Below, in pieces: positions 1-64,000 of a stretch of 64,000 nt of DNA. Position 1 is the first letter of the stretch. Every line of letters starts with the position of its first letter. A program made the position numbers and the translations under genes. Source of the DNA: Candidatus Latescibacterota bacterium (GTDB lineage: Bacteria; Latescibacterota; UBA2968); contig OZ242320.1 in assembly GCA_965208125.1 (NCBI GenBank), positions 1,536,001 to 1,600,000 of the forward strand, in the 5' to 3' direction. The notes under the pieces were generated by a model, which saw only the letters and a list, made by a program, of their open reading frames with translations, was not told where the DNA came from and searched no databases.

Positions 1-1
1 C

Positions 2-187
2 ACCATCTTTGTCGCCTGGCTGATCAAATTCACATTATTGCGCATCGGCGGAGCGCCCTTTTACCGCCGCTCAAAACCATTTTTCGTCGGCATGCTCGTG
101 GCATACGTCCTGTCAACCGCCCTGGGCCTCATCGTAGATGCGATATGGTTCATGCCTCAAGGACATACGGTTCACAAATGGTATTGA
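2..187 (+). CDS. 3' end of a membrane protein, DUF6784/DUF6785-like (partial at window edge)
   Basis: Frame 2 reads TIFVAWLIKFTLLRIGGAPFYRRSKPFFVGMLVAYVLSTALGLIVDAIWFMPQGHTVHKWY*. The WLIK..LLR.GG..YRR..PFF.G pattern is typical of this family's C-terminus. Confidence 0.65.
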   Translation, partial: TIFVAWLIKFTLLRIGGAPFYRRSKPFFVGMLVAYVLSTALGLIVDAIWFMPQGHTVHKWY

Positions 188-274
188 TCGAAACTATTGC
201 TGTATAAAGCTGTATAAAGGTAATGTAATGACCTGGCTTTGATTGTTCAAACGTGTGCCAACAGGAGGGACATA

Positions 275-2134
275 ATGAAAAAAAAGAACCATTGGTCAGT
301 ACTTTGCGTCTTCTTATTTCCGCAACTCTTGTGGGCACTTGAGGATCAGCAGGCACCTGATACAGCGCAATATGAAATGGCACTGAACTGTGCAAAGGAC
401 TATCGGTATAAGCTAATTTTGGAGATTATTGAACAAATACCAGCAAGTCTCGCGGACAAAGACAAATGGTTACCGCTTCAAGCTCAAGCCTACGCAGCCA
501 TGGGTGAAGTAAAGGTAGCTGATTATTTATTTCAACGGTTCCTGCGTTTGATTTCAGAAGATGAGCGCAGATATTACGATAATATCACGTTGATGATGTC
601 GCCCGAAGAACAAAATACCTTTAGCAGCTTAAAAAAAGAAGAACAAGGACAGTTCATAAATGAGTTTTGGAAAAAACGAGACCCCTTATTGAGTACAGGG
701 GCTAATATCAGAAAAGTAGAACACTATAGAAGAGTATGGTATGCACGCCAGTTTTTTAATGGGAAACAACCCTGGGATCGGCGCGGCGAAGTGTATATCA
801 AATTTGGTGAACCGGATCACAAATTTGGCGGAAATCATGGAGGCACAGTTCCCCCCCTATCAGTTGAATTTTTGAAAGAAAGATTGGCTTACGAACTTGC
901 TTTGAATTTGCAAAGGGCTGAGCGCGTAGAGCAAGTTCCCGAATGGAACACACTGAAGCGCAAGCAGAGTAAAGGTGCCCTGACAGATCCTGTATATCCC
1001 ATAGATCGCCATCCCGATGGTTCGCCCAGATTTCCCTGGGAATCGTGGATTTATCTCGGTATTGGCAAAGGCATAGAAATTGTATTTACGGATCACTTCA
1101 TGAATGGCAGTTGGGATTATCCGCTTCCTCCCAAGAGTCCTATTGTAGCAGTAGCGTCACAAAATTTCCATCCTCAATTTATTATTGGGCACCATGCCAA
1201 AGAGACACCGGATTTTTATAATGGAATACCCGGCACAGATATTTTGAACTTTTACTATGACCTGGCGACATTCCGGGGACAGAATCTCGAAACAGATCAG
1301 AATATTTATCTTGGACTATTGCCAAAGGATATTTTTGCTCCAAATGATACCTCAAAAACCCCTGCACTTATTAACTGGACGGCATCTCTTGTGAATGACG
1401 AAGGCACTGTCATCAACAGCGCTCAACAAACTGTATCTTTCTCAAATAGACAAGATGGTATCGCCATTGATGCGATATCTCTTAAAGCTGTATCAGGAGA
1501 CTATCGCCTCATCGTTCATCTCACGGATCAAAATTCTGGAAAATGGGGATTCTATCAACAGCAAATTCACATCCCGAATTACGCTGTTGATTCACTGAGC
1601 ATAAGCGATATTGAAATGGCCTATCACATTTTCACCGAACCCCAATCATACAAGTTTCAAAAGGGCGATGTTTGGGTCATCCCCATGCCCACCCGTAATT
1701 ATCTCAGAAATCAGGCAGTCAATATCTATTATGAAATTTACAATTTGCAAAAAGATGCATTTGGTCAAACGAAATTCCGCATTAAATACACGATATGGGA
1801 AGATAAAAGAAAAAATGCCAGTCTATTGGGCAGCATATCATATTTCCTGGGTAAATTAGTCACCGACAAAAAGCCAGAGATCTCAATCAGTTCTGACTAC
1901 AATGGGAACAGCGCCACTGAGCCGGTATATATTGAATTGGATACCGAAAAATTAAAACCAGGTCTATATCAGATTGACGTTGAGGTTCACGATTTGATAA
2001 GCCAGCAAACAAGCTCTCAAGAGGCCCTTTTTATTTTAAATAAAAATGAAATCAATGAACGCGTAACAAAGCGAGAGGAAGAAGCTCTTTCAGATAGATT
2101 TCAGAGGGCCATAGAAGGAAGTATGGGACAATAA
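275..2134 (+). CDS. GWxTD domain-containing secreted protein
   Basis: ATG 275 follows RBS AGGAGG; signal peptide; FWKKRDP...EHYRRV.YA...WDRRGEVYIKFGEPD motif. Confidence 0.8.
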   Translation: MKKKNHWSVLCVFLFPQLLWALEDQQAPDTAQYEMALNCAKDYRYKLILEIIEQIPASLADKDKWLPLQAQAYAAMGEVKVADYLFQRFLRLISEDERRYYDNITLMMSPEEQNTFSSLKKEEQGQFINEFWKKRDPLLSTGANIRKVEHYRRVWYARQFFNGKQPWDRRGEVYIKFGEPDHKFGGNHGGTVPPLSVEFLKERLAYELALNLQRAERVEQVPEWNTLKRKQSKGALTDPVYPIDRHPDGSPRFPWESWIYLGIGKGIEIVFTDHFMNGSWDYPLPPKSPIVAVASQNFHPQFIIGHHAKETPDFYNGIPGTDILNFYYDLATFRGQNLETDQNIYLGLLPKDIFAPNDTSKTPALINWTASLVNDEGTVINSAQQTVSFSNRQDGIAIDAISLKAVSGDYRLIVHLTDQNSGKWGFYQQQIHIPNYAVDSLSISDIEMAYHIFTEPQSYKFQKGDVWVIPMPTRNYLRNQAVNIYYEIYNLQKDAFGQTKFRIKYTIWEDKRKNASLLGSISYFLGKLVTDKKPEISISSDYNGNSATEPVYIELDTEKLKPGLYQIDVEVHDLISQQTSSQEALFILNKNEINERVTKREEEALSDRFQRAIEGSMGQ

Positions 2135-2265
2135 TTGAGGGGTGGTGTATGTAGCCTGTCGAGATTTATTCCCTTGCTTTCAGATATGCGCTTGGCTAAT
2201 TTATTTCATCTTGTCATCGTTTGATTTTACTTTGTACACCTATGGGACTGTGAAGTGGGGTAGAT

Positions 2266-2631
2266 GTGTGGCATTTTCTGCAATATCAAAGCAAAAATGG
2301 TCGGCTTCCTGTGACTGATTGGTATGATAAATTATCTGACAAAAACAAATCGCGTCTTGATCGGTTCCTGGGTAATGTAAAACAACTTACCCAACCCCAA
2401 GGACCTTACTTTCACAAATTTGAATCATTATATGAAGCACGCTGGCGCGGCGAACACAATGTACCACATCGAATATTTTGTTATTTTTCATCTTTAAGAC
2501 AAGTAACATTTTTGTGTGGTTTCACCCACAAAGACAATATATATAAACCGCCAAATGCATATAAGACAGCGACAATCCGATATTCCGAAATAGAAAGGGG
2601 AGAAGCTCATGAACTTGAATTCAATGTCTGA
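2266..2631 (+). CDS. RelE/ParE-like (Gp49-type) toxin
   Basis: NGRLPVTDWY, LYEARW..HRIFCYF and LCGFTHK motifs; overlaps a downstream HTH gene. Confidence 0.7.
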   Translation: MWHFLQYQSKNGRLPVTDWYDKLSDKNKSRLDRFLGNVKQLTQPQGPYFHKFESLYEARWRGEHNVPHRIFCYFSSLRQVTFLCGFTHKDNIYKPPNAYKTATIRYSEIERGEAHELEFNV

Positions 2632-3010
2632 ACTTTGGGTAAAATTGCAAAATAAAGAATATCGGGAAGGTTACGTCGAGGGACAGTTTGATATTGAAGT
2701 GCCTTTCCAAATCCGAGCACTTCGGAGGGCGAGAGGGTGGACACAAAAGGATCTTGCAAAGTACAGTGGCATTCCTGAGAGCCAAATAGCCGAATTGGAG
2801 GACCCTGATAGTGACCCACCATCAGTACAAATATTGCACAAACTTTGTGCAGCATTTGATGTGGGACTGCTCGTTCAATTTGTCTCATTCAGCGAGTTAG
2901 TTCGCCGAGAATCAGAATTTGATCCAGAAACCTTTAACGTTGTAAGCTTTTCAGATGACAACATCGATGCAGAGCCGCAAACTGCAGCTATATCCACAAT
3001 GGTGTCATAG
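2609..3010 (+). CDS. XRE-family HTH antitoxin/regulator
   Basis: IRALRRARGWTQKDLAKYSGIPESQIAELE helix-turn-helix; toxin-first arrangement. Confidence 0.8.
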   Translation: MNLNSMSELWVKLQNKEYREGYVEGQFDIEVPFQIRALRRARGWTQKDLAKYSGIPESQIAELEDPDSDPPSVQILHKLCAAFDVGLLVQFVSFSELVRRESEFDPETFNVVSFSDDNIDAEPQTAAISTMVS

Positions 3011-3266
3011 GTGATGCACCCCAACCAGATTATTGGAGGAACTGGGTTCTGAGGAATAATCTCAGACGTTGGTAAATAAGGCAGACTTGTTCGCACGGAT
3101 CATCAAACCGCGACCTGGCCTGCCTTTTTTATACAGGCAATAAACTTATATGGCACGCCAAAAGACAAGTGTTCAGACATTTCTCCAAGAACAGTTGAAA
3201 GACAGAGAATTTGCAGAATCATTCTACCAGGGACTTGATGAACTGCGGATAATAACAAGAAATCTT

Positions 3267-3300
3267 CTGGATCGCGGTTCAAACCATGCCACGATGACGG
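3267..3300. repeat. CGTC-type REP-like palindrome, copy 1
   Basis: ctggatcgcggttcaaaccatgccacgatgacgg; related copies at 35594 and 62338. Confidence 0.7.
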
Positions 3301-3370
3301 CATGGCAGCGAAAGAAGCCACACTGATTAGAGGATTGATTCCCTGTAAAATATGCTATATATTTGGTTTC

Positions 3371-3718
3371 ATGCCACTTGAAGATATTGTTTTGTCAACG
3401 GTGCCCTCCATCAACGGGCATACGATAAGATTGACCCACAGGCAATGGGTTCATATCACTGAGTCTCATGATTATATGGTCGGAAATCGGGAGAAGGTAC
3501 TCGAAACAATTGCCGATCCTGATTGCCTGGTCACAGGAGAATTAGGAGCAACCATTGCATTGCGACATTATGCAGAAACTAATATCACTGAAAAAACCTG
3601 TATTGCCATATATCGCGATGAGGAAGATGGATTCATTATTACAGCATTTTTAACTTCGAGGTCGGATAAAATTATGCGCAGGAGAACTACGATATGGACA
3701 CGTCCTCAATTGACCTGA
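3371..3718 (+). CDS. Small putative RNase toxin (DUF4258/RelE-like), partner of DUF2283 gene
   Basis: IRLTHRQWVHI..H, ETIADPD and FIITAF motifs; overlaps the DUF2283 gene; start uncertain (ORF open from 3302). Confidence 0.6.
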   Translation: MPLEDIVLSTVPSINGHTIRLTHRQWVHITESHDYMVGNREKVLETIADPDCLVTGELGATIALRHYAETNITEKTCIAIYRDEEDGFIITAFLTSRSDKIMRRRTTIWTRPQLT

Positions 3719-3930
3719 CATTTGCGACCGAACTGTTGCGTTTGCCATATTCGCAAGTTTGGAGTGATTATGATGAAGGGGCTGATGTCTTGTATCTCAG
3801 CTTTGAAAAACCCCAGTGTGCCAATGACAGTGTGATGGAAGATGATGGGAATATTTACCACTATCGCGACAAACGTCTTGTTGGTATTACGCTGCCCAAT
3901 GCGCGAATGCGCCTTGGTTCGGATCGCTAA
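3694..3930 (+). CDS. DUF2283 family protein (putative antitoxin)
   Basis: YDEGADVLYLSF ... LVGIT signature. Confidence 0.8.
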   Translation: MDTSSIDLTFATELLRLPYSQVWSDYDEGADVLYLSFEKPQCANDSVMEDDGNIYHYRDKRLVGITLPNARMRLGSDR

Positions 3931-3954
3931 AATTCTTCTTTGAAAGGACCCTTC

Positions 3955-6900
3955 ATGTCTCGTCGCATCGGTTGGTTGGCATTGATCGGGATTGCCGTAT
4001 TTGGGTTTGGCGCGGTCATCTCAGGACCCGGTACGGTTGACCCTTTGCTACGCAATGTGCTGGGATTGCATCCCCCCGAACCCGTAGAACCAGTTCCAGT
4101 ACCGGGTGCCGAAGTCGTAGCTGATCGCGTAAAACGCGAAATCACAGAAGCAGAAGTGCGCGCATTAATGGCGACCTTTACCCAATATAAATCCCGCGTA
4201 CCGGGCTATCCTGGACACGATGCCGCCGCGCAATTTATCGAACAACGCTTCCGGGCACTGGGTCTAAAAAACGTAGAAACAGAAACCTATGGCGTAACCT
4301 CGCCCGTAGATGAAGGCAGCCAATTGACAATCATCTCATCCGGCGAAGTATTTCCGCTCTCCGGACTATGGCCCAACCTCGTGAAAACCTCCACCTTGCC
4401 ACCGGGCGGTGTGCGAACGCGCCTGATTGACGGCGGCAATGGCGAATTTAAGGTGTATGACGGAAAAGATGTAGAAAACACCGTCGTACTCCTGAACTTT
4501 AACACCTGGAACAAATGGCTCAACGCCGCTGTTCTGGGCGCGCAACAAATCATTTTCATCGCCCCAGATACCACATCTTATACACAGGCCGAAACAAAAT
4601 TTTTGCAAGTACCCAACACCGTCGAGCGATTCTGGATCGACCGCGAACACGGCGAGAAATTACGCACGCTGTTGGCAGACCAGGGCGAAATAGAAATACA
4701 ACTCGAATCCCGGATGCCCTGGAAGAAAAACGACGCAGCCAACGTACTGGGCTGGATCGAAGGATCGGATCCAGTAATGAAGAAAAAAATCGTCGTCATC
4801 AACGCCTACTACGACGCCATGTCTGTCGTGCCCGCACAGGCACCCGGCGCTGAAATGGCGTGTGGCATCGTCGCACTCATGCGCCTGGCAGAACACTTTC
4901 AGGCGCATCGCCCCAAATACACCGTAATCTTCCTCGCATCATCCGCGCACCATCTGGGATTCCGGGGTATATGCGACTTTCTGAACCGGCACTCGCGCAA
5001 AGAAGAACACTTTGCCGCGCTCATGACCGAACCCATTGACATCGATCTGTTCATCGGATTGGACCTCTCGAGCCAGACAGATGAAATAGGCGTAGCGACC
5101 CAGACCGCCGGGTTTGGCGTCAACACCGCGGTCAATTATTTCTCCACGCGATTTTTTGCCACATTTAGCAAATCCTTTGTACGCTATGCAACCGCCATTG
5201 CCGAAGGCATGGGCGTGCCGTCAAAAGACGTCATGGTCGATGGGATCAACCCCAAAGGCGGCATGACCTGGGACATGTACATCCCCGGCGAAAATATCAA
5301 AAGTGACAGCGAAGTCGTACTCTATGCCGGCACCCCGGCACTCTCATTGACAACTGTGAACGACGCGCGATTCCGCGTAGATACCCCTCTGGACCGGGCC
5401 GAGTATATCAACTACGCCAACCTGACCAAACAGATTCGCGTCCTCGCTGGCATGCTGGATCTGTCGTTCAACGACGAGGAATTTTTGCCCGATTACAAAC
5501 TGGATCCCATCGACCGCATGCGCGGCCTGAAGGGATATGTACGCACATTTCCCCGGCGCAGTATCACACCCGATAAATCGCGACCAGGTGCAATAGCCGC
5601 CATGCGCATGGGCCTGGAAAAATCAATCAAAGGCGTGCGGCGCATTTATTACGACCTCGCAGATGAAAACGGCGAATACTATATCCCGGGCGTAGCAGAA
5701 CGCCGCGTACATGTGCGAGCATACTACATCGATCCGCACAGCGGCGAAATCACGTACGCGCCCAACCAGGGACGGCAGGGAAAAATCTACAGCGGCCATT
5801 TCAACATGAACTGGTGGATCACAAAGCAAACCGTCATCCTTTTTCCCTGCGTGGCAACCGATTTCTACGGCACAGTCGATCCCCGGTATTTGAACACCTT
5901 ATCCAACATCAGCGTCTATGGCGTGGGCAATACCGCACCGCAAGAATACGGTTATGACATCGGATTTGGGCCGGACGAACCCGTCGGCGTAGTCTATACA
6001 TCCCCGGGTGAAAAAGTGAAAATAGCCATGCGCGCAGGCGCTATCGGCGTGCGCTATTTGTTGCTCAACTCAAAAAGCGCAGACACCGAGTGGGATGCCC
6101 GGGGCGAGGGATTTCAAACCCTGTCATCGGGATCCTTAATCCGCACGCCCTATCAGGCAGCGCGAGATATGTGGATATTGAACGAGTCGCGCATGCGAAA
6201 ACTGCGCCAGTACTCAATCGAAAACCAGCGACTGGAAGTATTGCACGCGCAGGCAAAACAACATCTGGACGAAGCGGAAACCGCACTGCAGGAAAAGCAA
6301 TGGGATGCTTTTGTAAAACACACGCGGGCGGGCATGGGCATTGAATCGCGGGCATATCCAGACGTCAAAACAACGCAAAACGATGTGATCCGCGGCGTGA
6401 TTTTCTTCATGCTACTCGTCATCCCCTGTGCGTTCTTCCTCGAGCGGTTGATCTTTACCTTTGCCGATATTCGCATGCAAATCGGTGGGATCGGCCTGGT
6501 CTTTGTCGTCATCTGGATATTTCTCTCCCAGGTACACCCCGCATTTGACCTCTCCAATCCCTTTGTAATTTTGCTGGCTTTCGTCATCCTGGCACTGGCG
6601 ATCTTTGTCATCTCAATTTTATCGGGCCGATTCAACGAGAACATCCGGCGACTCCGCAGCGCCGAGGTATTATTGCACGAAACCGATGTAGGACGGATCA
6701 GCGCATCAGTGGCGGCATTTCAACTGGGCATTGCCAATATGAAAAAGCGCAAGCTACGCACCTGGTTGACATTTGCAACCCTGGTATTGCTGACATTTAC
6801 CGTGCTATCCTTTACCTCTATCAAATCCGCATTGGAATTTCACCAGCTTCAACGCGATACAGAAGGCGCGTATCCCGGCATACTGATCAGAAGCAAATTC

Positions 6901-8481
6901 TGGGGGCCGCTGGAAGACACGGCTTATGATTATGCGCAGATAAATTTCAAAGACAGAGGCGTCGTAACGCCCCGAAGCTGGTATATTGCGACAAGAGAAG
7001 ACAAAAAATCAAAAGCCGTATTGCGTTATAACAAGAAAAATTCCCGCGTCCAGGGTATCCTGGGGGCGTCACCCGAAGAAGCCCAGGTGACGCAGATCGA
7101 TACCCTGCTGCGAATCGGACGATGGTTTCAACCGGGCGAGTCTGCCTGTATTTTGCCCGATCGAGTAGCGGAGACCCTGGGTATAACGGCGCAAGATGTC
7201 GGCAAGGCGTACATCCGCCTCTTTGGCAAACCACTCACAGTAATCGGACTGATCAATTCTGAGAAAATGCGTCTGTTTGTCGATCTGGATGAAGAACAGA
7301 TAACACCGGCAGATTTTCAAGTCACCGAAGACGAATTTATCACCGTCATGTCTCAGACCGAGACCCGCGAACGGCAGGGATTGGAGCGCCCCGAAGTCGA
7401 AACCATGCCATTTGAACATCTGGATCCCGATGATATTTTAATCGTACCCTATGCCCTGTTGCGCGATGTGGGCAGTCCATTGCAGTCCGTAGCCGTGCGA
7501 TTTCACGAAGAAGTGGATGTAGAAGCCGAGATCAAATCATTCTTGTCGCGATTATCAGTGGTATTATTCGCCGGCATACCAACAGCAGATGGCGGCATAC
7601 GCGTCGCGGTTTACAGTTCCCTGGGCGATACCTCTTTGCAGGGCATGGCCAATTTGTTTATCCCCATTCTGGTCGCCGCGTTAATCGTACTCAACACCAT
7701 GATGGGATCGGTGTACGAACGCTTCCGCGAAATAAGCATCTATTCTTCCGTGGGATTAGCACCTGTACACATCGCCTTCTTGTTTATTGCCGAGGCATGT
7801 GTTTACGCGGTTTTGGGAACCGTTGGCGGGTATCTTTTGGGACAAAGCGTCGTCAAAATTTTACTGTGGCAAGATGCCTTACAGGGACTTACCGTGAATT
7901 ATTCGGCACTCTCGACCGTAACATCCTCAATGCTGGTCATGCTGGTGGTTCTGCTCTCGTCAATCTACCCCGCGCGCCAGGCATCCATGATGGCCGTACC
8001 CGACGTGACGCGCCGATGGAAATTCCCCGACCCAGACGGCGACCGCTGGCATTTTGAATTTCCATTTACCGTAGGCGGCAAAGACGTATTTGGCCTGTCC
8101 GTATTCCTCGTCGATTATTTCCAGGCGCATGCAGGTGAGAGCCTGGGCACATTTTACACAGATGGCGCGCGACTCGGCTCAGTTGAAACTGCAACCGGAC
8201 AGGGACATACAATTGACACGACAATCTGGTTGGCACCGTATGATCTGGGTGTGAGCCAGCAGGTGCATTTTGAAGCGATCCCCACAGGAGAACACAATAT
8301 TTTTGCCATGACATTGACCATAGATCGGCTATCCGGCGATGCCTCGTCATGGCGGCGGGTCAACAAAAACTTTATGAACGCGCTGCGCAAACAATTCCTC
8401 ATCTGGCGCACCGTAGCACCAGAAGATAAGGCGCAGTACACGGAAAAAGGACAGATGATACTCGCCGGGGCTACAGTCTAA
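3955..8481 (+). CDS. Large membrane protein: M28-like peptidase domain fused to FtsX/MacB-like ABC permease domains
   Basis: SRVPGYPG, NVLGWIEG, INAYYD and APGAE (M28-like N-terminus); two TM clusters; SVYERFREISIYSSVG...FIAE (FtsX C-terminal motif); ATG 3955 follows GAAAGGA. Confidence 0.75.
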   Translation: MSRRIGWLALIGIAVFGFGAVISGPGTVDPLLRNVLGLHPPEPVEPVPVPGAEVVADRVKREITEAEVRALMATFTQYKSRVPGYPGHDAAAQFIEQRFRALGLKNVETETYGVTSPVDEGSQLTIISSGEVFPLSGLWPNLVKTSTLPPGGVRTRLIDGGNGEFKVYDGKDVENTVVLLNFNTWNKWLNAAVLGAQQIIFIAPDTTSYTQAETKFLQVPNTVERFWIDREHGEKLRTLLADQGEIEIQLESRMPWKKNDAANVLGWIEGSDPVMKKKIVVINAYYDAMSVVPAQAPGAEMACGIVALMRLAEHFQAHRPKYTVIFLASSAHHLGFRGICDFLNRHSRKEEHFAALMTEPIDIDLFIGLDLSSQTDEIGVATQTAGFGVNTAVNYFSTRFFATFSKSFVRYATAIAEGMGVPSKDVMVDGINPKGGMTWDMYIPGENIKSDSEVVLYAGTPALSLTTVNDARFRVDTPLDRAEYINYANLTKQIRVLAGMLDLSFNDEEFLPDYKLDPIDRMRGLKGYVRTFPRRSITPDKSRPGAIAAMRMGLEKSIKGVRRIYYDLADENGEYYIPGVAERRVHVRAYYIDPHSGEITYAPNQGRQGKIYSGHFNMNWWITKQTVILFPCVATDFYGTVDPRYLNTLSNISVYGVGNTAPQEYGYDIGFGPDEPVGVVYTSPGEKVKIAMRAGAIGVRYLLLNSKSADTEWDARGEGFQTLSSGSLIRTPYQAARDMWILNESRMRKLRQYSIENQRLEVLHAQAKQHLDEAETALQEKQWDAFVKHTRAGMGIESRAYPDVKTTQNDVIRGVIFFMLLVIPCAFFLERLIFTFADIRMQIGGIGLVFVVIWIFLSQVHPAFDLSNPFVILLAFVILALAIFVISILSGRFNENIRRLRSAEVLLHETDVGRISASVAAFQLGIANMKKRKLRTWLTFATLVLLTFTVLSFTSIKSALEFHQLQRDTEGAYPGILIRSKFWGPLEDTAYDYAQINFKDRGVVTPRSWYIATREDKKSKAVLRYNKKNSRVQGILGASPEEAQVTQIDTLLRIGRWFQPGESACILPDRVAETLGITAQDVGKAYIRLFGKPLTVIGLINSEKMRLFVDLDEEQITPADFQVTEDEFITVMSQTETRERQGLERPEVETMPFEHLDPDDILIVPYALLRDVGSPLQSVAVRFHEEVDVEAEIKSFLSRLSVVLFAGIPTADGGIRVAVYSSLGDTSLQGMANLFIPILVAALIVLNTMMGSVYERFREISIYSSVGLAPVHIAFLFIAEACVYAVLGTVGGYLLGQSVVKILLWQDALQGLTVNYSALSTVTSSMLVMLVVLLSSIYPARQASMMAVPDVTRRWKFPDPDGDRWHFEFPFTVGGKDVFGLSVFLVDYFQAHAGESLGTFYTDGARLGSVETATGQGHTIDTTIWLAPYDLGVSQQVHFEAIPTGEHNIFAMTLTIDRLSGDASSWRRVNKNFMNALRKQFLIWRTVAPEDKAQYTEKGQMILAGATV

Positions 8482-8507
8482 GATGGAACTTTTTTTCTGA
8501 AAAAACG

Positions 8508-8536
8508 TTGACTTCTAAGATAATAAAGGGTATCTT
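8508..8536 (+). promoter_or_regulatory. sigma70 promoter of the cold-shock gene, with a long (~135 nt) 5'UTR
   Basis: TTGACT-N17-TATCTT. Confidence 0.6.
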
Positions 8537-8677
8537 TGCCCATGCATTAAGAATGTGTTGTTTTGTTTCCTGTACAATCGGCCTGAAAAGACGGTATGGC
8601 AAGAATCGAAACTTCTGATTCTTGCCTTTTTTTCGATCTGATGTGCAATTTACGATGTAGAAAGGTGGTGAAGTACG

Positions 8678-8878
8678 TTGGCAGAAGGAAGAGTTAAGTG
8701 GTTTAACGACGCCAAGGGATTCGGCTTTATCGAGCAAGACGATGGCGAAGATGTTTTTGTCCATTTCTCAGCGATCCAAGCCGAAGGCTTTAAGTCTTTG
8801 TCTGAAGGTGACCTCGTTGAATTTGACATTACCCAGGGTCCTAAAGGGCTCCAGGCTGCGAATGTCACCAAGCAATAA
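8678..8878 (+). CDS. cspA: Cold-shock protein
   Basis: [34 protein letters not shown]; TTG start after AAGGTGG. Confidence 0.97.
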
Positions 8879-8903
8879 TCTGAAATAAATTCAGAATTAA
8901 CCC

Positions 8904-8937
8904 AAAAGCACCACCTCTTTTGAGATGGTGCTTTTTT
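8904..8937 (+). terminator. Rho-independent terminator
   Basis: aaaagcacca-cctc...gag-atggtgc hairpin followed by a T run. Confidence 0.85.
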
Positions 8938-8940
8938 ATT

Positions 8941-9000
8941 GCGGGCGAAGGGGGTCGCCCCTACAAAATCATCGTAGGGGACGGCCCCTGTGCCGTCCCG
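8941..9000. repeat. GTAG-type REP doublet (inverted pair)
   Basis: ...gcccctac aaaatcatc gtaggggacggcccctgtgccgtcccg. Confidence 0.75.
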
Positions 9001-9030
9001 TCTGCGATCCAGAATGTTTTTACCTGACCC

Positions 9031-9591
9031 CTAAACCCTCTTAATACAAAAATCCGAAAACCGGATCCAGTGGTCGCCTTCTTCCGGACCATTATAGCAC
9101 TGAATACTCACCTGATCATCGCCCGGAGGAGGAAGCGCGCCCGAAGCCGCAGTCTGGAACGCGGTCTCACCTTCGGCGCGATACTGCGCTTCCCATGTAC
9201 TCGCAGTGACCACAAGCCGCAAACGAACACTCTGCGTCGGCATCGGCTGCTTCCCGGGAATAATGTACAGATCGCCATCAATGAGTTCCTTGACCTCTTT
9301 GAACACCGGCTCCCCATTGTGATACCATGTAATACCCGCCTGTTCGTATTGCTGCGTCGGCTGGCTGTGATTCGCGATCGTAACCTCAACCGCATAAGTA
9401 CCCTCACCGCGATCTGGCGCAGACCTGAGCAAAGCGTTTTGCACCGTGTCCTTCACACCGGGACGCACGCAAATCTCCAGACCGCCATCCCCAATCCGCC
9501 AATCATCGGGATGTTCCCGCAACCACGACCAGCCGCTATCCAGCCCACCGTCAAATGTATCCTGAAAAATGATTTGTCCATCGCTCATCAT
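9031..9591 (-). CDS. ConA-like beta-sandwich protein (DUF1349 / beta-xylosidase C-terminal-like)
   Basis: FQDTFDGGLDSGWSWLRE and YEQAGI motifs; AGGAG RBS. Confidence 0.65.
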   Translation of the reverse strand: MMSDGQIIFQDTFDGGLDSGWSWLREHPDDWRIGDGGLEICVRPGVKDTVQNALLRSAPDRGEGTYAVEVTIANHSQPTQQYEQAGITWYHNGEPVFKEVKELIDGDLYIIPGKQPMPTQSVRLRLVVTASTWEAQYRAEGETAFQTAASGALPPPGDDQVSIQCYNGPEEGDHWIRFSDFCIKRV

Positions 9592-9788
9592 AAATCTCCT
9601 GTCCAGAATGATCAGATATTCCCGCGCTCATGGTCGAGAAATTTCAGACGTTCTTCAAGTATTTTTCTACCCCCTCAACTCACCACCCCAGGATAAAGAC
9701 ATATCCGAATCTTCTGTATTGAATTTGTCACCCTATTTATATTTACATTGAAAGCCGCGATAAAAATTGTATCCAACACAGGAACGCC

Positions 9789-10742
9789 ATGAAAAAACAC
9801 CTTGTATTTTTTATTCTCCTATTATTATTCGGTTGCCGGCCACAGGTCTCTGACGAACAAATCACCGTCTGTTCTTTCAACATCAAATTCCTCGGACTAT
9901 ACAAAAAGAAAGACAACGAAGCACTCGCCCGATTGGTCAAAAAATACGACATGGTCGTCGTCCAGGAACTCGTTGCCCCGCCTGATAATGGCCAATACTG
10001 CGGTGGCAAGCCCTATAGCGAGGACCCCGAAGCCGATGCATTCTTCAATGCCATGAGCACACAGGGCTTTGATTACTCCCTATCTTGTGAAGACACGGGA
10101 AGAGGCGAAAACATCCACAACAGAGGATCGAGTACCGAATGGTCCGTGGTCTTTTACAAACCCGGCAAACTAAAAATCGCCAATGATCTACCCAACGGAT
10201 TCCTCGCAAAAGACCGCTCTGCCCATCCCATATACCCCCGCGTACCACACGCCCACGGTTTCCGCACCACAGATGGCAAAATGGACTTTGTCGTCATCAA
10301 CGTCCACTTGTCCCCCGGCAAAAACAAGAAAAACGAACGCAAAGCCGAACTTTTGAGCATCGCCCAGTGGATCGACCGCCACGACGCACGGGAACAGGAC
10401 TTCTACATCGTAGGGGACATGAACATCGAAAACGCAAAGGAGCTTAAAGCAGTAACCCCTCGGGGATTTATCTCGCTCAACGACGAATGCCGAAAAACGA
10501 ACACAGCGGCCAAAAGCAGCAAACCCTATGACCACATCATGTACCGCCCGGCTAAGTTCGACGAAATAGATGAAAAATTTGATTTTCAGGTCATCGACCT
10601 CATCGACCAGATGCGCAGCACCTGGCGAGGCTCCGAAACCTATCCCGGCGACCCGTACAAAGGGAGCTTATTTGCACAGCACTACTCAGATCATCACCCC
10701 GTGCTCTTCCGTCTGAACATCCCGAGCCAGGATGACGACTAA
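9789..10742 (+). CDS. Endonuclease/exonuclease/phosphatase family lipoprotein (DNase I-like)
   Basis: Lipobox LFGC; SFNI, VQE, NVHL, GDMN, YDHI and SDHHPV motifs. Confidence 0.88.
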   Translation: MKKHLVFFILLLLFGCRPQVSDEQITVCSFNIKFLGLYKKKDNEALARLVKKYDMVVVQELVAPPDNGQYCGGKPYSEDPEADAFFNAMSTQGFDYSLSCEDTGRGENIHNRGSSTEWSVVFYKPGKLKIANDLPNGFLAKDRSAHPIYPRVPHAHGFRTTDGKMDFVVINVHLSPGKNKKNERKAELLSIAQWIDRHDAREQDFYIVGDMNIENAKELKAVTPRGFISLNDECRKTNTAAKSSKPYDHIMYRPAKFDEIDEKFDFQVIDLIDQMRSTWRGSETYPGDPYKGSLFAQHYSDHHPVLFRLNIPSQDDD

Positions 10743-10773
10743 CATTGCCTACCCTGATCAATCTCCCAGGCAA

Positions 10774-10820
10774 AAAGGAAACGGGTAGAGAATATAGCAA
10801 TCCTCTACCCGTTCTTTTTT
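10774..10820 (+). terminator. Terminator-like hairpin
   Basis: aacgggtagag...ctctacccgtt stem followed by a T run. Confidence 0.7.
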
Positions 10821-10846
10821 AATACCCCAATTGCAATTGAAGAGCA

Positions 10847-10874
10847 CGGGCGGGCACGGGGGCACCGCCCCTAC
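10847..10874. repeat. GTAG-type REP
   Basis: cgggcgggcacgggggcaccgcccctac. Confidence 0.75.
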
Positions 10875-10922
10875 ATATTATACATAACCTCATAAAGGGT
10901 CGGATGCTAACAACCCCTGGAA

Positions 10923-11264
10923 TCATGCATCTCCCGACAACGCCGGGACCCGGGACTCGAAGAAATCGGACGCCAGCATAATTTGATCCTGCTGGCGCAC
11001 CACAAGCCCTTTAACGCGAGGCAAATATTCATCAACCCATCGGGGATCGCTGCGCACGGCCTGCCGCGCCTGATCAAAATGGGTATAATCGCGATACGCC
11101 CAAATGTGAACAACGCGATTTAACTTCCCAATATCGGTATAATACCACCCGGCGAGTTTGACGCCATAGTCTTCGCGCAGAGGAAGCGCCACCTCGCGCA
11201 CCGCATCCATATAGGTCTGCAAAGCACCGGGATTCAGGTCATAGGTTCGCATGTCGTAAATCAT
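10923..11264 (-). CDS. NIPSNAP family protein
   Basis: IYDMRTYDL.PG, GWYYTDIG.LNRVVHIWAY and DPRW motifs. Confidence 0.9.
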   Translation of the reverse strand: MIYDMRTYDLNPGALQTYMDAVREVALPLREDYGVKLAGWYYTDIGKLNRVVHIWAYRDYTHFDQARQAVRSDPRWVDEYLPRVKGLVVRQQDQIMLASDFFESRVPALSGDA

Positions 11265-11491
11265 AGAAAATCTCCAAAAAGGGTGAGAAAGAAATCATTC
11301 ATGCCACATATAACACGAGAATTGCTGGTATCATAATTTAGTGGAAAAACCTCACAAATACTCAGCTTTTTTATACCTCTCCATATTTTTGTACCGGGAT
11401 CCATTTTTTCCCTCCAAATTTGACACCAAAAGCGTTTGCAGCCCGTCTAAGTGTTCGATTCAGCTTTAATACAGATCCCCATGAACACAAC

Positions 11492-11580
11492 GACCGGGCC
11501 GAGATATCCCTTCACTCCAGGCCCGGTCTTCGGGGGCGGCGTGGTAAATGGTATCCCTCCCTGCCGTCCCCTCATTTTTT
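11492..11580. ncRNA. Candidate twin-hairpin small RNA
   Basis: Two 9-bp GC stems; both loops contain TATCCCT(T/C)C; T-tract follows; lies in a ~900-bp region with no credible ORF. Confidence 0.35.
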
Positions 11581-11890
11581 ATGCATCCCGGAAAAATGAT
11601 TACCAAATGAAAATTATAGTTGTATTTCGGCAAATGGCAAGAAAAACCGTTACGGCCTAAAAAAATTGCCCGACTGATGCACTCACTGAACTTTTTATTA
11701 AAAAACTCAAGTTGTGAGGTATAAAAGCAGAAAGACTATACGCCAAAACACACCAGTGACCATATATCGTTTTTTTTCACCATATATAGTGAAAAAGATC
11801 TAAAATGCAGGTCGGATTTTTTAGAACAAAAAAATATATCTTTATTAAAAATAATCTTTTATGAATAAACTTATTTGTAGAAATCCCAAT

Positions 11891-11906
11891 TGGCATAGTT
11901 ATTGCT
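11891..11906 (+). promoter_or_regulatory. sigma54 -24/-12 promoter
   Basis: TGGCATAGTTATTGCT (GG-N10-GC); paired CCATATAT motifs upstream at 11760 and 11780; AT-rich spacer. Confidence 0.65.
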
Positions 11907-12167
11907 TACTAAAGGGTAGTGTCAATGATATACCAGCTATCCATCAACACAATCGTTTCTTGAGAAGGTGATTGCTTGCTTCTCATATTAAAAGAATGTC
12001 ATGGACATTTTGCAATCTTTTACGTCACAACTTGAGTTATAGAAGAAAATTTTGGCAAATAATCGAAGAGTAATTTGTATTTGGAGATTTGGAAATTATT
12101 ATTATTTCATTTGCAAATGTGAGATACACTATAAATCTGTTTTTTTGTCTATATCATAAGGTTTTTT

Positions 12168-15100
12168 ATGCTCAAATCACTTGACCGCAAAGGCATCTGG
12201 CGGACTTATTCCATGGCAGATGGCCTTCCGGGGCAACGCATTGAACACATCGCCGAAGACAGCGCGGGTTATCTCTGGTTCGCCACCTGGGACAATGGTG
12301 TTAGTCGCTTCGACGGAGACGGGTTCCAGAATTTTACGCGACAGGACGGGCTTATTGATGATCGTACTTATTTTGTTACACAAGACAGTCAGAGTCGATT
12401 GTGGTTCGGTACACTAAATGGTGTTTGCTGGTACGATGGATCAAACTTCCACCATTTGGAGGACGACGGGATTGCTGGTCGTCCTGTCCAGTTCATTTAT
12501 GAAGGCAGTGAGGGACGTATATGGTGTGGCGGTCACAGGACTCTGGGATATTACGATGGCACTATGTTCTACGACCTGATTCCGCTCTATCTGCAAGACT
12601 ACGATCAGCCACCTTCTCCTGAGTGGCCCAACCAGTGTCGGGGCATTGTCGAGGACCCAGAAGGTCACCTGTGGTTTGGCTTTAATTACCTCATCCGCTT
12701 CGATGGCACATCCTTCCACCGCTACGAGGAAAAAGAGGGTTTTCCGCCAGGCAAGATTAGCTATGCCGTGGAGCAGGACAATACCGGTAAGGTGTGGGTG
12801 GGGCAGCACGAAAACAAAAACGAACTCTGGTGCTATGTCGATGGCACCTTTCAACCTGTTGAGATAAATTTGGGTAGCCCACTGCGCAAAATTCAGTGCG
12901 ACAGGGAAGGTCGAATGTGGTTTAGCACTTCAGAAGGGGTACTCTATCAAGACGGTGATGGGTTCAGCAGGTTTACCCCTACCGATGGCCTGCCCCATCC
13001 CGCAGTCAAAGCTGTGTTGCAGGATCGCGATCATCAGTTCTGGTTCGCCACCTGGAGTGGCGTCGGCCTTTACGATGCACATAGTATCAGCGTTTTCGAC
13101 TTTAGCTCAAGGGGTTCTAAAAGAGTGAGCGAGATCTCCCAGATCGCACAAGATCGGCGAGGTGATATGTGGGTCGGGTATGTAGCTCCCGCTCTCAACC
13201 GGCTGGAGAAAAGCGTTTTTCGCTTTGACGGCGAGCACTTTGCCTTTGTAGGCACTGAGGATGGCTTTGATATCGACAACTGTTTCGCTATCTACGAGGA
13301 CCACGATGGGTGCCTGTGGTTTGGTGGTCACAATGGCTTGTTCCGCTACGATGGGAAGAAGCTCCAAAAAATGCAAACAATCGCAGGTTTAGGGAAAAGA
13401 AGTGTCAGTACAATTACCCAGGACTCGCAAGGACGATTTATTTTTGGCTATTGGGAAAGCAGCAACATAATCGAAAAAAAAGATCTTTTTGCCAGTCCTT
13501 TGAAGATCATTTATCAGCGGGGTGAGCAGTTTCAAACCATTTTTGTAAAAGATAAAAATAAGGATCCTTTCAGCTACATTGGTACTGTGATTACCGGGCG
13601 CGATAGCGAGGTTTATTTTCATCTCATTCACCAAAATTTTTCCGACAACGCTAAGAGTTTCGCGCGCTGGTATCCCGAAGATAAGCTCAAATTCTATGGG
13701 ATTGAGGATGGGCTGGTAGACAGCGGGGTCAACGACCTGCTGTTAGACTGCAATGGCAACCTGTGGATAGCTACTCAAAGAGGTCTCAGCCGCTTTGATG
13801 GCAGTACATTCCACAACTTCACGACTGAAGATGGTCTGCCGAGCAATGCCATCCGTTGCTTGTTCGAAGATTCGCAAGACCACCTCTGGCTCGGCACAGA
13901 CGGCGGCGTAGTTCACTTTGATGGTCAGTTTTTTCAGACCATCAAGTCACCGCATATAGGACCCGTTCTTCAGATACTCGAAGATCGCGACGGAGCTTTC
14001 TGGTTCGGTACAGCCCAAAATTCTCTGGTACGCTATCGTCAGCGACAGACGCCACCCATGATTCGCCTGCTTCAGGTCGTCGCCGGTCAGGTCTATGAGA
14101 ACCCGAAAGAAGTCATCGCCTCTACGACAGACCAACAGGTGACTTTCGAGTATAAGGGGATGAGTTTTTCCACACACCCCCGCGACATGCTCTATGTCTA
14201 TCGTCTTGAAGGATACGACCCCGACTGGCAACCTGCGACACGAAAGACGCGGGCCTACTACCGGAACTTGTCGCCGGGCGAGTACACCTTTCAGGTCAGA
14301 GCGATAGATCGCGACCTCAATTACTCGGAGATCGCGCAGGTGCAACTCTCCGTAGAAATGGACCCGCGCATCAGCGCACTGACCTCCATAATCAACAGCA
14401 CGGATGGCGTGGGCAAAGAATTCATCGGTGAGAGTGCGGCCCTGCACGCGTTTCAAATCCAACTCAAACAGGTCGCAGCCACTGACCTGACGGTACTATT
14501 TAAGGGCGAGACGGGTGTGGGCAAGGGACTGGCAGCGCGGGTATTACACACGCTGAGTTCCAAGTGCGATGGTCCCTTTATGCAGGTCAACTGCGGTGCA
14601 TTGCCAGCAACGTTGATCGACAGTGAACTCTTTGGTCACGAGAAGGGCGCGTTTACCAGCGCAGTGTCTCGCAAGCTGGGCAAGGTAGAACTGGCCAAGG
14701 GCGGCACACTCTTTTTGGACGAGGTCGGCGATATGACTCTGGAAACGCAGGCCAGGATGTTGCGCTTGCTGGAAGAGGGCACTTATGAGCGCGTTGGGGG
14801 TAGCGAGACACTATCGATACAGGCACGGATTGTGGCAGCGACCAATCGCGACCTTAAAGAGATGGTCAATGCAGGTACTTTCCGCGAGGACCTCTATTAT
14901 CGCCTCAATGCCTTTCCAATGTCTTTGCCGCCCCTGCGCGAGCGCAAGGAGGATATACCAGACCTCGCCGAGCTTTTCAAGACTCGCATGGCGACACATC
15001 TGAACAAGCAAATCGAGCCTTTGACCACAGAGGTGATAGAAGTGCTACAAGCCTACGATTGGCCAGGCAATGTGCGAGAACTGGAACATACGATAAACCG

Positions 15101-15347
15101 AGCCGTCATCGTGTGTCAAAATTCTCAAATTGAGGTTGCGGATATCGGCCTGATAAAAAGTAGCGATCCTGTTTCTCCAGACAGCGAAATCGTGCCAATG
15201 GCTGAATTTGAACGCCTCTATATCCTGAAAGCACTCAAAACGACCAACTGGAAGATAAGGGGAACCGAAGGCGCGGCGACGCTCCTGCAATTACCGCCTT
15301 CTACCCTGTATAACAAAATGAAAAAACTGGATATCAAGCGTACCTGA
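12168..15347 (+). CDS. sigma54-dependent activator with N-terminal two-component-regulator beta-propeller and Y_Y_Y domains
   Basis: Repeated DGL..I.ED..G.LWF.T; YRLEGYD..W...[12 protein letters not shown]; [45 protein letters not shown]; C-terminal Fis-type HTH. Confidence 0.92.
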
Positions 15348-15350
15348 TTA

Positions 15351-15454
15351 AACATCCGTATATGGATTGTAGTCCATATACGGATGTTTATATGTAACTA
15401 TTTATTAATCAATAACATAAGAGCCAGTCTGAATTTCTTTTGTACCGTATATGG
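15351..15454. promoter_or_regulatory. Putative upstream activator sites (three CCGTATATGG copies; 16-bp inverted repeat spanning 15351-15388)
   Basis: CCGTATATGG at 15356 and 15445, reverse complement at 15374; 100-200 bp upstream of a sigma54 promoter. Confidence 0.55.
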
Positions 15455-15556
15455 TTCAAAAGACATAAAATTCGGGCTGGTTTTTTTGTTAGTATAGAAA
15501 TTTTATCTCAAATAAAAATAATATCTTACGAGTATTTATTTGGATTCCATTCACAG

Positions 15557-15572
15557 TGGCACGCTTTTTGCA
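15557..15572 (+). promoter_or_regulatory. sigma54 -24/-12 promoter upstream of the LRR gene
   Basis: TGGCACGCTTTTTGCA, full consensus. Confidence 0.9.
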
Positions 15573-15679
15573 GTTATAAACTACTTTCAGGTCCCGTCAG
15601 GACCATGAACGACGTGAAGCACAAAGTTTCACAACCATAAAATCAAATCACATTTTATATCAGAGGGAGGAATTAGAAA

Positions 15680-15775
15680 ATGGTACACCAGCCAACATCG
15701 CAGCGATCACCACCCCTGCATGCTGCGAAAACCACACCCTGTTTTCAAATACGAAATAGTGTCCTGAATTTCTAA
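15680..15775 (+). CDS. Possible 31-aa small ORF/leader
   Basis: Strong RBS GGGAGG before ATG; MVHQPTSQRSPPLHAAKTTPCFQIRNSVLNF*. Confidence 0.3.
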   Translation: MVHQPTSQRSPPLHAAKTTPCFQIRNSVLNF

Positions 15776-15908
15776 AAAACATAAAACAAATCCATTGCCC
15801 CACATTTCTCACACTCAGCCCCCGTCAGGCTGATGAGCCCGGTGCTCTTGATTTTTTCCTATTCACTATCCACAGAAATGAAAAACTTTCTTTCATAAGG
15901 AATCCAAC

Positions 15909-18900
15909 ATGTCTAATCTGCTACACCTGCGTTCAACACATACCCTGAGCTTTGCACTTATGCTCATCGCGCTATTGTATCACCCCTTACCGCTCATTGC
16001 GGGATCTTCACCTGATTTTAATGGCGATGGCATTGTCGATAAATCCGACCTTCTGCTCTTGATCGGTGTGTATGGGTCCAGGGAAGGTGATGATAACTAT
16101 GATGCCAAATACGACCTGGATGGTGATGGCGTGATTGCACAGGGTGATTTGAGGATTCTTATAGGTAGGTATGGTCAAATGGTCGATTCGACCCCTTCAG
16201 TGGCGTTGCCGGTGTGTGAACGCACGCCTGCTGTGCGCGATTCGATTGTGACCTTAGCATCTGTAAGCACTTGCGGTGATGTGACGGCAACGCATCTATC
16301 TGCGATAGATTCTCTCAGTTTGAGAGGTGCAGGCCTGACAGCCTTGAAGGCTGGTGATTTTTCTGGTCTGACTGAACTGACAAAACTCAACCTATTTGAC
16401 AATACGCTCAGCAGCCTGCCCGATGGTCTCTTCGATGGCCTGACTGAACTGACCTGGCTGCATCTGGGTCGTAACCAACTAACCTCAATCCCCTCCGAAG
16501 TGGTCAAACAGACCAATCTCACTTCTCTGTGGCTTTGGGGCAATCAGTTGAGTGGTCCTGTTCCCGTTTCCGAATTGGTCAAACTATCCAACCTTGAGAC
16601 TCTGAGTCTTAGCTCCAATCAGTTCAGTGGGGAGATCCCTGTGGCATTGGGCAACCTGACCAACCTCACTTACCTGAGTCTTGGTGGTAACCAGTTGAGT
16701 GGTTCTATCCCTGCTTCCGAATTGGTCAAACTATCCAACCTTGAGACACTACATCTTTGGGGCAATCAGTTGAGTGGTTCTATCCCTGCTTCCGAATTGG
16801 TCAAACTATCCAACCTTATGGTACTGAATCTTAGCAACAATCAGTTGACTGGTGGTATTCCCCCTGAATTGGGCAACCTGACGAACCTTCAGCGCCTGCA
16901 GCTTGATCGCAATACCTTGGGCGGAGAGATTCCAACAGAATTGGGCAACCTATCCAACCTTCAGCGCCTGTATCTTTACTCCAATCAATTGACTGGTGGG
17001 ATTCCTATAGAATTGGGCAACCTGTCTAACCTGCAACGCTTATATCTTCACTCCAATCAGTTGACTGGTGGGATTCCTATAGAATTGGGCAACCTGACAA
17101 ACCTTGAGCGCCTGCGTCTTGAAAGGAATCAGTTGACTGGTGGGGTTCCTATAGAATTGGGCAGCTTATTTAATCTCACTTACCTCAATCTTAGCCGCAA
17201 TCAGTTGAGCGGAGGGATTCCTATAGAATTGGGTAACCTGACAAACCTCACTTACCTGAACCTCGGCGTGAATCAATTGAGTGGGCAGATCCCAATAGAA
17301 TTGGGCAACCTGACCAATCTTGAGTTGCTGGCAATCTGGAATAATGATTTGAGCGGTCCGATACCAACAGAATTCGGCAACCTGATCAACCTCTGGCACC
17401 TGAGCTTTGGCGGTAACCAATTAAGTGGTCCACTTCCCGTGGAATTGGGTAATCTGACCAACCTCACTTATATGACTTTTTGGAACAATCAATTGACTGG
17501 TGAGATTCCCTCAGAATTCGGCAACCTGACAAACCTCACGGAACTGCATCTCGGTGACAATGCACTTAGTGGTGAGATACCTCAGAGCCTGACAATGCTG
17601 ACGAAGCTGGAGACATTTTCATTTGGAGGTGAGGGAGGGCTATGTGCGCCAGCTGATCCGACCATTCAGATGTGGCTTGATGGCATAGAAGATGTCAACG
17701 GCCCGACTTGCGCCCCACCAGGCCAGCGCGAGGCATTGGTGGCGCTATACAATGCAACAGATGGAGGCAATTGGACAAATAACGACAATTGGCTAACCGA
17801 CAACGACATTTCCTCCTGGTATGGCGTCGAGATTTCTGACGGTTCGGTGACAGGATTGCGCCTGGAAGAAAACAATTTGACAGGAGAGATTCCAACAGAA
17901 TTGGGCAACCTGACTAACCTCAGGTGGCTGGTTCTTGTCGATAATAAGTTGAGTGGGGAGATCCCATCTCAATTGGGCAACTTGTCAAATCTTACAGGGC
18001 TGTGGCTTCACGATAATGAGTTGAGTGGCCTGATTCCTGCAGAGTTGGGCAACTTGTCCAACCTTGAGAAGCTGGAGTTTGACAGGAATGCGTTGACTGG
18101 GGAGATCCCCTCAGAATTGGGTAACCTTACCAATCTCAAGCACCTGGCTCTTAACAACAATGTGTTGAGTGGGGAGATCCCCTCAGAATTGGGTAACCTG
18201 ACGAACCTGGAGGAAATGAATCTTCATGATAATCAGTTGAGCGGTGCGATCCCTGCGGAATTAGGGAACCTGGCCAACCTTAATGCACTGAATCTTTGGA
18301 ATAATCAGTTAAGCGGTAGTATTCCAGAGGAATTAGGGAACCTATCTAACCTTGAGCGCCTGGAGCTTTGGGACAATCAGTTGAGTGGGGAGATCCCCTC
18401 AGAATTGGGTAACTTGTCCAACCTCACCATCCTGATTCTTGGCGTTGGCGACAATGCGTTAAGTGGCTCAATCCCACCCGAATTGGGCAACTTGTCCAAC
18501 CTTGAGGTACTGAAGCTTGACGGCAATGCGTTGAGCGGTGAGCTCCCATCAGAATTGGGCAACTTGTCCAACCTTAAGGAACTGAATCTTTGGGGCAATC
18601 CGTTGACTGGTACACTTCCCCAAAGCCTGACAATGCTGACAATGCTGGAGAACTTTCACTTTGGAGGTGGAGGATTATGTGCGCCGTCTGATGCGGCCTT
18701 TCAGGCATGGCTTCAGGGTATTGAAGATGTCAACGGCCCAACTTGCGCCCTACCAGGCCAGCGCGAGGCATTGGTGGCACTGTATAATACGACAGGTGGA
18801 GACAATTGGACGAATAATGACAACTGGCTCACCGACAACGACATCTCCTCCTGGTATGGCATCGGCGTTTCTGACGGTTCGGTGACAGGATTGCACCTGG

Positions 18901-20747
18901 GAGAGAACAACCTGACAGGAGAGATTCCTGCCGAATTGGGTAACCTGACAAACCTTGAGGACCTAAATCTTGTCGCCAATCAATTGAGCGGAGAGATCCC
19001 ACCTGAATTGGGCAACCTGACCAATCTCACCGCACTATGGCTCTGGGGCAATCAATTGACTGGGACGATCCCAACGGAATTGAGTAACTTGACAAATCTC
19101 AGGTACCTGGGTTTTGGACAGAATTCATTGAGCGGCTCGATTCCACCTGAATTGGGCAACTTGACCAATCTTATGGAACTGACTCTTAACGATAACCAAT
19201 TGAGTGGCTCCATTCCCTCAGAATTTGGCAACCTGACAAACCTCACTCTCCTGGGTCTTTGGACCAATCAGTTGACTGGTTCGATTCCCTCAGAATTGGG
19301 CAACTTGTCTAACCTTGAGGAACTGAGTCTCGGCGGCAATCAATTGACTGGAGAGATCCCATCTGAATTGAGTAACCTGACTAACCTTGAATCCCTGGGT
19401 CTTGAAGGCAATCAGTTGAGTGGGGAGATCCCAATAGAATTGGGCAATTTGACCAATCTTACAGGACTAATTCTCTGGGGCAATCAGTTGACTGGTGGAA
19501 TACCCGTAGAATTGGGTAACCTGACAAACCTTGAATACCTGGATCTTGTTGCCAATCAGTTGAGCGGAGAGATCCCATCTGAATTGGGCAACCTGACAAA
19601 CCTCATCTTCTTGGGGCTTCGCGGTAATCAGTTGAGTGGCTCTATTCCAACGGAATTGGGCAACTTGTCCAACCTTGAGGTACTGAAGCTTGACGATAAT
19701 GCGTTGAGCGGTGAGTTCCCATCAGAATTGGGCAATCTGTCCAACCTTAAGGAACTGAATCTTTGGGGCAATCCGTTGACTGGTGCACTTCCCCAAAGCC
19801 TGACAATGCTGACAATGCTGGAGAACTTTCACTTTGGAGGTGGAGGATTATGTGCGCCATCTGATGCGGCCTTTCAGGCATGGCTGCAGGGCATTGAAGA
19901 TGTCAACGGTCCGACTTGCCCCCCACCAGGTCAGCGCGAGGCATTGGTCGCACTATATAATGCAACGGATGGAGCCAATTGGACGAATAATGACAATTGG
20001 CTCACCGACAACGACATCTCCTCCTGGCATGGCGTCGAGGTTTCTGACGGTTCGGTGACAGGATTGCACCTGGGGGGTAATAATCTGACAGGTGAGATCC
20101 CAACTGAATTGACCAACCTGACAAACGTGACTTTCCTGAATTTTGGCGGTAATCAGTTGAGTGGCGCCATTCCAACGGAATTGGGCAACCTATCCAATCT
20201 TACTTATCTGTGGCTTAACGGTAATCAGTTGACTGGGGAGATTCCATCAGAATTGGGCAACCTGACTAATCTCACTGATCTTTGGCTTGGCGGTAATCAG
20301 TTGAGTGGCTCTATTCCAACGGAATTGAGCAATCTGTCCAACCTTAAGGAACTGAATCTTTGGGGCAATCAGTTGACTGGGCAGATACCAACTGAATTGG
20401 GCAACCTGACGAACCTTGAGAGACTGGATCTTAACGGTACTCAATTGACTGGGCAGATACCAGCAGAATTGGGCAGCCTGACAAACCTCACTTTCTTGGG
20501 GTTGGGGCTTAGTAGTGATTTGACTGGGCAGATACCAACTGAATTGGGCAACCTGACAAACCTCACAGAACTGTGGCTTGGCGGCAATCAGTTGACTGGT
20601 TCGCTACCTCAGAGTCTGACAATGCTGACGAAGCTACAGACATTTCACTTTTGGAGTGAGGGCGACCTATGTGCGCCGTCTGATGCGGCCTTTCAGACGT
20701 GGCTTCAGGGCATTGAAGATGCCAATGGCCCAACTTGCTCGCAATAG
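15909..20747 (+). CDS. Secreted giant leucine-rich-repeat protein (plant-type LRR) with N-terminal dockerin-like EF-hand pair
   Basis: Signal peptide; DFNGDGIVD..DLDGDGVI; dozens of 24-aa LGNLTNLxxLxLxxNQLSGxIPxE repeats in four blocks, separated by Cys caps and ALVALYNAT.G.NW caps. Confidence 0.92.
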   Translation: MSNLLHLRSTHTLSFALMLIALLYHPLPLIAGSSPDFNGDGIVDKSDLLLLIGVYGSREGDDNYDAKYDLDGDGVIAQGDLRILIGRYGQMVDSTPSVALPVCERTPAVRDSIVTLASVSTCGDVTATHLSAIDSLSLRGAGLTALKAGDFSGLTELTKLNLFDNTLSSLPDGLFDGLTELTWLHLGRNQLTSIPSEVVKQTNLTSLWLWGNQLSGPVPVSELVKLSNLETLSLSSNQFSGEIPVALGNLTNLTYLSLGGNQLSGSIPASELVKLSNLETLHLWGNQLSGSIPASELVKLSNLMVLNLSNNQLTGGIPPELGNLTNLQRLQLDRNTLGGEIPTELGNLSNLQRLYLYSNQLTGGIPIELGNLSNLQRLYLHSNQLTGGIPIELGNLTNLERLRLERNQLTGGVPIELGSLFNLTYLNLSRNQLSGGIPIELGNLTNLTYLNLGVNQLSGQIPIELGNLTNLELLAIWNNDLSGPIPTEFGNLINLWHLSFGGNQLSGPLPVELGNLTNLTYMTFWNNQLTGEIPSEFGNLTNLTELHLGDNALSGEIPQSLTMLTKLETFSFGGEGGLCAPADPTIQMWLDGIEDVNGPTCAPPGQREALVALYNATDGGNWTNNDNWLTDNDISSWYGVEISDGSVTGLRLEENNLTGEIPTELGNLTNLRWLVLVDNKLSGEIPSQLGNLSNLTGLWLHDNELSGLIPAELGNLSNLEKLEFDRNALTGEIPSELGNLTNLKHLALNNNVLSGEIPSELGNLTNLEEMNLHDNQLSGAIPAELGNLANLNALNLWNNQLSGSIPEELGNLSNLERLELWDNQLSGEIPSELGNLSNLTILILGVGDNALSGSIPPELGNLSNLEVLKLDGNALSGELPSELGNLSNLKELNLWGNPLTGTLPQSLTMLTMLENFHFGGGGLCAPSDAAFQAWLQGIEDVNGPTCALPGQREALVALYNTTGGDNWTNNDNWLTDNDISSWYGIGVSDGSVTGLHLGENNLTGEIPAELGNLTNLEDLNLVANQLSGEIPPELGNLTNLTALWLWGNQLTGTIPTELSNLTNLRYLGFGQNSLSGSIPPELGNLTNLMELTLNDNQLSGSIPSEFGNLTNLTLLGLWTNQLTGSIPSELGNLSNLEELSLGGNQLTGEIPSELSNLTNLESLGLEGNQLSGEIPIELGNLTNLTGLILWGNQLTGGIPVELGNLTNLEYLDLVANQLSGEIPSELGNLTNLIFLGLRGNQLSGSIPTELGNLSNLEVLKLDDNALSGEFPSELGNLSNLKELNLWGNPLTGALPQSLTMLTMLENFHFGGGGLCAPSDAAFQAWLQGIEDVNGPTCPPPGQREALVALYNATDGANWTNNDNWLTDNDISSWHGVEVSDGSVTGLHLGGNNLTGEIPTELTNLTNVTFLNFGGNQLSGAIPTELGNLSNLTYLWLNGNQLTGEIPSELGNLTNLTDLWLGGNQLSGSIPTELSNLSNLKELNLWGNQLTGQIPTELGNLTNLERLDLNGTQLTGQIPAELGSLTNLTFLGLGLSSDLTGQIPTELGNLTNLTELWLGGNQLTGSLPQSLTMLTKLQTFHFWSEGDLCAPSDAAFQTWLQGIEDANGPTCSQ

Positions 20748-20830
20748 GACACACTCGGACGAGACGATAAATAGAACAACCTGCGTAAACACTATGAGCG
20801 GAGGTGAATTTTAGACTCAGGAACCTGAGG

Positions 20831-21126
20831 TAAAACAAAAGGCCGTAAGCATTGCTCATTTGCAGCAAAAACGGCAGGAGGCTCTGTCGGATTGGTAGTC
20901 AGCCAGTGGTCCTCTGCCGCAACATACAGAGCAGGTATGGTCCAGCAAACTATAACCTGCTCTTTTTATGGGAATTATATACAAAAGTGGAGTTACCCCG
21001 CTTTGGTCGAGTATTTAGGGCTTACAAAGCCTTTATTGTGATTGTTACGCAATGAAGTAACTTTGGCAGAGCTAAAACAAAAGGCCGTAAGTGCTGTTCA
21101 TTTACAGCAAAAACTTACGGCCTTTT
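20831..21126. repeat. Imperfect direct repeat; the second copy forms a terminator-like hairpin next to tRNA-Gln
   Basis: aaaacaaaaggccgtaag..cattt.cagcaaaaac at ~20831 and ~21074; only the second copy closes with cttacggcctttt. Confidence 0.6.
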
Positions 21127-21137
21127 AAAAAATGAAA

Positions 21138-21208
21138 TTGCCCCCCAGGGATTCGAACCCCGATTCTACGGTCCAGAGCCGCATGTCTTGCCATTAGACC
21201 AGGGGGCA
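21138..21208 (-). tRNA. tRNA-Gln(CTG)
   Basis: Cloverleaf TGCCCCC...GGGGGCA; anticodon loop CTCTGGA; GGTTCGAATCC; CCA not encoded. Confidence 0.95.
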
Positions 21209-21245
21209 AAAATATATAATTAGCGTTTCGAGATAGCACGCCCCA

Positions 21246-22667
21246 TCACGACCCCAGAACCTCCAGCGCCTTCTTAAGCCTGCGAATACACGTCTCCTGT
21301 CCGAGCACAGCCATCAGTTCAAACAACCCCGGCCCGAACCCAACGCCGCAAAGCGCGAGCCGCGTTGGATGAATCAGCCTGGAAGCCGAAATCCCCAGTT
21401 CACCAGATAGCGTGCGCGTCACACCCTCAATATCGCCCTCACCGAACGAATCCAAACTCTCCAAACGCTCAATCATCAACGCAACGCGCTCGGGCGTATC
21501 CGTCTTCCAGTTCTTCTTCGCCGTCTTTGCATCATACACATCCGGATCCACAAAAAAATAACCCGTATGCTTCAAATCCTCAAGCGTATGCAACCGCGGC
21601 TGCAACAACGCCGCAATCCTCATCAACTCATCCCGCCGCTCAGAAGCCTCTGCCTCAGAAAGCCACCCCTCCGCAATCCAAATCGGTATCGCATCGTCCA
21701 ACACCTCATCCACCGGACGAAGACGCATATGCTCGCCATTGAGCCACACCAGCTTCTTCTCATCGAAAATCGCATCTCGCTTGAGCAACCCCGCAACAGA
21801 AAACGCCTCGACCAACGCATCTCGCGCAAACACCTCGCGCTCATCCCCGGGCGCCCATCCCAACAGCGCGAGATAATTAAACATCGCATCCGACAAAAAA
21901 CCCCGCTCCTGATACTCCGAAATCGTCGTCGCACCGTGGCGCTTGGACAACTTGCTGCCATCGGGACCCAAAATCAGCGTCGAATGCCCATACTCCGGCA
22001 CCATCCACGAAAGCGCCTCAAACAGCATAATCTGCTTCGGCGTATTCGACAAATGATCCGCAGACCGCAACACCAGATTCACACCCATATTGTGATCATC
22101 CACCACCACAGCGAGATTGTAAACAGGCGAACCATCGGGCCGCAACAAAACAAAATCCTCAACCTCGGCATTATCCCACCTCTGCACCCCCCGAATGCGA
22201 TCGTGCCAGACCGTCTCACCCGCCGGCACCTTAAACCGCACAACCCGTGGCCGCCCCTCCGCCTCAAAAGCCGCCTGCTGTTCCGGCGTCAAATCCCGAT
22301 TGTAGCGCACCCGGCGCTTCTCGACCTGCGCCTGTCGGCGCATCGCATCAAGCTCTTCCGCAGTCTCATAGCCGTAATACGCATGACCCGTCTCCACCAG
22401 ACGCGCGACGGCCTGCTTATGCGCCTCGGCATTGCGCGACTGAAACACTGGCTCGGCGTCAAAATCAACACCGAGCCAGTTCAAACCGTCCAGAATCGTT
22501 TGAAGCGACGACTCTGTAAAACGCTCTCGATCTGTATCTTCCACGCGCAACAACAACTTTGCCTGGTAGTGCTTCGCGTAAAGATGATTAAAAATCGCCG
22601 TTCGCGCATTCCCCACGTGAAACCCACCTGTGGGAGACGGCGCAAAACGCAAAACCGTATCCGACAT
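21246..22667 (-). CDS. gltX: Glutamate--tRNA ligase
   Basis: RFAPSPTG, HVGN (HIGH), LRVEDTD, KLSKR (KMSKS). Confidence 0.97.
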   Translation of the reverse strand: MSDTVLRFAPSPTGGFHVGNARTAIFNHLYAKHYQAKLLLRVEDTDRERFTESSLQTILDGLNWLGVDFDAEPVFQSRNAEAHKQAVARLVETGHAYYGYETAEELDAMRRQAQVEKRRVRYNRDLTPEQQAAFEAEGRPRVVRFKVPAGETVWHDRIRGVQRWDNAEVEDFVLLRPDGSPVYNLAVVVDDHNMGVNLVLRSADHLSNTPKQIMLFEALSWMVPEYGHSTLILGPDGSKLSKRHGATTISEYQERGFLSDAMFNYLALLGWAPGDEREVFARDALVEAFSVAGLLKRDAIFDEKKLVWLNGEHMRLRPVDEVLDDAIPIWIAEGWLSEAEASERRDELMRIAALLQPRLHTLEDLKHTGYFFVDPDVYDAKTAKKNWKTDTPERVALMIERLESLDSFGEGDIEGVTRTLSGELGISASRLIHPTRLALCGVGFGPGLFELMAVLGQETCIRRLKKALEVLGS

Positions 22668-22688
22668 CGAAAATCGACCTGTGAATAT

Positions 22689-22781
<93 letters not shown>

Positions 22782-22837
22782 GCGAACAAAAACGAACAGC
22801 AGAAAGTAACAAAGGATCTGTATAAATGCAAGATAAA

Positions 22838-22925
22838 TGGCGGTGGGGGTGGGATTCGAACCCACGGACCCGCGAGGGTCAACGGTTTTCAAGACCGCCC
22901 GATTCGACCGCTCTCGCACCCCACC
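22838..22925 (-). tRNA. tRNA-Ser(TGA)
   Basis: GGTGGGG acceptor stem, anticodon loop CTTGAAA, long variable arm, CCA end. Confidence 0.96.
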
Positions 22926-22938
22926 GCACCATCCGAAA

Positions 22939-22967
22939 AGTATAGACAAGCGCCCCATCTGTGTCAA
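22939..22967 (-). promoter_or_regulatory. sigma70 promoter of the tRNA-Ser/tRNA-Ser/gltX/tRNA-Gln unit
   Basis: TTGACA-N17-TATACT on the minus strand just upstream of the tRNA. Confidence 0.85.
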
Positions 22968-23158
22968 GCGGTTTGTATCAACTCGACTTAAACACACTTA
23001 AACTTTGTTTTTCTTCTATTTATCAATCAAATATCCAATAATCCCATCCGCCAAAAAAGGGTTTGCGTTGCCCGTGCCCTTCCTGTATTTTTAGGCACAA
23101 ACCTGTAACATGACCCAGAAAATCTCAACACCGCGCGCACGACCTCGCACCCTCCCCT

Positions 23159-24727
23159 ATGATTGAGCTTATCACCGGCTCCCAGATGGCATCCATTGAC
23201 CGTCGGGCAATAGACAGTGGTGTGCCGGGCATCGAACTCATGGAAGCCGCCGGGCAAGGCGTAACCCGGGCAGTAGAAAACCTGTTGGGCGACTTCCAAA
23301 ACCGGCACATCGTCATCCTCTGTGGCAAAGGCAACAACGGCGGCGACGGCTTTGTCATCGCCAGGCAAGCTGCCCAAAGCGGTGCAAAAGTCCAGGTATT
23401 CACAGCCACATCCGCCCGGGAAATAACAGGCGATGCAAAAACCAACCTCGACCGACTGCCCCCGGACATCGTGCAGCCGGTTGACCACATCGCAACAGTA
23501 CAAAGCGCACTACTCAACGCCGACATCGCCGTTGACGCGCTATTGGGCACGGGCATTCAGGGACCTCCCCGCGGCATATACGCCGAACTCATAAACGCAC
23601 TCACCCGCGCCAAATGCCCCATAGTCGCCGTAGATATACCCTCTGGACTCAACGCCGACACGGGCAAAATCGAAGGACCCTGTGCAACCGCAACATGCAC
23701 AGTCACATTTGCACTGCCCCGCATTGGACACTTCTTCTACCCCGGACGCGCCCGGTGCGGCAAACTGCACCTCATCGACATCGGGATCCCCCCCTCGGCA
23801 ATTGAGCCCGAGCGCATCCGCACCTACCTCATCGACAACCGCCGCTGCGCTCGTCTGCTCCCCCACCGGGAACCCGACGCCCACAAAGGAGACTGCGGCA
23901 GAGTATATATCCTCGCCGGATCCGTGGGACTCACAGGCGCGGCGGCACTCTCGGCAAACGCGGCACTCAAAGGAGGCGCGGGCCTCGTCACACTCGGCGT
24001 ACCCAAAAGCCTCAACGACATACTCGAAACCAAAGTCACCGAAGCCATGACCCACCCGCTACCCGAAGTCAAAAAAGTCAGATGCCTGTCCCTGCGCGCC
24101 CGGGGCGAAATAAAACGCGCATGTCGCACAGCCGACAGCATCGCCATTGGCCCAGGCTCAGGCACCCACCGGGAAACCGTCGAACTCATCCGTCGCCTCG
24201 TGCGCGACCTGAGTTGCCCGGCAGTCATCGACGCCGACGCACTCAACGCCCTCGCTGGCGACCTCGATGCGATTCGCGCCTGCGAAACACCCCTGGTACT
24301 CACCCCGCACATCGGAGAATTTGCGCGCCTGACCGGGTACAGCATCGCCGAAATACAGCGCGACCCCATTGCACGCGCCCTGAAATTCGCCACCGATGTC
24401 GGGGCCACCATCATCCTGAAAGGCGCGCCAACTATTGTCGCAACGCCAGAAGGCGAAACACACATCAACCCAACCGGCAACCCGGGAATGGCCACCGGCG
24501 GCACAGGAGACGTACTCACGGGCCTTCTCGCCGCACTCATCGGTCAAGGACTCAACCCCTCAGACGCCGCCTGCACAGCCGTCTATCTCCACGGCCTTGC
24601 CGCTGATATCGCAACAAAAAAAACCGGACACATAAGCCTCATCGCCAGTGACATCATCGAAAACTTTGCCGCCGCCATTCACCAGATACGCATCAGCACG
24701 GACTGCTTAGACTTACACCTCACATAA
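23159..24727 (+). CDS. nnr: Bifunctional NAD(P)H-hydrate epimerase/dehydratase
   Basis: LMEAAG, GKGNNGGDG, DALLGTG, HKGDCG, IDADAL, TPHIGE, MATGGTGDVL. Confidence 0.96.
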   Translation: MIELITGSQMASIDRRAIDSGVPGIELMEAAGQGVTRAVENLLGDFQNRHIVILCGKGNNGGDGFVIARQAAQSGAKVQVFTATSAREITGDAKTNLDRLPPDIVQPVDHIATVQSALLNADIAVDALLGTGIQGPPRGIYAELINALTRAKCPIVAVDIPSGLNADTGKIEGPCATATCTVTFALPRIGHFFYPGRARCGKLHLIDIGIPPSAIEPERIRTYLIDNRRCARLLPHREPDAHKGDCGRVYILAGSVGLTGAAALSANAALKGGAGLVTLGVPKSLNDILETKVTEAMTHPLPEVKKVRCLSLRARGEIKRACRTADSIAIGPGSGTHRETVELIRRLVRDLSCPAVIDADALNALAGDLDAIRACETPLVLTPHIGEFARLTGYSIAEIQRDPIARALKFATDVGATIILKGAPTIVATPEGETHINPTGNPGMATGGTGDVLTGLLAALIGQGLNPSDAACTAVYLHGLAADIATKKTGHISLIASDIIENFAAAIHQIRISTDCLDLHLT

Positions 24728-24735
24728 TCAACGCG

Positions 24736-24762
24736 CGGGACGGCACAGGGGCCGTCCCCTAC
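24736..24762. repeat. GTAG-type REP
   Basis: cgggacggcacaggggccgtcccctac. Confidence 0.75.
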
Positions 24763-24806
24763 AATCGGATACATTACCTTTGATCGCTAACCTCTGAAAG
24801 CTCTTT

Positions 24807-26255
24807 ATGCCCAAACGAACCGACCTCAAAAAAATAATGCTCATCGGCTCTGGTCCCATCGTCATAGGACAAGCCTGTGAATTTGATTACTCGGGCACGC
24901 AAGCCTGCAAAGCCCTCAAAGAAGAAGGATACGAAGTCGTGCTGGTCAACAGCAACCCCGCCACCATCATGACCGACCCCGAAATGGCTGACCAGACATA
25001 CGTCGAACCCGTCACCCCCGAAGTATGCGCAGCCATCATCGAAAAAGAACGCCCGGATGCCCTCCTCCCAACCCTGGGCGGACAAACGGGCCTCAACACC
25101 GCCATGGCCCTGCACGAACAGGGAACACTCGAAAAATTCGATGTCGAAATGATCGGCGCAAAACCACACGCCATTGAAAAAGCCGAAAACCGCGAAGCCT
25201 TTCAAAAAGCCATGGGCAAAATCGGTCTCGACTTCCCCAAAGGCCGATTTGCCTACACCCTCAAAGAAGCACTCGACATCACGGCTGAAATCGGATTCCC
25301 CGCCATCATCCGCCCATCCTACACCCTGGGCGGCACAGGTGCTGGCACCGCGTACAACATCGAAGAATTCAGACAAGCTGCTGCACACGGACTCAGCCTA
25401 TCGCCCACCACAGAGATACTCGTAGAAGAATCCATCATCGGCTGGAAAGAATTCGAGCTCGAAGTCATGCGCGATCAAAACGACAATGTCGTCATCATCT
25501 GCTCCATAGAAAACTTCGATCCCATGGGCGTACACACGGGCGACTCCATCACCGTGGCACCCGCGCAAACCCTCACCGACAAAGAGTATCAGGAAATGCG
25601 CGATGACGCCATCGCCTGCATCCGTGAAATCGGCGTAGAAACCGGCGGCTCCAACATCCAATTCGCAGTAGATCCCAACACGGGCCGGCGCGTCGTCATA
25701 GAAATGAACCCCCGCGTCTCCCGCAGTTCCGCACTCGCCTCAAAAGCCACGGGCTTCCCCATAGCCAAAATAGCCGCCAAACTCGCCATTGGATACACCT
25801 TGGACGAAATTCAAAACGACATCACGCGCGAAACACCCGCCTCATTTGAACCCACCATCGACTATTGCGTCATCAAAATCCCGCGCTGGACATTTGAGAA
25901 ATTTCCCCAAACCGCTGATCTGTTGGGCACACAAATGAAATCCGTAGGTGAAACCATGGCCATAGGTCGCACGTTTAAAGAAGCACTGCAAAAAGGCTTG
26001 CGCTCTCTCGAAATCGGCCGCGCGGGATTTGGTGCCGACGGCAAAGACATCCATCCCAACACCCTCTCTCGCGAAGCCCTCGAACGCGGCCTGCGCGAAC
26101 CCAATTCGCAGCGATTGGCCTATCTCAAAACAGCTTATGACGCCGGACTATCCGTACAGGAAATTTTTGACGCCACCAAAATTGATCCCTGGTTTCTCGA
26201 CAACATGCGACAACTCGTCGAAGTCGAAAAAGAACTCGCCGCTCTAATGGATTAA
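24807..26255 (+). CDS. carB: Carbamoyl-phosphate synthase large subunit, N-terminal part
   Basis: [27 protein letters not shown]; [18 protein letters not shown]; stops after 482 aa. Confidence 0.95.
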
Positions 26256-26257
26256 CC

Positions 26258-28069
26258 ATGACAAAACAGCACACACTCAACGACTTAAAATCGCGTATCT
26301 CTCGCGCAGACTTGCTCAAAGCCAAACGCTACGGCTTCTCCGACCGCCAACTGGCACACCTGTGGCGCAGTGATGAATGGGCTGTTCGCGCCCTGCGAAA
26401 AGAACTCGGCGTCGCGCCCGTATTCAAAACCGTCGATACCTGCGCAGCCGAATTTGAAGCCTATACACCGTATCACTATTCGACCTATGAAACAGATAAC
26501 GAAGCCATCCGATCCGACCGCAAAAAAATCATGATCCTGGGTGGCGGACCCAATCGCATTGGACAGGGCATCGAATTCGACTATTGTTGTTGCCACGCCT
26601 CCTATGCCCTCAAAGAAGACGGCTTTGAGACCATCATGGTCAACTCCAACCCCGAAACCGTCTCCACAGATTACGACACATCCGACAAACTCTACTTTGA
26701 ACCGCTCACTGCCGAAGACGTACTCAGCATTGCCGATATTGAACAACCCGACGGCGTCATCGTTCAATTCGGCGGACAAACACCGCTCAACCTCGCGCGC
26801 GACCTCGAACGCGGAGGCCTCAACATCGCCGGCACATCCCCCGATGCCATTGACCTGGCCGAAGACCGCAAACGCTTTGGTGCACTCATCAAAAAACTGG
26901 GCATACGACAACCCGAAAACGGCACCGCAATAAGCACCGACGAAGCAATCGCCATAGCCGAACAAATCGGATATCCAGTTCTCGTGCGCCCCTCCTATGT
27001 ACTCGGTGGCCGCGCAATGGCAATTGTATATGACCGCGACGCCCTCATCGCCTATATGCGCAATGCAATAGAAGCCTCTCCCGAGCGCCCCATCCTCATC
27101 GACCGGTTCCTGGAAGACGCACACGAATTTGACGTCGATGCCGTCGCAGACCCAACAGCAGTCGTCATCGGCGGCATCATGCAACACATCGAAAGCGCGG
27201 GCGTACACTCTGGCGACAGCGCCTGCGTATTGCCCCCATATCAGATCTCCGACGCCAACCTCAATGAACTGCGAAGCCACACGCGCGCGCTGGCCAGAGC
27301 ACTCAACGTAGTCGGCCTCATGAACATTCAGTTTGCCATTCAAGGCGAAGACGTATTTATTATAGAAGTCAACCCCAGAGCATCGCGCACCGTCCCCTTT
27401 GTCAGCAAAGCCATCGGCGTGCCCCTGGCAAAAGTCGCTGTCCGCGCAATGGTCGGACGCACACTTGCAGAACAGGGCTTTACCCGAGAAGTGCCCATCA
27501 ATCACATCGCCGTCAAAGAAGCCGTCTTGCCCTTCAACAAATTTCCCGGCGTTGACACCGTACTCGGTCCCGAAATGAAATCCACGGGTGAAGTCATGGG
27601 CATAGACACCGACTTTGGCCTCAGCTTCCAAAAAGCGCAACTCGGTGCAGGCGTGCGCCTGCCCCAGGAGGGAACCGTATTTTTGAGCGTCAACGACCGC
27701 GACAAAGAAGGACTTATACCGATAGCCCAACAACTATCCGACATGAACTTTCGCCTGATTGCCACAGGGGGAACCTGCGCCTTTCTCAAAAGCCACAACA
27801 TAGCCTGTAATCGGATCTTCAAAATCCAGGAAGGGCGCCCAAATATCCTCGACGCCATCAAGAACGGCGAAATATCTCTCATGATCAACACACCCGCAGG
27901 AGAACAATCTCAAGCCGCCGATCCCGAAATACGCAAGGCCGCCGTTCAATACGGCCTGCCCTACACAACCACCTTATCGGGAGCCGCCGCCGCTGTAGCC
28001 GGCATCCAATCGCTAAAAAACAACAGCACAATTCGCATTCGTTCACTCCAGGACTTTCATACTTCTTAA
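26258..28069 (+). CDS. carB: Carbamoyl-phosphate synthase large subunit, C-terminal part
   Basis: KRYGFSDRQLA, DTCAAEF, GGGPNRIGQGIEFDYC, EVNPRASRT, MGS domain. Confidence 0.95.
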   Translation: MTKQHTLNDLKSRISRADLLKAKRYGFSDRQLAHLWRSDEWAVRALRKELGVAPVFKTVDTCAAEFEAYTPYHYSTYETDNEAIRSDRKKIMILGGGPNRIGQGIEFDYCCCHASYALKEDGFETIMVNSNPETVSTDYDTSDKLYFEPLTAEDVLSIADIEQPDGVIVQFGGQTPLNLARDLERGGLNIAGTSPDAIDLAEDRKRFGALIKKLGIRQPENGTAISTDEAIAIAEQIGYPVLVRPSYVLGGRAMAIVYDRDALIAYMRNAIEASPERPILIDRFLEDAHEFDVDAVADPTAVVIGGIMQHIESAGVHSGDSACVLPPYQISDANLNELRSHTRALARALNVVGLMNIQFAIQGEDVFIIEVNPRASRTVPFVSKAIGVPLAKVAVRAMVGRTLAEQGFTREVPINHIAVKEAVLPFNKFPGVDTVLGPEMKSTGEVMGIDTDFGLSFQKAQLGAGVRLPQEGTVFLSVNDRDKEGLIPIAQQLSDMNFRLIATGGTCAFLKSHNIACNRIFKIQEGRPNILDAIKNGEISLMINTPAGEQSQAADPEIRKAAVQYGLPYTTTLSGAAAAVAGIQSLKNNSTIRIRSLQDFHTS

Positions 28070-28074
28070 ATCCC

Positions 28075-30195
28075 ATGTCTCGTCTCATCTACATCACATT
28101 CCTCTGCTTCCTCTGTCTGGCTTGTAAAAGCGTGTATTACAACACCTTTTACAATGCCAAACAACAGTACAATATCGCCGAGCAAAAACGCGCCGAATCC
28201 GAAACCCCCGGCAGCCGGATAACGCCTGCGACCTATCGCGCGCTCTACCAGCGGGCCATTGTCAAAGCATCCATCGTGCTCAAATACTTTCCCGACAGCA
28301 AATGGTTCGACGACAGCTTACTCCTCATCGGCAAAGCGTCTTACTGGCGCGAAGACTACGCCGAAGCGCTGACCAAATGCGAAGAACTGCAAAAACTCTT
28401 CCCACAAAGTGAACTGATCCCCGAAACGCGCTACTGGCAGGGCCTCGCACTCTGGGCAATGAATCGCACCAATGAAGCGCGGACTTCATTTTCTCTTTTC
28501 GAGAAAGAAACCAATCCCGAGTTGTACGGCCTATCAAATTTGGCACTCGCGGAAATGGAAGCCTCGCACGGCAACAGAGAAGAAGCAATCATATCCTATA
28601 AAGCACTGCTCGAAACACTCGACAAAAAGCACAAATTGCGCGCGCGGGCCTGGCAAGGCGTGGGCAACAACCTGCTCGAATTGAACCGATATGACGAAGC
28701 ACTTGATGCATACGCAAACGTGCTAAAATCAAAACCCGATACCAGAACAAATTTTGAAACCCGCGTCAAAATTGGCGAAACCCTCGAGCGCCAGCAAAAA
28801 TACGACGAGGCATTGGACACCTATAAAAAAATATTAAAAATCAAACGGCTTCGCATATACGAAGCCGAAATACGCCTCAAACAGGCGCGTATATATCAAC
28901 TGAAAGATCAGGTTGAAACTGCAGAAGAAATTTACAGCGATGTCGGAAAAAAATATCCCCGCAGCGAATACAGCGCAGAAGCTTTTTATCGCCTGGGCCT
29001 CATCGAACAAAAATCGCGTAAAAACCTGGAAAAATCCAAAGAGCTATTTGAGAAAGCCGTTCGCGAAGATCGAAACTCGGACGAGGGAAAACTCGCTTTG
29101 CAACGGCAAAAAGATCTCGTAGCACTCGACCGCTATCAAAATCAGATCGAAAAAGCCGAAGACCCGCAAAAAGCATTGGAACCGCTTTTTGATCTCGCTG
29201 AACTATACCTCTTTAACCTCAACGAACCCGATTCGGCCCTGAGTATTTATCAGCGCGTATTGAGCCTGACCGACACTACTGACCTCGCACCCAAAGTGCT
29301 GTATGCCATCGGACTCATTTATGCCGACAGCCTGAAAAATGAAACCGCAGCGCACGAACAATTCCAACTGCTCCTCGACCAACACCCCAACACGCTTTAT
29401 GCCGTTGAAGCCAGGACGCGCCTCAATCAAAAACACGCCGATGATGCCCTGGCCGAAACGCGATTTCTGCAAGCTGAAAACCTCATCGCAGAAGGCACAT
29501 CCGCACAGGACATCTTACCTATCTACCAGCAAATAGCCGACGAATACCCCAACAGCCTCTTTGCTCCCAAGGCACTTTTTGCCCTCGCCTGGACCTACGA
29601 AAATGACCTGGACCAGCGCGAACAGGCAAAAACCATTTACGCGCAAGTGCAGGAGCGATATCCCCTCACACAATACGGCAAAATTGCAACCGACAAACTC
29701 GAGGGCAAATTCCTCGATCCTCCGCCCGAGCCTGCAGATTCCACCCAAACGCAACCGTCAGATGCACAGCCCGACACAACGCGAACTGATACAACAGATG
29801 CACCACCGGATACAACGGCTACCCCGCCTGATATATCAGAGCTTAGAACGCAAAAAACACCCTCCCCAAAACCCGCCTTCAAACCCGATGTCATTATCGG
29901 AGGCGGTATCATGGAAGCCGTAGATGCCGATGAAGAACCTCAACTCATGGAAGAAATCGAACCCGAATACCCCGAAGAAGCCAGAGCCGAAGGCAAAGCC
30001 GCCACAGTCATCCTGCGTGTACTGGTCTTAAAAGACGGCAACGTGGGCGAAGTCCACGTAACCTCTGGACCCGAACTATTTCACAGTGCCGCAGTAGAAG
30101 CCGCAAAGCTATACACCTTTGAACCCGGCAAACACGAAGACGCACCGCGCGACATGTGGATAGACATATCCATCTATTTTGAACCGCCAGAGTAG
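28075..30195 (+). CDS. TPR-repeat lipoprotein with Pro/Thr linker and C-terminal TonB_C-like domain
   Basis: Lipobox-like CLAC; YYNTFYNA; many TPRs; PEYPEEARAEG..ATV.LRVLV.KDG.V...AAVEAAK.YTFEPG. Confidence 0.8.
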   Translation: MSRLIYITFLCFLCLACKSVYYNTFYNAKQQYNIAEQKRAESETPGSRITPATYRALYQRAIVKASIVLKYFPDSKWFDDSLLLIGKASYWREDYAEALTKCEELQKLFPQSELIPETRYWQGLALWAMNRTNEARTSFSLFEKETNPELYGLSNLALAEMEASHGNREEAIISYKALLETLDKKHKLRARAWQGVGNNLLELNRYDEALDAYANVLKSKPDTRTNFETRVKIGETLERQQKYDEALDTYKKILKIKRLRIYEAEIRLKQARIYQLKDQVETAEEIYSDVGKKYPRSEYSAEAFYRLGLIEQKSRKNLEKSKELFEKAVREDRNSDEGKLALQRQKDLVALDRYQNQIEKAEDPQKALEPLFDLAELYLFNLNEPDSALSIYQRVLSLTDTTDLAPKVLYAIGLIYADSLKNETAAHEQFQLLLDQHPNTLYAVEARTRLNQKHADDALAETRFLQAENLIAEGTSAQDILPIYQQIADEYPNSLFAPKALFALAWTYENDLDQREQAKTIYAQVQERYPLTQYGKIATDKLEGKFLDPPPEPADSTQTQPSDAQPDTTRTDTTDAPPDTTATPPDISELRTQKTPSPKPAFKPDVIIGGGIMEAVDADEEPQLMEEIEPEYPEEARAEGKAATVILRVLVLKDGNVGEVHVTSGPELFHSAAVEAAKLYTFEPGKHEDAPRDMWIDISIYFEPPE

Positions 30196-30198
30196 ATA

Positions 30199-30999
30199 AT
30201 GCCCGAAATCCCAAACTTCATCTCCGAACCTGCCGTCGTACAAAAAAACGAACCCATAGCCCAGGGCATCTACCTCATGCGCCTGCACGCGCCCCGGCTC
30301 GCAACCGCCTCTCGCCCGGCGCAATTCCTGCAAATCCTGACCGATCCCGGCCTATCCCCATATCTTCGCCGCCCCTTCAGCGTATTGCGCGTAGATCGCA
30401 ACGCCGGCTGGCTCGACCTCATCTACGACGTCATCGGACCCGGCACCGAGCGCTTATCCGCTGCCCAATGCGGCGACCAATTTGACGTCAGCGGACCACT
30501 GGGCAACCCTTTTACCCCCCCAGAAACCAAACGCATCCTCCTTGTCGCCGGTGGCGTCGGCCTCGTCCCCCTCGCATTTTTGGCGTGGGAACACCCCGAC
30601 CGCCGTCCCGACATGATCTACCTCATGGGCGCAGCAAATGCCGACCGCCTGCCCGACATGTCCGCACTCCTACCCGCAGATCTACCCCTCCACATCACCA
30701 CCGATGACGGCAGCATAGGACACCGCGGCTTTGTCACCGAACGCATCGCCGAACACACCCTCCCAAACCACACCACCATCCTCACCTGTGGTCCCCATCC
30801 CATGATGGCGCGCGTCGCCCACATCGCCGCCGAATCAAACACCCCCTGCTATGCCTCCCTCGAAAACCACATGGCCTGCGGTTTCGGCGCCTGTGTCGGA
30901 TGCGTAGTCGAATACAAAACATACCCCACCGAAGACCGCCGCTATCGCTGCGTCTGCCTCGAAGGACCCGTCGTCAACGCCCACGAAATTGTCTGGTAA
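30199..30999 (+). CDS. pyrK: Dihydroorotate dehydrogenase electron transfer subunit
   Basis: LRRPFS, GPLGNPF, AGGVGLVP, CGPHPM, MACGFGACVGC..CLEGPV. Confidence 0.93.
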   Translation: MPEIPNFISEPAVVQKNEPIAQGIYLMRLHAPRLATASRPAQFLQILTDPGLSPYLRRPFSVLRVDRNAGWLDLIYDVIGPGTERLSAAQCGDQFDVSGPLGNPFTPPETKRILLVAGGVGLVPLAFLAWEHPDRRPDMIYLMGAANADRLPDMSALLPADLPLHITTDDGSIGHRGFVTERIAEHTLPNHTTILTCGPHPMMARVAHIAAESNTPCYASLENHMACGFGACVGCVVEYKTYPTEDRRYRCVCLEGPVVNAHEIVW

Positions 31000-31049
31000 G
31001 AGCTGGGGACTGGTTGGGCTGCTCGCTCGTAGCGGTCAGCATTCATTCA

Positions 31050-31190
31050 CAGGTCAGACCCCACATAAACACCAGATTCAGGCATTTTGCGTATTTAATC
31101 ATACACAATCCATCCATAAAAAAAGCGGCACTGGCGATAAATATCACCAGTGCCGTCCCCGTAAGCACCGCGGCAGAAATTGTCACTTAC
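31050..31190 (-). pseudogene. Relic of a paralogous Calx-beta / terminator / sensor-kinase junction
   Basis: 31106-31150 is identical (45 bp) to 47160-47204; flanks resemble the kinase 5' end (MIKYAKCL vs MIECTKCL) and the Calx-beta VTISA motif. Confidence 0.6.
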
Positions 31191-31415
31191 TAAGAATCAG
31201 CGAGCTACCCGACATAGCGGGCCTACTCGGTGATCGATAGCCACAAAGATAATAAGACCTGACGCTAAAGCCAAGAAAAAGGTTTAATTTTCTAATCGGC
31301 AATAGGCAAAAGCCATCTCCTCGCGCAAGTCGATGCCTTCATGTTCCAGATTCTCGATCAGAGCCATGAGCCTCTCCCGTTCTATTCGTTCAGAAAGCGT
31401 TTTGGGTCATGTCTG

Positions 31416-33038
31416 TCAAAACTCGTCCAACCGCTTACGGAGTATTGTTATTTCAAGTGTGCTCTCTGATGCGACGGATGATGGCATCATATCTAAAATT
31501 TGACGTGCTTTTTTCGGTTGGTTTCTGTCGAGTAAGGCCGTTGCATACACCAGATATGGCTGGGCGGTTTCGGCTTTCACGCGCTGAGAATCAAACTGCG
31601 TAAAAACGTGTTCCGCTGTTGTGAGATCATCCATCGTTATCAGATAGTCTATGAGTTGGCTTGCCAATGCGTCCGAACCCGGCTGGGCATCAAAGGCTCT
31701 TTTCAAGTGTGAAAGTGCCGCGTCACGCTCGCCTGTTGACCACAGCAGCGCGCTTTCTCTCAACGCATGGATAACCTTGTAACGCGGATGAGCAGGCAGG
31801 ATAACGCGAAAATACGTCCGCCCTTCATCGTAGTCGAACAGCGGTTCTGGAGACCCATTTTCTGCCATTCGACGGCGAATTTTGGGCAGCCCTGTTCCAC
31901 GGCCTTCGGCCAGTCTCAATTCTTTCAGAAACTCACCTATTCGGCGATTTCGCGCAGGTACAGGAGGTACAACACCATCCCGAACGAGATGATGTGCCTC
32001 AATGCCTTGAAGCGGTCCCGGATAACTGATTATCTCCATGCGATCCGGGTATAGATATATCTTCGTGGGTTCGCGCAGGTTGTCATAAGAACGATGATAC
32101 ACGGCGTTGACGACCGCTTCCTCCATCGCTTCGTAGGGATATGCGACCGCGCGATCCACTTCGGCCTGTTGCGGTCGCTTTTGCAGCATGAGGTCTGCGA
32201 GTGAATTGAGGTGGTCTAAAGTGCGTTTGATCTGTTCGTTGAGCGGTCCAGTAATTGTTCTCTCTTCAATTAAATCGCCTCCCGTATCGTCGCCGAACTG
32301 CACAATCTCGATTCGCGCACCGTCAAAGAAACTGTCCGGGGTCTCGTTGAAGAACAGGATGGCTGCGTTGCGCGGCGCGTAGTGATCATTGAGGCGGACG
32401 ACGATTCGCATCCGCTGATACAGGTCGATATCTGCGACATTTATTCCGGTCTGTATCAAATCGCTTCGCACATCCCAAAGAAAGCGACGGACCAGCGTAG
32501 GAGATATGTCCTCGACTTTGGCGACCAGACTGCGCCGATCATCGAACGGTATCCGTGCTGTTTGCTCTATGAGTTGGGTGCGTATTTCACCCCTCGCCTC
32601 GACAGTGCTGGAGCCTTGCCGCACGTAGTATTCCCGTTCGCCACTGCGTCCGCGTTTCGGAGCTTGATAGGGCCGATTATCGCCGCCGGGCGCCCAAATA
32701 ATCAGTATCGTCTCACCGTGGTATGTTTCGGGGAATACGAGTGGCTGGTACATGGGATCAATGCGATTACACTGTCCGTATATCTCTCTTTGGACATGAT
32801 CGAGATCGAGACGACCAAGACCACGCGGGGGCAATATAGGGAGGCCCTGTTCATCTGTGTCGATACCCAGGATGACGTATCCGCCGTTTAGATTGAGCAA
32901 GTCATTCGCAAATGCACACACGCTCCGAACAACCGATTCCTTTACGGCGTCATTCCAGGTCGCTTTGAACTCTCTGCGGTTGTCTTCAACCGATCTGGCG
33001 TGGATCAGGTTATCAATATTAATTGGCACACCTTGCAT
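31416..33038 (-). CDS. Schlafen/AlbA_2 domain + HATPase_c_4 (RecG-C-like) protein with TPR-like tail
   Basis: REFKA, SVCAFAN..GGYVILGI, YYVRQGSST, EAVVNAVYHRSY, RNRRI..L.LAEGRGTG. Confidence 0.85.
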   Translation of the reverse strand: MQGVPINIDNLIHARSVEDNRREFKATWNDAVKESVVRSVCAFANDLLNLNGGYVILGIDTDEQGLPILPPRGLGRLDLDHVQREIYGQCNRIDPMYQPLVFPETYHGETILIIWAPGGDNRPYQAPKRGRSGEREYYVRQGSSTVEARGEIRTQLIEQTARIPFDDRRSLVAKVEDISPTLVRRFLWDVRSDLIQTGINVADIDLYQRMRIVVRLNDHYAPRNAAILFFNETPDSFFDGARIEIVQFGDDTGGDLIEERTITGPLNEQIKRTLDHLNSLADLMLQKRPQQAEVDRAVAYPYEAMEEAVVNAVYHRSYDNLREPTKIYLYPDRMEIISYPGPLQGIEAHHLVRDGVVPPVPARNRRIGEFLKELRLAEGRGTGLPKIRRRMAENGSPEPLFDYDEGRTYFRVILPAHPRYKVIHALRESALLWSTGERDAALSHLKRAFDAQPGSDALASQLIDYLITMDDLTTAEHVFTQFDSQRVKAETAQPYLVYATALLDRNQPKKARQILDMMPSSVASESTLEITILRKRLDEF

Positions 33039-33363
33039 GGGACCCTTACCGATCTGTGATACTGCGAGTAGTTTTGTGAAGGCGAACGCTTTTGTTCATC
33101 ATATCCAATGTCGTGAACAAAATATGCGATCACAGCAAAAAGTCAATGGCCTCCTGAATATAATTGGACAATGAGAGGGTCAGTGGCGTATTAGGCAAGG
33201 CAAATTTGCGGCTATACCGAATCAGACCTCGACACGGTATTCGCGCCAGAACTGCCTGGTGTTCATCCAGGCACCACAACCACCTTCCAGCATGCCCTGT
33301 ATTCTTCAGGGCATTTTTCGTGTACTCTCCCCTGTAAATCCCCTGTCTCATTATACTCCCAAC

Positions 33364-33425
33364 TGTTTCATTTGAAACACCAACTGTGTCATATGACACA
33401 GTTTTCGGCATGTCCATTTTGGGCA
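33364..33425. promoter_or_regulatory. Tandem TGT-N10-ACA upstream activator sites
   Basis: TGTTTCATTTGAAACA (33364); perfect 22-bp palindrome AACTGTGTCATATGACACAGTT (33382-33403); weaker third site at 33411. Confidence 0.7.
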
Positions 33426-33475
33426 TTTTTTAAAAACACGCTCTCCTGCAAGCAGTTACGGGTTTTTGGGTTGTT

Positions 33476-33491
33476 TGGCACGCTTTTTGCG
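33476..33491 (+). promoter_or_regulatory. sigma54 -24/-12 promoter
   Basis: TGGCACGCTTTTTGCG; same 15-mer as at 15557. Confidence 0.9.
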
Positions 33492-33544
33492 CTATATAAA
33501 GGGCACGAAGTTTCAATTCCAAACCACACAGGAGGGCATTTCTC

Positions 33545-34390
33545 ATGATACACCAGCCCGTAGAACGAAAAGAAAAACTGCGCTTGATACAAGAAAACCT
33601 ATCAAAACGCATCGACACCCTGATAGTCGGACCCATCGGCATAGGCAAAAGTCATCTCCTCGCGCAACTCAATGCAGACCATGCGCTCAAAGTAAAAACC
33701 CTATCCCCAATAAAAGAAGCCCTCATAAATATTGCGGAAGAACTTCACAAAAGCGGAAAACTCTATCCGCATATTGAGGACTTTGAAACCATCAAAAAAC
33801 GACACACCCGCGAAACCATTCAAACCTGGACAGACAGGGTACTCGACTCAGTACAAAAAAACGAATGCGTCTTAATCGTAGATGACCTATCCGACATAAC
33901 ACCCTCCGTCGGACGACTAATCGACAAACTCAACTGCAAATACATCATCATAGCCGCCATGCGCGAAATTGTAAAAACGTACGAAAAACACTTCTGGAAA
34001 TTCGACCGCATAGAAATAGAAAATCTGACCACTTCCGAAGCCAAAAAACTCATCCGACAATGTACTATCGGCGCCGACATAGAAGACTACCGCATGACCG
34101 AAACCTCCATCTTGCAACAAAGTGCTGGCAACCCGCGCGCCATCATCGAAATCGTCGAAAGACTCCGCAAAGAACCCGCCGTAACCCGATCCGCTGTACG
34201 ACATGTATCTCACACAGGCGCCCGAAACCAGATTGATCTCACCGTCGCAGTCGTCCTCCTCTTACTCGCAGTCGTCGCGGCGCGATTCTTCATGCGAGGC
34301 ATCGGAAGCATGGAAGGCTATGTCCTCGCCGGCATAGGCAGCGCGATACTCGTAGGCATTCGATTCTTCATGTACAGGTTCAAACGATGA
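33545..34390 (+). CDS. P-loop (AAA-like) ATPase with two C-terminal TM helices
   Basis: GPIGIGKS, LIVDD, GNPRAI; hydrophobic hairpin at the C-terminus; AGGAGG RBS. Confidence 0.75.
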   Translation: MIHQPVERKEKLRLIQENLSKRIDTLIVGPIGIGKSHLLAQLNADHALKVKTLSPIKEALINIAEELHKSGKLYPHIEDFETIKKRHTRETIQTWTDRVLDSVQKNECVLIVDDLSDITPSVGRLIDKLNCKYIIIAAMREIVKTYEKHFWKFDRIEIENLTTSEAKKLIRQCTIGADIEDYRMTETSILQQSAGNPRAIIEIVERLRKEPAVTRSAVRHVSHTGARNQIDLTVAVVLLLLAVVAARFFMRGIGSMEGYVLAGIGSAILVGIRFFMYRFKR

Positions 34391-35568
34391 CAGCACCTAC
34401 ACATATAGCATTCGGACTACTCACCGTAGCGGGATCCTTTTCCTTCTTCTCCATGCCCCTTCATCGCAACCTCCCCGCCGTCGCATGCGCCATCATAGGA
34501 AGCGTGCTCCCGGATATAGATTCGCCAAAGAGCTATATCGGTCGCGTGCTCCCCTATGCATCCATCCCCATCGAACGGCAATGGGGGCACCGCACCATCA
34601 CACACTCGCTGCTCTGCCTCCTCGCCCTATCGGTTATGATCTGGCCCTTGCTCATCTGGCAAACCCCGTGTTATGCAGCCCTGCTTCTGGGCTATATGAG
34701 CCATATAATCGCCGATTGCGCCACCAAAAGCGGCGTACCCCTGTTCTATCCCCATTCAGCGGCCTGTGTCTTCCCCGGCAGCGCGAAATACAGAATCAAA
34801 ACTGGATCTATGGTAGAACGCTGCCTGTTAATCGGACTCGTATGTATGCTCCTGATATTCCTGCCCGTATTGCACATAGGAGGCATCTGGCAATCATTCA
34901 GATACCTCATGGCCACGCCCTCTGCTGCTTATGCAAATTACCGGCAAGCCGACACTGAAACCATCTTAACCTTCGAAGGACGCTGGCGACACACGCGGGA
35001 GCACATACGCGGAGAAAGTGTGATCCTCGATGCCAGCCCCACCATGTTCTGGATCATAGTCAACGGACAGGTTCAAACGTGCGGAGAACACGGCGCCATC
35101 TTGTCAGACAAAGTGCGCGTGCGCGAAACAGATCGCCCCGTACAAATTCAGACGCTCCAGTTGAAAAACGAAACCTATGAAGAACTGGTAAAGCAGATCC
35201 CCGAAAACAGTTTTGTATCTGGACAACTCAAAGCAACTGAAACATTCTCCCCCGGACATGAAACCCCCAGTGCCATCACCATCACCTCCCGGGCATTGAA
35301 ATTTCAATTTGCCCGAAAAGGGAACATCTCGCGGCTTCAGCCCGTCCCTCAAAATTTATCAGAACGCGTAAAAAATCTATCGGAGGAAATATTGAGAATA
35401 TGTGAAAAACTGGAAATCGCAAAAATGGCTTATCCGCCAATTCACTACCTCGAACTGAGGCGAATGGAACAAGAAATTACAGAAAAAAGAAAAAAAATCG
35501 AAACACTGAAACGCGCACATGTGCGATTCAGCGGCACATTATACATTCGTATATTGGGAGACACATAA
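34387..35568 (+). CDS. YdjM-family membrane metal-dependent hydrolase with a long C-terminal extension
   Basis: PTHIAFG, LPDID, HRTITHS, GYMSHIIAD; ATGA overlap with the ATPase gene. Confidence 0.8.
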   Translation: MTAPTHIAFGLLTVAGSFSFFSMPLHRNLPAVACAIIGSVLPDIDSPKSYIGRVLPYASIPIERQWGHRTITHSLLCLLALSVMIWPLLIWQTPCYAALLLGYMSHIIADCATKSGVPLFYPHSAACVFPGSAKYRIKTGSMVERCLLIGLVCMLLIFLPVLHIGGIWQSFRYLMATPSAAYANYRQADTETILTFEGRWRHTREHIRGESVILDASPTMFWIIVNGQVQTCGEHGAILSDKVRVRETDRPVQIQTLQLKNETYEELVKQIPENSFVSGQLKATETFSPGHETPSAITITSRALKFQFARKGNISRLQPVPQNLSERVKNLSEEILRICEKLEIAKMAYPPIHYLELRRMEQEITEKRKKIETLKRAHVRFSGTLYIRILGDT

Positions 35569-35593
35569 TGCGCAAAATGACAACCAAAACCTT

Positions 35594-35627
35594 CTGGATC
35601 GCGGCTCAAAGCCTGCCGCGATGACGG
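35594..35627. repeat. CGTC-type REP-like palindrome, copy 2
   Basis: ctggatcgcggctcaaagcctgccgcgatgacgg, between convergent genes. Confidence 0.75.
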
Positions 35628-35629
35628 CT

Positions 35630-37033
35630 TTACAACCCATACCTCTTCATCCTGCTCCTCAGCACCATCCTCGAAATATCCAGAAGCGCGGCAGCCTGAA
35701 CTTGATTTCCCTCTGTCCGTCGCAAAGCCTCTTTGAGCATAGCCCTCTCGACCACAGGCAAATTCATCTGATCCTCGGGCAGGGTTTGCACCATCTGTTC
35801 AACCCCACTATCCCCGCCCGGACCACCCTCAAATAGCTCAAAACCCAGATCATCCGCCTCAATCTCCCCATCCCCACACAAAATCGCTGCTCGCTCAACC
35901 GCATTCTTCAGCATGCGGACATTGCCCGGAAAAACCTGTTTCTGAAGCAAATCCTCAGCCTCTCTCGAAAATCCCACCAGCGGCTTCCGCAAATCGCGGG
36001 CATAATTAGTCAAAAAGTGCCGCGCCAAAAACAAAACATCTCCCACCCGCTCGCGCAACGGCGGCACCTGAATCGCGAACACATTCAACCTGTAATACAA
36101 ATCCTCTCTAAAAGACCCTTCCCGCACCGCTACACTAAGCACGCTATTAGTAGCAGCAACCACACGCACATCCACATCTACCTCACAGCTACTCCCCACG
36201 GGACGGATGCATCGTTCCTCTATGGTTCGCAACAAACGCACCTGCATCTCGAGCGACATATCTCCGATCTCATCCAGAAACAGCGTACCGCCATCTGCCA
36301 GCTCAAAATGACCCTTCTGATCTGCCTTCGCATCTGTAAACGCACCCTTCTTATGCCCGAAAAACGCGCTCTCAAACAAATTGCCCGGAATCGCAGAACA
36401 ATTCACAGCAACAAATGGGCCGCCAGCGCGACCACTTTCACAATGCACAGCCCGAGCAACCAATTCCTTCCCCGTACCCGTCTCCCCAACAATAAGCACC
36501 GTCGTATGATCAGTCGCTGCCACCTGTCGGATCTGCGCCTTCATCTTCGCAACCGCCTCACTCTCCCCTATAATCGCATTCAAACCACCCCTCTCTCGCT
36601 CCTGCGCCACAAACTGATCCAACCTGTCCTGTACCCTATTCTTCTCTTTTCGAAGCACCTGATAGCGCACAGTGCGCCGGATAGCCGCATGCAACTCTTC
36701 CACCTTGAAAGGCTTATTAAAAAAATCAAACGCCCCTTCCCGCAAAGCCCGAAACGCATTCTCCGCCTCTTTAACCCCGGTAATCACAATCACCTCAGCC
36801 TCAGGCGAAACAGACCGCACCCGCCGAAGCACCTCAAACCCATCCATACCGGGCATCTTCACATCCGTAATCACAATATCAACAGCCTGACTCTCCACCA
36901 CCTCCACGCCCTTCTCGCCATTCGCCGCTTCAATAACCGTATGCCCCCTCGCAATGAGAAACTTCCCAATAGCAGCACGGATATGTGCATCGTCATCAAT
37001 CACCAGAACCGTCATGCTGACCTGCTCAGCCAT
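35630..37033 (-). CDS. NtrC-family sigma54 response regulator
   Basis: Receiver domain (VIDDD, TDVKMPG), [23 protein letters not shown], Fis-type HTH. Confidence 0.95.
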   Translation of the reverse strand: MAEQVSMTVLVIDDDAHIRAAIGKFLIARGHTVIEAANGEKGVEVVESQAVDIVITDVKMPGMDGFEVLRRVRSVSPEAEVIVITGVKEAENAFRALREGAFDFFNKPFKVEELHAAIRRTVRYQVLRKEKNRVQDRLDQFVAQERERGGLNAIIGESEAVAKMKAQIRQVAATDHTTVLIVGETGTGKELVARAVHCESGRAGGPFVAVNCSAIPGNLFESAFFGHKKGAFTDAKADQKGHFELADGGTLFLDEIGDMSLEMQVRLLRTIEERCIRPVGSSCEVDVDVRVVAATNSVLSVAVREGSFREDLYYRLNVFAIQVPPLRERVGDVLFLARHFLTNYARDLRKPLVGFSREAEDLLQKQVFPGNVRMLKNAVERAAILCGDGEIEADDLGFELFEGGPGGDSGVEQMVQTLPEDQMNLPVVERAMLKEALRRTEGNQVQAAALLDISRMVLRSRMKRYGL

Positions 37034-37139
37034 TCTTATTTCCCCCACATTTACATGCTTTGTTTTCGGGAAAATAAAACGGGAATGGCAAAAAGCAAGA
37101 TCACGCATTCAGAATATGCGCTTGTGCATTCCAATGTTC

Positions 37140-39587
37140 TTATACATTTTGAAAAAACTCAATGCGCTTGTTGATATCCCCCGCAACCTCGAGCGACTCA
37201 ACCGGCGCGCGAACCACCTCGCCAGCACGCTGTCGCAGGGCAACAATAAGAGGTGCCAACGCATCGGATTGCCCCCCGGATAGAATCTCGACAAGATCGC
37301 GCTCCAACACGCCATTTGCAATCAACTCGGGCACAAGCTGTAGCATCTCGGACATCATCATCTCGTTATCGGGCACGAACACAGCATACGCCGATCGGAA
37401 CACATCTATAGCGACCCGTTGTCTTTTTTTCTTTTGTAGGGCCAAAGCCTGCACATATCTCGCTCGCCATGTAAACATCACCCGCTCATCGTCAGTCAAA
37501 GCACCAAGTCTTCCTTCAAGCTCTTCACTTATGAGCAAAGCTTCTTCCACACGGCCCACCTTAATTTGTATCATAGCCTTTTGGGACAACGCCCAGGCGA
37601 CCAGAAGCTGAATCCCTGGCCCATCGCTGGTCCCAAAACGGTCGATCACCTCATCATACGCCGACATCGCCAAACCCAATTCTCCAAGTTGGACTTGCAT
37701 ATCTCCCTTTTGGGACAACGCCAGAACGACCAGAAGCTGAATCCCCGGTGCGGCACTGGTCCCAAAACGGTCGATCACCCCATCATACGCTGACATCGCC
37801 AAACCCAACTCCCCCAATTGGACTTGCATATCTCCCTTTTGGGACAACGCCAGAGCGATCGGAAACTGAAAATCGGGTACATCGCTGGTCCCAAAACGGT
37901 CGATCACCTCATCATACGCCAACATCGCCAAACCCAATTCTCCAAGTCCAAGTCGCGCTCTTGCCCCGTGGATCAATACGCGAGCCATCCGCGCCAGAAG
38001 TGTCTGATCGGCCGCGTCGTCGAACCGATCAACCATCTCATCGCAGACCGCGACCACCCCTTGAAAATCTTCCAATTTCTCATAAGCAATAGCCCTCATA
38101 TGCAATATATAGGCGACAAGAGACTCTGGCATAAGAGATGCTTCCACACCTCCTGAATCCATAAAATGGTTACCAATTTCCACAACCCTTTCAAATTCTT
38201 TCTCATCGAGCGCCGTTTGGATCTCCTCTTTTAAACGCAGTTCCGCTGTGAATGGCGCATTTGCCGTCGCTTTGTCCGATAGATATTCGATAGCCGACCC
38301 TGCCACGCGTAAAAAACTGTCCTCAACATGCGGTTGTTCGGAGAGCGCACGCTCAATACCCCCGCGAATAATCGCCGCTCCCAAACCCAGCCGACTGGAC
38401 ATCTGGTACAATTCACCTATCCCGTAGAACGCCATCATGAAATGGATCAGACTTCTCACAACTATTGCCCCATCACGCTCACGTCGCAACTTATAGTAAA
38501 TACTGTAGATAGGTTCTCCTGGGACGTACAATCGCTTCCTGCCAGAACCCTCAAATCTGACCACACCCCGGCTGACCAGTCGTCCCAGCATAGTCGATAC
38601 GGGGCGAACCTCCATACGCGCGCGCGCCGCAACCTCGCCAGTACTCGACGGTTGCCACAGATCAATCAACGCGAGATACACGCGGCGTTCAACCCTGCTC
38701 AGGACCTCCAGATGACCGCGAAAATACTCGGTATGATCGTCAATCATCGCAACCAGTTCTTCCATCAACTGGCGCAACGACCTGTGCTGCGCGAACTCAG
38801 CAACCATAATCAAGAGACGGGGATTGCCACCGGTCAGGATCTCGAGCGGCCTGATCTCGTGCGCGCTCACCTCATCGCCGCTGACCACCTGCCACAAACG
38901 ACGGCATGCTTCGGTACCCAGCGGTTCCAGATCGACGATTCGAAACAACTCGAAAAACGGCTGTTTCGCATCATCCAGACCCTCAAAGCGACTCGTCGCA
39001 GTAGCGAGTAACACAATCCGAGGCTCGGACGCCAACGCATCGCGCAACTGCCAGCCAAAATCGTCATCCACATCTTCGCAGAGCGCCTGCAAATTTTCGA
39101 CCATGAGAACGAGTTTTTTCCCCAGCCGATCCGCCGCGTCCAGAACAGTATCAAAAACCCGATCCGCAAGCGCCTCCTCGCGCCAGCGATCGGTCAAATC
39201 GGCATGCGTCTCCCGCAGCTCCTGTGCGAGATCGGGATCGTACTTAACACTCTCCTTCGCAAGATAGAACAGGGTATCGAGCCAAAAATCCGCGAGATCG
39301 AATATCTCGTGACTCTCTTCCATAAACCGAACCGGCAAAAAACACTCGGAAAGTTCCTCATCAGCATTCAACTCCGCCACAATCCGCGCGAGCAACATAG
39401 TCTTCCCCCGCCCCCGAGGCGCGACCACCAGAACATGCTCGCACAATGGTGAATCGATATTCCCGCGCAAACCCTCAAGCACCATATTGAGTTCGCGCCT
39501 CCTCACCACGAACTGCTCAATCACCTCCTCATCGGATTGAAACGACCCCGGATTGAACTTGCGGATTGCTCGATCGGACTTGTTCAT
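37140..39587 (-). CDS. STAND-like ATPase - winged HTH - TPR protein
   Basis: APRGRGKT, LMVEN, TGGNPRL; MarR-like wHTH; about three tandem 39-aa TPR-like repeats (~37580-37950). Confidence 0.8.
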   Translation of the reverse strand: MNKSDRAIRKFNPGSFQSDEEVIEQFVVRRRELNMVLEGLRGNIDSPLCEHVLVVAPRGRGKTMLLARIVAELNADEELSECFLPVRFMEESHEIFDLADFWLDTLFYLAKESVKYDPDLAQELRETHADLTDRWREEALADRVFDTVLDAADRLGKKLVLMVENLQALCEDVDDDFGWQLRDALASEPRIVLLATATSRFEGLDDAKQPFFELFRIVDLEPLGTEACRRLWQVVSGDEVSAHEIRPLEILTGGNPRLLIMVAEFAQHRSLRQLMEELVAMIDDHTEYFRGHLEVLSRVERRVYLALIDLWQPSSTGEVAARARMEVRPVSTMLGRLVSRGVVRFEGSGRKRLYVPGEPIYSIYYKLRRERDGAIVVRSLIHFMMAFYGIGELYQMSSRLGLGAAIIRGGIERALSEQPHVEDSFLRVAGSAIEYLSDKATANAPFTAELRLKEEIQTALDEKEFERVVEIGNHFMDSGGVEASLMPESLVAYILHMRAIAYEKLEDFQGVVAVCDEMVDRFDDAADQTLLARMARVLIHGARARLGLGELGLAMLAYDEVIDRFGTSDVPDFQFPIALALSQKGDMQVQLGELGLAMSAYDGVIDRFGTSAAPGIQLLVVLALSQKGDMQVQLGELGLAMSAYDEVIDRFGTSDGPGIQLLVAWALSQKAMIQIKVGRVEEALLISEELEGRLGALTDDERVMFTWRARYVQALALQKKKRQRVAIDVFRSAYAVFVPDNEMMMSEMLQLVPELIANGVLERDLVEILSGGQSDALAPLIVALRQRAGEVVRAPVESLEVAGDINKRIEFFQNV

Positions 39588-39614
39588 TACACATCTCCCG
39601 GTGATTCATTAAAT

Positions 39615-39680
39615 TTTTGTCAACCAAACTGTTGACAAAATAATATTCCCCAGAAAAATGTCAACCAAATTGTTGACAAA
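39615..39680. promoter_or_regulatory. Two palindromic operators TGTCAAC-N6-GTTGACA
   Basis: Cores at 39618 and 39659, 41 bp apart, directly upstream of the wHTH-containing gene. Confidence 0.7.
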
Positions 39681-39741
39681 AATTTAAGGGCGATATAACT
39701 CGTTCTCTACCATTGAGATATGGTACACATGGAATGAGAGT

Positions 39742-39792
39742 AAACCACACAAAAGCCCAACGGTCTTCTTTAAATCGCTGGGCTTTCTTTTT
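39742..39792. terminator. Terminator-like hairpin; 22-bp direct repeat with 40655
   Basis: aaaccacacaaaagcccaacgg...tgggctttc. Confidence 0.6.
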
Positions 39793-39840
39793 TCGAACCT
39801 TAACAGAAAGGATCGAGATGCTCATACCTTATACGGTCTG

Positions 39841-39869
39841 TTGACACCCTTTTGGATTTGGGCTATATT
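39841..39869 (+). promoter_or_regulatory. sigma70 promoter
   Basis: TTGACA-N17-TATATT. Confidence 0.6.
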
Positions 39870-39931
39870 GCTTGAAAGATCACGCTAATTGTTTTGGAAT
39901 ACGACCTTATAGCACATAGATACCACAGACG

Positions 39932-40073
39932 CTATATATATAGAAATGTCCCCGGATTGAACTTGCGAATTCGTTGATCGGACTTGTTCATTGCGTGTCT
40001 CCAGTATCCGCAACTCGCGTTCGCGATTAAAAAAGTCGTCGTCGCTTACCCAACGGCCAGTCGATGAATTCAT
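39932..40073 (-). pseudogene. Fused 5' remnants of an ATPase gene (MNSSTGRWVSDDDFFNREREL) and of a paralog of the 39587 gene (MNKSDQRIRKFNPG)
   Basis: 39951-40002 closely matches 39547-39598; both remnants retain an RBS and ATG. Confidence 0.65.
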
Positions 40074-40080
40074 TGTTCCT

Positions 40081-40311
40081 CGCGCCCGTAGCTTTCCGCC
40101 AGATATTATACGTGCCGCTTTAAGAAAATTGGATGTCATTGAAACCGCACATCGCCTGCAAGACTTGCGGACACCTCCGGGCAATCGTCTGGAAGCCCTG
40201 AAAGGCAATCTTCAGGGATTTTACAGCATCCGTGTCAACGAGCAATGGCGGATCATTTTTCGATGGTCTGAAAATTCTGCACATCAGGTATCGCTGACGG
40301 ACTATCATTAG
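40081..40311 (+). pseudogene. higB: HigB toxin, apparently 5'-truncated
   Basis: ALRKL..DLRTPPGNRLEALKG..YSIRVNEQWRIIFRW..DYH; the usual N-terminus is replaced by the opposite-strand relic. Confidence 0.75.
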
Positions 40312-40316
40312 ACTAT

Positions 40317-40619
40317 TTGGAGACAATCATGCTGCCTGAAAATCGCATTCCGACGCATCCAGGTGAGATCCTTTTGGAAGAATTTCTGAAACCCCTGGGA
40401 ATGACCCAGGTAGCGTTTGCCAAACACATTGAAGTGCCACTTCAAAGAGTTAACGAGATCATACGTGGCAAGCGGGGGGTAACGCCTGAGACAGCCTGGT
40501 TATTTTCTCAAGCACTGGGGACAACACCTGAGTTATGGATGAATCTTCAACGGAATTACGATCTGGCTAAGACCCGACTGCCAAAAAAGATTCCAAAACT
40601 TGAACTTGACCCGTTTTGA
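40317..40619 (+). CDS. higA: HigA antitoxin
   Basis: THPGEILLEEFL.P, NEIIRGKRGVT, WMNLQ..YDL. Confidence 0.93.
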   Translation: METIMLPENRIPTHPGEILLEEFLKPLGMTQVAFAKHIEVPLQRVNEIIRGKRGVTPETAWLFSQALGTTPELWMNLQRNYDLAKTRLPKKIPKLELDPF

Positions 40620-40654
40620 AGGACTTGTATCGCATTCTCGCCAAACAAAATAGA

Positions 40655-40703
40655 AAACCACACAAAAGCCCAACGGCCTCCTATAGACCGTTGGGCTTTT
40701 CTC
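40655..40703. terminator. Terminator-like hairpin; repeat of 39742
   Basis: aaaagcccaacgg...ccgttgggctttt. Confidence 0.75.
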
Positions 40704-40792
40704 AATAGAACAGGTCAAATACGCTTTGCCTATTGCGCCTGAAAATATATTTTGACCGCGAGACCTGTCTTTAACGCAAAGAAAGGCGCAGC

Positions 40793-42331
40793 ATGAAGCG
40801 TTTGTATATCCCGCTTGTTGTTATTGCAAGCTGTCTATGGACCTGGGCGCACGCATCACAATCCAGATCTCTCCCCGACTTTGACGGAAATGGCGTTGTG
40901 GATCTTCCAGACTTCTTGCTATTTGTCGAACACTTCGGGACAAGTCGCGGTGATGAGACGTATGAAGACCGATTCGACCTGGATGGCGATGGCGCGATTG
41001 CATTTTCAGACTTTCTGATCTTTGCCAGCGACTTTGGCAAAACAGTGCCCCAGACGACGGACACGATAATAAAATTTCCGCTACGCGCCATTCATGCTGC
41101 GGGCAATTGGGGAGATACTGGCTATGTCGTAGATAGATGGGAAGCCGCTGGAAGGATCGGAACGCTCATACCTCTGGACTATATCCAATGGCTAAAGAGC
41201 CTGCATATAAACTGGATCGGCCTTTCCGTCGCGCTGCATTACAACGACAGCATGGACAGCACAGTCGAACGCGTGTACGCATCAAATGTAGATATTCCCA
41301 CTTTTTCAGATGAAGCACTCAGACAATTGATCCGAGAATTTAGAAATCACGGGATTGACGTATATCTAACCCTGGCATTCGAAGCCTATGAGGCAGAAAC
41401 CGCCGCACGCCCGGTACGCAGGTGGCAACTCGGAGACCCGGCACCTCCTCACACCGGCGGCGTTCCGCCTGATAATCCGAATGTCTATGGGTTGATACAA
41501 CCCCAACACTGGCCCTGGCGTCCAGATCACCCAGATCACCGGCGTTTTGTCGCCGAGTTCTGGGCAACCTATACGCAACAGGCGGTACATTTTGCCAGAA
41601 TAGCAGAGGCCGAAGGCGTGCGTTTATACTCATTGGGCACGGAGACCGACCGACTCTTTCGCACGCGCTCAGGAGGTTATATGACGAATGATTTTGGTCG
41701 AGAACTCAGATCAATGGTGGAAAGTGTGCGTGCCGTGTACAGTGGCTTGCTAACCTATGACATGCACTACGACGTACTCGCAGCATCCCACTTTTACGGA
41801 CCGGGATCGGGAGCCGGTCATCTATGGACAGACCTCGATCTCGACCTCATTGGAATCAGTGCGTGGTTTCCACTGACAGACTCGCGTCCGTCAACAGTAC
41901 TGAGCGTCGAAAGTTTCCAGACGCGTTACAGGCAGATATTCCAAAACCAGCTTATTCCGCTTGCGAACACAAATCCCGAACGACCCATTGTATTTACCGA
42001 ATACGGGGCTATGGATGTGGTTGAAACACCCGAACGGCCAGGTGATACATCAGCGCAAAACCGGCGATTCCTATTTACCGACTCGAACCGCAATGGACTG
42101 GATGACGGGCGAGAAACTCAGGCCAATATCTATAAGGCACTCATCAACACCCTGACTCAGTACCCCGGGATAGTAAATGGTGTCTTCTATTGGGATAATT
42201 GGATAACCAGCGACGAACGGTGGGCGAGATACTGGGCACGTCGCCGCAATTATGCCATCCGCGGCAAACTGTCCGAGGAAATTGTGCGATCGGCGTATGC
42301 GTCCTATGCTGAATCATCCAGGAACGACTAA
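40793..42331 (+). CDS. Secreted dockerin-like + TIM-barrel glycoside hydrolase (GH113-like)
   Basis: Signal peptide; DFDGNGVVD..DLDGDGAI; SLGTE, LIGISAWFPL, FTEYG (two candidate catalytic Glu). Confidence 0.7.
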   Translation: MKRLYIPLVVIASCLWTWAHASQSRSLPDFDGNGVVDLPDFLLFVEHFGTSRGDETYEDRFDLDGDGAIAFSDFLIFASDFGKTVPQTTDTIIKFPLRAIHAAGNWGDTGYVVDRWEAAGRIGTLIPLDYIQWLKSLHINWIGLSVALHYNDSMDSTVERVYASNVDIPTFSDEALRQLIREFRNHGIDVYLTLAFEAYEAETAARPVRRWQLGDPAPPHTGGVPPDNPNVYGLIQPQHWPWRPDHPDHRRFVAEFWATYTQQAVHFARIAEAEGVRLYSLGTETDRLFRTRSGGYMTNDFGRELRSMVESVRAVYSGLLTYDMHYDVLAASHFYGPGSGAGHLWTDLDLDLIGISAWFPLTDSRPSTVLSVESFQTRYRQIFQNQLIPLANTNPERPIVFTEYGAMDVVETPERPGDTSAQNRRFLFTDSNRNGLDDGRETQANIYKALINTLTQYPGIVNGVFYWDNWITSDERWARYWARRRNYAIRGKLSEEIVRSAYASYAESSRND

Positions 42332-42445
42332 CGATCTCAACATTGCAGAAGGCATGCGAATTGTGTAAATTTGGAAAGTGATCATGCATTAGGGAAAATG
42401 AACGGGTCAATTTTGGGCATCGCGATCAAAAAATGGCGGTTTAAG

Positions 42446-44065
42446 ATGCTGCGAAACTATGTTCTACTCGTGATGACATTCATAACATTTGGACAGGCAG
42501 ACGCGGGATTGCTACCAGAAACCCCCAGTCCTCAAGGTGGGGATCTCACCGGTTCCTGGGTAGCCAGGAAATTCGAACTGAACGCTTATGTCCCGGCTGC
42601 GCTCGTGGAAGCAGTAAAGCCTCTTACAGTTGAAGGCGAGATCAACGGCACACTGATTTTGGATTCAGATGGCAGTATTCAAGCGAACTACGAGACAGTA
42701 GCCAATGTCTCTGCGTTATTATGGGTTCTACTTACGGTCACTGTACACGATACGAGCCAATACACAGGCAATTACACCGTCATGTCCGATACACATGAGC
42801 TCATCATAACACGCGAAAATGAAGATCCACTCAATTATACGTACACGGCTACGGCGGATTCACTGCATATTATACGTCCGCTTCTTTTAGATGAATTATT
42901 GGCGTCATTACCCGAATCTGTAAGAGACCTGGCACTGAGTTCGCTTTCTCATCTCGTTCCGCCAGATGATCCTATCAGGTTCGTGATCAGTTTTGCAAAA
43001 TCGGCAGATATAGGGACATCGAGTGTGCTAACGGGTGATTTTAATGGGAATGGTGTGGTTAATATTTCCGATTTTTTACTGTTTGTAACTCACTTCGAGA
43101 CAAGTCGTGGCGATAGGACGTATAACGCCAGGTATGATCTGGACAGCAACGGCGTAATTGGATTCTCCGATTTTCTGATCTTTGTCAACAACTTTGGTAA
43201 AGAGGCATCTTCCCCTGGCGGTGTTGCAACGATCGTTGCCATTCCGGATGAGAATCTGCTCGCTGTTATCGAGAATAGTCTCGACAAGGCGGAGGGTACT
43301 CCGATCACCAGAGGTGACATGGTGGCCTTAACGAACCTTGAGGCACCAAACAATAATATTCGCGATCTAACCGGACTTGAGTTTGCAATTAACCTGACAA
43401 AGCTGTCTCTTTACAACAACAGCATATCGGACATCACACCCCTTTCAAGATTGAACAGTCTGGAATGGCTGGTTCTTTCCAGCAACAGCATATCGGACAT
43501 CACACCCCTTCTGGGATTGAACAGTCTGGAATGGCTGTATCTTTCCAACAACAGCGTATCGAACATCACACCCCTTTCAAGATTGAACAATCTGGAATGG
43601 CTGTTTCTCGAAAGCAACAGCATATCGGACATCACACCCCTTTCAGGATTCAACAATCTGGAAGGACTGTATCTTTACAACAACAGCATATCGGACATCA
43701 CATCCCTTTCGGGATTGAACAGTCTAAGATTGCTGGATCTTGAAAACAACAGCATATCGGACATCACATCCCTTTCAGGATTGAACAGTCTGGAAAGGCT
43801 ATCTCTTCACAGCAACAGCATATCGGACCTCGCGCCCCTGGTCGCAAATACGGGATTGGGTAGTGGGGATTGGGTTTATGTGAGAAATAACCCGTTAAAT
43901 GCTACATCAATCAACACGCACATTCCAGCACTTCAGAGCAGAGGGATTAATGTGAGCTTTGGCGCGTCGAAGCCCGCGGCAGGTGAGCAAGAACGAGACA
44001 TATTCCGTTCCTTTAGGGAGGAACTGGGGAGAGGCCCCTCTCCACCACCGGCAACATCACCCTGA
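42446..44065 (+). CDS. Secreted protein with dockerin-like module and internalin-type LRRs
   Basis: DFNGNGVVN..DLDSNGVI; IPDENL cap; 22-aa NSISDITPLSxLNSLEWLxL repeats. Confidence 0.85.
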   Translation: MLRNYVLLVMTFITFGQADAGLLPETPSPQGGDLTGSWVARKFELNAYVPAALVEAVKPLTVEGEINGTLILDSDGSIQANYETVANVSALLWVLLTVTVHDTSQYTGNYTVMSDTHELIITRENEDPLNYTYTATADSLHIIRPLLLDELLASLPESVRDLALSSLSHLVPPDDPIRFVISFAKSADIGTSSVLTGDFNGNGVVNISDFLLFVTHFETSRGDRTYNARYDLDSNGVIGFSDFLIFVNNFGKEASSPGGVATIVAIPDENLLAVIENSLDKAEGTPITRGDMVALTNLEAPNNNIRDLTGLEFAINLTKLSLYNNSISDITPLSRLNSLEWLVLSSNSISDITPLLGLNSLEWLYLSNNSVSNITPLSRLNNLEWLFLESNSISDITPLSGFNNLEGLYLYNNSISDITSLSGLNSLRLLDLENNSISDITSLSGLNSLERLSLHSNSISDLAPLVANTGLGSGDWVYVRNNPLNATSINTHIPALQSRGINVSFGASKPAAGEQERDIFRSFREELGRGPSPPPATSP

Positions 44066-47000
44066 ACGTCGTGCCCACGCCCTGCTCGCTCTCCACCGCG
44101 ATCTCCCCATCGTGATTGCGAACAATGGCATAAATAATCGACAACCCCAAACCCGTACCCCGGTCTGCATCCTTAGTCGTAAAAAAAGGCTCAAAAAGAC
44201 GCTGCCGGATCGCCTCATCCATTCCAACCCCATTATCCTCCACCTCGACAACAACCGCATCGTCCTCACCCCGCGTTCTGATCCAGACCTGCTTATCATA
44301 CCCCGCCCCCTCCATCTCCGCCCGCTCATCCACTGCATCCCGGGCATTAGACAGCAAATTGAGAACCACCTGCTCAAGAGGATGCGGATGTCCCCAGACC
44401 TCTGGGAGCGCGTCAGAAAGATCCAGCCAGAGATCAATCCCGTGCCTTTCAAGCTGCGAACCCATCAACTTCAGACTGCTCTGTATCACCTCATTCACAA
44501 CCATCGCCTGGCGTGGCTCCTCGGACACATCGCGCGAAAACACACGCAAATGATCGACAGTACCTGCCATCCGACCAACCACACCCCGAACATCCTCCAT
44601 CATCTCCCTCAACTCGTCCGTCTCAAGTGGCATACCCTCCATCAGCCGCAGGGAAATATCTCCAGCAGTTGTCTCAACGGCGGTCAGCGGCTGGTTGAGC
44701 TCGTGTGCCACACCCGCAACCATCTGCCCCAGCGACACCAGACGTGCGGACTGCAAAAGCTGCGTCTCATTAGCAGCTGCAAGATCTTCATTCGCCTTCC
44801 GCAATTTCCGATCCCGAACAATAATCCGCGAAATCAGATAACCCGTAAGAATCACAAACCCCAGGATCAACCCGATAAACCACAGACGGCGCCACACCAG
44901 CGGAACAACATTGAACGACATCGCAGACGGTATGGGATCTTCATTAAACGCCAGATCGCGCGCTTTAACCTCCAGCGTATGCGTCCCCACATCCAGACCC
45001 TCAAAGGATAGGACCGTATCCCCGCCATAAGGCGACCACGCCCCACCATTCAAACGGTGGGCGTATTGCAGATCTTCGCGCAATGTACTTCGCCAGGCGT
45101 CTATCCCTGTCCACGCGAAAGTTATCTTTTCACCTTCAGAGACTTCATCCTGAACAATAGTCATCACGGTTTCAGGTGGATCTGTCTCTGGCACATATCG
45201 AATCGTACGCAGCGTACAGGACGCCACAACGCCCTCGGATTCTGACCGTTTGTGCCAGGCGCCTGTATCAGATACAAAATTGAGCCAGAGTGCTCCGTCT
45301 CCAGACTGGAGAATCGGATCATGGAACTCTGTGTGCGGAAGTCCGGAAGGTAAAGCCTGTGGCAACCATGCGCGCCCATCAAACCGGCTAACACCCCCTG
45401 CCGTCCCCACCCAGATCGCGCCATCCCGATCCTGAAAAATACTTCGCACCTCATTATCCGCCAGCCCATCGCCATAATCGAACTGCTGCCACGCCGTCCC
45501 ATCATACCGAAACACCCCATAAATTCGGGACCCCAACCACAGGTCCCCCTGAGTATAAACAGCATCAATAAAACCTCTGGTCAACTCCTCTGGTCCAGTA
45601 AATTGTACCTCTCGCACCCCATCAAAACCGAACAGCCTTCCGCCAAACCACAAAATCCCATCAGAACTCTGCCCGATCCCATAAGCATAACGCGTCATCT
45701 CCGGAGGAGTATAATGTGTCCATCTCACCCCATCAAAAACCACCACCCCACCGAGAAAGCCATCATATAACCACCAATCCACCGCCGCGGCAAACCACAG
45801 AGAACCGTCAAAAGCCTCATAAACCGCACGCGGATCAACACCCCAGGAAAGCTGGGGATGGCGATCCATAACCCATTCAGAACCATTCAACCGCGCTGTA
45901 GCGGCGACATACTCATGGCTACCCGCAGCCCACAACGCACCCTCTCGCGTCACAATCAACTTACCCGGCATATCCATCAAGCCATCCGCCACACCAAACC
46001 GCGTCCATCCCTGCGCATCACGACGCACAACACCGTTATCCTGCGAGATAAACCATTGCGCCCCATCGGGCGTATCGCACTGAAAAATGAGACCCTCATA
46101 AGTCTGCCAGTGCTTCCCACTCAAATCCAGACGCGCAGCTTCCTGTCCGCGGCCTATAATCCAGAGCGCGCCATCCGCCGCCTCGAAAAGTTCCATACGG
46201 TGCGACGGCAACGACACAACATCTTTCGAATCATAAACGCGCCACACACCATCCCTATAAGCAATCAAGCGACTACCACCAATCCAGAGCGTCCCATCCC
46301 GACTTTCTATGATAGACGTATAATGATGGTCGAGATCACCAACTTCAAGCACCTCCCACTTCTCGCCGTCAAACCGGTTGACACTTTTACTCTTATCGCC
46401 ATACACCACCCAAACGATACCGTCCTCTGTCACACACATCCTCGGATACACACCCTGATCGATCCCATCATCCCCACTAAAACGCTGATAACCCGATGCA
46501 AAATCAAAACGAATCAGATCGCCATCGTGCGTCCCAAACCAGATCGCCCCATTGGACCCTTCACACACATCATAAACCATCAACCTCCGATTGTCCAAAA
46601 CGCGATCTGGAACCACAACAAAAGTCACCGCATCGGATACCATCTCCCGAACACCTGTCGTATCCTCCGCAGCCACATACAACCTTACCCCATCTGGCGT
46701 CAACCTGAGCGCACCCCATTCCGTACCCACCCACAAACTCCCATCCTGTGCCTCCATCAAATCATAGGTATTCCATTCTCCCTCAGATGGAAATACCCAT
46801 TCCCACGCCCCATTCTCAAAACGACTAATACCCCGATCAGACCCCACATAAACACCGCCATCCCGGGCGACATAAAGCGCGTTGATCCGCGCCCCAACCA
46901 TCCCCTCATCAAACGGAAAGAGATGCCAACTTATCCCATCGTAGCGATAAATACCATCATCCGTCCCAAATAAAAAACTACCATCCCCATCCTCCACCAA

Positions 47001-47156
47001 ACACGACACGCCTTGCCCCTTCAACTCTGGAAAAGATCGCCAGCGCCAGGACTCATGCACAGGATCTGGATGACGAGGCGTAAAAGGCGTCGCCGCGAAA
47101 CACACACTCGCGCCCACAAGCATCAGAAGCATCAGACATTTTGTGCATTCAATCAT
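44013..47156 (-). CDS. Membrane sensor histidine kinase with beta-propeller and Y_Y_Y-like periplasmic region
   Basis: Signal peptide, propeller repeats, TM helix, AHELNQPL, NLLSNA, DNGVG, FFTTK, GTGLGL. Confidence 0.93.
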   Translation of the reverse strand: MIECTKCLMLLMLVGASVCFAATPFTPRHPDPVHESWRWRSFPELKGQGVSCLVEDGDGSFLFGTDDGIYRYDGISWHLFPFDEGMVGARINALYVARDGGVYVGSDRGISRFENGAWEWVFPSEGEWNTYDLMEAQDGSLWVGTEWGALRLTPDGVRLYVAAEDTTGVREMVSDAVTFVVVPDRVLDNRRLMVYDVCEGSNGAIWFGTHDGDLIRFDFASGYQRFSGDDGIDQGVYPRMCVTEDGIVWVVYGDKSKSVNRFDGEKWEVLEVGDLDHHYTSIIESRDGTLWIGGSRLIAYRDGVWRVYDSKDVVSLPSHRMELFEAADGALWIIGRGQEAARLDLSGKHWQTYEGLIFQCDTPDGAQWFISQDNGVVRRDAQGWTRFGVADGLMDMPGKLIVTREGALWAAGSHEYVAATARLNGSEWVMDRHPQLSWGVDPRAVYEAFDGSLWFAAAVDWWLYDGFLGGVVVFDGVRWTHYTPPEMTRYAYGIGQSSDGILWFGGRLFGFDGVREVQFTGPEELTRGFIDAVYTQGDLWLGSRIYGVFRYDGTAWQQFDYGDGLADNEVRSIFQDRDGAIWVGTAGGVSRFDGRAWLPQALPSGLPHTEFHDPILQSGDGALWLNFVSDTGAWHKRSESEGVVASCTLRTIRYVPETDPPETVMTIVQDEVSEGEKITFAWTGIDAWRSTLREDLQYAHRLNGGAWSPYGGDTVLSFEGLDVGTHTLEVKARDLAFNEDPIPSAMSFNVVPLVWRRLWFIGLILGFVILTGYLISRIIVRDRKLRKANEDLAAANETQLLQSARLVSLGQMVAGVAHELNQPLTAVETTAGDISLRLMEGMPLETDELREMMEDVRGVVGRMAGTVDHLRVFSRDVSEEPRQAMVVNEVIQSSLKLMGSQLERHGIDLWLDLSDALPEVWGHPHPLEQVVLNLLSNARDAVDERAEMEGAGYDKQVWIRTRGEDDAVVVEVEDNGVGMDEAIRQRLFEPFFTTKDADRGTGLGLSIIYAIVRNHDGEIAVESEQGVGTTFRVMLPVVERGLSPVPP

Positions 47157-47170
47157 ACTCAATCCATCCA

Positions 47171-47210
47171 TAAAAAAAGCGGCACTGGCGATAAATATCA
47201 CCAGCACCGC
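47171..47210 (-). terminator. Rho-independent terminator downstream of the Calx-beta gene
   Basis: GCGGTGCTGGTGAT-ATTT-ATCGCCAGTGCCGC followed by T7 on the minus strand. Confidence 0.8.
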
Positions 47211-47397
47211 TATACACTGTCAGCGACTCATCGTGCTCCATGCATGTAATGGGTTTCCTGTACTTAAGCATTTGCCAACGACAAGTCTGTTGACTATACC
47301 CTGATTGGACATGGCAGTGTTGCCCAGCGCTTCAAAGTTCAGCGAGCGCGGTGAGACCTCCTCTCGGCTCCCAGATACCGTTGGTAGCGGTAGATCA

Positions 47398-49698
47398 TCA
47401 ATCGTTGTCCTCAACAGTCACGCTCGCCGAGAATGGACTACCCAATAAATTGTCATCACTGTCTTTCCATTGCGCGGTCAGGGTGACCACACTATCAGGC
47501 TCATCTACATCATCATCTATGGTCTTGATCGTAAGCGTGGTGGCGTTCTGAGTTCCACTAACCAGCACTTCGCCGCTCATGACATCGCCAGATTCGTCGA
47601 TACCTATACTTAGATTTCCCTGGGGTAAAGTAATCGTACTCGGGGAAATAATCGTAAAGGTCACATCCGTCCCTTCCGTCACAGGGGTAGTACCGGCAGA
47701 AATTGTCGTCTCTGAGAGATCGTTGTCTTGAACCGTCACACTCGCAGAAGAAGAACTACCCACTGCATAACCCGTACCAGCCTCCACTTCCGCAGTCACG
47801 CTGCTATTGATCTCACCTACATTATCATCGTCCGTATTGACCGTCAGCGTGGCAGTGGATTCGTTGGCGTTGATGGTCACCGATGAGGGTGCTGCCCCAC
47901 TGATCACAGCGCCATCCTCGGTCACGCTCACACTCACGGTTATTGCTGTTGTCGGAGCAGGGGATGCTGTAATCGTGAACGTCGCTGCCGTGCCCTCAGT
48001 CACAGGGGTAGTACCGGCAGAGATCGTCACTTGTGGGTGTTCGTTGTCGCTCACGGTCACACTCGCAGAAGAAGAACTACCCACATTATAACCTGTGCCA
48101 GTCGCCACTTGCGCGGTCACGATGCTATTGTTCTCACCTACATTATCATCGTCCGTATTAACCGTCAGCGTAGCAGTGGTCGCGTTGGCGTTGATGGTCA
48201 CCGATGAAGGTGCTGTACCACTGATCACAGCGCCATCCTCACTGACGCTCACATTCACTGTCAATGGGGAGGCTGGCGCAGGGGAAGCCGTGATTGTGAA
48301 CGTCGCTGCCGTACCCTCGGTCACAGGAGTAGTACCCGCAGAGATCGTCACTTGTGGGTGTTCGTTGTCGCTCACGGTCACACTCGCAGAGGAAGGACTA
48401 CCCACGGTATAACCTGTTCCGGTCTGCACTTCCGCCGTCACGATGCTATTGTTCTCACCTACATTATCATTATCCGTATTGACCCTCAGCGTGGCTGCGG
48501 ACTCGTTGGCGTCGATGGTCACCGATGAGGGTGCTGCCCCACTGATCACATCGCCATCCTCACTGACGTTCACATTCACCGTCAATGGGGAAGCTGACCG
48601 AGGGAACGCCGCGATTACAAAAACCGCTACCCTACCCTCAGTCACAGGTCCGCTAAGAGCTCGGATCGTCACCCTTGGGAGATCGTTATCCTCAACCGTC
48701 ACACTCGCAGAAGATGAACTGCCCACGGTATAACCTGTTCCGGTCTGCACTTCCGCCGTCACCACACTGTTAGACTCATCTGTCTTATCATTATCCGTAT
48801 TAACCGTCAGCGTAGCAGTGGACTCGTTGGCGTTGATGGTCACCGATGAGGGTGCTGTCCCACTGATCACATCGCCATCCTCGGTCACGCTCACACTCAC
48901 GGTTATTGCTGAGGTTGGCGCAGAGGATGCTGTGATCGTGAACGTCGCTGCCGTACCCTCCGTCACAGGGGTAGTACCCGCAGAGATCGTCACCTGTGGG
49001 GTCACCTGCTGTTGTCCGGTCGGCGGTGGGGGCGCAGGATCGTCATTATCCTCAACCGTCACACTCGCAGAGGAGGAACTGCCCACTGTATAGCCTGTCC
49101 CACTCTCCACTTCCGCTGTCACCACACTATTAGACTCATCTGCATCATCATCGTCCGTATTGACCGTCAGCGTAGCAGTGGACTCGTTGGCGTCGATGGT
49201 CACTGTCGAAGACGGCGTCCCACTGATCACATCGCCATCCTCGGTCACGCTCACACTCACGGTTATTGCTGAGGTCGGCGCAGAGGATGCCGTAATTGTA
49301 AACGTCGCTGACGTACCTTCCGTCACAGGTGAAGTACCCGCTGAAATTGTCACCTGTGGGGTCTCCTGTGGGGTCTCCTGCTGTTGCGAGGGCGAATCGT
49401 CGATGTTCACTGTCTTGCCCCAATTGGAAATCAAGATCCTGAGATCCAATTGGTTGATGACCCCATCGCCGTGCAGATCCAACTCCTCCTGCCAATTTGG
49501 TCCACCTGCTCGCGTTCCCCAATTGGAGATAAGGAGTCTTAAGTCCAATTCATCGACAATCCCATCGTCGTTAAAGTCCGAAGATGGCGGACTACTATCC
49601 TGTGAAAAAAGCGACAAAGGAGCAATCAAGAGCAGAAGGCTCAGAAAACTGGCGATACGGAGCGTGAAGTTGGGATACGAATTACGACTAATCATCAT
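47398..49698 (-). CDS. Secreted adhesin-like protein: dockerin-like module + six Calx-beta-like repeats
   Basis: GGAG RBS before ATG 49698; signal peptide; DFNDDGIVD..DLHGDGVI; ~107-aa VTISAGTTPVTEG...TDDD...ASVTVEDND repeats. Confidence 0.85.
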   Translation of the reverse strand: MMISRNSYPNFTLRIASFLSLLLLIAPLSLFSQDSSPPSSDFNDDGIVDELDLRLLISNWGTRAGGPNWQEELDLHGDGVINQLDLRILISNWGKTVNIDDSPSQQQETPQETPQVTISAGTSPVTEGTSATFTITASSAPTSAITVSVSVTEDGDVISGTPSSTVTIDANESTATLTVNTDDDDADESNSVVTAEVESGTGYTVGSSSSASVTVEDNDDPAPPPPTGQQQVTPQVTISAGTTPVTEGTAATFTITASSAPTSAITVSVSVTEDGDVISGTAPSSVTINANESTATLTVNTDNDKTDESNSVVTAEVQTGTGYTVGSSSSASVTVEDNDLPRVTIRALSGPVTEGRVAVFVIAAFPRSASPLTVNVNVSEDGDVISGAAPSSVTIDANESAATLRVNTDNDNVGENNSIVTAEVQTGTGYTVGSPSSASVTVSDNEHPQVTISAGTTPVTEGTAATFTITASPAPASPLTVNVSVSEDGAVISGTAPSSVTINANATTATLTVNTDDDNVGENNSIVTAQVATGTGYNVGSSSSASVTVSDNEHPQVTISAGTTPVTEGTAATFTITASPAPTTAITVSVSVTEDGAVISGAAPSSVTINANESTATLTVNTDDDNVGEINSSVTAEVEAGTGYAVGSSSSASVTVQDNDLSETTISAGTTPVTEGTDVTFTIISPSTITLPQGNLSIGIDESGDVMSGEVLVSGTQNATTLTIKTIDDDVDEPDSVVTLTAQWKDSDDNLLGSPFSASVTVEDND

Positions 49699-49772
49699 TT
49701 TTCTCCATAGACATATATGCAAACGTTCTCAGTTAGGGTGAAAGATCGACGGCAAATAAGCCGAGAATTAAC

Positions 49773-49806
49773 TCAATAACACCTAATTATACTTATACGG
49801 ATATAA
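49773..49806 (-). other. loxP-like recombination site A (inverted copy)
   Basis: Minus strand TTATATCCGTATA-AGTATAAT-TAGGTGTTATTGA; 49784-49801 is the exact reverse complement of 49927-49944. Confidence 0.7.
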
Positions 49807-49913
49807 GTTGCTTCGGCTATACTGAGAAGCAGATCAACCTTTTGCTTTGTTCTTTTTTAACGCTTAAATGGTTTCGTTTGTTGCGCGGTCACTGCCTCGC
49901 TAAACGTTTGTAT

Positions 49914-49942
49914 TTGACAAAATAATTCCGTATAAGTATAAT
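49914..49942 (+). promoter_or_regulatory. Perfect sigma70 promoter: -35 inside the putative invertible segment, -10 in the site spacer
   Basis: TTGACA (49914-19), N17, TATAAT (49937-42). Confidence 0.88.
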
Positions 49943-49955
49943 TATATGGATTAAA
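49922..49955 (+). other. loxP-like recombination site B
   Basis: ATAATTCCGTATA-AGTATAAT-TATATGGATTAAA; 13-8-13 layout; left arm matches loxP ATAACTTCGTATA at 11/13. Confidence 0.75.
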
Positions 49956-50043
49956 ATATCAGATTACCGAGCACAAAGCCGACAGCTTAACCCTCCGTAT
50001 AACCTGACAGTTAGCCACAGTCGAGCAGCTCAGGAGCGACTCT

Positions 50044-50982
50044 ATGCTACGAAATATCTCCCTACAATCTGCCCTCGACACCACGCCCGCGTCAATATCC
50101 ATCGACATGGCCCGATTGATGCAGGCCAGCATCGCGCCCAACACGGCGAAGGCGTACCACACTGCTCTTGACAAGCTGACCAAATATTTGAACGGGCGGC
50201 CACCAACCGACGGGACACTGGCCGACTACTTAGCCCACTTATATGCCAGAGGACTGGCGCCCGCTTCTATCGCCTTAGTGGTGCAAGCCATCCGCTTTTG
50301 GGAAAAAATAGAAGGCCGTCCATCGAGTGTTGGCCCGTTGACGACTCGCACCCTGGCCGGAATCCGCCGCGAAGGTCGAGGACGAGGCCGCGGCCAGGTA
50401 ACTGGATTGACCCGAGAGACGGTCAAACTCATGGCTCATAACGCCACCAAGACCGGCACCCTGGCCGGATTGAGAGACGCCGCCCTGTTGCGCGTGATGA
50501 GCGACGCCCTGTTGAGGATCGGCGAGGCTGTAGCCATCGACTGCGAGCACATCACGACCGAAGCCGACGGTACCGGACGACTTGAGATCCATCAGAGCAA
50601 AACCGACCAGAATGGGAAAGGCACGAGCCTCTACTTGACCACCCGCACCATTGATGCCATCCGCCAGTTGCAGGCCCGCGCTGGCTACAAGACCGGCCCT
50701 CTCTTTCGTCGGATGTTAAAGGGCGACCACATGAGCAACAACCGCTTGACAGTCGATGGTGCGCGATTAGCCATCAAAGCGTCCGCAAAGCAAGCCGGTA
50801 TTGCGGGCGTAAGCGGCCACAGCCTCCGAATTGGAACTGCCCAGGAGCTTGCCCAGCGCGGCGCTACCCTGGTCGAGTTGCAGAACGCCGGCCGCTGGAC
50901 AGATAGCCAGATGCCAGCCCACTATACCCGCAATCAGGCCGCAGGTAAGGGAGCCGTGGCCCGCTTGCTGCGAGATGACTAA
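50044..50982 (+). CDS. Cre-like tyrosine recombinase
   Basis: RDAALL..ALLRIGE (R), SKTDQ (K), SGHSLRIG (H-x-x-R), AGRW (W), HYTR (Y), C-terminal GAVARLL; AGGAG RBS. Confidence 0.92.
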   Translation: MLRNISLQSALDTTPASISIDMARLMQASIAPNTAKAYHTALDKLTKYLNGRPPTDGTLADYLAHLYARGLAPASIALVVQAIRFWEKIEGRPSSVGPLTTRTLAGIRREGRGRGRGQVTGLTRETVKLMAHNATKTGTLAGLRDAALLRVMSDALLRIGEAVAIDCEHITTEADGTGRLEIHQSKTDQNGKGTSLYLTTRTIDAIRQLQARAGYKTGPLFRRMLKGDHMSNNRLTVDGARLAIKASAKQAGIAGVSGHSLRIGTAQELAQRGATLVELQNAGRWTDSQMPAHYTRNQAAGKGAVARLLRDD

Positions 50983-51171
50983 GAGAGATAGAGACGTTAT
51001 GAGTGCCCGACGACCTCTCTTGTCAGTAGTAAATTTAAGACGCAGGACTTTCTGCAAAATATCTCCTCAAAAACGGAATATGAAAAATTTTAACAACCAT
51101 TAAAACTTTTTCCCTCAACCAAACGTCTTGAAAGATGAACAACACACAGAACCCCAAACACGGTCCACCGA

Positions 51172-51732
51172 ATGAACGATGCGGAATTGATTGCCCAGTT
51201 CCGAGCCGGGCAAATCGCGGCCTTTAACACCCTGGTCAAACGCTGGGAGTGTCCGATCTACAACTTTGTCCTGCGCTATGTGGGCAATCGCGACGACGCG
51301 CGCGACCTGTGTCAGCAAACCTTTATCCGCGCGTATAAAAACATGCGGCGCTTGCGCGACCCCGACAAATTCACCTCGTGGATCTATCAAATCGCGCTCA
51401 ACGCCTGCCGCGACGCTGGCCGCCGTCGCAGCCTCGTCTCCCTCGACACACTCGACACCCCTATAGCAGACACAACAACGCCCCCAGACGCGCTGATACA
51501 CGAACAAAGTGTTCGGGACCTGCTCAACCGCGCACTGCAAAACTTGCCCGAAGAACAGCGCATCGTCATCATCATGAAAGAATATCAGGGACTAAAATTC
51601 ACCGAAATTGCCGAAACACTCAAAGTGCCCATCAACACCGTCAAATCCAGAATGTATTACGGCCTCTCTGCCCTCAAAAAAATCTTTGACCGCTGGCACA
51701 TCAGCGAGGACATGGTGCGTTATGAACTGTGA
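51172..51732 (+). CDS. ECF RNA polymerase sigma factor
   Basis: DARDLCQQTFIRAY, FTSWIYQIALN, EIAETL.VPINTVKSR. Confidence 0.95.
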   Translation: MNDAELIAQFRAGQIAAFNTLVKRWECPIYNFVLRYVGNRDDARDLCQQTFIRAYKNMRRLRDPDKFTSWIYQIALNACRDAGRRRSLVSLDTLDTPIADTTTPPDALIHEQSVRDLLNRALQNLPEEQRIVIIMKEYQGLKFTEIAETLKVPINTVKSRMYYGLSALKKIFDRWHISEDMVRYEL

Positions 51733-52468
51733 CATCACCCGCGAACAAATAGTCGCCTACCTCTACGACGAAGACATCCGTCCAGAAGCGCGTGAACGCC
51801 TCAAAGTACACATCGAAACCTGCCCATTATGCAGCCAAACCCTTGAAGAACTGGGCAGCACATCCCGCATCCTCAATGCCTGGGGCGACGAAAAACCCGA
51901 CATGGACCTCGTCTTTGTACAGGAACGCCAAACCCTCTGGCAAAACCTGCTCCCCACGCGATACCCCAAAACCTGGGCAACTGCAGGCGTAGCCATCGCC
52001 GCAATCCTCATCTTCACCTTTCTCAACATCGAATTTGCCATACGAGACGGCGCATTCCACACCTCTATCGGCCTGCGATCCAGCGATCCTCCCGAGCAAA
52101 TCGCCATCACCGACACCACTGAAGCCCCCTCATTAGACGCCCCCATCACCCTCGGCGAATTTATCATCCATCAACAAAACTTGATCGACTACACCAATCG
52201 CCTCGTCCAAACATCGCAAAACCAGCAACGCAATGAAATCAACAACACTTTTATCCGCCTCGTAGGCGAACTCGAAACCCAACGTCAACAGGACCTCCTG
52301 CGCATAGACCGCGGGCTACAAATCCTCTACAACACACAGGAAACCCGCTATGGTCACATCCTGCGACAAATAGCTCCTGTTTATAATAAAGAAGCTGTTG
52401 AAGTTAAAGAAATCCCCATAGATAACCGACCATACCGCACGATTCCCACAAGAGGGAAAACCCCATGA
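51722..52468 (+). CDS. Zinc-finger (zf-HC2) transmembrane anti-sigma factor
   Basis: MNC...HIETCPLC, one TM helix; overlaps the sigma gene end. Confidence 0.85.
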   Translation: MNCDITREQIVAYLYDEDIRPEARERLKVHIETCPLCSQTLEELGSTSRILNAWGDEKPDMDLVFVQERQTLWQNLLPTRYPKTWATAGVAIAAILIFTFLNIEFAIRDGAFHTSIGLRSSDPPEQIAITDTTEAPSLDAPITLGEFIIHQQNLIDYTNRLVQTSQNQQRNEINNTFIRLVGELETQRQQDLLRIDRGLQILYNTQETRYGHILRQIAPVYNKEAVEVKEIPIDNRPYRTIPTRGKTP

Positions 52469-52827
52469 AACGCGAAATCGGAAAACTCGCAGTACTGATG
52501 ACAGCGCCGATCATGCTATCTCTCGTCTGGAATATTCACGCATCTGACAAAACGCTATCATCGGACACACGGGTAAAAACCGCGCAACTCGATACCCTAT
52601 CAATCCCTCATACTGCACAACTCGATTCCTTGAGCAAGGCACTCTCCGATTCCATACGCAGAAGAGTTAGAATTCTTATCTCAGAACGCCACAACCCCAA
52701 CGCCCGCGACCTGCTTCTCCGCCCGGCTGACAAAGCCAGCTATACCACAAGCGACCTGCTCCTCAGACCCAATGACAACATCAATTCTATATTTATCTCG
52801 CGTCATCCCACGCGAGTACAACGCTAA
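52465..52827 (+). CDS. Hypothetical exported protein
   Basis: ATGA overlap, signal-like N-terminus, repeated DLLLRP. Confidence 0.55.
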   Translation: MKREIGKLAVLMTAPIMLSLVWNIHASDKTLSSDTRVKTAQLDTLSIPHTAQLDSLSKALSDSIRRRVRILISERHNPNARDLLLRPADKASYTTSDLLLRPNDNINSIFISRHPTRVQR

Positions 52828-52841
52828 AAGGAGATATTTCA

Positions 52842-54059
52842 ATGTATCACTCTCATCTACTAAAAATCGCAATCATTGTTCAGATATTTGCTACAAGTGT
52901 AATCGCCCAGGAGATCTCAACTGAGAAGGTCAAAGAAGTGTTGGTTATGAATGTAATGGGAACGCAGAGCCTGATCGGACAGACTGCGCCAGAGTTGGAC
53001 ATCGAAAAATTTCTACAAGCACCAGAAGGAGAAAAAAGCTTATCGGCATTAAAGGGCAAAGTTGTCGTCCTGGAATTTTGGGCAACCTGGTGTGCCCCCT
53101 GTGTGGCAGCAATCCCACATCTGAACCAGTTAAACGAGGAATTTCGCGACAAGCAGGTACAGTTTATCTCAGTAACAGATGAAGGCGAAGACGTAATTGC
53201 GCCATTTCTAAAACGACAAGAAATGAAATCGTGGATTGGACTGGACACGGACCGGTCGGTTTTCGAAGCTTATGGTGTTAAAGGAATCCCACGGACATTT
53301 TTGATCAACCAGGAGGGCATAATCGCCGCATCACTCCACCCGGCAGGGCTCTCATCTGACATGATCGAAAAGGTCATCGCGGGAGAAAAAATAGAACGTC
53401 CCAAATTGCCAAAACCGAGAACTGTCGAAAGCGAAGGCACCGACCCCATCTTCAAAATATCGATAGCACCTACAGAAAAAGAAGGTGGCCGTAGTTCAAG
53501 CAAAATTTCAAAAGGATACAAACAGCAGGAAGCAGAGAGCAGGACATTGCACCAGATTTTAAGCATGGCTTATGGCGTTCCCCAAACGCGGATTACAGGT
53601 CCAAAGGCACTTTTAGAGTCACGGTACGAGATTTCAGTCAGACTGCCGACCAATCAGTTCGAATTGCTATTCCAACAAGCATTGACTGCATCGCTACAAT
53701 TGCGCGTTTCCAACCAGAAAAAACCTGTTGAAGTCCTCGTACTCACGGCTGGAGAAGACAGCGCAGAAAAATTGAAGCCCACAGTAATGGGTTCAGGGGG
53801 ATCTATGACAATGGGTGGACGTGGCAAGATAAAGACAATGAACGGTGAAATCAGCAGACTGGCGCAATCATTGGAACATGTTTTGGAACGTGTCGTAGAG
53901 GATGGTACCGGGATAGAAGGAAAATACGACTGGGAACTCACCTATGACGAAGACGATCCCAATTCCGTGATCGCAGTCTTAGAAGAACAACTCGGTTTAC
54001 AAGTTCGGAAAGAACAGCGGGAGATAGAGTTTTTGGTTGTGAATGATGCCAGTGATTGA
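52842..54059 (+). CDS. TlpA-like redoxin fused to a TIGR03435/DUF3738-like domain
   Basis: EFWATWCAPC; C-terminal ERVVEDGTGIEGKYDWEL...LEEQLGLQV. Confidence 0.8.
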   Translation: MYHSHLLKIAIIVQIFATSVIAQEISTEKVKEVLVMNVMGTQSLIGQTAPELDIEKFLQAPEGEKSLSALKGKVVVLEFWATWCAPCVAAIPHLNQLNEEFRDKQVQFISVTDEGEDVIAPFLKRQEMKSWIGLDTDRSVFEAYGVKGIPRTFLINQEGIIAASLHPAGLSSDMIEKVIAGEKIERPKLPKPRTVESEGTDPIFKISIAPTEKEGGRSSSKISKGYKQQEAESRTLHQILSMAYGVPQTRITGPKALLESRYEISVRLPTNQFELLFQQALTASLQLRVSNQKKPVEVLVLTAGEDSAEKLKPTVMGSGGSMTMGGRGKIKTMNGEISRLAQSLEHVLERVVEDGTGIEGKYDWELTYDEDDPNSVIAVLEEQLGLQVRKEQREIEFLVVNDASD

Positions 54060-54089
54060 TGCAGATACCCCTCGAAAGGAGAACTCAAA

Positions 54090-55352
54090 ATGAAACACAT
54101 CGTGACAAAAATCGTGCAAACCATCCTCTTTGCAGGAATAGCTCTCTTTGCCTTTTGCACTTCGGCCCTCGCCGACATGGACTGGAAACGCATGAAACGC
54201 GACCTCTCCATTCAGGAAAGCATACTCGACCAATTTTTTGACACAACAAAAGGTTCCACAACAGGTCTTTATATCGAAAACCACGGCGTCTTGCTCATTG
54301 CCAGCGGCGGGGTAAAACCTGAGATTCGAGTGCGTACGATCCGCAACAAAGGCAGAAGTCTCGACATTGCCATACCCCACAAGGATGTTTGGCAAACACA
54401 AAAGAGTGGAGGCGACAAAAGCAGTGAAAATCAAGAGGAAGAAATCCTCGAATTTTCTATGACCGAAAAAAAACCAGAAGCTGCTCAAAGTGCAAAGAAA
54501 GATCAAAATGAAGCCCTAAAAAAACAAATCACCGAATTTTTAAGCATCTATGGAAATGCCATTGGACAACTTAAAGATGACAACCGCGTAACCGTTCTCT
54601 TGTACCCAGCAGAACATAGCTCTCTCGTCAAATTTATCGTCCATGCCGACTCCACCCATGCCGATAAAATACATATCAAACAATCCACAATAGATCGAAG
54701 CGGTGATATTCAATTTGAAATAAAAGCCTTCATGGAGGAAGCCAAAAAACAGATAGAGGAAGTCTCCAAACACATTAAAATTGTCACCCCCAAGCGTATT
54801 CTCCTCGAAGCCACCATCACCAAACGCGACATCGACGCGTACAACCGCAGTAAAATTGACGAACAAACCTTTCAGGATCGAATCACCTTTCGCGAGCACA
54901 AACCACAGCCAGCACGCGACAAAACAATCGACATCATGGCCGATATTTTGACCAACATTCTAAAAAAAGATACGGATCTTCACTTCTTGAGTGGCACTCA
55001 ATGCACGGGCTTCTACCAAAAAGGCATAGGCGCGCTCTTTCTCGTCTCGCAAAAACCCTCCCTGTTACACTTCGAACCCAAGAACATCAACACACTCAAA
55101 GCCGCAGTCATAGCAACCCTTGCCGACTATGGTCCCACCCTGCGCGGCTTATCGCCAGAGGAATCCATCATCGTTCACGCCAACCTCATCGGGCAGAGCC
55201 ACTACAAAATCGGCCAAAAAGACAAAACAGCCGATATTAAACCTCCTGACCGCATCCTCTTCCGCGTTGCCAAACGCGACATTGAAGCCTACACCAGTCA
55301 AAAAATTGACCTCGACACATTCAAAAAAAGAGTTGTAATTACTGAGATGTGA
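54090..55352 (+). CDS. Hypothetical secreted protein with an internal duplication
   Basis: Signal peptide; two KRDI.AY...KID..TF..R segments. Confidence 0.7.
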   Translation: MKHIVTKIVQTILFAGIALFAFCTSALADMDWKRMKRDLSIQESILDQFFDTTKGSTTGLYIENHGVLLIASGGVKPEIRVRTIRNKGRSLDIAIPHKDVWQTQKSGGDKSSENQEEEILEFSMTEKKPEAAQSAKKDQNEALKKQITEFLSIYGNAIGQLKDDNRVTVLLYPAEHSSLVKFIVHADSTHADKIHIKQSTIDRSGDIQFEIKAFMEEAKKQIEEVSKHIKIVTPKRILLEATITKRDIDAYNRSKIDEQTFQDRITFREHKPQPARDKTIDIMADILTNILKKDTDLHFLSGTQCTGFYQKGIGALFLVSQKPSLLHFEPKNINTLKAAVIATLADYGPTLRGLSPEESIIVHANLIGQSHYKIGQKDKTADIKPPDRILFRVAKRDIEAYTSQKIDLDTFKKRVVITEM

Positions 55353-55357
55353 AAAGC

Positions 55358-55436
55358 ACCTACCCCCTAACCCCCTTCCTACGAGGAAGGGGGGATCAGG
55401 TCTCCCCGTCCCGGGGAGGGGCCGGGGGAGGGGTCA
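55358..55436. repeat. GC-rich REP-like palindromic element (CCCCCT...GGGAGGGG type)
   Basis: ccccttcct.cg.aggaagggg and ctcccc..ggggag hairpins in the intergenic gap. Confidence 0.45.
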
Positions 55437-55463
55437 AAATGCGTTTTAAGACAGCTTGTAAAC

Positions 55464-55497
55464 AAAAATCCCACCCTGAACTCAGGATGGGATTTTT
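55464..55497. terminator. Bidirectional terminator-like hairpin
   Basis: aaaaatccca.cctga..tcagg.tgggattttt. Confidence 0.75.
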
Positions 55498-55607
55498 CAT
55501 TTCTATCAGCAAATTTCCCGTAGCTTTTTAGTATCTAATTCTCTACATTTCTCTATGGGACTGGCGGGTGTGTATTATTCCCCAAAATTTTGGAAAGGAG
55601 ACGCCCC

Positions 55608-56579
55608 ATGTATCGCTCTCATCTACTAAAAATCGCAATCATTGTTCAGATATTTGCTACAAATGTAATAGCGCAGGAGAGCCTGATTGGACAGGCTGCG
55701 CCAGAATTGGGCATTGAAAAATTTCTACAAGCACCAGAAGGTGAAAAAAGCTTATCCGCATTACAGGGCAAAGTCGTCGTCCTGGAATTTTGGGCAACAT
55801 GGTGCGCTCCCTGTGTGGCAGCAATCCCACATCTGAACCAGTTAAACGAAGAATTTCGCGATAAGCCGGTGCAATTTATATCCGTAACCCATGAAGGTGA
55901 AGACGTGGTTGCACCATTTCTGAAAAAGAAAGAAATGAAATCGTGGATTGGACTGGACACGGATCGGTCAGTCTTCAAAGCTTATGGTATCAGGAGCATC
56001 CCACGGACATTTGTGATCGACCAAAAAGGCATAATCGCCGCGTCGTTCCATCCAACAGAACTCTCATCTGTCCTGCTTGAAAAGGCCCTCAAGGGAGAAA
56101 AAGTAGAAATAGAGCTTCCCGAATTGCCAAAACCGACCGAACTCATCTCCAATTTTGCTGGTACAGAAAAGCTCCAAATGCGCAATGTACATTGGGGCAT
56201 GACAGTGGAAGAATTGAAAAAAGCGGAAGATTGGAAACTGCTTCCAGGACACAGAGGCACAACAACGGCTCCCTATGGTCAATTCAAGGCTTTGAGATAT
56301 TCAGGCACATTATCTGGTTTGAATGTCGATCTTTCCTATTGGTTCTATCGAGATGAGGTGGGCACGTACAGATTGCGTAGGGCCTCATATCGCATCGCAG
56401 AAGATCCAGACAAAAAAGCCTTTCAAATGTTCAAAGATGAATTCAATCTGAAGTACGGGGCAGGTAGGCCATATAGGAGGGATTCGTCCAACTATCTCAG
56501 TTGGGAGCAGACCGAAGATACAGGATTAAGCCTTAGATGGGAAGACGACAGAACCAGCATCAGTATGAGGCAGAGATGA
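55608..56579 (+). CDS. Second TlpA-like redoxin with a different C-terminal domain
   Basis: N-terminal ~160 aa nearly identical to the 52842 gene (WCAPC); unrelated C-terminus. Confidence 0.8.
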   Translation: MYRSHLLKIAIIVQIFATNVIAQESLIGQAAPELGIEKFLQAPEGEKSLSALQGKVVVLEFWATWCAPCVAAIPHLNQLNEEFRDKPVQFISVTHEGEDVVAPFLKKKEMKSWIGLDTDRSVFKAYGIRSIPRTFVIDQKGIIAASFHPTELSSVLLEKALKGEKVEIELPELPKPTELISNFAGTEKLQMRNVHWGMTVEELKKAEDWKLLPGHRGTTTAPYGQFKALRYSGTLSGLNVDLSYWFYRDEVGTYRLRRASYRIAEDPDKKAFQMFKDEFNLKYGAGRPYRRDSSNYLSWEQTEDTGLSLRWEDDRTSISMRQR

Positions 56580-56614
56580 TGTATGAAACCTATTACTTTA
56601 AAAGGAAATTGTCC

Positions 56615-58030
56615 ATGTCTATAGCTTCATCTGGTATGTTTTGCAAAGTGTTGACAATCGCTATCCTGGTACACTCGGGCGTCTCGGCTCAAGCGCAGGA
56701 CAAGATCGCGGGCGTCTGGCACGGAGAAATCAAAATCCCCGGACAGCCTCTCGCTGTAAAGGTCGTTCTCACTCGCGCCGACGCGGACTGGACCGGCACC
56801 ATCGACATCCCGGCTCAGGGCGCGAAAGACCTTCCGCTCATCGGCATCAACGTCGAAACTGACGAAACAGACACACAGATCACATTCGCAATACGCGGCG
56901 TACCGGGCAACCCGACCTTCGAGGGCCGCCTGCAGAACGATGGTGTCATACTCGGCACATTCTCCCAGGGCGGCGCACGCCTGGACTTTCAACTCTCACG
57001 CGATAGTGCCGGACCAGCGAGACCTCAGGAACCCAAAGCACCGTTCCCCTACCAGATTGAAGAAGCAACATTCGAACGCGATACAGTAGGCTTCGCCGGC
57101 ACATTGACCATCCCCTCGAGCACAGGCCCCTTTCCAGCAGTATTACTCATCTCGGGCAGCGGACCGCAGAACCGCGACAGCGAAATATTCGGTCACAAAC
57201 CCTTCCTCGTAATCGCCGACCATCTGACACGAGCCGGAATCGCCGTACTCCGGGTTGACGACCCGGGCGTCGGCGGATCCACGGCGCATCCGCACTCCCC
57301 CACAGCCTCGGATTTTGCCGACAACGCCATCGCTGCCATTGATTTCCTGAAGCGCGACAGCCGCATCAACCCCGATCAAATCGGCCTCATCGGACACAGC
57401 GAAGGCGGTATCGTCGCGCCCCTAACCGCCACTCGCGGAAAAGGCGTCGCCTTCATCGTATTGCTGGCGGCACCGGGTGTTCCCGGAGACAAAATGATGA
57501 GAAAGCAGAACGAACGCATCCTGGATGCTGCTGGCATCGCAGGCGAGCAAAAAGAGGTGCGCCTCGCGCTTTTCGATCAGCTATCCACAGCTTTAACCTC
57601 GGATTTATCCGAAGCCGAGGTGCGTCAGAAGGTCGAGGAAATCGTGCGACAACAATTCGAGACCAACGGTATTCCCCGCACACAACAGGACGAGACCCAG
57701 GTCAGGATGGCCGTTGAACAAGCGATCAGTCCCGGGATGCGTTACATACTCGCTTACGATCCCCGTCCTGCACTCGAAAAGATTACCGTTCCCGTACTCG
57801 CATTAAACGGCGAATTGGACACCCAGGTAGATGCAGAGCAAAACCTCGTCGCCATTGCTGCGGCACTGGAGAACAACAGCAACGTCACGATTCACCGCCT
57901 GCCAGAACTCAACCACTTATTTCAACATGCCAGAACAGGACTCATTGGCGAGTACGGTGTGATCGAAGAAACCATATCGCCGGAAGTCCTGGACCTGATC
58001 CGCGACTGGATCCTGACCATCACCCAATGA
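56615..58030 (+). CDS. Secreted alpha/beta hydrolase
   Basis: LISGSGPQNRD, GHSEGG, NGELDTQV, LNHLFQ; start uncertain. Confidence 0.88.
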   Translation: MSIASSGMFCKVLTIAILVHSGVSAQAQDKIAGVWHGEIKIPGQPLAVKVVLTRADADWTGTIDIPAQGAKDLPLIGINVETDETDTQITFAIRGVPGNPTFEGRLQNDGVILGTFSQGGARLDFQLSRDSAGPARPQEPKAPFPYQIEEATFERDTVGFAGTLTIPSSTGPFPAVLLISGSGPQNRDSEIFGHKPFLVIADHLTRAGIAVLRVDDPGVGGSTAHPHSPTASDFADNAIAAIDFLKRDSRINPDQIGLIGHSEGGIVAPLTATRGKGVAFIVLLAAPGVPGDKMMRKQNERILDAAGIAGEQKEVRLALFDQLSTALTSDLSEAEVRQKVEEIVRQQFETNGIPRTQQDETQVRMAVEQAISPGMRYILAYDPRPALEKITVPVLALNGELDTQVDAEQNLVAIAAALENNSNVTIHRLPELNHLFQHARTGLIGEYGVIEETISPEVLDLIRDWILTITQ

Positions 58031-58058
58031 TCGTTAGCACCCCATCTATATGAACAAC

Positions 58059-58727
58059 TCAATTCCCGCCACCGCCGCGACCACCGCCGCGACCACCTTC
58101 ACCACCACGTCCACCACCGCGACGACCTTGCTGACCCCGCGCCTGTCTGGGCGGACCCGCTTCAATCGTGATATTCACCCGCACCTCATCCCCCAGCACA
58201 TTGGCAAAATTCGCCCAGCTATTCACGCCAAAATCCGAACACAACAGCGTCAACTCCGTCTCAAAACCGGCCAGAGGCGTATTGCGCTGCGGATGCGTAC
58301 CAATGCCGAGCACCGTCACCGGCAACGTAACACTCTTCGTCACCCCGTGCATCGTCAAATCGCCCGTCACCAGAATTTTTTCACCCTCCTTCACAGCCGA
58401 CGTACTCTTAAACGCGATCGTCGGATACGTCTCCACCTCAAAGAAATCTGGTCCGCGCAAATGATCGTCGCGCCGCTGATTCCCCGTATCGATACTCCGC
58501 GTCTGAATCGTCGTTTCAATCATCATCTTCTCGGGCGCGGCAGGATCGTAATCAATCGTGCCGCCAAACTGATTAAACCGACCCGCCGTACGGCTCACAA
58601 AATGCCGAATCGAAAACCCGACCGACGAATGTGACCGATCAATCTGGTACTTCTCGGCAAAACCCGTATCCGCCATCACAAGCGATGACACCAGCCCCAA
58701 ACACAACAAACGAATGAATCTCAACAT
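58059..58727 (-). CDS. YceI family polyisoprenoid-binding protein with a Gly/Arg-rich tail
   Basis: IDRSHSSVGF.IRH, SIDTG..RRDDHLR..DFF, GDLTMHGVTK. Confidence 0.92.
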   Translation of the reverse strand: MLRFIRLLCLGLVSSLVMADTGFAEKYQIDRSHSSVGFSIRHFVSRTAGRFNQFGGTIDYDPAAPEKMMIETTIQTRSIDTGNQRRDDHLRGPDFFEVETYPTIAFKSTSAVKEGEKILVTGDLTMHGVTKSVTLPVTVLGIGTHPQRNTPLAGFETELTLLCSDFGVNSWANFANVLGDEVRVNITIEAGPPRQARGQQGRRGGGRGGEGGRGGGRGGGGN

Positions 58728-58780
58728 TACTACCCTCCTGTGAAAATTACCCCCGGCTCTATATTAACCAAAACGACACA

Positions 58781-58808
58781 CGGGCGGGCACAGGGGCACC
58801 GCCCCTAC
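58781..58808. repeat. GTAG-type REP
   Basis: cgggcgggcacaggggcaccgcccctac. Confidence 0.75.
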
Positions 58809-58813
58809 GTACT

Positions 58814-61090
58814 TCACCCTTCATCCGCCTCTGCCATCACCACGCGCGACGCCGCCAACCCATCTACCCTGGCGACTCCACCCGTCGCAGGATCGATCTG
58901 CCCAAACGACAGCACACCCGTTGGACAACTCTGCACACAGGCCGAACACCGCACGCACTCCGGATCCTCCATAGGCAAACCCTTATTCGCAAAATTCATC
59001 ACATCAATACCCTGATGGCACACCGACGTACACACACTACACGAAATACACTTCTTCTTATCCGCAAAAATCCGAAATCGCGAAAACCGCGCATAAACAT
59101 GCATCAGAGCAGCTAACGGACACGCAAACCGGCACCACATCCGCCCGCTAAAATGCCAGTAAAAACCCACCCCAATAATACCCGCCAAAAACAAATCCAC
59201 AAACCACTGATAATTCAAAAACGTCAGCGGAAATATCAGACCGCCCCAATTCACATCCTTCCCCATAAACAGCCCCATATACCCCGCATTCACCCAGTGG
59301 TCATAAGGCAATAACCAGCCTGCAATACGCAACGCCAGAAGCACAAAAGCCAGAACCAGAATCACCTGCCCCACCATATTCATTCGATTCCAAACAGGAC
59401 CGTGCGGCATCTTCTGCCGGTGCATATCCCCCATCGTCTCTGCCAGTGCCCCGCACGAACAAATCCACCCGCAATAAGCCCCCTTGCCCCAGCGCCAGAT
59501 AATCAGAGGAATCACCACAAAAGTCTGCACCAGACTAATGCCCAACCACCACCCCAGCGGCTGGCTCGTAAACACATTCCAGAAAAACAGGGGCCACGCC
59601 AGAATAAAGCCCAAACTCCGCCAGTACTCCCGCCCGTGTGCATCCCACTCCGTCGCCGGGAACAACGCATCGGCCACAGGCTTCAGAAAAGCACCATCGG
59701 AAAACCAACCATTGTGACCCAGCCACGGCAAGAAAATGTACGGCAACAAAAACAGGGGCACACACTGAATAACCATCAGCGTCACCGTCTGCACCGTCAC
59801 ATAAGGCGTCTGCCGTCGATTAATCCTGCGAATCCCAAACCCCACCACACACGCACAATAAGCCAGAGAATAATAAAAACCCGGCTGCGTCATCGACGTC
59901 CACACCGTCCCAAAAAGACCCGACTTATCCTCCGCTGGCATCAAATTAAACGGAAACAGCTTTGCCCCCTTAAACCACTCGTAAATCGGAATCCCCGCAC
60001 CCGTCTTCCAGTGATACACAAACACACACGCCAGCATAACCAGCGCAAAAGACACCCACGTACCCACGCGCCATTCCCCTCTAATCGGCACACCTGACCG
60101 CCTGAAAAAATCCAGCGGCGCCTCGCGCCCAATCATCGAAAACACCGCGTCATTGGGCATCGCCTCATCACCCTCACCCGTCGAAAGCACCACCTCTTCC
60201 TCACCAATCGCCCTCACCTCACTCGCCAGCGCCATTCGCAAATGTTCCCCACCCGAAAGTACCTCAATCTTCTCCACATTCTCGGGCTTGGGACGGCTCA
60301 ACTCCGCGCGTCGATACGACAGCGTCACTCGCCCGCCGGACTCGGCAATCGCAATTGCAGTCTCCAGCGCACTATCACCGCCACCAACCACCAGCACATC
60401 CTGATCTGCATAATCCTTTGGATCGTGCAACCGATTCATCACCTTATCCAGATCCTCGCCCGGCACATTTAACTTTCTAAAATTGCCCGACCGCCCAATC
60501 GCCACAATCACCCGATGCGCCAGCAAATCCTCACCCTCGGGAATCACCACCCGCAACACATCCCCCTCCCGCTGCACACACTCCGCCCGCGCAAACACCG
60601 GCTCGATATCCGCGGTCCGCTCCTCCAACTCATCCAACAACCGCTCCTTCACATCTGCCCGATCTGAAAACTGCAAATCACCTGCCGGAACCATATCCGT
60701 CGGATACGTGTAAATCGGCTTCGCCTTTGGAAAATTCACCACCGTAGAAAACCGCTCTGACGCCTCCAACAGCACAAAATCCAATCCCCGATTTCTCGCC
60801 TCAATACCCGCTGCCATACCCGACACACCCCCACCAATAATCACCAGATCGCGCACCCCATCCCTATGCGTCCGACCCTCAAATCCCGAATCACCCACAA
60901 TCGTCTGCACTGCCCGCGCGCCCGTATCCGACGAAAACTTCAACAGCGGAATCCCCGTCAAATCCCCCACAATATAAAGCCCCGGCACCGCCGTTGACCC
61001 ATCCTCATTCATCTCGGGCAACTTCTCCACCGTGCCCGAAGGCCACCGCGTGTGCAACCAGTGCATATACCGCTTCAAAAATCCAAACAT
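58814..61090 (-). CDS. FAD/NAD(P) oxidoreductase (TrxB-like) fused to a membrane 4Fe-4S polyferredoxin domain
   Basis: IIGGGVSG, VVGGGDSA; TM region; YCGWICSCG, WCRFACP, two CxxCxxCxxxC motifs. Confidence 0.85.
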   Translation of the reverse strand: MFGFLKRYMHWLHTRWPSGTVEKLPEMNEDGSTAVPGLYIVGDLTGIPLLKFSSDTGARAVQTIVGDSGFEGRTHRDGVRDLVIIGGGVSGMAAGIEARNRGLDFVLLEASERFSTVVNFPKAKPIYTYPTDMVPAGDLQFSDRADVKERLLDELEERTADIEPVFARAECVQREGDVLRVVIPEGEDLLAHRVIVAIGRSGNFRKLNVPGEDLDKVMNRLHDPKDYADQDVLVVGGGDSALETAIAIAESGGRVTLSYRRAELSRPKPENVEKIEVLSGGEHLRMALASEVRAIGEEEVVLSTGEGDEAMPNDAVFSMIGREAPLDFFRRSGVPIRGEWRVGTWVSFALVMLACVFVYHWKTGAGIPIYEWFKGAKLFPFNLMPAEDKSGLFGTVWTSMTQPGFYYSLAYCACVVGFGIRRINRRQTPYVTVQTVTLMVIQCVPLFLLPYIFLPWLGHNGWFSDGAFLKPVADALFPATEWDAHGREYWRSLGFILAWPLFFWNVFTSQPLGWWLGISLVQTFVVIPLIIWRWGKGAYCGWICSCGALAETMGDMHRQKMPHGPVWNRMNMVGQVILVLAFVLLALRIAGWLLPYDHWVNAGYMGLFMGKDVNWGGLIFPLTFLNYQWFVDLFLAGIIGVGFYWHFSGRMWCRFACPLAALMHVYARFSRFRIFADKKKCISCSVCTSVCHQGIDVMNFANKGLPMEDPECVRCSACVQSCPTGVLSFGQIDPATGGVARVDGLAASRVVMAEADEG

Positions 61091-61188
61091 CGCTACCTCT
61101 CCGATCAAAAATTCGCCCGCACAGGATAATCACACCATCTCACATCGTCAATTCCAAAATTTGCGTCACCCACAGACATATGTAAAGG

Positions 61189-61267
61189 CGGGACGGCACA
61201 GGGGCCGTCCCCTACGATGATATTTTTATTCCACCTGTTGTAGGGGCGGTGCCCCCGTGCCCGCCCG
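61189..61267. repeat. GTAG-type REP doublet (inverted pair)
   Basis: cgggacggcacaggggccgtcccctac-24 nt-gtaggggcggtgcccccgtgcccgcccg. Confidence 0.8.
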
Positions 61268-61270
61268 CAA

Positions 61271-62290
61271 TCACCCATAAACATCATCGATCAACGCGCG
61301 GATATACCCAATCGCATACGCCTTCCCGTGCAATTTCGTATATGCGGAATGGGCAAAACCCGGCGTATGATCCATCATATACGGCCCATTGAACCCATTA
61401 TCGCGATAAACCGCCATCGCGCGCTTCATATCAATATCGCCCTCATCCATAAAAACTTCCACAAATCGCGGCAACTGACCCTTCACATTGCGAAAATGCA
61501 CCCACACAATTTTATTATTCGAAGCCATCTCGGCAATCGCATCATAAACGCCCTCACCCAGCAACTCCGTCATACACCCCTGGCAAAATAACATCCCATT
61601 GTGCTCGCCCGGCGCAATCTCAAAAAGCGTGCGCCTGAACTGTTCCAGAGACGAACAAATCTGTGCAATACCGCCCAGAGGCTCTGGAATCGGCGGATCA
61701 TCCGGATGCAGCGCCATACGCACCCCCGCCTTCTCTGCAACGGGAATCACCTCCTGCAAAAAGGTCTCCATATTTGCCCACATCGTCTCTTCTGAAACAG
61801 GCGGATCGTGTTGCTCCGGACGATTCTCACTAAAATACGCATAATCAAACGTACTATACCTCACCCCACCGCGACCCGTATCTGAAGGCGTTCGAAAATT
61901 CCCCATCGGCTTGAAATTCCAGCCCAAACACGGAATCCCCGCCCTGCCCAGCGACGCCAGCATCTGACACCAGAATCCGATCTTCTCATCCCGATCTTCC
62001 ATAGCCAGCGCAATCTCCTCCCAGCACGGCATAAAAATATTATTCAACTTCATACCATGGGACTCCACCAACTCCCGCGCCTTCTCAAATTCCTCCGTAC
62101 AATCCTCTCCCGCGCGAATCCGCTGCGCCAGTGCCGTATTCGCCACACCCGTGCCACCGCGCTTCGCTGATTTTGCAGACGGCCTACCACCCCGCAACTC
62201 GAGATGAATAGAATCCACGCTAATCGCCCTGTAAAAACTCAAAATCTCATCGTCCAAATTATCGTAATGAACCTGATCTTGAATGTACAT
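61271..62290 (-). CDS. uxuA: Mannonate dehydratase family protein
   Basis: GRGG..STFD, PVAEKAGVRMALHPDDPP, FCQG, VHFRNV, MMDHTP, AIGYIRAL. Confidence 0.85.
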   Translation of the reverse strand: MYIQDQVHYDNLDDEILSFYRAISVDSIHLELRGGRPSAKSAKRGGTGVANTALAQRIRAGEDCTEEFEKARELVESHGMKLNNIFMPCWEEIALAMEDRDEKIGFWCQMLASLGRAGIPCLGWNFKPMGNFRTPSDTGRGGVRYSTFDYAYFSENRPEQHDPPVSEETMWANMETFLQEVIPVAEKAGVRMALHPDDPPIPEPLGGIAQICSSLEQFRRTLFEIAPGEHNGMLFCQGCMTELLGEGVYDAIAEMASNNKIVWVHFRNVKGQLPRFVEVFMDEGDIDMKRAMAVYRDNGFNGPYMMDHTPGFAHSAYTKLHGKAYAIGYIRALIDDVYG

Positions 62291-62337
62291 CTCTCATCGC
62301 CTCCTGTATAGCTATCAGTCCCCCGCCCAGCCACCCA

Positions 62338-62371
62338 CTGGATTGCGGCTAAAACCCTGCCGCAATGACGG
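62338..62371. repeat. CGTC-type REP-like palindrome, copy 3
   Basis: ctggattgcggctaaaaccctgccgcaatgacgg. Confidence 0.75.
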
Positions 62372-62452
62372 CTCTACAACGCATGTTCCTGACTGCTGAT
62401 TGCTCCTCACATCCTAATAAACGGCTAAGCAGTTTGGACCGTTCCTTAATTT

Positions 62453-63859
62453 TTAACTCTCAACCTCAACATCGGACACCCGCCGTTGACCACCTTGTCG
62501 TTCTTCCGCATCGACAACCTGGGGCACATACCCCTCAACATCCCGAATATAGCCGAGCAACCGCGCCTTCATTCGGTCTGCAACCGGACGGTGGCTTTCA
62601 TAGCCAATCAAATTGCGCAACTCGTACGGATCTGCCTCCAGATCGTAGAGATACGCCTCCTCATAACTTCTCGCACCCTCTGCACCGGGCGGCACCTCAT
62701 CGCTTTGGACCGCGTACTTCCATCGCTTTGTGCGAACAGCGCGACCAATACCACTCTCTGAAATTTGCACAAACACATCATCCGGCCAGGGATCTGCGAG
62801 CGAGCGCCCACCACCGCCCAAAATGGGAAGCACAGAACGCCCCGACATCTGATCGGGAATCTCCAATCCGGCACCATCCAACAGCGTCGGCGGCAAATCC
62901 ACCAGACTCACCAACTCGCCCAATGTGCCACCCCCTGTAAACGGACCACCCGTCAACACCGTTGGCGTGCGGATAGAACTCTCGTGACACGAACGCTTGT
63001 ATTCCTTATTACGGGTGCGGAAATGGCAGGCGTGATCAGAAGTGAACAGCACAATCGTATCCTCTAACAGCCCCAGACTCTTCAGCGCATCGAGCAACCG
63101 TCCATAAGCCTCATCCAAACGCTTAATCATCCCCCAATACCCGGCCAAATGCTGCTGCGTACTCCCCCCCGTGGGAACCGCGCCGGGATACTCGCCTTCT
63201 GCCAAAGGATGCGTGGGCAATCCCTCCAGATCGGGCGGTGTCCATCGCCCGGCATACATCTCGCGATACCCATCCGGCGGCGGATAATCATCCAGATGAT
63301 TCTGGTGATGGGGTTCCAAAAACGAAATAAACAGATAAAAGGGATCGCTCTGATGTTCATCCACATACCGAATCGCCGCATCGGTCAGCGCATCAACCCG
63401 ATAACCGGGCAACTTCACCTCCTGATTATCATGATCGTAAACAACGCAATCATACGTATCAGATGTTCCCTCCAGCGCATTTGCCGCGAGCCAGTACTGG
63501 TACCCGCCGCGCGCTTTTACGGGCACAAAACCGCGCCCAGTCGTCGCCAGATGCCACTTGCCAATATATCCCGTGTGATAACCCGCATCATTAAAACACT
63601 GTGCAAGCGTCTTGTGATCCGGATTCAGCGCAATCCCATTGCGATACACCCCCGTCTCACTCGCGTACATCCCCGTCTGCAAACACGAACGCGCCGGACC
63701 GCACACGGGCTGACATGTAAAACTATTGTACACATGCGTCCCGTGCTGCGCCGCGCGATCCAGATTGGGCGTAATACCCAATGGATTGCCATGCGCTGCC
63801 ATGCAATCCCAGCGCTGTTGATCCGTAAAAAATACAATAACATTTGGTTTGCTATCCAT
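62453..63859 (-). CDS. Sulfatase
   Basis: PNVIVFFTDQQR, CGPAR (formylglycine motif), GKWHL, TSDH, LYDLEADPYELRNL. Confidence 0.95.
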   Translation of the reverse strand: MDSKPNVIVFFTDQQRWDCMAAHGNPLGITPNLDRAAQHGTHVYNSFTCQPVCGPARSCLQTGMYASETGVYRNGIALNPDHKTLAQCFNDAGYHTGYIGKWHLATTGRGFVPVKARGGYQYWLAANALEGTSDTYDCVVYDHDNQEVKLPGYRVDALTDAAIRYVDEHQSDPFYLFISFLEPHHQNHLDDYPPPDGYREMYAGRWTPPDLEGLPTHPLAEGEYPGAVPTGGSTQQHLAGYWGMIKRLDEAYGRLLDALKSLGLLEDTIVLFTSDHACHFRTRNKEYKRSCHESSIRTPTVLTGGPFTGGGTLGELVSLVDLPPTLLDGAGLEIPDQMSGRSVLPILGGGGRSLADPWPDDVFVQISESGIGRAVRTKRWKYAVQSDEVPPGAEGARSYEEAYLYDLEADPYELRNLIGYESHRPVADRMKARLLGYIRDVEGYVPQVVDAEERQGGQRRVSDVEVES

Positions 63860-63874
63860 AACATCTCCTTTCGT

Positions 63875-64000
63875 TCATGCACCAGGTGTAATTTTGGGAT
63901 TATCCATACGCGTACAGCGAATACTCTCCCGCATCAAGCGCGTCAAAAGATCCGCCTTCACATCCCGCGCCTCTGAATGATCCCACAAATTTACTTTCTC
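63875..64000 (-). CDS. 3' end of a probable second sulfatase (partial at window edge)
   Basis: EKVNLWDHSEARDVKADLLTRLMRESIRCTRMDNPKITPGA*. Confidence 0.55.
   Translation of the reverse strand, partial: EKVNLWDHSEARDVKADLLTRLMRESIRCTRMDNPKITPGA

Follow-up and report, generated by a model that had tools for sequence, protein, structure and literature searches.

A probable inversion switch beside a Cre-type tyrosine recombinase gene on a bacterial chromosome

Genes and sequence elements of the locus

We analysed a window of 64,000 nucleotides (contig OZ242320.1, positions 1,536,001 to 1,600,000) from the genome of a Candidatus Latescibacterota bacterium. Two divergent genes in this window, encoding a secreted repeat protein and a tyrosine recombinase, flank a short segment bracketed by two lox-like sites in inverted orientation (Table 1).

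Table 1. Features of the locus in window coordinates
Feature	Position	Strand	Basis
Secreted repeat protein gene; 766 aa from ATG 49698, ORF open from TTG 49722	47398..49698	-	ORF list, Pfam
Distal lox-like site, in inverse orientation to the proximal one; outer arm 49773-49785, spacer 49786-49793, inner arm 49794-49806	49773..49806	-	Site table, alignment, inverted repeat
Mirror -10 box TATAAT, toward the surface-protein gene	49786..49791	-	Direct reading
Putative invertible segment, 141 bp between the spacers, both inner arms included	49794..49934	.	Segment length; flipped orthologues; homologous segment kept in 4 genomes
-35 box TTGACA, within the invertible segment and 2 bp away from the proximal inner arm	49914..49919	+	Direct reading, promoter scan
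Proximal lox-like site of 13-8-13 form; spacer AGTATAAT 49935-49942 between inner arm 49922-49934 and outer arm 49943-49955	49922..49955	+	loxP alignment, site table
-10 box TATAAT, positions 3-8 of the crossover spacer, toward the recombinase gene	49937..49942	+	Direct reading, promoter scan
Cre-type tyrosine recombinase gene, 312 aa, AGGAG upstream of ATG	50044..50982	+	Pfam Phage_integrase, PDB matches, P1 Cre alignment

Over residues 20-311, the recombinase shared 28% identity with P1 Cre (E 6e-17). Its residues R158, K186, H259, R262, W285, and Y294 aligned with R173, K201, H289, R292, W315, and Y324 of Cre, which are named as catalytic in the portion of PMC10250229 available to us. Seventeen of the 18 PDB matches at E ≤ 0.01 were Cre itself or Tre, which derives from Cre (lowest E 4.5e-14), and the other was a XerC-like protein (E 0.0094). 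The top phage matches, among the 15 of 25 records shown, were Cre proteins of P1/P7-like phages with 94% coverage. The XerC, XerD, and XerA models reached only 34-56 bits against cut-offs of 220-335. Hence the first-pass annotation was right to place the enzyme in the Cre family: the R-K-H-R-W-Y set is complete with the Cre-typical Trp, not His, in the fifth place, and the similarity is full-length over both domains and above that to Xer and integrase types. An integron integrase was also considered and rejected, as the NCBIfam XerA/integron-integrase model gave 56 bits, below its cut-off of 220, and a 774-aa gene, not a cassette array, lies to the left.

The N-terminus of the divergent protein is hydrophobic; the protein also contains a dockerin-type domain and approximately six Ig-like/PKD/LapA-type repeats, with Pfam matches to Dockerin_1, PKD_4, LapA, Ig_3, and I-set. 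It had at first been called a Calx-beta adhesin, which had to be abandoned: even a threshold of E ≤ 5 gave no Pfam Calx-beta match across its 774 aa. The start codon proposed with that name, ATG 49698, is in frame and preceded by GGAG 4-5 nt upstream.

Between the genes, TAATTATACTTATACGGA at 49784-49801 is followed after 125 bp by its exact reverse complement at 49927-49944. Direct reading thus confirmed, to the base, the perfect 18-bp inverted repeat that had been described, which lengthens to 27 nt at 85%. With up to three mismatches, the window contained three matches to the repeat (the two arms and one overlapping self-match) against 0.03 expected, a number reached by none of 100 shuffles, and no extra copy with fewer than three mismatches was present in the whole 5.75-Mb genome. 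Inverted repeats around a short segment beside a site-specific recombinase gene are the anatomy of an inverton, and here they were kept in orthologues.

Alignment to the annotated loxP of P1 (record X03453.1) and site tables bore out a pair of inverted sites with matching spacers. The two arms of the proximal 34-bp site, which lies near the recombinase gene and has an asymmetric 8-bp spacer, are complementary to one another at 9/13 positions and identical to the P1 loxP arms at 11/13 and 8/13. The distal spacer, ATTATACT, is the reverse complement of the proximal one. The distal inner arm agrees with the proximal inner arm at 10/13 positions; the outer arm, at 6/13 to its proximal counterpart, is degenerate, and the distal site may therefore be weak. 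Strand exchange would probably take place inside the central hexamers of the spacers, 49787-49792 and 49936-49941. No Rfam match was found in 49400-50200 at E ≤ 1. A consensus fold of the segment gave a conserved hairpin with 0 compensatory pairs.

The promoter assignments given here are matches to consensus. TTGACA-N17-TATAAT was the sole 12/12 promoter-like site in 49500-50200; as first proposed, it points toward the recombinase, its -35 lying within the segment and its -10 within the repeat and the spacer. Also as read earlier, the mirror -10 on the minus strand (49791-49786) has GAAGCA (49814-49809) at its -35 position in the assembled orientation. This mirror box lies approximately 90 bp upstream of the surface-protein ATG, and the same scan of 49500-50200 detected no other promoter-like site toward that gene. 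The consensus geometry for an orientation-dependent promoter of the flanking gene thus appears to be present. The 5.75-Mb genome has 14 perfect TTGACA-N16-18-TATAAT sites, whereas the reversed control pattern occurs once, and the canonical tRNA promoter noted in the first pass was found again as TTGACA-N17-TATACT before a tRNA-Ser gene (22838-22925, minus strand). These two observations suggested that the organism uses the TTGACA/TATAAT consensus.

Orthologous loci and natural inversions

The repeat pair was kept beside orthologous recombinases, as the reading of the locus as a switch demanded, and the crossover hexamers co-varied. Within the own clade the hexamers were TTATAC, CTATAC, and CTATAA, each common to both partner sites. 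The own genome and the three closest orthologous loci (G000, G006, G141, and G133) were all colinear, with no flipped copy. A related-strain contig (run X5) also had the assembled orientation. A search for sequencing runs containing this DNA returned 22, none of them from RNA. Logan contigs from X5 and from runs X1, X3, and X4 (one sample) were all in the assembled orientation without a strand-changing joint, at a depth of approximately 4-10 at which minority orientations are invisible. In the comparison with relatives that the first pass had called for, both orientations occurred in sister-clade orthologues, but none was flipped at the own locus or the three closest orthologous loci, as represented by low-depth contigs. 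A scan of metagenome contigs returned one locus only. Runs labelled sponge metagenome contained approximately one quarter of the sampled words, which is no more than a hint of habitat.

The recombinases of the sister clade are 73-78% identical to that of the window. Orientation could be called in 13 of its 16 loci: the TTGACT end of the segment lay beside the recombinase-side site in nine and beside the far site in three, and in one more it was the other end that adjoined the recombinase side. The segment faces the left gene in three to four loci versus the recombinase in nine. When L049 and L050 were compared with L051, both flanks aligned forward and the segment of approximately 400 bp was reversed (76% over 411 nt; E values 1e-79 and 2e-77). 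With the orientations placed on the tree of recombinases, no fewer than three changes are required to account for the flipped state, so that three or more of the flips arose independently.

The breakpoints were examined in seven loci with distinguishable inner ends. Spacer position 1 remained with the outer arm in 7/7 distal and 6/7 proximal sites, and position 8 moved with the inner arm in 7/7 and 6/7, which locates the exchange within the central 6 bp. The central 6 bp were identical between partner sites in all 17 pairs, with six different hexamers across genomes, and positions 1 and 8 may differ between partners. Cre-type recombinases need no accessory factors and cleave with a 6-bp stagger; the natural breakpoints within the hexamer would be indirectly consistent with such staggered cleavage.

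The split-promoter geometry, with the -35 on the mobile side and the -10 in the crossover region, was seen again in the sister clade. The -35 hexamer is TTGACA in G006 and TTGACT in 12 sister-clade loci. The promoter reading is not uniformly conserved, because both hexamers have decayed in the 83% identical orthologues (TTGCTA/TATAGA in G141 and TTGTCA/TATAGC in G133).

A paralogue (47-48%) in three genomes (G014, G004, and G007) has a perfect 13-8-13 site with an inverted spacer-and-arm copy 251-263 bp off, and a TTGACA-N17-TAAATT promoter-like sequence inside the segment that would face a gene for a SusC-like TonB receptor. The divergent neighbour was of secreted or surface type in every clade. 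Besides this receptor, the cargo was a dockerin/cadherin/fn3 protein in G006, a T9SS-tail protein in G141, and a collagen-repeat protein, mostly with Big_2, in 7/8 tested sister-clade loci. At the phylum level, 8/30 loci had an upstream inverted pair at ≥15/17, versus 4 hits in 90 shuffles. More distant members mostly lack such a pair, and the switch architecture appears to be clade-specific, not family-wide.

A switch model and its alternatives

We consider it likely that the locus is an inversion switch, or inverton, operated by a Cre-type tyrosine recombinase encoded on the chromosome. Its anatomy, the Cre-type identity of the enzyme, the conservation and co-variation of the site pair, and the flipped orthologous alleles with breakpoints in the hexamer support this view. 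In the model, the recombinase would bind the lox-like 13-8-13 site approximately 90 bp upstream of its own gene and the inverted partner 141 bp farther upstream, which has the spacer and one good arm in common with it. Strand exchange in the central 6 bp of both 8-bp spacers would then invert the intervening DNA. The segment is predicted to carry only the -35 (TTGACA); because TATAAT is part of the spacer, an outward -10 would remain at both ends. In the assembled orientation the full promoter would face the recombinase, and the surface-protein gene, with a -10 but no -35, would be OFF or at a basal level. Inversion would turn the full promoter toward the surface-protein gene (ON) and leave the recombinase with the -10 alone. 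If the own locus still flips and the hexamers act as a promoter, recombinase expression would drop in the flipped state. This self-shut-off, or latch, would be softened because a perfect -10 fronts both genes in either orientation.

A different reading is that the family inverts but the own locus is a relic fixed toward the recombinase, whose promoter would drive the enzyme and, via site occupancy, auto-repress it, the surface gene having an unrecognised promoter of its own. All five own-clade observations (four genomes and the X5 contig) share one orientation, the distal outer arm is degenerate, and a -10 within the recombinase binding site would be the geometry expected for autorepression. 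Nevertheless, we regard this reading as unlikely: the 18-bp repeat has no mismatch and the clade retains co-variation of the central hexamers, which a relic would not keep, the recombinase is intact with all its catalytic residues, and the surface gene has no other promoter-like site in 49500-50200.

We judged it quite improbable that there is no switch and that the proximal site is an ordinary resolution or integration site of a mobile element or replicon, like P1 loxP, with the distal half-site as a by-product or looping operator. Inverted sites are incapable of resolution or excision, orthologous loci show whole-segment inversions with spacer breakpoints, and the 17/17 hexamer co-variation points to a need of recombination partners, not of an operator. 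These observations are to be set against the position of the P1 lox site, likewise upstream of cre, and against signs of a mobile module: within +/-8 kb, G006 and the window have only the recombinase and the repeat protein in common, and recombinases 83% identical were found in genomes from two taxonomic families. TA stands at each end of the repeat, as it would in a TA-duplicating element, and a MITE inserted between the genes, or a chance repeat, was also considered. Dispersed copies would be expected of a MITE, but the genome of 5.75 Mb holds a single one; with the 0.03 matches expected by chance, the shuffles, and the conserved position of the pair next to orthologous recombinases of other species, this explanation has a negligible probability and is effectively refuted.

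Comparison with known systems and implications

The inversion switch proposed here belongs to a known kind, the invertible promoters; what is unusual is a Cre-type invertase with loxP-like native sites, a split promoter, and repeated natural flips. Its recombinase is of the same protein family as those of the Cre-type systems (Cre/loxP of P1, Dre/rox, Vika/vox, Nigri/nox, and Panto/pox), and in these, as at the locus, 13-bp inverted arms and an 8-bp asymmetric spacer lie just upstream of the gene. The crossover in the central 6 bp is also like that of the Cre-type systems, whose partner sites need identical spacers according to the accessible part of PMC11260471. Unlike P1 Cre/loxP, the system of the window is chromosomal, with two inverted sites 141 bp apart, one of which has a degenerate arm. 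Its spacer doubles as a -10, whereas the P1 cre promoters are annotated downstream of loxP, not within it. Its role would be gene regulation rather than plasmid-dimer resolution or cyclisation.

In fimS of Escherichia coli, the tyrosine recombinases FimB and FimE, which are not known to be Cre-type, invert a short promoter segment to turn a surface structure on or off, and the expression of one of them depends on the orientation. There the 314-bp element contains the entire promoter and has 9-bp repeats, the accessory proteins IHF and Lrp are needed, and the recombinase genes are found upstream with the same orientation. The locus would share with fimS the inversion of a promoter-bearing segment by a tyrosine recombinase, but its putative promoter is split. 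The nearest gene topology, as far as the available text of PMC7444556 describes it, is that of Proteus mirabilis mrp, in which the lone recombinase gene mrpI lies beside an invertible element with a sigma-70 promoter for the surface-adhesin operon opposite. The first-pass statement that no example of this wiring had been described must therefore be narrowed, since the element between mrpI and mrpA partly precedes it; it stands in that mrpI is described in the same text with an independent transcript of its own (PMC7444556), whereas the sole recognisable promoter of the window recombinase is the switchable one, with its -10 in the crossover site. Invertible promoters with adjacent tyrosine recombinases are also known from Bacteroides (Weinacht 2004, as cited in PMC11602134; PMC4747536; both sources in part), including SusC/SusD-type loci with the same logic as the paralogue clade. 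They belong to another phylum and another recombinase subfamily, unlike the window with its lox-like 13-8-13 sites and a promoter split between mobile and fixed DNA.

Literature searches found no inverton account with Gemmatimonad and none joining phase variation, sponge, and eukaryotic-like proteins. Searches on Cre-like invertible phase variation, sponge-symbiont invertons, and divergent tyrosine-recombinase invertible promoters each returned only an apparently unrelated match; the supplementary lists of PMC10250229 and PMC11602134 might include the family or the locus.

A broader model can be put forward only tentatively. Because the -35 would move and the -10 would itself be the crossover sequence, one event would turn on the gene for a host-interaction surface protein and remove the enzyme's own -35. 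The enzyme would throttle its own synthesis, and may also repress it by site occupancy, giving a self-limiting, biased bet-hedging switch. Such a switch may recur with at least three site specificities in uncultured Gemmatimonadota-type bacteria, over dockerin-, cadherin-, and collagen-like "eukaryote-like" proteins and SusC-like receptors, and would supply orthogonal Cre/lox-type pairs with natural half-degenerate partners.

To our knowledge, Cre is known almost only as a phage or plasmid resolvase and as a laboratory tool; the window invertase may be a close functional cousin of it. The repeated natural flips of this family map the exchange region without experiment. If confirmed, the switch would mean that eukaryote-like surface proteins undergo phase variation in an uncultured lineage that has been little studied, and would give genome engineering several new enzyme-site pairs of Cre/lox-like type whose natural spacers are known.

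Lox-like sites and the predicted promoter between the divergent genes

The 18-bp inverted repeat described in the first-pass annotation was read directly from the sequence: TAATTATACTTATACGGA and its exact reverse complement are separated by 125 bp, and the repeat stretches to 27 nt at 85%. The proximal copy forms the core of a 34-bp lox-like site on the recombinase side, whose arms are complementary to each other at 9/13 positions and identical to the loxP arms annotated in X03453.1 at 11/13 and 8/13 positions. In the distal site, on the surface-protein side, the inner arm matches the proximal inner arm at 10/13 positions and the outer arm is degenerate (6/13).

Features of the proposed switch locus and its neighbours (window coordinates)
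Feature	Position	Strand	Description
Sensor histidine kinase	44013-47207		Reg_prop-type, 1064 aa; downstream of the surface-protein gene
Surface-protein (left) gene	47398-49698	-	secreted-looking; dockerin-type domain and about six Ig-like/PKD/LapA-type repeats
Distal site	49773-49806		same spacer as the proximal site, opposite orientation
18-bp repeat, distal copy	49784-49801		TAATTATACTTATACGGA
Mirror -10	49791-49786	-	GAAGCA at its -35 position
Hairpin	49806-49865		GTTGCTTC...GAAGC, then T-rich tract
-35	49914-49919	+	TTGACA
Proximal lox-like site	49922-49955		34 bp: 13-bp arm, 8-bp spacer AGTATAAT, 13-bp arm
18-bp repeat, proximal copy	49927-49944		exact reverse complement of distal copy
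-10	49937-49942	+	TATAAT, 17 bp from the -35
Minus-strand candidate promoter	49962-49935	-	TATACT (spacer, 49935-49942), CTGATA 16 bp upstream; 9/12
Third arm-core copy	49994-50002		TCCGTATAA, direct orientation
Tyrosine recombinase gene	50044-50982	+	312 aa; Pfam Phage_integrase
Other-side neighbours	51172-54059		ECF sigma factor, zf-HC2 anti-sigma-like protein, DUF3738/AhpC-TSA protein

The promoter annotated toward the recombinase was likewise read directly and is the sole 12/12 promoter-like site in 49500-50200. Its -10 occupies spacer positions 3-8, and its -35 lies 2 bp outside the inner arm, within DNA predicted to invert. The mirror -10 with its poor -35 position was also seen, as was the ATG of the surface-protein gene at 49698, which is in frame with GGAG directly upstream. 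Genome-wide, 14 perfect TTGACA-N16-18-TATAAT sites were found versus one for the reversed control pattern, and TTGACA-N17-TATACT precedes a tRNA-Ser gene; the organism thus uses the canonical consensus, as had been claimed, and the promoter at 49914-49942 is among the genome's best matches to it.

Further elements were observed around the sites. The minus-strand candidate promoter, directed into the segment, may be due to chance. The third arm-core copy, located in the recombinase leader 40 bp past the proximal site, is probably not essential, as this stretch is deleted in the orthologue of genome G006 in the alignment of the window with its closest orthologous loci (A1). The hairpin, the most conserved part of the segment, might be a terminator shielding the switch from read-in transcription; it showed zero compensatory pairs, and a terminator scan made no call there.

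Recombinase and cargo

The recombinase matched 18 PDB sequences at E<=0.01: one XerC-like protein (E 0.0094) and 17 entries of Cre or its derivative Tre (best 4.5e-14). It matched 25 phage records, the best among the matches listed being Cre of P1/P7-like phages (27% identity, 94% coverage), and pairwise alignment with P1 Cre gave 28% identity (E 6e-17). R158, K186, H259, R262, W285, and Y294 align with Cre R173, K201, H289, R292, W315, and Y324, the catalytic residues listed for Cre-type enzymes (PMC10250229). The PDB matches and the six aligned residues uphold the earlier assignment to the Cre family. NCBIfam Xer models scored far under their cut-offs. The family is widespread among uncultured Gemmatimonadota-type MAGs (labelled Gemmatimonadota or 'Candidatus Latescibacterota'), and many metagenomic orthologues have proteins 83-95% identical to the recombinase. 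The same genome carries, outside the window (G000:C1:1719093-1719281), an open fragment of 79 aa that matches the recombinase C-terminus at 46% identity and is probably the remnant of a second copy. In addition, a contig of sequencing runs X1, X3, and X4 over 50054-50140 revealed a second and far more abundant relative of the recombinase gene in the same sample, at a depth of 29-77 versus about 4-7; its upstream sequence is different and resembles the type of genomes G141 and G133.

The left-gene product had been labelled a Calx-beta adhesin; no such domain was found even at E<=5, and the label is replaced by the domains listed in the table. The divergent gene was of secreted or surface type throughout the clades examined: a dockerin/cadherin/fn3 protein orthologous to the window's repeat protein in G006, a T9SS-tail protein in G141, and collagen-repeat proteins, mostly with Big_2, in 7 of the 8 sister-clade loci tested. 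The G006 orthologue (L039, 3244-8031) is split by an insertion (IS) carrying a DDE transposase (261 aa), with an N-terminal 433-aa piece adjoining the switch and an 863-aa remainder past the insertion.

Within +/-8 kb, the window and G006 have just two genes in common, those of the recombinase and the repeat protein. With recombinases at 83% identity found in two different taxonomic families as well, the recombinase and its switch together behave like a module that can be transferred. None of the neighbours on either side (44013-47207 and 51172-54059) is common to the G006 locus.

Inversion in related loci

Recombinase orthologues were present in three other species-level genomes (G006, 93%; G141 and G133, 83%). 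Each retains the homologous segment and both sites, so the repeat pair is conserved beside orthologous recombinases, and all are colinear with the window (A1). The central 6 bp of both spacers are identical inside each genome and vary between genomes (TTATAC in the window, CTATAC in G006 and G141, CTATAA in G133); the partner sites of G141 and G133 differ at spacer positions 1 and 8. G006 has TTGACA/TATAGT as its -35/-10 pair, and the pairs of G141 (TTGCTA/TATAGA) and G133 (TTGTCA/TATAGC) are weaker.

A search for related loci returned 18 genome loci, namely these three and 15 new ones (73-78%), plus one metagenome locus; the latter 16 constitute the sister-clade set. Their core, with the central hexamer ATATGA, lies about 390-400 bp upstream of the recombinase, and its inverted partner is 250-500 bp further on. 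The segment ends are distinguishable, one carrying TTGACT and the other terminating in TGACGCTCGGT. The TTGACT end was at the recombinase-side site in 9/16 loci and at the far site in 3/16 (L047, L049, and L050), and L063 had the non-TTGACT end at the recombinase side; the orientation call excluded three loci, two with too little upstream DNA and one without a recognisable site. Compared with the reference L051, both flanks of L049 and L050 are forward and the whole segment (194-597) is reversed (76% over 411 nt, E 1e-79 and 2e-77). A flipped allele among relatives was thus found in the sister clade, and not in G006, G141, or G133. On the 21-row recombinase tree the flipped state required at least 3 changes and was not clustered, indicating that inversion has happened repeatedly.

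In the seven loci with distinguishable inner ends, the outer arm retains spacer position 1 (7/7 distal and 6/7 proximal sites) and position 8 follows the inner arm in 7/7 and 6/7, which places the exchange inside the central hexamer. Cre strand exchange occurs within the central hexamer, with a 6-bp stagger. The location of the exchange also fits the need of Cre for matching spacers (PMC11260471). Both partners share the central hexamer in 17/17 site pairs of all clades, with six hexamers in use.

L047 carries three sites (196, 454, and 779): between the usual pair lies a further copy of the distal outer arm plus core, inverted, and this locus may therefore allow two inversions, either nested or alternative. 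In the about 400-bp segment of L051, a unit of roughly 21 bp (..caggatcgagcacgtcagc..) is repeated in tandem at about 330-470 and might bind an accessory factor; the small ORFs called in this segment flip along with it and may be spurious.

In a paralogue clade (G014, G007, and G004), whose recombinases are 47-48% identical to that of the window, a perfect 13-8-13 site precedes the recombinase by about 105 bp, and its spacer and one arm recur in inverted form at a distance of 251-263 bp. A promoter inside the segment, TTGACA-N17-TAAATT, is directed at a SusC-like TonB receptor gene, and its hexamers are conserved while the intervening 17 bp vary. The paralogue locus of G015 (L008/L044; about 1260-1310 of L008) has been disrupted by an IS: its recombinase and SusC-like genes are separated by a DDE transposase gene (374 aa), and of the lox-like site the IS has left the outer arm and destroyed the inner one, so that the switch is broken.

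Proposed switch and its precedents

The window locus is probably an active Cre-type inverton. Chance or a MITE would be a very remote explanation of the repeat pair: allowing up to 3 mismatches, the window held three matches to the 18-mer (the two arms and an overlapping self-match) versus 0.03 expected, none of 100 shuffles had three, and no further copy with fewer than 3 mismatches occurred in the complete single-contig 5.75-Mb genome. Logan contigs of X1, X3, and X4 (one sample) and X5 (related strain) had the assembled orientation and no strand-changing joint, and no flipped window locus was found in such contigs (depth about 4-10), which cannot reveal a minority orientation. A frozen relic is unlikely. 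Quite improbable, too, is a resolution or integration site, in which the degenerate distal partner would be an incidental half-site.

The first-pass annotation knew no described example of this arrangement, which holds in part. Tyrosine-recombinase invertons beside surface genes are a well-known kind, of which fimS is an example, and the PhaseFinder papers are reportedly large inverton surveys. The same kind is represented by the mrp element of Proteus (PMC7444556) and the invertible promoters of Bacteroides (PMC4747536), and a large survey of invertons has been published (PMC11602134). Three features are new here: an enzyme of Cre type whose native sites resemble loxP, a predicted promoter that is divided by the crossover site, and the sharing of this promoter by the enzyme and its target; no description of a Cre-type split-promoter switch was found in the literature searched.

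In the active inverton, inversion would take the single -35 away from the recombinase and place it on the surface-protein side, a -10 being present at both segment ends in either orientation. The enzyme on its site would hinder RNA polymerase at the -10, a putative autorepression. Since a perfect -10 would stay before the recombinase after the flip, self-shut-off of the recombinase is probably partial and a strict latch only a hypothesis; partial self-shut-off would fit the repeated flips of the sister clade.

Follow-up and report, generated by a model that had tools for sequence, protein, structure and literature searches.

A putative invertible promoter switch adjoining a Cre-like tyrosine recombinase gene in a Candidatus Latescibacterota genome

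In Escherichia coli, fimS is an invertible promoter flipped by the adjacent tyrosine recombinases FimB and FimE; the fim repeats are 9 bp long, and the element, of about 314 bp, carries the whole promoter inside it. The Tsr tyrosine recombinases of Bacteroides fragilis carry out promoter inversions that control outer-surface proteins and SusC/SusD-family proteins, and we know of no description of lox-like 13-8-13 sites at these inversions. The Rci/sfx shufflon of IncI plasmids depends on a tyrosine recombinase specialized for inversion, which acts at sites with only one conserved arm; in shufflons, recombination among many sites reorders parts of the coding sequence of a pilus tip gene. RecV of Clostridioides difficile is described, in the available text of one report (PMC7446863), as a tyrosine recombinase that inverts flagellar and cwpV switches. 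The criteria for Cre-type enzymes in the available text of Jelicic et al. 2023 (PMC10250229) are a length of 300-400 aa, Cre as the closest characterized relative, conserved residues matching Cre R173, K201, H289, R292, W315 and Y324, and a palindromic target at most 1 kb away, with half-sites of 13-15 bp, no more than two asymmetries and an 8-bp spacer. Further criteria there are recombination of the predicted site without accessory factors and, in a phylogeny, grouping with Cre and Dre as opposed to Xer, Fim or other tyrosine recombinases. Invertible promoters and Cre-type recombinases are each well known, and we found no paper in which the two come together. The locus described here is probably an invertible promoter (phase-variation) switch operated by an adjacent Cre-like tyrosine recombinase.

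The window is the whole 64,000-nucleotide stretch analyzed, from contig OZ242320.1 of a Candidatus Latescibacterota bacterium (assembly GCA_965208125.1), and coordinates refer to it. An open reading frame on the plus strand (50044..50982) encodes a putative invertase of 312 aa, assigned to the Cre-like tyrosine recombinases by Pfam, alignment with Cre and fold. It matches PF00589 (Phage_integrase; E 1.9e-14) and in BLASTP is 28% identical to P1 Cre (record AF234172) over about 290 residues (E 6e-17). In the alignment, Cre R173, K201, H289, R292, W315 and Y324 correspond to R158, K186, H259, R262, W285 and Y294 of the recombinase, and these six residues are invariant among 43 homologues. The length falls within 300-400 aa, and Cre is the nearest characterized relative. 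Cre was also the top match in a PDB sequence search (4.5e-14), in which 17 of 18 matches were Cre or Cre-derived and the sole other had an E-value of 0.0094. A Foldseek search with a structure model of pLDDT 81 returned only Cre or Tre at ranks 1-32 (TM 0.62-0.72), and 22 of the 25 phage records matched by the protein were Cre or Cre orthologues. The first-pass annotation had called the protein Cre-like, and this stands: Cre is the best solved match by both sequence and fold, the six catalytic residues are kept, and all four of the Cre motif pairs quoted there are present in the BLASTP alignment with P1 Cre.

The phylogenetic placement of the protein relative to Cre is mixed. A 32-row tree built without Vika, VCre, SCre and Rci unites the recombinase with Cre, Dre and plasmid and phage enzymes in a supergroup of 24 rows (support 94/99), and the Xer and Fim proteins lie outside it. 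It does not fall inside the Cre/Dre clade: it sits in a 17-row clade of its own (96/99), the join of which to the Cre-containing subgroup is weak (71/83), and branches are long. Judged from these sequences, the recombinase appears to form a family of its own, separate from the Cre/Dre clade.

Two lox-like sites lie upstream of the gene. Site B (49922..49955, plus strand), the recombinase-proximal one, lies about 90 bp upstream of the gene and reads ATAATTCCGTATA / AGTATAAT / TATATGGATTAAA, with its inner arm at 49922-49934, the spacer AGTATAAT at 49935-49942 and its outer arm at 49943-49955. Site A (49773..49806, minus strand), which falls outside the coordinates given in the first-pass annotation, is the distal, inverted partner, with a degenerate outer arm at 49773-49785, the spacer at 49786-49793 and the inner arm at 49794-49806. 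The two spacers are identical at 8/8 positions in inverted orientation, and the two inner arms agree at 10/13. The corresponding inverted repeat has 27-nt arms (49784-49810 and 49918-49944) that are 85% identical and share a perfect 17-nt core. Compared with the lox arm of the P1 record, the left (inner) arm of site B matches the 5' repeat at 11/13 positions and the other arm at 8/13; the spacer matches that of loxP at 1-2/8. The first-pass annotation had drawn attention to the 13-8-13 layout of site B and its 11/13 left-arm match to lox, and we found both at 49922-49955. Taken alone, the 11/13 match carries little weight, because the 5.75-Mb genome contains 60 13-mers that are as similar to the lox arm; it is the surroundings of the match that go beyond chance.

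The 15-nt core CCGTATAAGTATAAT occurs in exactly two copies in the genome at up to one mismatch, one on each strand, 142 bp apart and beside the recombinase gene. At up to two mismatches the window holds three matches, compared to 0.05 expected, and none of 100 shuffles gave three. A two-mismatch match at 42834-42848 stands isolated. Genome-wide searches for further partner sites with looser patterns gave 8 + 5 matches, compared to 9 + 8 for a reversed-pattern control, and none rose above the control. The pair, which is unique in the genome, has the layout of an inverton, with inverted repeats flanking a short intergenic segment by a recombinase gene. Despite the 13-8-13 layout of site B, neither site is a palindrome with at most two asymmetries: the arms are symmetric at 9/13 positions in site B (four asymmetries) and at 5/13 in site A (eight asymmetries), so that binding of four protomers is not assured. 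The first-pass annotation had noted the degenerate outer arm of site A, which indeed matches the outer arm of site B at only 6/13 positions and has 5/13 internal symmetry, and had suggested that it imposes directionality. That suggestion is rejected on geometry, because spacer exchange swaps only the well-conserved inner arms and the outer arms stay in place in both states; directionality through arm mutants of the left-element/right-element type is rejected on the same ground. Relatives occur in both orientations.

Between the spacers lies a putative invertible segment of 141 bp (49794..49934, unstranded), which includes the inner arms and was delimited from the inverted repeat, in-silico inversion and relatives. 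A sigma-70-type promoter predicted from its consensus match, TTGACA-17-TATAAT (12/12; 49914..49942, plus strand), currently faces the recombinase gene, with the -35 hexamer TTGACA (49914-49919) inside the segment and the -10 hexamer TATAAT in the spacer of site B. The promoter consensus scan gave two sites, compared to 1.7 expected in shuffles, and the consensus may not be that of the host. Inverting the segment in silico rebuilds TTGACA-17-TATAAT toward a divergent gene on the minus strand (47398..49722) and leaves GAAGCA on the recombinase side. This divergent gene, the putative switched gene, is an open reading frame for a secreted protein with Dockerin_1, PKD_4 and LapA matches and Ig/PKD-like repeats; as read from the sequence, translation probably begins at the ATG at 49698, which has GGAG in front of it, and the N-terminus is signal-peptide-like. 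The orientation of the segment would appear to decide which of the two genes the consensus promoter drives. No terminator was called within the segment, folding of 49800-49925 as RNA on both strands gave z-scores of about 0, and an Rfam search over the loci L005, L024 and L031 found no relevant RNA element, its single match lying elsewhere and far below the gathering score.

The presence of chromosomal inverted sites around a promoter element suggests that the natural reaction is inversion. By homology with Cre, the recombinase would bind the arms of the two inverted 34-bp lox-like sites and synapse them, and strand exchange inside the identical spacer core GTATAA would invert the 141-bp segment. 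The segment would bring only the -35 (TTGACA), and each spacer would supply a -10 (TATAAT). As assembled, the full consensus promoter would serve the recombinase and the dockerin/Ig-repeat gene would be left with GAAGCA-17-TATAAT; in the inverted orientation, the consensus promoter would serve the surface protein gene through a leader of about 80 nt, leaving the weak version to the recombinase. The predicted outcome is heritable ON/OFF heterogeneity of the surface protein, and expression of the recombinase would follow the state of the switch. Bound recombinase probably represses the promoter too, because both arms overlap it. Catalysis by the recombinase at sites A and B, activity of the promoter and switching within the population are what we infer here.

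Natural inversions are found among relatives. We compared 16 sister-group loci, whose recombinases are 73-78% identical to that of the window. In nine of them (L024, L027, L028, L029, L031, L033, L034, L035 and L038) the segment has its -35 end next to the recombinase-proximal site, and three (L023, L025 and L026) have the entire segment inverted between flanks that stay collinear. L039, the one locus from a scan of metagenome contigs, has an inverted proximal junction only; the remaining loci, L030 and L032 (too short) and L036 (no site), were unscored. Runs labeled as sponge or marine metagenome contain only small shares (0.09-0.28), and we claim no habitat from them. The inversion breakpoints in relatives fall in the TCATAT/ATATGA cores of both sites. 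At least three changes of orientation, forced by well-supported branches, are needed on a tree built from the adjacent gene and leader. These differences between species point to recurrent inversion, not to fast switching within a population.

The central 6 bp of the sites are the same within each pair and different between genomes: the core is GTATAA in the window, GTATAG in L021 and L037, whereas three loci belonging to a paralogue family at 47% identity have GTTGGA, GTGGAT and GTTGAT. The proximal site of a 47%-identical paralogue has 13/13 arm symmetry and is thus a palindrome by the definition given above. For the L024 group, the promoter scan did not call the corresponding -10, which is imperfect. 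Across the compared loci the divergent gene is always of secreted or surface type and the cargo varies, with dockerin, cadherin and fn3 in L021, FlgD_ig/Por_Secre_tail in L037, collagen-repeat lipoproteins in the L024 group and a TonB-dependent receptor-like protein in the 47%-identical paralogue family. Genomes of the L024 group appear to lie outside the phylum of the window, because no 76-78% match was found among 168 genomes of the phylum. The names given by submitters mix Latescibacterota and Gemmatimonadota in one tight clade, and we therefore make no claim of horizontal transfer between phyla.

At this locus and in its closest clade, no inversion was seen in the window, in L021 and L037 or in low-depth contigs. 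The -35 faces the recombinase in the window, in L021 (recombinase 93% identical) and in L037 (83%), and the segment ends are conserved at homologous positions in L021, L037 and L022. Logan contigs of four runs from two samples, at a depth of 4-10x, contained no strand-change joint at the sites; single contigs in the assembled orientation cover 49504-50140 (X1; from 49498 in X3), 49624-50140 (X4) and 49613-50140 (X5). With a depth of only 4-10x, and since contigs drop minority forms, the contig result is weak counter-evidence that neither confirms nor excludes switching. One interpretation of this uniform orientation is that the switch is decayed or locked, with the degenerate outer arm of site A (5-6/13) blocking recombination and the promoter permanently facing the recombinase. 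That such switches can decay is exemplified by L022, in which the spacers of the pair differ at 2/8 positions. We nevertheless consider a locked switch unlikely here. The recombinase reading frame is intact, with every invariant residue present, and the spacers of the pair are identical at 8/8 positions and its inner arms at 10/13. In addition, the flank-side arm of the distal site is at about 6/13 (by eye) in relatives that show both orientations, suggesting that working switches are built with a weak outer arm.

The first-pass annotation had described a Cre-like recombinase with an adjacent near-loxP site, a possible genome-engineering pair. In one alternative, the locus is a resolution or cyclization module belonging to phage, plasmid or integrated DNA, site B alone is cognate and site A is incidental. 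Sites just upstream of such genes have precedent, with lox ending about 420 nt before cre and rox about 150 nt before dre. Among homologues of 27-32% identity, many are carried on plasmids (384 plasmid records at E<=1e-8), the gene is patchy (8/20 genomes of the genus and 18/168 in the phylum sample), and flanking genes differ between G000 and G006, so that the module may move. This alternative is improbable in light of the surroundings and the pairing of the sites. The locus is chromosomal, its immediate neighbors encode a histidine kinase, the dockerin protein and an ECF sigma/anti-sigma pair, and no phage or plasmid function was found in the five proteins scanned around it. Site A shares with site B the perfect 17-nt core and the identical spacer in inverted orientation, paired sites recur in relatives with the intervening segment found inverted, and no direct-repeat partner of the site core was found anywhere in the 5.75-Mb genome. 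The pair is better described as a chromosomal inverted pair flanking a promoter element than as a stand-alone Cre/loxP-type pair from a phage or plasmid.

Alternatively, the repeats could be a duplicated regulator palindrome, a shared operator between divergent promoters, with the recombinase merely nearby and no rearrangement. Both repeat copies do contain an outward-facing -10-like hexamer, and the absence of inversions at this locus would be expected. We find this very improbable, since it leaves unexplained the lox-like 13-8-13 geometry beside a Cre-like enzyme, the 6-bp cores that match within pairs and differ between genomes, and the inversions in relatives, whose breakpoints fall at the repeats. 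In XerS and XerH systems, the dif site adjoins the recombinase gene. A single-recombinase Xer/dif-type system for chromosome-dimer resolution, with site B as dif, would agree with the position of site B beside the gene and with NCBIfam Xer models being the only named families matched (XerA 4.3e-15, XerD 1e-13), but we reject it as extremely improbable, given Xer model scores of 34-56 bits (51-56 for XerA and XerD) compared to family cut-offs of 220-335 bits, a position at 1.586 Mb that is about 0.36 Mb from the cumulative GC-skew minimum (about 1.95 Mb) and far from the maximum (about 4.95 Mb), three stronger Xer-like genes in the genome (E 1e-40 to 1e-47), two of which the tree places with E. 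coli XerC/XerD, and a distribution in which no homologue was found in 12/20 same-genus genomes and a close one in just 1/20.

Returning to the invertible promoter switch, it is quite possible, if short of probable, that this locus represents an undescribed family of chromosomal Cre-like invertases, each co-evolving with its own lox-like pair, the arms and 6-bp cores being distinct across genomes and paralogues, with up to 5-6 copies in some genomes. Each would run a split-promoter toggle in which one movable -35 completes a promoter for the recombinase in one state and, in the other, for a surface protein of eukaryote-like type (dockerin/cadherin/fn3, collagen-repeat lipoprotein or TonB-dependent receptor). 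We found no description in the literature of a Cre-like enzyme as a chromosomal promoter invertase, or of phase variation in Latescibacterota or sponge-type symbionts; supplementary tables may hold loci of either kind. The main text of the DeepInverton paper (PMC11602134) contains no occurrence of "Latescibacter" or "sponge".

If such a family exists, uncultured Latescibacterota-type symbionts would have phase-variable host-facing surfaces. If the reading as a promoter switch is right, it would offer a specific and testable account of how symbionts that have not been cultured diversify their eukaryote-like surface proteins. Eukaryote-like proteins are linked, in the available text of one report (PMC13747020), to escape from phagocytosis by sponges. 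The family would also provide a natural panel of mutually orthogonal Cre-like recombinase/site pairs, several of them with different arms and crossover cores suited to orthogonal tools and already used for inversion in nature. These pairs may be better starting points for tools than sites predicted from palindromes only, because comparative genomics already indicates recombination. Finally, a promoter split between a mobile -35 and a -10 held in the crossover spacer would couple invertase expression to the state of the switch and could serve as a compact design for a synthetic toggle.

Among known systems, Cre/loxP of P1 and Dre/rox of D6 share the fold of the recombinase, and Cre is nearest by sequence among solved structures. 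The catalytic hexad is that of Cre, including Trp in place of the second His, and a C-terminal GAxxRLL helix motif is common to both; as with loxP, a 13-8-13 site with one arm at 11/13 to the lox arm lies just upstream of the gene. In contrast to Cre and Dre, the recombinase, at only 28% identity to Cre, belongs to a separate clade and its locus is chromosomal rather than phage-borne. Unlike loxP, there are two inverted sites 149 bp apart, with imperfect arms (9/13 and 5/13) compared to the perfect lox repeats and a spacer match of 1-2/8, and the natural reaction appears to be inversion of a promoter element rather than cyclization or dimer resolution. Like Rci, the recombinase seems to be an inversion-specialized tyrosine recombinase with sites in which a single arm is kept; unlike Rci, it would shuffle no coding segments, and Rci-bearing plasmids are not prominent in an organism tally of its plasmid matches. 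The resemblance to RecV lies in a tyrosine recombinase and, as predicted here, the reversible inversion of short regulatory segments ahead of surface-related operons. RecV serves several switches of its genome in trans, whereas here one enzyme is encoded in cis for each site pair and the core is unique in the genome. Similar to the Tsr systems of B. fragilis, promoters are predicted to invert upstream of surface genes, and the 47%-identical paralogues adjoin a TonB-dependent receptor-like gene; the phylum differs, and the recombinase family appears to differ. With fimS and FimB/FimE the locus would have in common a short invertible promoter element, an adjacent tyrosine recombinase, a surface output and imperfect half-sites. 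FimB and FimE, in contrast, are about 200 aa long and far from the recombinase in the tree, and only the -35 would move here, with the -10 duplicated in the crossover spacers, an arrangement in which the same promoter would alternately serve the recombinase and the target gene.

We propose that the locus is probably an invertible promoter switch operated by a Cre-like invertase, a reading that rests on sequence comparison. The recombinase is encoded on the forward strand at 50044..50982 (312 aa, PF00589), and site B, which has a 13-8-13 layout (ATAATTCCGTATA-AGTATAAT-TATATGGATTAAA), lies at 49922-49955 on the same strand. The first-pass annotation had described this site and the 11/13 identity of its left arm to the lox arm. 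Both are borne out, but the genome contains 60 lox-arm matches at 11/13, so this figure alone is not the evidence. Site B is half of an inverted pair, an arrangement that annotation overlooked. A repeat search found inverted arms of 27 nt at 49784-49810 and 49918-49944 (85% complementarity, 107 nt apart), and site A, parsed on the lox layout, occupies 49773-49806 on the minus strand. The reverse-complemented spacer of site A is identical to that of site B (8/8), and the inner arms of the two sites agree at 10/13 positions. The outer arm of site A is degenerate (6/13 compared to the outer arm of B, with 5/13 internal symmetry). It had been suggested that this arm could impose directionality; the idea fails on geometry, because exchange at the spacers swaps the good inner arms while the outer arm stays with its site in both states. 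At no more than one mismatch, the 5.75-Mb single-contig genome holds exactly two copies of the 15-nt site core, one per strand, and looser genome-wide searches found no further partner sites above the level of a reversed-pattern control. One 2-mismatch core match, CCGTGTACGTATAAT (42834-42848, minus strand), stands alone, lacks both a partner and the lox-like layout, and probably arose by chance. In a related strain represented by sequencing run X5, one contig (depth 10.5) carries T>C at 49926, which would raise the inner arm of B to 12/13 relative to lox; this contig has 19 differences over 528 nt, and among the 40 of 80 rows listed, none falls in the cores common to sites A and B.

A promoter scan predicted a consensus promoter, TTGACA-17-TATAAT (12/12), at 49914-49942 on the forward strand. 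Its -10 is the final six bases of the site B spacer, and its -35 sits just within the segment that lies between the two spacers. When 49794-49934 was inverted in silico, TTGACA-17-TATAAT was re-formed exactly on the minus strand beside site A, and the recombinase side was left with GAAGCA-17-TATAAT, GAAGCA being the hexamer presently 17 nt upstream of the -10 at site A. Inversion would place the consensus promoter in front of a divergent gene (47398..49722, minus strand) whose secreted product combines a dockerin domain with Ig/PKD/LapA-like repeats and whose likely start, read from the sequence, is the ATG at 49698 preceded by GGAG. Only the -35 would move, and one promoter would serve the invertase and the surface protein gene in turn, a notable design. 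Directly downstream of the recombinase are genes for an ECF sigma factor (Sigma70_r2/r4_2) and a candidate zf-HC2 anti-sigma factor (51172-52468), and behind the dockerin gene is one for a 1064-aa histidine kinase with Reg_prop repeats (44013-47207, minus strand).

A close ortholog with the same arrangement is present in a single genome of the same genus (G006, loci L021/L015). Its recombinase is 93% identical, its inverted repeat matches perfectly over 15 nt between arms 177 nt apart, and both of its spacers are AGTATAGT, compared to AGTATAAT in both sites of the window. Its divergent gene product is also a dockerin protein, though not the same one, and carries cadherin and fn3 domains; homology between the two dockerin genes is limited to their first ~110 nt. 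The genes flanking the module are unlike in the two genomes, and in G006 the dockerin gene is followed directly by a gene for a DDE transposase (L015 6859-7644). At a third locus (L037, recombinase 83% identical), the sites are 364 nt apart and share a central GTATAG, and the divergent gene product is an 894-aa FlgD_ig/Por_Secre_tail protein. The spacers at L022 (recombinase also 83% identical) differ at 2/8 positions, and judging from this sequence its switch appears to be decayed.

Might the window locus itself be a locked or decayed switch? A single orientation is found across its own clade (the window, L021, and L037). Logan contigs from four runs and two samples, at depths of 4-10x and with minority variants not kept, are likewise all in the assembled orientation; they span the sites over 49504-50140 (X1), from 49498 (X3), and over 49624-50140 (X4) and 49613-50140 (X5), and none contains a strand-change joint at site A or B. 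We nevertheless give this explanation only a slim chance.

The strongest evidence for the switch reading is the presence of both orientations among 16 loci with recombinases 73-78% identical to that of the window (the L024 group: L023-L036, L038, and L039). Orientation was scored by BLASTN of 1.5-kb upstream regions against L024, after which the junctions were read directly. In nine loci (L024, L027, L028, L029, L031, L033, L034, L035, and L038), a conserved TTGACT element lies directly against the recombinase-proximal site. In L023, L025, and L026, the entire 370-580-nt segment is flipped between collinear flanks, and the element adjoins the distal site, directed at the divergent gene. The proximal junction of L039 is inverted and its distal flank rearranged; L030 and L032 (too short) and L036 (no recognisable site) were left out of the count. 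The breakpoints fall inside the TCATAT/ATATGA cores of both sites. On a maximum likelihood tree of the adjacent leader and gene (16 rows, 13 labelled), orientation changes at least three times, forced by well-supported branches, and still twice when L039 is omitted; we therefore infer repeated inversion at these sites. In this group, the divergent gene product is a lipoprotein bearing collagen triple-helix repeats and sometimes Big_2, based on the N-terminus in eight loci and Pfam searches on three.

Two further features of the L024 group were observed. In the loci with 76-78% identical recombinases, a conserved ~385-nt leader (L024 3620-4000, likewise in L023-L039) runs from the proximal site to the recombinase start codon, holds a second promoter-like TTGACC-N17-TACCTT, and had no match in Rfam; a regulatory RNA or UTR is a possible interpretation. 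The leader is only ~95 nt in the window's clade. The invertible segment (205-580 nt) is packed with degenerate short repeats, GTCAGGCAGGA/GTCAGGTATGA, in variable copy number (L024 3260-3560, also L025-L038), which could be protein-binding sites.

Strand exchange by tyrosine recombinases requires a matching crossover core within a site pair, and this core is free to differ between genomes. Such a pattern is found in paralogues 47% identical to the window recombinase, which several genomes in the genus carry. Beside the gene is a perfect 13-8-13 palindrome, TTTATTTCCGATA-N8-TATCGGAAATAAA, unlike the window sites, with an inverted partner ~260 nt off. The central six bases are GTTGGA in L016, GTGGAT in L017, and GTTGAT in L019, each time identical in both partner sites, and the divergent gene product is a TonB-dependent receptor-like protein. 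At L018 (G015, 7400-8050), the proximal palindrome is reduced to its gene-side half and the upstream sequence is unrelated to that of the other three; this suggests that the switch was disrupted, perhaps by an insertion. Two genomes of another family in the same class (G102 and G103, from the phylum sample) each have 5-6 recombinase paralogues at 41-49% identity, which may represent several independent switches.

The enzyme is justifiably called Cre-like. Using P1 Cre and both lox halves from record AF234172, BLASTP gave 28% identity over residues 20-311 (E 6e-17), and every motif pair quoted in the first-pass annotation is present in the alignment. Cre R173/K201/H289/R292/W315/Y324 correspond to R158/K186/H259/R262/W285/Y294, all invariant across 43 aligned homologues (47-95% identity). 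The PF00589 catalytic domain matched at 1.9e-14, and N-terminal SAM-like matches were weak. In a PDB sequence search, 17 of 18 matches at E<=0.01 were Cre or Cre-derived (best 4.5e-14), the exception being an archaeal XerC-like protein (0.0094). With an AlphaFold2 model (pLDDT 81, pTM 0.63), Foldseek ranks 1-32 were all Cre or Tre chains (E 1.9e-15, TM 0.62-0.72), followed by an integron integrase (6.3e-10) and then XerA, XerH, and lambda Int. Homologues at E<=1e-5 numbered 756 among 8000 scored candidates, and 58 full-length clusters among the 120 matches listed were 73-95% identical. The 32-row tree comprised the window recombinase, 16 homologues picked from those 120 (47-91% identity), Cre, Dre, five plasmid or phage relatives, E. 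coli XerC, XerD, FimB, and FimE, and, from the window's own genome, four tyrosine recombinases, one of them fragmentary. The family forms a 17-row clade (96/99) nested in a 24-row supergroup that contains Cre (94/99), apart from Xer and Fim. The family falls outside the Cre/Dre clade, its tie to the Cre subgroup is weak (71/83), and the branches of the tree are long, so membership in the Cre/Dre clade is not justified.

A dif/Xer-type role for the recombinase and its site is unlikely. The locus, at 1.586 Mb, lies at neither extreme of the cumulative GC skew (minimum near 1.95 Mb, maximum near 4.95 Mb); three far stronger Xer-like genes are present in the same genome; Xer family models score the recombinase at 34-56 bits against cut-offs of 220-335; and homologues of any kind are confined to 8 of the 20 genus genomes and 18 of the 168 in the phylum sample. 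The skew in this genome is very strong (window values to about +/-0.2), with clean switches at ~1.95 and ~4.95 Mb, so the arms are unequal (~3.0 and 2.75 Mb). Matches at E<=1e-5 occur in 25 of 50,697 phage records, 22 of them Cre or its orthologues, and at E<=1e-8 in 384 plasmid records (identity at most 32.5% among the 30 matches listed). The chromosomal context and the inverted, closely spaced sites make it unlikely that this is a resolution module of a phage or plasmid.

In the literature, supplements aside, we found no published account of a Cre-like enzyme combined with an invertible promoter, nor of the co-evolving family of site pairs or its setting in uncultured genomes titled Latescibacterota. 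The components are of kinds already known, namely invertible promoters with tyrosine recombinases and Cre-type enzymes.
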